DNA of 13,604 bases from an uncultured Deferribacteres bacterium. GTDB taxonomy: Bacteria > Zhuqueibacterota > Zhuqueibacteria > Zhuqueibacterales > Geothermadaptataceae. Both the position numbers and the translations under genes were made by a program. Below the pieces are notes generated by a model, which did no database searches, was not told the DNA's origin, and saw only the letters and a program-made list of their open reading frames with translations. Below, one piece after another: positions 1-13,604 of the stretch; within the stretch, counting starts at the first letter, position 1, and every line of letters begins with the position of its first letter. The stretch covers positions 1 to 13,604 of the forward strand of contig CAXHAT010000207.1 in the NCBI GenBank assembly GCA_964014485.1, in the 5' to 3' direction.

Positions 1-42
1 CCCTTTTACCGCCATCGCGCCTGCGCGATGGCGGAAAAAGGG
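1..42. repeat. Long inverted repeat (REP/REPIN-like hairpin)
   Basis: ccctttt-a-ccgccatcgcgc-ct-gcgcgatggcgg-a-aaaaggg: 19 of 20 stem positions pair (one A-A mismatch at 8/35), with a 2-nt loop. Confidence 0.8.
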
Positions 43-55
43 ACGGCGCCGACTC

Positions 56-82
56 TACCCACGCGCTGAAGCACGCGGCTAA
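56..82 (-). repeat. REP-like imperfect palindrome
   Basis: Minus strand reads ttagCCGCGTGC-TTCA-GCGCGTGGgta. The 8-bp stem has two non-Watson-Crick pairs that are G-T on the minus strand. Recalled resemblance to xCCCACGGCTTCAGCCGTGGG-type repeats associated with Y1/RAYT transposases. Confidence 0.5.
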
Positions 83-98
83 TGAGAACTTAACATTG

Positions 99-248
99 TC
101 AAGTTACTTCATCATGTACAAAAATATGATGACTTCCGCGCACTCTCGACAGATGGAACCCAAAAGCTTCAACCAAATTAACGATCTCTTGAAATCGTAT
201 GTTTTTTGACCCCGCGAGTATTTTGTCGAGCAGTTTTCGTTTTCTCAT
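99..248 (-). pseudogene. hicA: Truncated HicA-family toxin (49 aa)
   Basis: MRKRKLLDKILAGSKNIRFQEIVNLVEAFGFHLSRVRGSHHIFVHDEVT*, with the HicA motif GFxxxRxxGSHxxF. ATG at 248 follows caggaag. The ORF stops right after the GSH strand and lacks the usual C-terminal ~30 aa. No hicB in the window. Confidence 0.8.
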
Positions 249-361
249 GGCTTCCTGATCCAGCGATGAGTCACCAATTTGGCTGAAATATTTCAATGTA
301 CTTAACGATTCCGCCGTTTATAGTCAAGTTGAATGCTCGTGGGAACCGACGATCCGTCAGT

Positions 362-664
362 TCAGTTGCAATCATCCTTGCGGCGAATATATAACACTCG
401 GTCGCGGTTCAAATTCACGGATTGAACAGCTTGTTTTTGTGAGCGGATCGATTCCCGTTGTTTTGTTGGTTTTCTGCGGTTACAAGTGAAGCAGGACAGA
501 ACAAGATTTGAGAATTCGTTGTTTCCCCCAAGAGAAAGCGGGATGATGTGTTCGATGGTGAAGTTCACATACTGCCAGATTTCCGACGCATGGCAGTACT
601 CGCACAAATAGTTCGCGCGTTTTCTGACCTGTCTTTGTATGTTGGCCGGAATCTTACGCCGCAT
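362..664 (-). pseudogene. HNH endonuclease, frameshifted and internally deleted
   Basis: CEYC...IEHIIPLSLGGNNEFSNLVLSCFTCNRRK is an intact HNH zinc-finger core. The family C-terminal motifs lie in different frames: NKTTGIDPLTKT (about 467-432), LFNP (429-418), NLNRDRVLYIR (from 415). ATG at 664 overlaps the upstream gene end by 11 nt. Confidence 0.8.
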
Positions 665-941
665 TGCTCTCGATTGTCTCCCCAACAAAAGCATTGCGCG
701 TCAATCTGTTCGTAAAACTCAAATAGTCATCGAGTTCTTCATAAAGAGAAAGCTCTTTTTCTTCTTCGCTTGATAACGTCGTTTCTTTTTGTTTGAACAA
801 CAATTTTTCGATCCGGTTTTGGATCTTCGAAGAAGCTTTGAAAACAGGGACGCCCTCGGCCAATTCAATTCGTACAGCTCTTTCCGCCGGCAATGATTTT
901 GGCAGCGCGTCCAAATGCGGAATTCGTTTTTCAGCGAACAT
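654..941 (-). CDS. Small helical hypothetical protein (95 aa), putative antitoxin-like partner of the HNH gene
   Basis: Intact ORF from ATG 941 (gggaaag upstream): MFAEKRIPHL...QNRIEKLLFKQKETTLSSEEEKELSLYEELDDYLSFTNRL. Overlaps the HNH start, consistent with translational coupling. The antitoxin role is inferred from context only. Confidence 0.75.
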   Translation of the reverse strand: MFAEKRIPHLDALPKSLPAERAVRIELAEGVPVFKASSKIQNRIEKLLFKQKETTLSSEEEKELSLYEELDDYLSFTNRLTRNAFVGETIESNAA

Positions 942-980
942 TTTGCTTTCCCATCGTTTGCATTTTCTCAACTCAAGTTC

Positions 981-1009
981 AACATAATTATATACTCAAA
1001 AGAAGTCAA
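981..1009 (-). promoter_or_regulatory. Putative sigma70 promoter for the partner-HNH operon
   Basis: TTGACT (1009-1004), 17-nt spacer, TATGTT (986-981), 40 nt upstream of ATG 941. Confidence 0.5.
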
Positions 1010-1024
1010 CAACAAAGCAGAAAC

Positions 1025-1301
1025 CCGGCGACCGAGTTTTCGCTGCGCCGGGATTACCTCAACGCCGTCAATCCAAATACGAAGATTCCGTTTGCACCGC
1101 CGGAAGCAAGGAAAGTGAAAATCACTGTGTACGACGTTACCGGGCGCAAGGCGCAAGGTCGCGACGCTCGTCAATCGCAAATTTGGTCAGGACGTTCACG
1201 AAGTTGAATTCGCGCCGCAAGCTTTGTCCAGCGGAACCTGTTTCGTCGAAATGCGCGCAGGCAAATTTCGGCAAACGCGGAAGATGGCGTATGTGAGGTA
1301 A
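1025..1301 (+). pseudogene. Orphan T9SS-like C-terminal sorting domain remnant
   Basis: PATEFSLRRDYLNAVNPNTKIPFAPPEARKVKITVYDVTGRK, then after a 7-nt tandem duplication (gcgcaag x2, 1144-1157) VATLVNRKFGQDVHEVEFAPQALSSGTCFVEMRAGKFRQTRKMAYVR* (stop 1299-1301). This is a degenerate full-length NYPNPFNP-type CTD with no start codon or upstream passenger domain. Confidence 0.85.
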
Positions 1302-1456
1302 AGTTTTGAAATAGTGAGTAATAAACGTCACGGACGAGTGAATTGTTGATTCCGGAAGCGGGTTAGATTGTCAAGGACTTGAGCCGAAGGGTGTTGATTT
1401 GTTTGCTCGTCCTAAACGCATTTGAGGTAAAATGGTTGTTTTAAGAATTGTATTTC

Positions 1457-1483
1457 TTGGCTGATGCAGTTTGGCGGTATAAT
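1457..1483 (+). promoter_or_regulatory. Possible promoter for the SGNH gene
   Basis: Perfect TATAAT at 1478-1483. Only a weak -35 candidate (TTGGCT 1457-1462, 15-nt spacer). Confidence 0.3.
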
Positions 1484-1619
1484 ATGAAGGATACCGCGTT
1501 AGGAATATGGCCAAGCCAGGAAACCCATGCGTGTATGAGGGCATTGAGAGAGCGGGCTTTGAACAGGTATTTTTTGCTCATTTTTAAATAGGCGCGTACA
1601 CCCTCGCATCGCGACGAAC

Positions 1620-2807
1620 ATGAAGTCTTTTGCTCCGAACGCCGGGAAATCACGCATCATCGCTGGTTCGCTCATTTTCTTTTCCACTTTGATTGCGCTG
1701 ATCGGCTGTGAAATTATTCTCCGACAAACTTTCCTCCAAAACTACTATTTACGCCCTCCGCATTTCTCGACAGTCTTCAAGCCGAACCATCAAATCATGC
1801 CCGGAATCATTGGGCCTTCCGAGTTTGTCACAAATTCAAAAGGAATCCGCGGCGATGAATTAACGCCTGCTCACACCTACAGAATTCTGGCAATTGGCGG
1901 AAGCACAACGGAATGCCTTTATCTGGATCAAGCTGAAACCTGGACGCAGTTATTGCAGGATTCGCTCAACAAATCCGCTTTCAATGGCAAGTTGTGGATC
2001 GGCAATGCCGGTGTGAGCGGTCACAACACCAGACATCATCTCACGGCAATGCAATATCTGCCGTTGGAGAAAATGCGAATCGACGCCATTCTGGTTATGG
2101 CGGGCGTCAACGATTTTTCCGTACGTTTATCGCGCGGTGAAAATTATGACCCGGATTTTCTCGCTCGACCGGACGCTGACGCTGCGCTGCTGCATGACAC
2201 TTTTAGAGGCAGTCTCTACGCCGACCCGGATATGCCGCTCTTCAAAAGAACCGCAATTTGGCACGTGATGCGAAAACTCAAGCATATCGCCGGGCAGGAA
2301 AAAGTTCAAGACAAGACAGGAGAAATATACCTGACATGGCGAAAACACAGAAGTGAAGCGAAGACGATTCTAAACGAACTGCCGGACCTGTCCGCTGCGC
2401 TTGAAGAATATGCGCGCAACATCAACCGGATGATCGATCTTGCCCGTCAAAAGTCTATCCAACTGATTTTTATGACGCAGCCGTCGATGTGGCGGGCTGA
2501 TTTGACCGAAGAACTGGAGTCGCTTTTATGGTTTGGCGGTACAGGAGATTTCCAGAGACAAAGCGGCAACGCCTACTACTCGCCGGGAGCGCTGGCGCGA
2601 GGTATGGAAAAATACAACGAAGTTTTGCTTGAGATTTGCCGAAAGAGAAAAGTGGCATGCATCGATCTGGCCTCAATTCTGCCGAAAAACGCGTCAGTAT
2701 TCTACGATGACGTTCATTTCAATGAAAACGGCGCAAGAAAAGTGGCCGACATTCTGGCAAAATGTTTTCTTGGCAAACTGCTGAACGCCACAGACAGCGG
2801 CTCTTGA
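1620..2807 (+). CDS. SGNH/GDSL hydrolase family protein with N-terminal membrane anchor
   Basis: 395 aa. Hydrophobic helix IIAGSLIFFSTLIALIGCEIIL. SGNH blocks: ILAIGGSTT (Ser), GNAGVSG (Gly), GVND (Asn), DDVHF (Asp-x-x-His). Confidence 0.9.
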   Translation: MKSFAPNAGKSRIIAGSLIFFSTLIALIGCEIILRQTFLQNYYLRPPHFSTVFKPNHQIMPGIIGPSEFVTNSKGIRGDELTPAHTYRILAIGGSTTECLYLDQAETWTQLLQDSLNKSAFNGKLWIGNAGVSGHNTRHHLTAMQYLPLEKMRIDAILVMAGVNDFSVRLSRGENYDPDFLARPDADAALLHDTFRGSLYADPDMPLFKRTAIWHVMRKLKHIAGQEKVQDKTGEIYLTWRKHRSEAKTILNELPDLSAALEEYARNINRMIDLARQKSIQLIFMTQPSMWRADLTEELESLLWFGGTGDFQRQSGNAYYSPGALARGMEKYNEVLLEICRKRKVACIDLASILPKNASVFYDDVHFNENGARKVADILAKCFLGKLLNATDSGS

Positions 2808-3312
2808 CCGTGCGCAAGGAAATCCCCGACGAGCAGCGCGGCGCCATTGTAAAATATCTCGGACGGCAACTTTCTCTCTCCGCAAACCGCCGCAGGCTTT
2901 TGTAAGTTCTCTATGTCTTCGGCGTTGAAAAAGGGAATTTCAGCGCTTGCTGACAATGCCGCGATTGATCGCCCGTTGCCGATAACCTGTGAACGGTTGT
3001 TCTTCTCATGGGGGGCGCAATCCGGGGGCATTTTTCTTTTCCTGAAACGGATTTCCATCTTCATTTTTAAAATTGATTCCGCGCGGAATCAACATCGTTT
3101 TGGTGTTGGTTTGGAATGCTCCGGCATTCTTTCTGAAATTCAAATTACGAGCCTGTCCGGCGCGCTTCCTGTTTGACAGCCGCCGTGCAACAGCGCCTCG
3201 GTGCGTCGATTTCTCAAACTGCGCTTGCGCTGACACGGGAATCGTACGCCCTGAACAACCTTAGCGCGCTTACCGGCTCAAATCCGTCATGCACAACCTA
3301 TGGAGCTGCATA

Positions 3313-4758
3313 ATGAGACGAATCTTTTCTCTCTCTTTAACCATTCTCGTTGCAACCGCCGCTTTTTCGCAGGAAATTACTATGAAAGACGCGCAGGATA
3401 ACATTCTAGCGCAGATTCATGACGAAGGTTCCGCGGGGTCATTCTTCCTGCCGCTTGGCTCAACGCCCGGTTCTTTTTCCAACAAACTCTACAACATCGG
3501 CGGTACTCTGTACTGGAACGGCCAGCAGATTCAAACCGGCACAGCCGCCGGAGACAATCTTGGCAACCACACCGCAACCCAAAATCTCGTGCTCGGCAAC
3601 CACTGGCTTTCCTACAACGCCAACGGCGACGGCCTGCAAATCATGAACTCAGCAGGGCTTGTTCGCATTGACGGCGATCCGGTTTTTTGGCCAAGCATTA
3701 CTGCACAAAACGGCATTTATCTTGGCAGACGAGCAGGCGGGAATCACGCAATCAAAATTGCGACGTATTCCAACAATGGTCAGGAAATTCCAAAGCTCGA
3801 TTTTGCAAACACTGACGCGGATCATGATTTCCGACTAAGCTTGGAAAGCCAAAAATTCAACATTAGCGCCAAGAACACGGGGACTGTTATGGCGATAGAT
3901 AAAAGTACCGGCAATATCGGTATCGGCGGTGTCACTGATCCACAGGTTCCACTCCATATTACAGGCCCGGGGCGAACGTGGGCGACTTTACCGAAAGAAA
4001 ACGGCGTTTATTTGGGATTTCGAGGCGGCGTTAACGGACGCACAGCGGCAATCAAGCTGGCGTCTTATGGTGGAGGACCTCTTCTGGATTTCGCAAACAA
4101 TCATCAGGACTTTGATATGCGCCTTCGTTTGACTGAATCAACATTAGAATTTATCCAAAACGTTCATGATGCAAACATTGTTCGTTTTCGCAATCAAACG
4201 GTTCCTGGTTTTACAGGTACCGGCACAGGGGCTCCGGGTTTGACTATTCGATATGCGAGCGCTTCGGGAGCAGCCAACGCTGTATTTGACAATGAAGCTG
4301 GCGGCGGTATTTTGTTTTTTAGCAATGGGTCGGAAATAGCTCGCGTTCAAAGCAACGGCACATTTCGTCCGCGTGAAAACGCAAATCCGGCAGCCGGTTA
4401 CGAAGCTGATCTTGGCAGAACTAATCTTCGATGGGGCACGGTCTGGACGGTCAGTGGCGTACAGGTGCTCTCCGACCGCCGGGCGAAATCGAACATTCGA
4501 AACCTTGGTTACGGCTTGAGCGAAGTCATGCAATTGCGCCCGGTTTCTTACTCTTACAACAATCAACCAAATGGTCGTAAAAAGTTAGGGTTGGTCGCTC
4601 AGGAAGTGCAAGCCGTCGTCAACGAAGCCGTTACTGCAGGCAAAAATTCCGAAGAAATGATGAGCATGAATTACACCGAGTTGATCCCCGTTCTCATCAA
4701 AGCGATTCAGGAGCAGCAGGCGGAAATCGAAGCGTTGAAAAAAGCTTTGAACCATTAA
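3313..4758 (+). CDS. Secreted phage-tail-fiber-like protein with C-terminal peptidase S74 intramolecular chaperone
   Basis: Likely start ATG 3313 (GGAG 7 nt upstream), followed by Sec signal MRRIFSLSLTILVATAAFS-Q. Fiber motifs GDNLGNHTATQNL and GNIGIG..DP..PLHI. S74 signature SDRRAKSNI...LRPVSY...GLVAQEV...NYTELIPVLIKAIQEQQ starts at 4471. Confidence 0.88.
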   Translation: MRRIFSLSLTILVATAAFSQEITMKDAQDNILAQIHDEGSAGSFFLPLGSTPGSFSNKLYNIGGTLYWNGQQIQTGTAAGDNLGNHTATQNLVLGNHWLSYNANGDGLQIMNSAGLVRIDGDPVFWPSITAQNGIYLGRRAGGNHAIKIATYSNNGQEIPKLDFANTDADHDFRLSLESQKFNISAKNTGTVMAIDKSTGNIGIGGVTDPQVPLHITGPGRTWATLPKENGVYLGFRGGVNGRTAAIKLASYGGGPLLDFANNHQDFDMRLRLTESTLEFIQNVHDANIVRFRNQTVPGFTGTGTGAPGLTIRYASASGAANAVFDNEAGGGILFFSNGSEIARVQSNGTFRPRENANPAAGYEADLGRTNLRWGTVWTVSGVQVLSDRRAKSNIRNLGYGLSEVMQLRPVSYSYNNQPNGRKKLGLVAQEVQAVVNEAVTAGKNSEEMMSMNYTELIPVLIKAIQEQQAEIEALKKALNH

Positions 4759-4773
4759 TCCCAGGGGGACGAC

Positions 4774-7700
4774 ATGCAAATCATTCAAAAAAACAACGGA
4801 CGTCCGCTCCCCGTCCTGCTGTCTTTTCTGCTTTTGATCGCTCTGCCGTTAGCGGCGATGGCGCAGGTTTCGCTGGTGATCGAATCCGGCGGCGCACTGG
4901 AAGTCAACGGCGGCATGAAGATCGAGCTGGGCGGCGACTGGAGCAGCAACGGAACTTTTGAAGCGGGCGACGGCACGGTCGTGTTCAACGGCTCCGGTCA
5001 GCAAACCATTTCCAACACTTCCCCGACCGCATTCAACAATCTCACGGTCGATAAAGCCGGCGGCGATCTGGTCGCCGCGAGCGATTTCACCGTCGGCGGC
5101 GCACTCACGGTCACGCAGGGCGATCTCGATCTCAACGGTCAGATCATCACCCTCGACGCGGACGCGCTGTTGAGCGAAACGGCGGGCAACACCATCAAAG
5201 GCGCGACCGGTTATCTCACCACCACGCGCACGCTGGGCGCGCTCACCGCCGAGAATGTCGGCGGGCTGGGGGCGGAATTGACTACGAGCGTGAGCCTGGG
5301 TGAAACCGAGATTCGGCGCGGCCACGGCGAGCAGATCGGCAACGGCAATGAGAGCGCCCTGCGCTATTTCGATATTTTGCCAACCACCAACAGCGGCCTG
5401 AACGCAACGTTGGTTTTTCACTACGACGAATCGGAATTGAACGGCCACGCCGAGTCGAGCTTCGCGCTCTACCGCTCCTCGAACGACGGCGCGAGCTGGA
5501 CGCAGGAAGGTGGTACGCGCGACGAAATCGGCAACACCGTCACCCTCGCCGGAATCGACGCTTTCTCGCGCTGGACCGTTTCGGCGGAAGACCTGGAACC
5601 ATCTGCTGAGATCAGCAGCTTCACCGGCACAGTCACCACGGCCTGCACCATCGAACTGGCGTGGACGACGGCTACGGAAACGGACAACCAGGGCTTCCAC
5701 CTTTATCGCAGCGCGACCGAGACCGGAACCTACGCGAAAATCACGGCAACCTTGATTCCCGGACAGGGGACTTCGACAACGCCGCATGATTACACCTACG
5801 TCGATCCCAACGTCGCGCCGGGCGACACTTGGTGGTACAAGCTCGCCAGCGTCGATCTCGACAACAACGAAGGCCTGACCGGCCCGATCAGCGTGGAGAT
5901 TTCGGCGGACGCTTTTCCGCTGCCGACCGCGACGGTGAGCGGCGGCGGTGAAATTTGTCCCGGCGGCACGGCCACAATTTCAGCGGCGCTTACCGGAACC
6001 GGCCCGTGGAATCTCACCTGGAGCGACGGTTTTGTCCAAAACGGCGTTTCGGCCAGTCCGGCCATGCGCGACGTCAGCCCGGCGGCGACCACGACTTTTT
6101 CCGTGACTTCGGTGACCGACGCGACCAACTGCTCGAACGGCGGAACCGGCGACGCGACCGTCACAGTCGATGATTTGCCGATGGCGACAGTCAGCGGTGA
6201 TGCTTCGATTTGCACCGGAAGTTCCGCCACGATTTCCGTTGCGCTGACCGGAACCGGACCGTGGGATCTGGTCTGGAGCGACGGTTTCGCGCAAAACGGC
6301 GTTACCGCCAGTCCGGCGACGCGCGAGGTTTCGCCGACCGAAAACACGACCTACGAAATCACCTCCGTCACCGACGCGAACACCTGCGCGAATTCAGGAA
6401 CCGGCAGCGCGGCGATCATGGTGGTGGAAAATCCAACCGTTGCCGAGGCTGGCCCGGATCAGGAATTCTGCGGCAGCACGGTGACGCTGGCGGCGAATGC
6501 GCCGAGCGTTGGAACCGGCGCGTGGAGCGAGGTTTCCGGCGACGGCAACGGCTCATTCGCGAACGCCGCCCACCCGACGACGCAATTCACTGGCACGCAG
6601 GGCGTGACCTACACTTTGCGCTGGACGATTTCGAATTCACCCTGCGCCGATTCCCAGGACGAGGTTGAAATCAACCTGATTCCCGAAGTAACGACGGCGG
6701 ACGCGGGCGATGATCAGGCGGTGTGCGGCGTTTCGACCGATTTGGCGGCCAACACGCCGTCGGAAGGAACGGGCGCGTGGAGCGAAGTCTCCGGCGACGG
6801 CATCGGTTCTTTCAGCGACGTCAATGATCCGTCGGCGGAATTCACCGGAACACAAGGCGTGGTCTACACCCTTCGCTGGACGGTTTCCGCGCCGAATTGT
6901 CCGGATTCCGAAGATGACGTTGAAATCGATCTTCGCCTCGATCCCACGACCGCCGAGGCCGGGCCGGATCAGGAATTCTGCGGCAGCACGGTGACGTTGG
7001 CGGGGAATGCGCCGAGCGTTGGAACCGGCGCGTGGAGCGAGGTTTCCGGCGACGGCAACGGCTCATTCGCGAACGCCGCCGACCCGGCGACGCAATTCAC
7101 CGGCACGCAGGGCGTGAATTACGTGCTGCGCTGGACGATTTCCAACGCGCCATGCACGGATTCGCAGGACGAGGTCGCGGTCAATCTCTTGTTCGCGCCC
7201 ACGCCCGCGAACGCCGGGGCGGATCAAGCGCTGTGCGGCGCTTCAACCACGCTGGCCGCGAACGCACCGACCGCAGGAACCGGCAGTTGGAGCGAAATTT
7301 CCGGCGACAACAACGGCGTTTTCAGCAATGCCGCTGATCCCAACGCGACCTTCTCCGGCACGACGGACGTGACCTACACGCTGCGCTGGACCATCTCCGC
7401 GCCCGGCTGTCCTTCTTCCACCGACGATGTTGAAATCCATTTCGCCGCCGAACCGACGGAAGCCGCGGCCGGCGCTGACGTCAACATTTGTGCGGACGAA
7501 GCGACGTTGGCCGCCAACGCGCCAACGGTCGGGCAGGGAACCTGGAGCGAATCTTCGGGGGACGGCAGCGGCAATTTCGCCGATCCCAATGATCCCGAAA
7601 CGACCTTCACGGGAACTTTTGGCGTGCTTTACACGCTGCGTTGGACAATCTCGAATCCGCCCTGCGCCGATTCCCGGGATGAGATCACGGTCATGATTTT

Positions 7701-8739
7701 CCCCGGTCTCTCCATCGATCTCGGCGACGACCGCGAGATTTTCGAGGGCGCGGACGTGCTGCTCGGCGAATCGCTCACCGTCACCGGCGGAACCGGCGAC
7801 CTGAGCTACGCCTGGACGCCAACCGACGGCCTCGACGACCCAACCAGCGCCAATCCCTTCGTCACTCCCGCCGCGACGACGACCTACACGCTGGAAGTCA
7901 CCGACGAGAACGGCTGCGTGGCGGTTGATGAGATCATCGTCACTGTTAAAACCAATGCTGATGTGATCACAGATCAATGCGTGGAAATTCAAGCTTTGAT
8001 CGATGATCCTGAAACGCCGGAAGATGCGCTTGAATATTTGGAAAAAGCGAAAGAAGCTTTGGAAGGTGCTCTCGGCGCAGCAGATGACGATGAAATCGAA
8101 GATATGTTCGGAGAACTGAGAGATGCGGCTGAAGAACTGGAAGAAGCACGGGACGAACATGCCGAAACCGATGCGATAGCGAGCATACTGGCCGATCTTG
8201 CCAAACACATTGCTTTAGAAAAGCGGGACGAAATCTTTGTTTGTAATCCGAACCCATCCGGTAATTTAGCAAATGGTCTTACTGACGGCGATAATGATAT
8301 AACCGAAGGAGACGATGAATACAGTAGGGCATATTTCGGTGATGCAATCAAGGAATACGAACAAGCTTGGGAAGATTATCGAGACGCGATTGATGATCAC
8401 TGTGATGAATTGGCAAAAGTCACAATTCTGGGAGTGGCAGAAATCGAAGCCGAGCTTCCAACGCAATTCACCCTGCATCAGAACTATCCCAACCCCTTCA
8501 ACCCGAGCACGACGATTCGGTTCGATCTGCCGGAGGCGGAGGCGGTTTCGCTGAAGATTTTCAACAGCGTCGGGCGGTTGGTGCGCACGCTGGCGACGGG
8601 AGATTATACCGCGGGCGCGTACAAAATCGTTTGGGACGCACGGAATGACGCCGGTCAACGTGTTTCGAGCGGCGTTTTTATGTATGAATTACGAGCCGGG
8701 TCGTTTGTCGCGCAGCGCAAGCTTTTGTTGATGAAATGA
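4774..8739 (+). CDS. Large secreted/surface protein (1321 aa): beta-rich N-domain, FN3-like domain, 8 Ig/PKD-like repeats, acidic helical module, T9SS-like (FlgD-Ig) C-terminal domain
   Basis: RBS aggggga. Signal peptide ending AAMA-Q. FN3-like LAWTTATETDNQGFHLYRS domain at about 5599-5900, repeats at 5920-7950, and CTD LPTQFTLHQNYPNPFNPSTTIRF...WDARNDAGQRVSSGVFMYELRAG...KLLLMK at 8455-8739. Confidence 0.92.
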   Translation: MQIIQKNNGRPLPVLLSFLLLIALPLAAMAQVSLVIESGGALEVNGGMKIELGGDWSSNGTFEAGDGTVVFNGSGQQTISNTSPTAFNNLTVDKAGGDLVAASDFTVGGALTVTQGDLDLNGQIITLDADALLSETAGNTIKGATGYLTTTRTLGALTAENVGGLGAELTTSVSLGETEIRRGHGEQIGNGNESALRYFDILPTTNSGLNATLVFHYDESELNGHAESSFALYRSSNDGASWTQEGGTRDEIGNTVTLAGIDAFSRWTVSAEDLEPSAEISSFTGTVTTACTIELAWTTATETDNQGFHLYRSATETGTYAKITATLIPGQGTSTTPHDYTYVDPNVAPGDTWWYKLASVDLDNNEGLTGPISVEISADAFPLPTATVSGGGEICPGGTATISAALTGTGPWNLTWSDGFVQNGVSASPAMRDVSPAATTTFSVTSVTDATNCSNGGTGDATVTVDDLPMATVSGDASICTGSSATISVALTGTGPWDLVWSDGFAQNGVTASPATREVSPTENTTYEITSVTDANTCANSGTGSAAIMVVENPTVAEAGPDQEFCGSTVTLAANAPSVGTGAWSEVSGDGNGSFANAAHPTTQFTGTQGVTYTLRWTISNSPCADSQDEVEINLIPEVTTADAGDDQAVCGVSTDLAANTPSEGTGAWSEVSGDGIGSFSDVNDPSAEFTGTQGVVYTLRWTVSAPNCPDSEDDVEIDLRLDPTTAEAGPDQEFCGSTVTLAGNAPSVGTGAWSEVSGDGNGSFANAADPATQFTGTQGVNYVLRWTISNAPCTDSQDEVAVNLLFAPTPANAGADQALCGASTTLAANAPTAGTGSWSEISGDNNGVFSNAADPNATFSGTTDVTYTLRWTISAPGCPSSTDDVEIHFAAEPTEAAAGADVNICADEATLAANAPTVGQGTWSESSGDGSGNFADPNDPETTFTGTFGVLYTLRWTISNPPCADSRDEITVMIFPGLSIDLGDDREIFEGADVLLGESLTVTGGTGDLSYAWTPTDGLDDPTSANPFVTPAATTTYTLEVTDENGCVAVDEIIVTVKTNADVITDQCVEIQALIDDPETPEDALEYLEKAKEALEGALGAADDDEIEDMFGELRDAAEELEEARDEHAETDAIASILADLAKHIALEKRDEIFVCNPNPSGNLANGLTDGDNDITEGDDEYSRAYFGDAIKEYEQAWEDYRDAIDDHCDELAKVTILGVAEIEAELPTQFTLHQNYPNPFNPSTTIRFDLPEAEAVSLKIFNSVGRLVRTLATGDYTAGAYKIVWDARNDAGQRVSSGVFMYELRAGSFVAQRKLLLMK
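5920..7950 (+). repeat. Intragenic tandem domain repeats, ~255 nt (85 aa) period
   Basis: Two type-A units (LPxATVSG..IC..TGTGPWxLxWSDGF, starts 5920 and 6175), five type-B units (AxAGxD..C..LAxN.P..GxGxWSExSGD..YxLRWTxS..C, from 6433) and one type-C unit (DLGDD..YAWTP..TTTYTLEVTDENGC). Confidence 0.9.
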
Positions 8740-8795
8740 GCTTTACCGTCGGTTATCAGCTTGTTTTGGGGCGTGATTAATTTGAGGATCACGAG

Positions 8796-8829
8796 AAAGC
8801 GCGGCTCGGTTTTGGGCCGCGCTTTTTTT
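8796..8829 (+). terminator. Rho-independent terminator
   Basis: aaaGCGCGGCTC-ggtttt-GGGCCGCGC-TTTTTTT: 9-bp GC stem (one G-T pair) plus 7 T, lying between two convergent genes. Confidence 0.85.
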
Positions 8830-8890
8830 ATGTCAATTCTTGCGGAGCGAGTTAGGCGGCTTGCGGGAAGGCCAGGCTGATTCGGGGCGG

Positions 8891-9175
8891 TCAGATTTTT
8901 CCTTCATACAAATCCGCTATGGGGAAGCACATTTCGTAATCGTTCCAGTTCAGGTTGCCGTAAAGAATGCGAAACTTTCGGAATTCGTTCACATCGCGGT
9001 ATTTTCTGAAGAGCGGGTGGCGCGCCTTGTCAATAAATGGTTTGAAGTCTACGATTGTTTCAACGCCGTCACTAAACCATAAATGCAAACGCAATTGGTC
9101 TTTGTATTCCGCTTTGACGATTTCGATCAAATCCGTATCGCCATTCGAAATTTCTGAAATCCTGATGTTTTTCAT
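8891..9175 (-). CDS. DUF2442 domain protein (DhiA-like putative antitoxin)
   Basis: 94 aa, intact: IVKAEY...RLHLWFSDG...VDF...F..F.I.YGNLNW.DYEMCFP..DLY. ATGA overlap with the upstream DUF4160 gene. Confidence 0.85.
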   Translation of the reverse strand: MKNIRISEISNGDTDLIEIVKAEYKDQLRLHLWFSDGVETIVDFKPFIDKARHPLFRKYRDVNEFRKFRILYGNLNWNDYEMCFPIADLYEGKI

Positions 9176-9478
9176 TTGAGTCTTCGGTCGATCGTTTGAG
9201 ACTTTATTTTTTTGCCGAGAACAAAGAAGTCAATCCATCTTTGAACGATTTCGTCGGCGTGAAGCGTTACCAGTTTCTTGAAATTATCGAGTTGTTTTCG
9301 TGGTAATTTTTCTCTGCCGCGAACCGGCTTGAACACAATTTCGATGATCTCGCCTTCTTCGATAACAAACTCCGCTTTCATTTCACAGTCCTGAAAACGC
9401 CCATGCACATGGACCGGCTCATGTTCATTGGCGAAGAAGAAAACCACCAAGCCAAAGTATTCATATCAGTTTTGGCAT
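9172..9478 (-). pseudogene. DUF4160 domain protein (DhiT-like putative toxin) with +1 frameshift after codon 4
   Basis: ATG CCA AAA CTG [A at 9466] TAT GAA TAC TTT GGC TTG. Removing one A gives MPKLYEYFGLVVFFFANEHEPVHVHG, the typical DUF4160 N-terminus. As sequenced, the ATG frame stops after 5 codons (MPKLI*). Confidence 0.8.
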
Positions 9479-9523
9479 ATTTATTCTTCGTCTTGTGTGT
9501 ATTTCTCTAATCATCATTTGAAA

Positions 9524-9552
9524 AATGTAGTCGATCAACGCTCTAAAATCAA
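9524..9552 (-). promoter_or_regulatory. Putative sigma70 promoter for DUF4160/DUF2442
   Basis: TTGATT (9552-9547), 17-nt spacer, TACATT (9529-9524), in AT-rich DNA upstream of ATG 9478. Confidence 0.4.
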
Positions 9553-9600
9553 ATTATTTCTTAAAGTGAAATTTGCGGCGTATCAGGTCATTGCAATGAG

Positions 9601-9812
9601 TTGTCGAAAGCGGAAGCGGTAATGCTGACGATTTTTAACAGCGCCGGGCGGCTAGCGCCACGCTGGCGGCGGGGGATTATGCCGCGGGCGCGTACAAAAT
9701 CGTTTGGGACGCGCGGAATGACGCCGGTCAACGTGTTTCGAGCGGCGTTTTTATGTATGAATTACGCGCCGGGTCGTTCGTGGCGCAGCGGAAATTATTG
9801 TTGATGAAGTGA
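9601..9812 (+). pseudogene. Orphan T9SS-like CTD fragment, direct repeat of 8527-8739
   Basis: Manual alignment gives 26 substitutions plus a 1-nt deletion (at 9658-9659) over 213 nt, about 87% identity. Restored frame: LSKAEAVMLTIFNSAGRLA.TLAAGDYAAGAYKIVWDARNDAGQRVSSGVFMYELRAGSFVAQRKLLLMK*. Confidence 0.9.
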
Positions 9813-9876
9813 GTCTGTCGGCAGTTAACCGTGAGCTGTAAATAGTAGTTTTTTTGGGAGCGATTTATAGATCATG

Positions 9877-9914
9877 AAAAGCACGGCTCGGTTTTGTACG
9901 GGGCGCGCTTTTTT
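9877..9914 (+). terminator. Degenerate copy of the 8796-8829 terminator
   Basis: aaaagcacggctcggttttg-tacg-gggcgcgctttttt versus aaagcgcggctcggttttg-ggccgcgcttttttt. Also positioned to terminate the convergent PQQ-like gene. Confidence 0.6.
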
Positions 9915-9937
9915 GTCTATATTCTGGCCGTCGAATC

Positions 9938-11413
9938 TTATCCTTTTGTCTTACCAACGTCTCTTATTGAATACAATTTGCCCTGAGTCCGAATGAGCAA
10001 ACGATCTCCTGAGATCGCCGGGGTTGCTTGGGTAAATTCGTCGAGGCTATTGGTTCCAAGCAATTCGAATTCCGGGCCGGCTTTGATGACAAAGGTTTCG
10101 CCTTCTTCATTGATGACGAAAATTTTGTCGTCGTAAGCCCACGGGGAGGCAGTGAAGTTTTTCGCCCGTTTGTGAATTCTTGTGCGGTACAATCGTTCGC
10201 CGGTTTTGGGATCGAATTTGGCAAAAATCCCCGAATCACTGAGACTGTACAGTCCCCCTTTGTAGAGCACCGGCGTAGGCAAGTATGTGCCGCCCGCAAC
10301 CCGTTCATACCAAGCGACGAATTCATTGGAAGTCGCGCTGTCCGGCGGCGTAATGTCTCCCGAACCGCCAGAGCGGATGGCAGTGATCGGCTTGTTCTGC
10401 TCGCGACTCACGCCTGAGGTCACGTACAGCAGACCGTCACGGGCGAACGGACTTTGGATGGCCATGCTGGCAAACCGTGACATGCGCCACAATTCTGCGC
10501 CGTCCAAATCGTAGCTAATGACCCAGCCGGGACCGTGGGTGACAATCTCCGTGCGAAGATCGTTTTTCCAGACAAACGGCGTTGCCCAACCAGACTTGAT
10601 TCTGGCGTTGCCAAGCCCTTCTCTTGGCGTGCGCCAGAGTTGTTCGCCAGTGTTTTTGTCGTAGGCGGCGATGAAGCTGTTTTCTTCATTGTCGTTAAGG
10701 ATAAACAGCTTGTCGCCGTGTAAAGCCGGTGAAGCGCCGCCGCCGAAGTCGAGATAGACTTTGTGCGGCTCAAGCTGCGTTTTCCAGAGTTGATTGCCCT
10801 TGAAATCAAAAGCATAAAGTCCCTGAAACGCGACATAAACATAAATTGCCCTGCCATCAGTGATCGGCGTTTCGGATGTGTAGCTATTCTTGCGGTGCCG
10901 TCCGACCGGCGGCGATCCTTCAAAAAATTGCGTTTTCCAGACAAGCTTCCCGTTTTCCAAATGGTAGCAGAAAAGCCAGTATGTGAGCTCGATTTCGTCG
11001 GGCAGTTCGTTTTCTCTCTCCGTGACCTTTCTCATCAACTCTTCCCCTTTCACGCCCTGCGCCTGAAGTTCGGCAACATATTCGTTGGAGAAATCAACGC
11101 CCAGCGAGGGCTTTTTCATCGCCTTGTCGCTCATGGTTGAAGTCACGAAAACTTTGCCGCCCCAGACTATGGGCGATGACCAGCCAAGCCCCGGGACTTC
11201 AGCGACCCATTCGACGTTTTCAGTGGATGACCATCTGTTCGGCAAATGATGATTATCGCTGACGGGAATTGCATTTGGCCCGCGAAATTGCGGCCAGTTT
11301 TCTGGAGAGAGCGCCATGTTCTGGCCGTGAACTGCACTTGTGACTAGGCTCAAAAAGATTATTTTGAGTAGGAAAACAAAGAGAAACGAATGTCTGGATT
11401 TTGGGGAAATCAT
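9938..11413 (-). CDS. PQQ-binding-like beta-propeller repeat protein (BamB-like PQQ_2 family), secreted
   Basis: Likely start ATG 11413 (agagg RBS, 19 nt after the mutM stop). Signal peptide, then ENWPQFRGP...EWVAEVPGLGWSSPIVWGGKVFVT, and repeated AFDFKGNQLW / AYDKNTGEQLW / SYDLDGAELW blade motifs. Confidence 0.88.
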   Translation of the reverse strand: MISPKSRHSFLFVFLLKIIFLSLVTSAVHGQNMALSPENWPQFRGPNAIPVSDNHHLPNRWSSTENVEWVAEVPGLGWSSPIVWGGKVFVTSTMSDKAMKKPSLGVDFSNEYVAELQAQGVKGEELMRKVTERENELPDEIELTYWLFCYHLENGKLVWKTQFFEGSPPVGRHRKNSYTSETPITDGRAIYVYVAFQGLYAFDFKGNQLWKTQLEPHKVYLDFGGGASPALHGDKLFILNDNEENSFIAAYDKNTGEQLWRTPREGLGNARIKSGWATPFVWKNDLRTEIVTHGPGWVISYDLDGAELWRMSRFASMAIQSPFARDGLLYVTSGVSREQNKPITAIRSGGSGDITPPDSATSNEFVAWYERVAGGTYLPTPVLYKGGLYSLSDSGIFAKFDPKTGERLYRTRIHKRAKNFTASPWAYDDKIFVINEEGETFVIKAGPEFELLGTNSLDEFTQATPAISGDRLLIRTQGKLYSIRDVGKTKG

Positions 11414-11432
11414 AAGGTGTGGCCTCTTTAAT

Positions 11433-12260
11433 TCACTGTGTTTGGCAAGTCGGGCAGTAAAACGAACTGCGTCCGGTTTGGACCATGCGTTCAATCGGTG
11501 CTTGACAATTCGGGCAAGGCTCGCCTTCTCTGCCATAGACGGCAAGGGTCAGTTGAAAATAGCCGGTTTCACCCTTGCTGTCAACAAAATCATTCAGTGT
11601 CGTACCGCCTTTTTCGATCGCGCTCTGCAGTACGGCGCGGATTTCGTCGAACAGTTTCGTCCATTGCTTTTTGGAAAGTTTGTTGGCAGGCGTTTTCGGA
11701 TGGATTCGAGCGTAGAAAAGCGCCTCACTAGCGTAAATGTTTCCAACGCCGACCAAAAACGACGCGTCCATCAGCAGGTTTTTAATCGGACGTTTGAGCT
11801 TGGAAGCTTTTTCGTAGAGTGATGCTGCGCTCGTAGCATCCGCCAAAGGCTCCGGCCCAAGATGTGCAAATCTCGCGTATGTTTCGAGTTTTGTTGCTTC
11901 GACAATTTCAACCATGCCGAATTTTCGCGGATCGCGAAAGCGCATTTCAACGCCGTCCGTGAAAAAGAAACGCAAGTGATCGTGTTTCTGGGGCGCTTGC
12001 TGTTGCGTTTTAATCAACAAATTGCCGGTCATGCCGAGGTGAACGATAACGACCCAATCGTTAGATAAATGAATACACAGATATTTAGCGCGCCGACCGA
12101 TTTTTACAATCGTTCCGCCTTTTGTACGCATCGTCAGAAGTTTTTTGTCGACAGGCCAGCGCAATTTGATTTGGCGGACTTCAAGACGTTCAATGGTTTT
12201 TCCAACGATATTTTTCTCCAGCCCCCGTTTGACGGTTTCGACTTCGGGCAGTTCCGGCAT
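11433..12260 (-). CDS. mutM: Formamidopyrimidine-DNA glycosylase / AP lyase (Fpg)
   Basis: MPELPEVETV start with AGGAG RBS. Motifs RRAKYL, HLGMTG, DPRKFG, H2TH GVGNIYASEALF, and C-terminal zinc finger CPNC...CPTCQ. Confidence 0.97.
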   Translation of the reverse strand: MPELPEVETVKRGLEKNIVGKTIERLEVRQIKLRWPVDKKLLTMRTKGGTIVKIGRRAKYLCIHLSNDWVVIVHLGMTGNLLIKTQQQAPQKHDHLRFFFTDGVEMRFRDPRKFGMVEIVEATKLETYARFAHLGPEPLADATSAASLYEKASKLKRPIKNLLMDASFLVGVGNIYASEALFYARIHPKTPANKLSKKQWTKLFDEIRAVLQSAIEKGGTTLNDFVDSKGETGYFQLTLAVYGREGEPCPNCQAPIERMVQTGRSSFYCPTCQTQ

Positions 12261-12514
12261 TAGGTCTCCTTGAAAATAATTATTGGGCGTTTGTAGTCTC
12301 GATCTATCATTACATTCAGGGCAGATAATGATTTGCACGAATTAATGATGGGGCAATAAACTCTTTGGTGTGCATATTTTCAAGCAAAAGGCGGTAGTTG
12401 TATTTTGCAAGAAGCGTCATCATCGTTTGTTGTTGATGGGCGATTAGTTTTCTGAGTTTTTGATAATTTTCTTGGCTCTATATGAATTTGTGTGGGTAAC
12501 GTTATTCGTTTTGT

Positions 12515-12563
12515 ATTTTTTTGAAAAAACAGTTTGACATTAAGGTGTAAAGTTGGTTATAAT
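12515..12563 (+). promoter_or_regulatory. rRNA operon promoter
   Basis: AT-rich UP-like tract, TTGACA (12534-12539), 18-nt spacer, TATAAT (12558-12563), followed by a GC-rich discriminator. Confidence 0.85.
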
Positions 12564-12568
12564 TGTGG

Positions 12569-12597
12569 CCGCAATTTTTGCGGATTGTTCTTTGTAA
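12569..12597 (+). promoter_or_regulatory. rrn antitermination boxB-like hairpin and boxA
   Basis: CCGCAA-ttt-TTGCGG hairpin (12569-12583), then TGTTCTTTGTAA (12586-12597), similar to boxA TGCTCTTTAACA. Confidence 0.65.
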
Positions 12598-12653
12598 ATT
12601 GAAGCGTGCGATAGTGATTTCTTGAGTTTTTTTATTTGAGAATAAGAGATTAA

Positions 12654-13604
<951 letters not shown>

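What the first reader, a model, noticed from the sequence alone, without database searches (positions are those of the whole stretch)
362..9930. Recurrent 'TA module back-to-back with headless secretion-signal CTD' architecture: CTD as a possible recombination landing pad
Seen: the same layout occurs twice. (1) The minus-strand partner-HNH pair and its promoter are followed 15 nt later by a plus-strand orphan CTD (1025-1301). (2) The minus-strand DUF4160/DUF2442 pair and its promoter are followed 48 nt later by a plus-strand orphan CTD (9601-9812). The TA families differ and the two CTDs are not recent copies of each other, so these look like independent events. Known: T9SS-like CTDs are highly multicopy in FCB-related genomes. 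Inference: small cassettes carrying [CTD 3' end + terminator + convergent TA] recombine into the 3' ends of CTD genes, keep the gene functional and displace its old 3' end downstream. That would be an integrase-free route for TA spread and for shuffling secreted-protein loci. No recombinase gene is present in the window.
Basis: partly seen in the sequence, partly recalled or inferred. Interest (0 to 1): 0.8.

Follow-up and report, generated by a model that had tools for sequence, protein, structure and literature searches.

The report
Toxin-antitoxin inserts flanked by duplicated gene ends
The two "headless" secretion-tag fragments are leftover copies of the ends of two genes, pushed aside when small toxin-antitoxin cassettes were spliced in at the gene ends; this happens at many ordinary genes in this genome, so the secretion tag itself is not special.

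Summary
Both observations hold. Orphan 2 (9602-9914) is a degraded direct repeat of the end of the big gene (8528-8828, including stop and terminator). The two copies bracket a 773-bp DUF4160/DUF2442 cassette. Orphan 1 (1033-1301) copies the last ~268 nt of a CTD gene on contig C414 and ends exactly at the stop codon.

The CTD is incidental. A genome self-comparison found 19 loci where the end of a gene of 250 aa or more is duplicated across a 0.35-1.6 kb insert. Thirteen of these inserts are recognised TA pairs, and only 2 of the 19 targets are CTD genes. The repeat boundary sits within -25 to +10 nt of the stop codon in 15 of 17 3'-end cases. The same layout occurs in relatives and in a Myxococcales MAG.

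Differences between the two copies are mostly synonymous (151 of 229). This points to two functional alleles joined by homologous recombination, not to in-place decay.

The closest known case is "insertion with long target duplication", described for restriction-modification systems. In the searches I ran I found no description of it for TA modules.

The "CTD landing pad" idea is not. Earlier notes of this scan describe similar gene-end duplications in other genomes.

The parts
1..103 (.). Truncated arm of a palindromic repeat element: hairpin at 1-42 and outer arm AACTTAACATTGTCAAG at 87-103. The contig starts inside it.
   Evidence: The fold gives -33 kcal/mol, z = -6.0. About 10 related copies exist in the genome, several at contig ends; the C122 end, C356 start and C414 start share a 55-mer.
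99..296 (-). HicA-like toxin ORF (65 aa). Its stop codon lies inside the outer arm of the element.
   Evidence: Pfam HicA_toxin, 30.8 bits against a cut-off of 27.
362..694 (-). HNH endonuclease ORF (110 aa).
   Evidence: Pfam HNH, 50.6 bits. NCBIfam gives only sub-threshold hits to the HNH regions of IscB, Cas9 and PtuB.
654..971 (-). Partner ORF (105 aa) upstream of HNH and overlapping it. Function unknown.
   Evidence: No family matched at E <= 0.001.
1033..1301 (+). Orphan CTD 1: a displaced copy of the last ~268 nt of the CTD gene on contig C414. It is frameshifted by a 7-nt tandem duplication near 1144-1157, and homology stops at the stop codon (1299-1301).
   Evidence: CTD HMM. It has a single blastn hit in the genome, C414:1785-2009 at 83%; alignment. 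Codon positions of mismatches are 12/13/26.
4774..8739 (+). Intact 1321-aa secreted-type protein gene with a T9SS-like CTD at 8455-8736. This is the target gene of insertion 2.
   Evidence: Pfam K319L-like_PKD, FlgD_ig and Por_Secre_tail; CTD HMM.
8528..8828 (+). Left, functional copy of the direct repeat: the last 212 coding nt including the stop codon (8737-8739), the 3' UTR, and an intrinsic-terminator hairpin at 8793-8829.
   Evidence: Alignments; hairpin -25.4 kcal/mol, z = -5.9; terminator-like scan hit.
8829..9601 (-). Inserted 773-bp TA cassette: DUF2442 (DhiA-like antitoxin, 8891-9175) and DUF4160 (DhiT-like toxin, 9172-9450), with about 150 nt of 5' region. It is single-copy in the genome.
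   Evidence: Pfam 35.8 and 42.7 bits, both above cut-offs. NCBIfam DhiA and DhiT hits are far below cut-offs. There is no paralogous DNA copy.
9602..9914 (+). Orphan CTD 2: the right, displaced copy of the repeat. It has a 1-nt deletion near 9658, a stop at 9810-9812 and a degraded terminator at 9876-9913. The native downstream sequence follows.
   Evidence: 79% identity to 8528-8828. Identity in 30-nt windows runs 0.73, 0.80, 0.90, 0.97, 1.00, 0.93, 0.80, then 0.50-0.77 after the stop. There is no significant homology upstream of 9602: 298 of 500 shuffles score as well. Hairpin -17.6 kcal/mol.

Best explanation
The two headless CTDs are displaced 3' ends of two CTD-bearing genes. One parent is the gene at 4774-8739. 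The other is the gene now on contig C414. In each case a small addiction cassette (one or more TA modules) lies directly after the intact gene end, and a second, decaying copy of that end lies on the far side of the cassette, followed by the native downstream DNA.

This is one instance of a genome-wide and cross-phylum pattern. It was described for restriction-modification systems as 'insertion with long target duplication'.

Most likely mechanism (inferred, not shown):
1. The cassette arrives on a short piece of DNA from a related strain. That piece also carries the donor's copy of the last 60-440 nt of the gene next to which the cassette sat.
2. The piece is circularised, or acts as an 'ends-in' substrate.
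3. It integrates by one homologous crossover within the gene end (Campbell-type, host RecA, no element-encoded recombinase).
4. The gene stays intact, and the other allele of the gene end is left as a headless orphan.

The flanking repeats could recombine the insert out again. Loss of a TA module is counter-selected, which would explain why mostly addiction modules survive between such repeats.

The CTD matters only because CTD genes are ordinary targets, at the very end of the coding sequence. How a cassette first comes to lie within about 20 nt of a stop codon is not explained.
For: Shown:
- Sharp direct repeats flank the TA cassette in the window.
- Orphan 1 is a unique copy of the C414 gene end, stopping at the stop codon.
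- The genome self-blast gave 58 repeat pairs at 49 loci. At 19 of these loci the repeat is the end of an ORF of 250 aa or more. Of those 19 inserts, 13 are Pfam-recognised TA pairs, 1 is putative, and 5 are other or unknown (DUF3800, Schlafen/AlbA_2, unknown ORFs).
- The inserts are single-copy. The junctions show no microhomology, no terminal inverted repeats and no TTRRRY starts. TA orientation relative to the target gene is 6 against 6 (my count from the coordinates).
- The boundary next to the insert lies within -25 to +10 nt of the stop codon in 15 of 17 3'-end loci. The other two, the window and C183, lie just after terminator hairpins. Under a uniform null P is about 1e-9.
- Mismatches between the copies fall on codon positions 1/2/3 as 56/25/148, with 151 synonymous and 78 non-synonymous, over 13 loci. 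This rejects a model of 'in-place duplication plus neutral orphan' (chi-square 41, P = 1e-9). A Myxococcales locus shows the same bias, 5/4/17.
- Polarity: the target gene of the C33 locus has orthologues in 8 relatives, and none has the BrnTA cassette within 1.5 kb. One of the 8 is from the unpublished genome G023; 7 of 7 hold without it.
- Same layout elsewhere:
  - 3 of 29 ParE loci in three order-level relatives, against 4 of 20 in this genome;
  - 1 of 7 DUF4160 relatives, with the boundary exactly at a stop codon;
  - 1 of 3 BrnTA relatives, with a 440-bp repeat at 95%.
- Method control: 1 of 80 mostly vertically inherited MazF loci has flanking repeats.
- The three true DGR loci are told apart by their A/T-only mismatch spectrum; the other 55 pairs in the table, the window included, were not flagged.

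Literature: long target duplications often span start or stop sites of genes and flank RM systems without other mobile elements (PMC2853133, passages read).
Against: - No circle, empty-site allele or patchwork allele was observed for the window itself. No same-genus genome is held. The only public runs are low-depth contigs that show no joint across the cassette.
- The synonymous bias could also arise if an in-place duplication was followed by allelic replacement of the functional gene through ordinary recombination.
- The identity profile of the window repeat is uneven: 97-100% in the middle and 73-80% at the sides. A simple single crossover does not predict this; it suggests later gene conversion.
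- The model does not explain why the primary junction is so close to stop codons.
- Orphan 1 is more decayed, with only 51% of differences at third positions.
- The link from C414 to the window is inferred. The 55-mer graph allows C356 as the neighbour instead.
- On C162 and C106 the CTD fragments have no intact parent on the contig.
Confidence: 0.6

Rival explanations
1. Mobile cassettes made of [CTD 3' end + terminator + TA] use the highly multicopy CTD as a generic homologous landing pad. They therefore hop between different CTD genes and shuffle secreted-protein loci.
For: - The genome holds 255 CTD loci.
- 7 of 10 headless CTD fragments lie next to small cassettes.
- The C162 fragments are as similar to CTDs on other contigs (86-87%) as to each other, and no intact parent is on the contig.
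- CTD targets are 2 of 19, or 3 of 20, against about 3.5% expected.
Against: - 17 of 19 loci of this kind use non-CTD genes.
- Orphan 2 matches its neighbour through the 3' UTR and terminator, and orphan 1 has only one match in the genome.
- None of 10 loci with relatives of this TA has a CTD nearby.
- No cassette is found at two different CTD genes; the inserts are single-copy.
- 3 of 10 headless CTDs have no cassette.
Confidence: 0.1
2. In-place long target-site duplication. The chromosome is nicked on the two strands 60-440 nt apart near a gene end. A foreign TA fragment is joined in, for example by Ku/LigD end joining, and the overhangs are filled in. This gives two initially identical copies. 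The present synonymous differences come from later allelic exchange of the functional gene.
For: - The repeat boundaries are sharp and lack microhomology.
- The cargo sits in either orientation.
- The genome encodes a Ku homologue.
- The youngest pairs are 94-98% identical.
- The window's repeat has a 100% identical core.
- The RM literature favours a break-linked origin (PMC2853133).
Against: - The codon-position spectrum (65% third positions, 66% synonymous) rejects simple neutral decay of one copy.
- No known bacterial process makes staggers of this length.
- This model gives no reason for one nick to lie at stop codons.
Confidence: 0.22
3. Tandem paralogues. Each site once held two full-length tandem copies of the gene with a TA between them, and the second copy later lost its 5' part.
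For: This would also give synonymous-biased differences and similar 3' UTRs. CTD genes do occur in tandem families, for example on C138.
Against: - It needs a deletion ending exactly at the cassette edge at 19 loci, including single-copy genes such as gyrA.
- 8 of 8 orthologues of the C33 target show one copy only.
- There is no remnant homology upstream of 9602.
Confidence: 0.05
4. Assembly artefact. Strain variants of the gene end were wrongly chained around a strain-specific TA in this metagenome-assembled genome.
For: The genome is a MAG of 465 contigs, and cover in the public runs is only about 5x.
Against: - The junction 'cassette end | repeat start' must exist in reads for the contig to be built.
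- The copies differ by indels and by 5-20%.
- The same layout is seen in other assemblies from other phyla.
Confidence: 0.03

Closest known systems
Insertion with long target duplication of restriction-modification systems (Nobusato et al. 2000, Gene 259:99, seen only as a reference; Furuta, Abe and Kobayashi 2010, NAR, PMC2853133, passages read)
   Same: A small addiction module with no transposase or integrase, flanked by direct repeats of tens to hundreds of bp of unique target sequence. The repeats often span a gene's stop or start, so the gene stays intact. It is seen in several phyla, and the mechanism is unknown.
   Different: - The cargo here is type II TA modules (RNase-type toxins) plus a few other small genes, not RM systems. 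DNA cutting by the cargo therefore cannot be the common cause.
- Dozens of cases occur in one genome.
- The codon-position evidence that the two copies are alleles is new here.
- The 2013 review by Mruk and Kobayashi (PMC3874152, passages read) ascribes this mode to RM systems only.
- A 2026 TA study (PMC13617665, passages read) calls TA integration unclear and holds no match to 'direct repeat'.
Campbell-type single-crossover integration, as with suicide plasmids carrying a gene fragment (textbook knowledge, recalled)
   Same: It produces exactly this product: the vector or cargo flanked by two copies of the cloned fragment. The gene stays intact only if the fragment includes a gene end. Cargo can sit in either orientation, and the event depends on host RecA.
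   Different: No natural circular [TA + gene end] intermediate has been shown here. Nor has the way a gene end becomes attached to the cassette.
Prophage-type integration into the 3' end of a protein gene with a substitute end (e14 and phage 21 at icd of E. coli; recalled)
   Same: The gene keeps a functional end supplied by the insert, and the old end is displaced as a pseudo-fragment.
   Different: Those elements carry a site-specific integrase and always target the same gene. Here there is no integrase, and each cassette has a different target.
C-terminal displacement and orphan arrays at cdiA and rhs loci (recalled)
   Same: Headless, co-oriented 3' fragments lie downstream of a full gene and share homology with it. 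Recombination is proposed to swap the ends.
   Different: The orphans here are near-copies of the same domain, not alternative toxin tips. The genes between are TA pairs in either orientation, not immunity genes.
Diversity-generating retroelement VR/TR repeats
   Same: A direct repeat of 100-170 bp of a gene's very 3' end lies a few hundred bp downstream. Three real DGRs in this genome were picked up by the same repeat screen.
   Different: The DGR pairs show adenine-specific mismatches and an Avd gene (C135, C343, C74). The window pair shows no base bias and has no Avd or reverse transcriptase nearby.

Membership tests
Insertion with long target duplication (as defined for RM systems in PMC2853133) | The insert is flanked by direct repeats longer than 30 bp that are target sequence, not a dispersed repeat. 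| tested here: met
   Window 8528-8828 against 9602-9914. Other CTDs match more weakly and only in the coding part.
Insertion with long target duplication (as defined for RM systems in PMC2853133) | A related genome shows an empty site with one copy of the repeat. | not testable with these tools
   No same-genus genome is held, and the public runs are uninformative. At a sister locus (C33), 8 of 8 orthologues lack the cassette, but these relatives are only at family or order level.
Insertion with long target duplication (as defined for RM systems in PMC2853133) | No other mobile-element gene is in the insert. | tested here: met
   The insert holds only DUF4160 and DUF2442. The 8 tyrosine-recombinase hits in the genome lie elsewhere.
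Insertion with long target duplication (as defined for RM systems in PMC2853133) | The cargo is a restriction-modification system. | tested here: not met
   The cargo is a TA pair. The window therefore works like this class but extends it to a new cargo.
T9SS-type C-terminal sorting domain (Por_Secre_tail / FlgD_ig-like) | Sequence match to the domain at the C-terminus of a secreted protein. | tested here: met
   The intact gene matches FlgD_ig at 41 bits (above its cut-off of 27) and Por_Secre_tail at 20 bits (below 27). Both orphans match my genome-built CTD profile. The orphans lack a protein body and are frameshifted, so they cannot act as sorting signals.
Type II TA DhiT/DhiA (DUF4160/DUF2442) | Both proteins match the family models above the cut-offs. 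| tested here: inconclusive
   Pfam DUF4160 scores 42.7 against 23 and DUF2442 scores 35.8 against 23.9, so both are met. The NCBIfam equivalogs score 20.4 against 100 and 25.2 against 200, so they are not met. Toxicity was not tested.
Diversity-generating retroelement (VR/TR) | Mismatches between the repeats are confined to adenines of one copy, with Avd and a reverse transcriptase nearby. | tested here: not met
   The window pair's mismatches by base are A9 C11 G10 T10 in the left copy and A12 C8 G11 T9 in the right copy. The three true DGR loci score 17-19 of 18-22 mismatches at one base.
Integron gene cassette | The cassette begins with TTRRRY and ends with an attC hairpin (R''/R' boxes). 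| tested here: not met
   The junctions of the window and 19 other cassettes were inspected. None begins with TTRRRY and there is no shared end motif. This was by eye; no attC model was run.
Site-specific integrative element in a gene 3' end | An integrase gene in the element and a short identical core at both ends. | tested here: not met
   There is no integrase. The repeats are 301-313 nt long and 79% identical.

The most novel reading that the evidence does not exclude
Type II TA modules, together with RM systems and some single defence-type genes, form a class of recombinase-free mobile cassettes. They travel between related genomes with a captured piece of a host gene end, which serves as their attachment site. 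They integrate and excise by host homologous recombination and are kept in place by addiction. The tight placement of the primary junction within about 20 nt of stop codons, or at the end of terminators, would point to a still unknown insertion step linked to the ends of coding regions or transcripts.
Probability: 0.25. Interest if true: 0.8.

Novelty: new member of a known kind. Interest (0 to 1): 0.55.

Why it matters
How chromosomal TA modules get into genomes is still described as unclear (PMC13617665, passages read). This genome offers more than a dozen clean cases of one route. That route needs no element-encoded enzyme, keeps the target gene intact and leaves a datable scar. It links TA modules to the older, unexplained "long target duplication" of RM systems. 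It also argues that the common factor is addiction rather than DNA cutting. The synonymous-site signature is a simple computational test that can be run on any genome. For annotation, it explains "orphan" gene-end fragments next to TA pairs as scars, not as genes.

Tried and rejected
- **Public reads.** One study with three runs is held, as low-depth Logan contigs. No contig bridges or skips the cassette, and no loose end at position 1 was listed. This says nothing either way.
- **Close relatives for empty sites of the window.** None is held in the genus. The DNA search of 41 genomes found only paralogous CTDs and distant TA homologues.
- **Integron reading of the left-end palindromic element.** GTTRRRY and RYYYAAC words are present but in the wrong order for an attC. 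Dropped.
- **DGR reading of the repeats.** Excluded by the mismatch spectrum.
- **Extending orphan 2 to the CTD start.** The upstream alignment is no better than shuffles.
- **Defining cassette ends by comparison with homologous cassettes in relatives.** Homology covers the ORFs only.
- **Three-copy arrays as a test for crossover patchwork.** The C396 repeats turned out to be tandem DUF433 genes, not target copies. C35 gave interspersed variants with no clear pattern.
- **Longer repeats (over 500 bp).** C225 is a duplication of UPF0175 antitoxin genes around a PIN gene, and the ORFs of C117 are unannotated. Neither is counted.
- **A ParE alignment for a broad locus search.** It was too diverse for the tool. 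The MazF search that replaced it returned mostly Clostridia loci, which I take (from recall) to be a vertically inherited mazEF locus; 1 of 80 had repeats.
- **Literature.** Searches for TA plus target duplication or direct repeats found no description of this layout for TA modules. Most subscription journals are not in the library.
- **RNA-templated capture of gene ends.** I considered this because the boundaries look like mRNA 3' ends. I set it aside because the cassettes include their own promoters and sit in both orientations.

Full report
**What the window is.** The window is a whole 13,604-bp contig (C207) of an 8.4-Mb metagenome-assembled genome in 465 contigs, 97% complete and 0.8% contaminated. 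Its right end is a 16S rRNA gene. Its left end lies inside a palindromic repeat element.

**Checking the observation.** Both layouts exist as described.
- Left layout: HicA (99-296), HNH (362-694) and an unannotated partner ORF (654-971) on the minus strand. A CTD fragment follows on the plus strand at about 1033-1301.
- Right layout: DUF2442 (8891-9175) and DUF4160 (9172-9450) on the minus strand (weak DhiA and DhiT similarity). A CTD fragment follows at 9602-9812.
- Both fragments are broken: a 7-nt tandem duplication in the first and a 1-nt deletion in the second.
- They are not copies of each other.

**What the orphans are.**
- Orphan 2 is a direct repeat of the end of the neighbouring gene, 8528-8828 against 9602-9914. 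It covers the coding end, the stop, the 3' UTR and a terminator hairpin. The hairpin is perfect in the left copy and degraded in the right copy. Homology does not extend upstream of 9602. The 773 bp between the copies are the TA cassette.
- Orphan 1 has one match in the genome, the CTD of a 416-aa fn3/F5_F8 gene on contig C414 (83% over 232 nt). The homology ends exactly at the stop codon.
- C414 carries two more TA-like pairs after that gene. It starts with the last 55 nt of the same rare palindromic element in which the window begins. The orientation fits the order 'gene, TA island, orphan 1, native downstream'. The 55-mer is also shared with C122 and C356, so the join is likely but not proven.

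**The pattern is general and not about the CTD.**
- A CTD profile built from the genome finds 255 loci. Ten are headless fragments. Seven of those lie beside small cassettes and three do not.
- A blastn of the genome against itself then showed many short direct repeats 0.35-1.7 kb apart: 58 pairs at 49 loci after filters.
- Three of these loci are true DGRs, with an Avd gene and mismatches at a single base only. Some others are repeats inside one gene or tandem TA genes, for example the three DUF433 genes on C396.
- In 19 loci the repeat is the end of an ORF of 250 aa or more: seventeen 3' ends and two 5' ends, one of them gyrA.
- Of those 19 inserts, 13 hold Pfam-recognised TA families (RelE/ParE, PIN, HigB, BrnT/BrnA, Phd/YoeB, HEPN/NTase, HicA, MazF, DUF433 and others). 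One is putative and five are other or unknown.
- Only two of the 19 targets are CTD genes (the window and C183).
- The inserts are single-copy and share no end motif, inverted repeat or microhomology. They sit in either orientation (6 against 6, my count from the coordinates).

**A rule for the junction.** The repeat boundary that touches the insert lies within -25 to +10 nt of the target's stop codon in 15 of 17 3'-end loci. One of these, C60, is counted from my reading of the orphan's own stop; the script value was -105. The other two, the window (+89) and C183 (+65), lie just after terminator hairpins. A uniform placement of the stop within the repeat gives P of about 1e-9. Orphan 1 obeys the rule (0 nt). 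Selection for an intact gene explains why the repeats span a gene end. It does not explain this tight placement, which remains unexplained.

**Evidence on mechanism.**
- Over 13 loci with long target genes, the two copies differ at codon positions 1/2/3 in 56/25/148 cases. There are 151 synonymous and 78 non-synonymous changes.
- If one copy had simply decayed after an in-place duplication, third positions should hold at most about 45% of the differences. The data reject this (chi-square 41, P = 1e-9). Most of the divergence therefore arose while both sequences were working gene ends, so they are two alleles.
- This fits a cassette that arrived together with a donor strain's gene end and integrated by one homologous crossover. 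That event yields this product and needs no recombinase.
- Allelic replacement after an in-place duplication remains possible. The uneven identity profile of the window's repeat suggests later gene conversion.
- The genome has a Ku homologue, so end joining or circularisation is conceivable. None of its 8 tyrosine-recombinase hits falls within a repeat-flanked cassette; the nearest is about 2.6 kb from the C91 cassette.

**Polarity and spread.**
- Orthologues of the C33 target gene in 8 relatives lack the BrnTA cassette. One locus is from the unpublished genome G023; 7 of 7 hold without it.
- Flanking repeats occur at 4 of 20 ParE loci here and 3 of 29 in three order-level relatives.
- They occur at 1 of 7 DUF4160 relatives: a Myxococcales MAG, with the boundary exactly at a stop codon and the same third-position bias.
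- They occur at 1 of 3 BrnTA relatives, with a 440-bp repeat at 95%.
- They occur at 1 of 80 MazF loci, which are mostly Clostridia loci that I take from recall to be a vertically inherited mazEF locus and so serve as a method control.
- None of 10 loci with relatives of the window's TA has a CTD nearby.

**Comparison with what is known.**
- The layout matches 'insertion with long target duplication', found for RM systems of all types in several phyla. There too the repeats often span start or stop sites, and the mechanism is unknown (PMC2853133, passages read; the 2000 paper in Gene was seen only as a reference).
- A 2013 review that compares RM and TA systems ascribes this mode to RM systems only (PMC3874152, passages).
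- A 2026 study of TA acquisition calls integration unclear and holds no match to 'direct repeat' (PMC13617665, passages).
- My searches for TA plus such repeats found nothing. The library lacks most subscription journals, so a prior description cannot be excluded.
- Earlier notes of this scan describe integrase-less islands and defence cassettes flanked by duplicated gene ends in other genomes. They are leads that I did not test.

**Verdict.** The idea that the CTD is a special landing pad is not. The finding is a new cargo class (TA modules, many in one genome) for a known but unexplained insertion mode. It adds a new line of evidence that the duplicated ends are alleles.

Noticed in passing
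window 1-103; also C122:24077-24256, C125:616-745, C184:3621-3663, C131:~90-180, C356:1-55, C414:1-55, C449:~1750-1826: A palindromic element of 34-180 nt. Its outer arms (YTTGACAATGTTAAG and its complement) directly follow, or include, the stop codons of small genes in at least 7 places. Several contigs break inside it. The longer copies hold nested hairpins.
   Followed up: partly
genome-wide, e.g. C122:24183-24220: A REP-like unit, the hairpin CGCCGGGCTGAAGCCCGGCG followed by CTAATGAG, gives roughly 100 blastn matches across the genome. An IS200-like Y1 transposase ORF lies on C241 between 76-86-bp repeats.
   Followed up: no
C135:8116-8942, C343:687-1444, C74:31523-32402: Three diversity-generating retroelement loci: bAvd genes, with VR/TR repeats showing 17-19 of 18-22 mismatches at a single base. 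One target has an FGE-sulfatase-type C-terminus.
   Followed up: partly
window 12654-13604: The 5' two thirds of a bacterial 16S rRNA gene, cut by the contig end. Depth in the public runs is very high here because other organisms also match it.
   Followed up: no
window 3289-4758: A 489-aa protein with a C-terminal Peptidase_S74 domain (intramolecular chaperone of endosialidase; I recall it as typical of phage tail fibres). It lies directly upstream of the large CTD protein, and a paralogue is on C408.
   Followed up: no
window 5000-8000: The repeat-rich middle of the 1321-aa gene has 60-65% G+C, against 42-55% in the rest of the window.
   Followed up: no
window 362-694: The best NCBIfam similarity of the small HNH protein is to the HNH region of IscB (47 bits against a cut-off of 175). 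Its upstream partner matches no family, so whether the pair is a TA module is open.
   Followed up: partly
C106:24661-26951 (L001 4660-6952): Four CTD fragments in 2.3 kb are interleaved with small unannotated ORFs; one pair overlaps by 4 nt and one ORF has a weak retropepsin-like match. The contig ends in the last fragment, so the parent gene is not seen.
   Followed up: partly
C225:8675-11022: A 667-bp repeat at 96.7% identity contains UPF0175 antitoxin genes on both sides of a PIN gene. This looks like a duplication of TA genes themselves, not of a target.
   Followed up: partly
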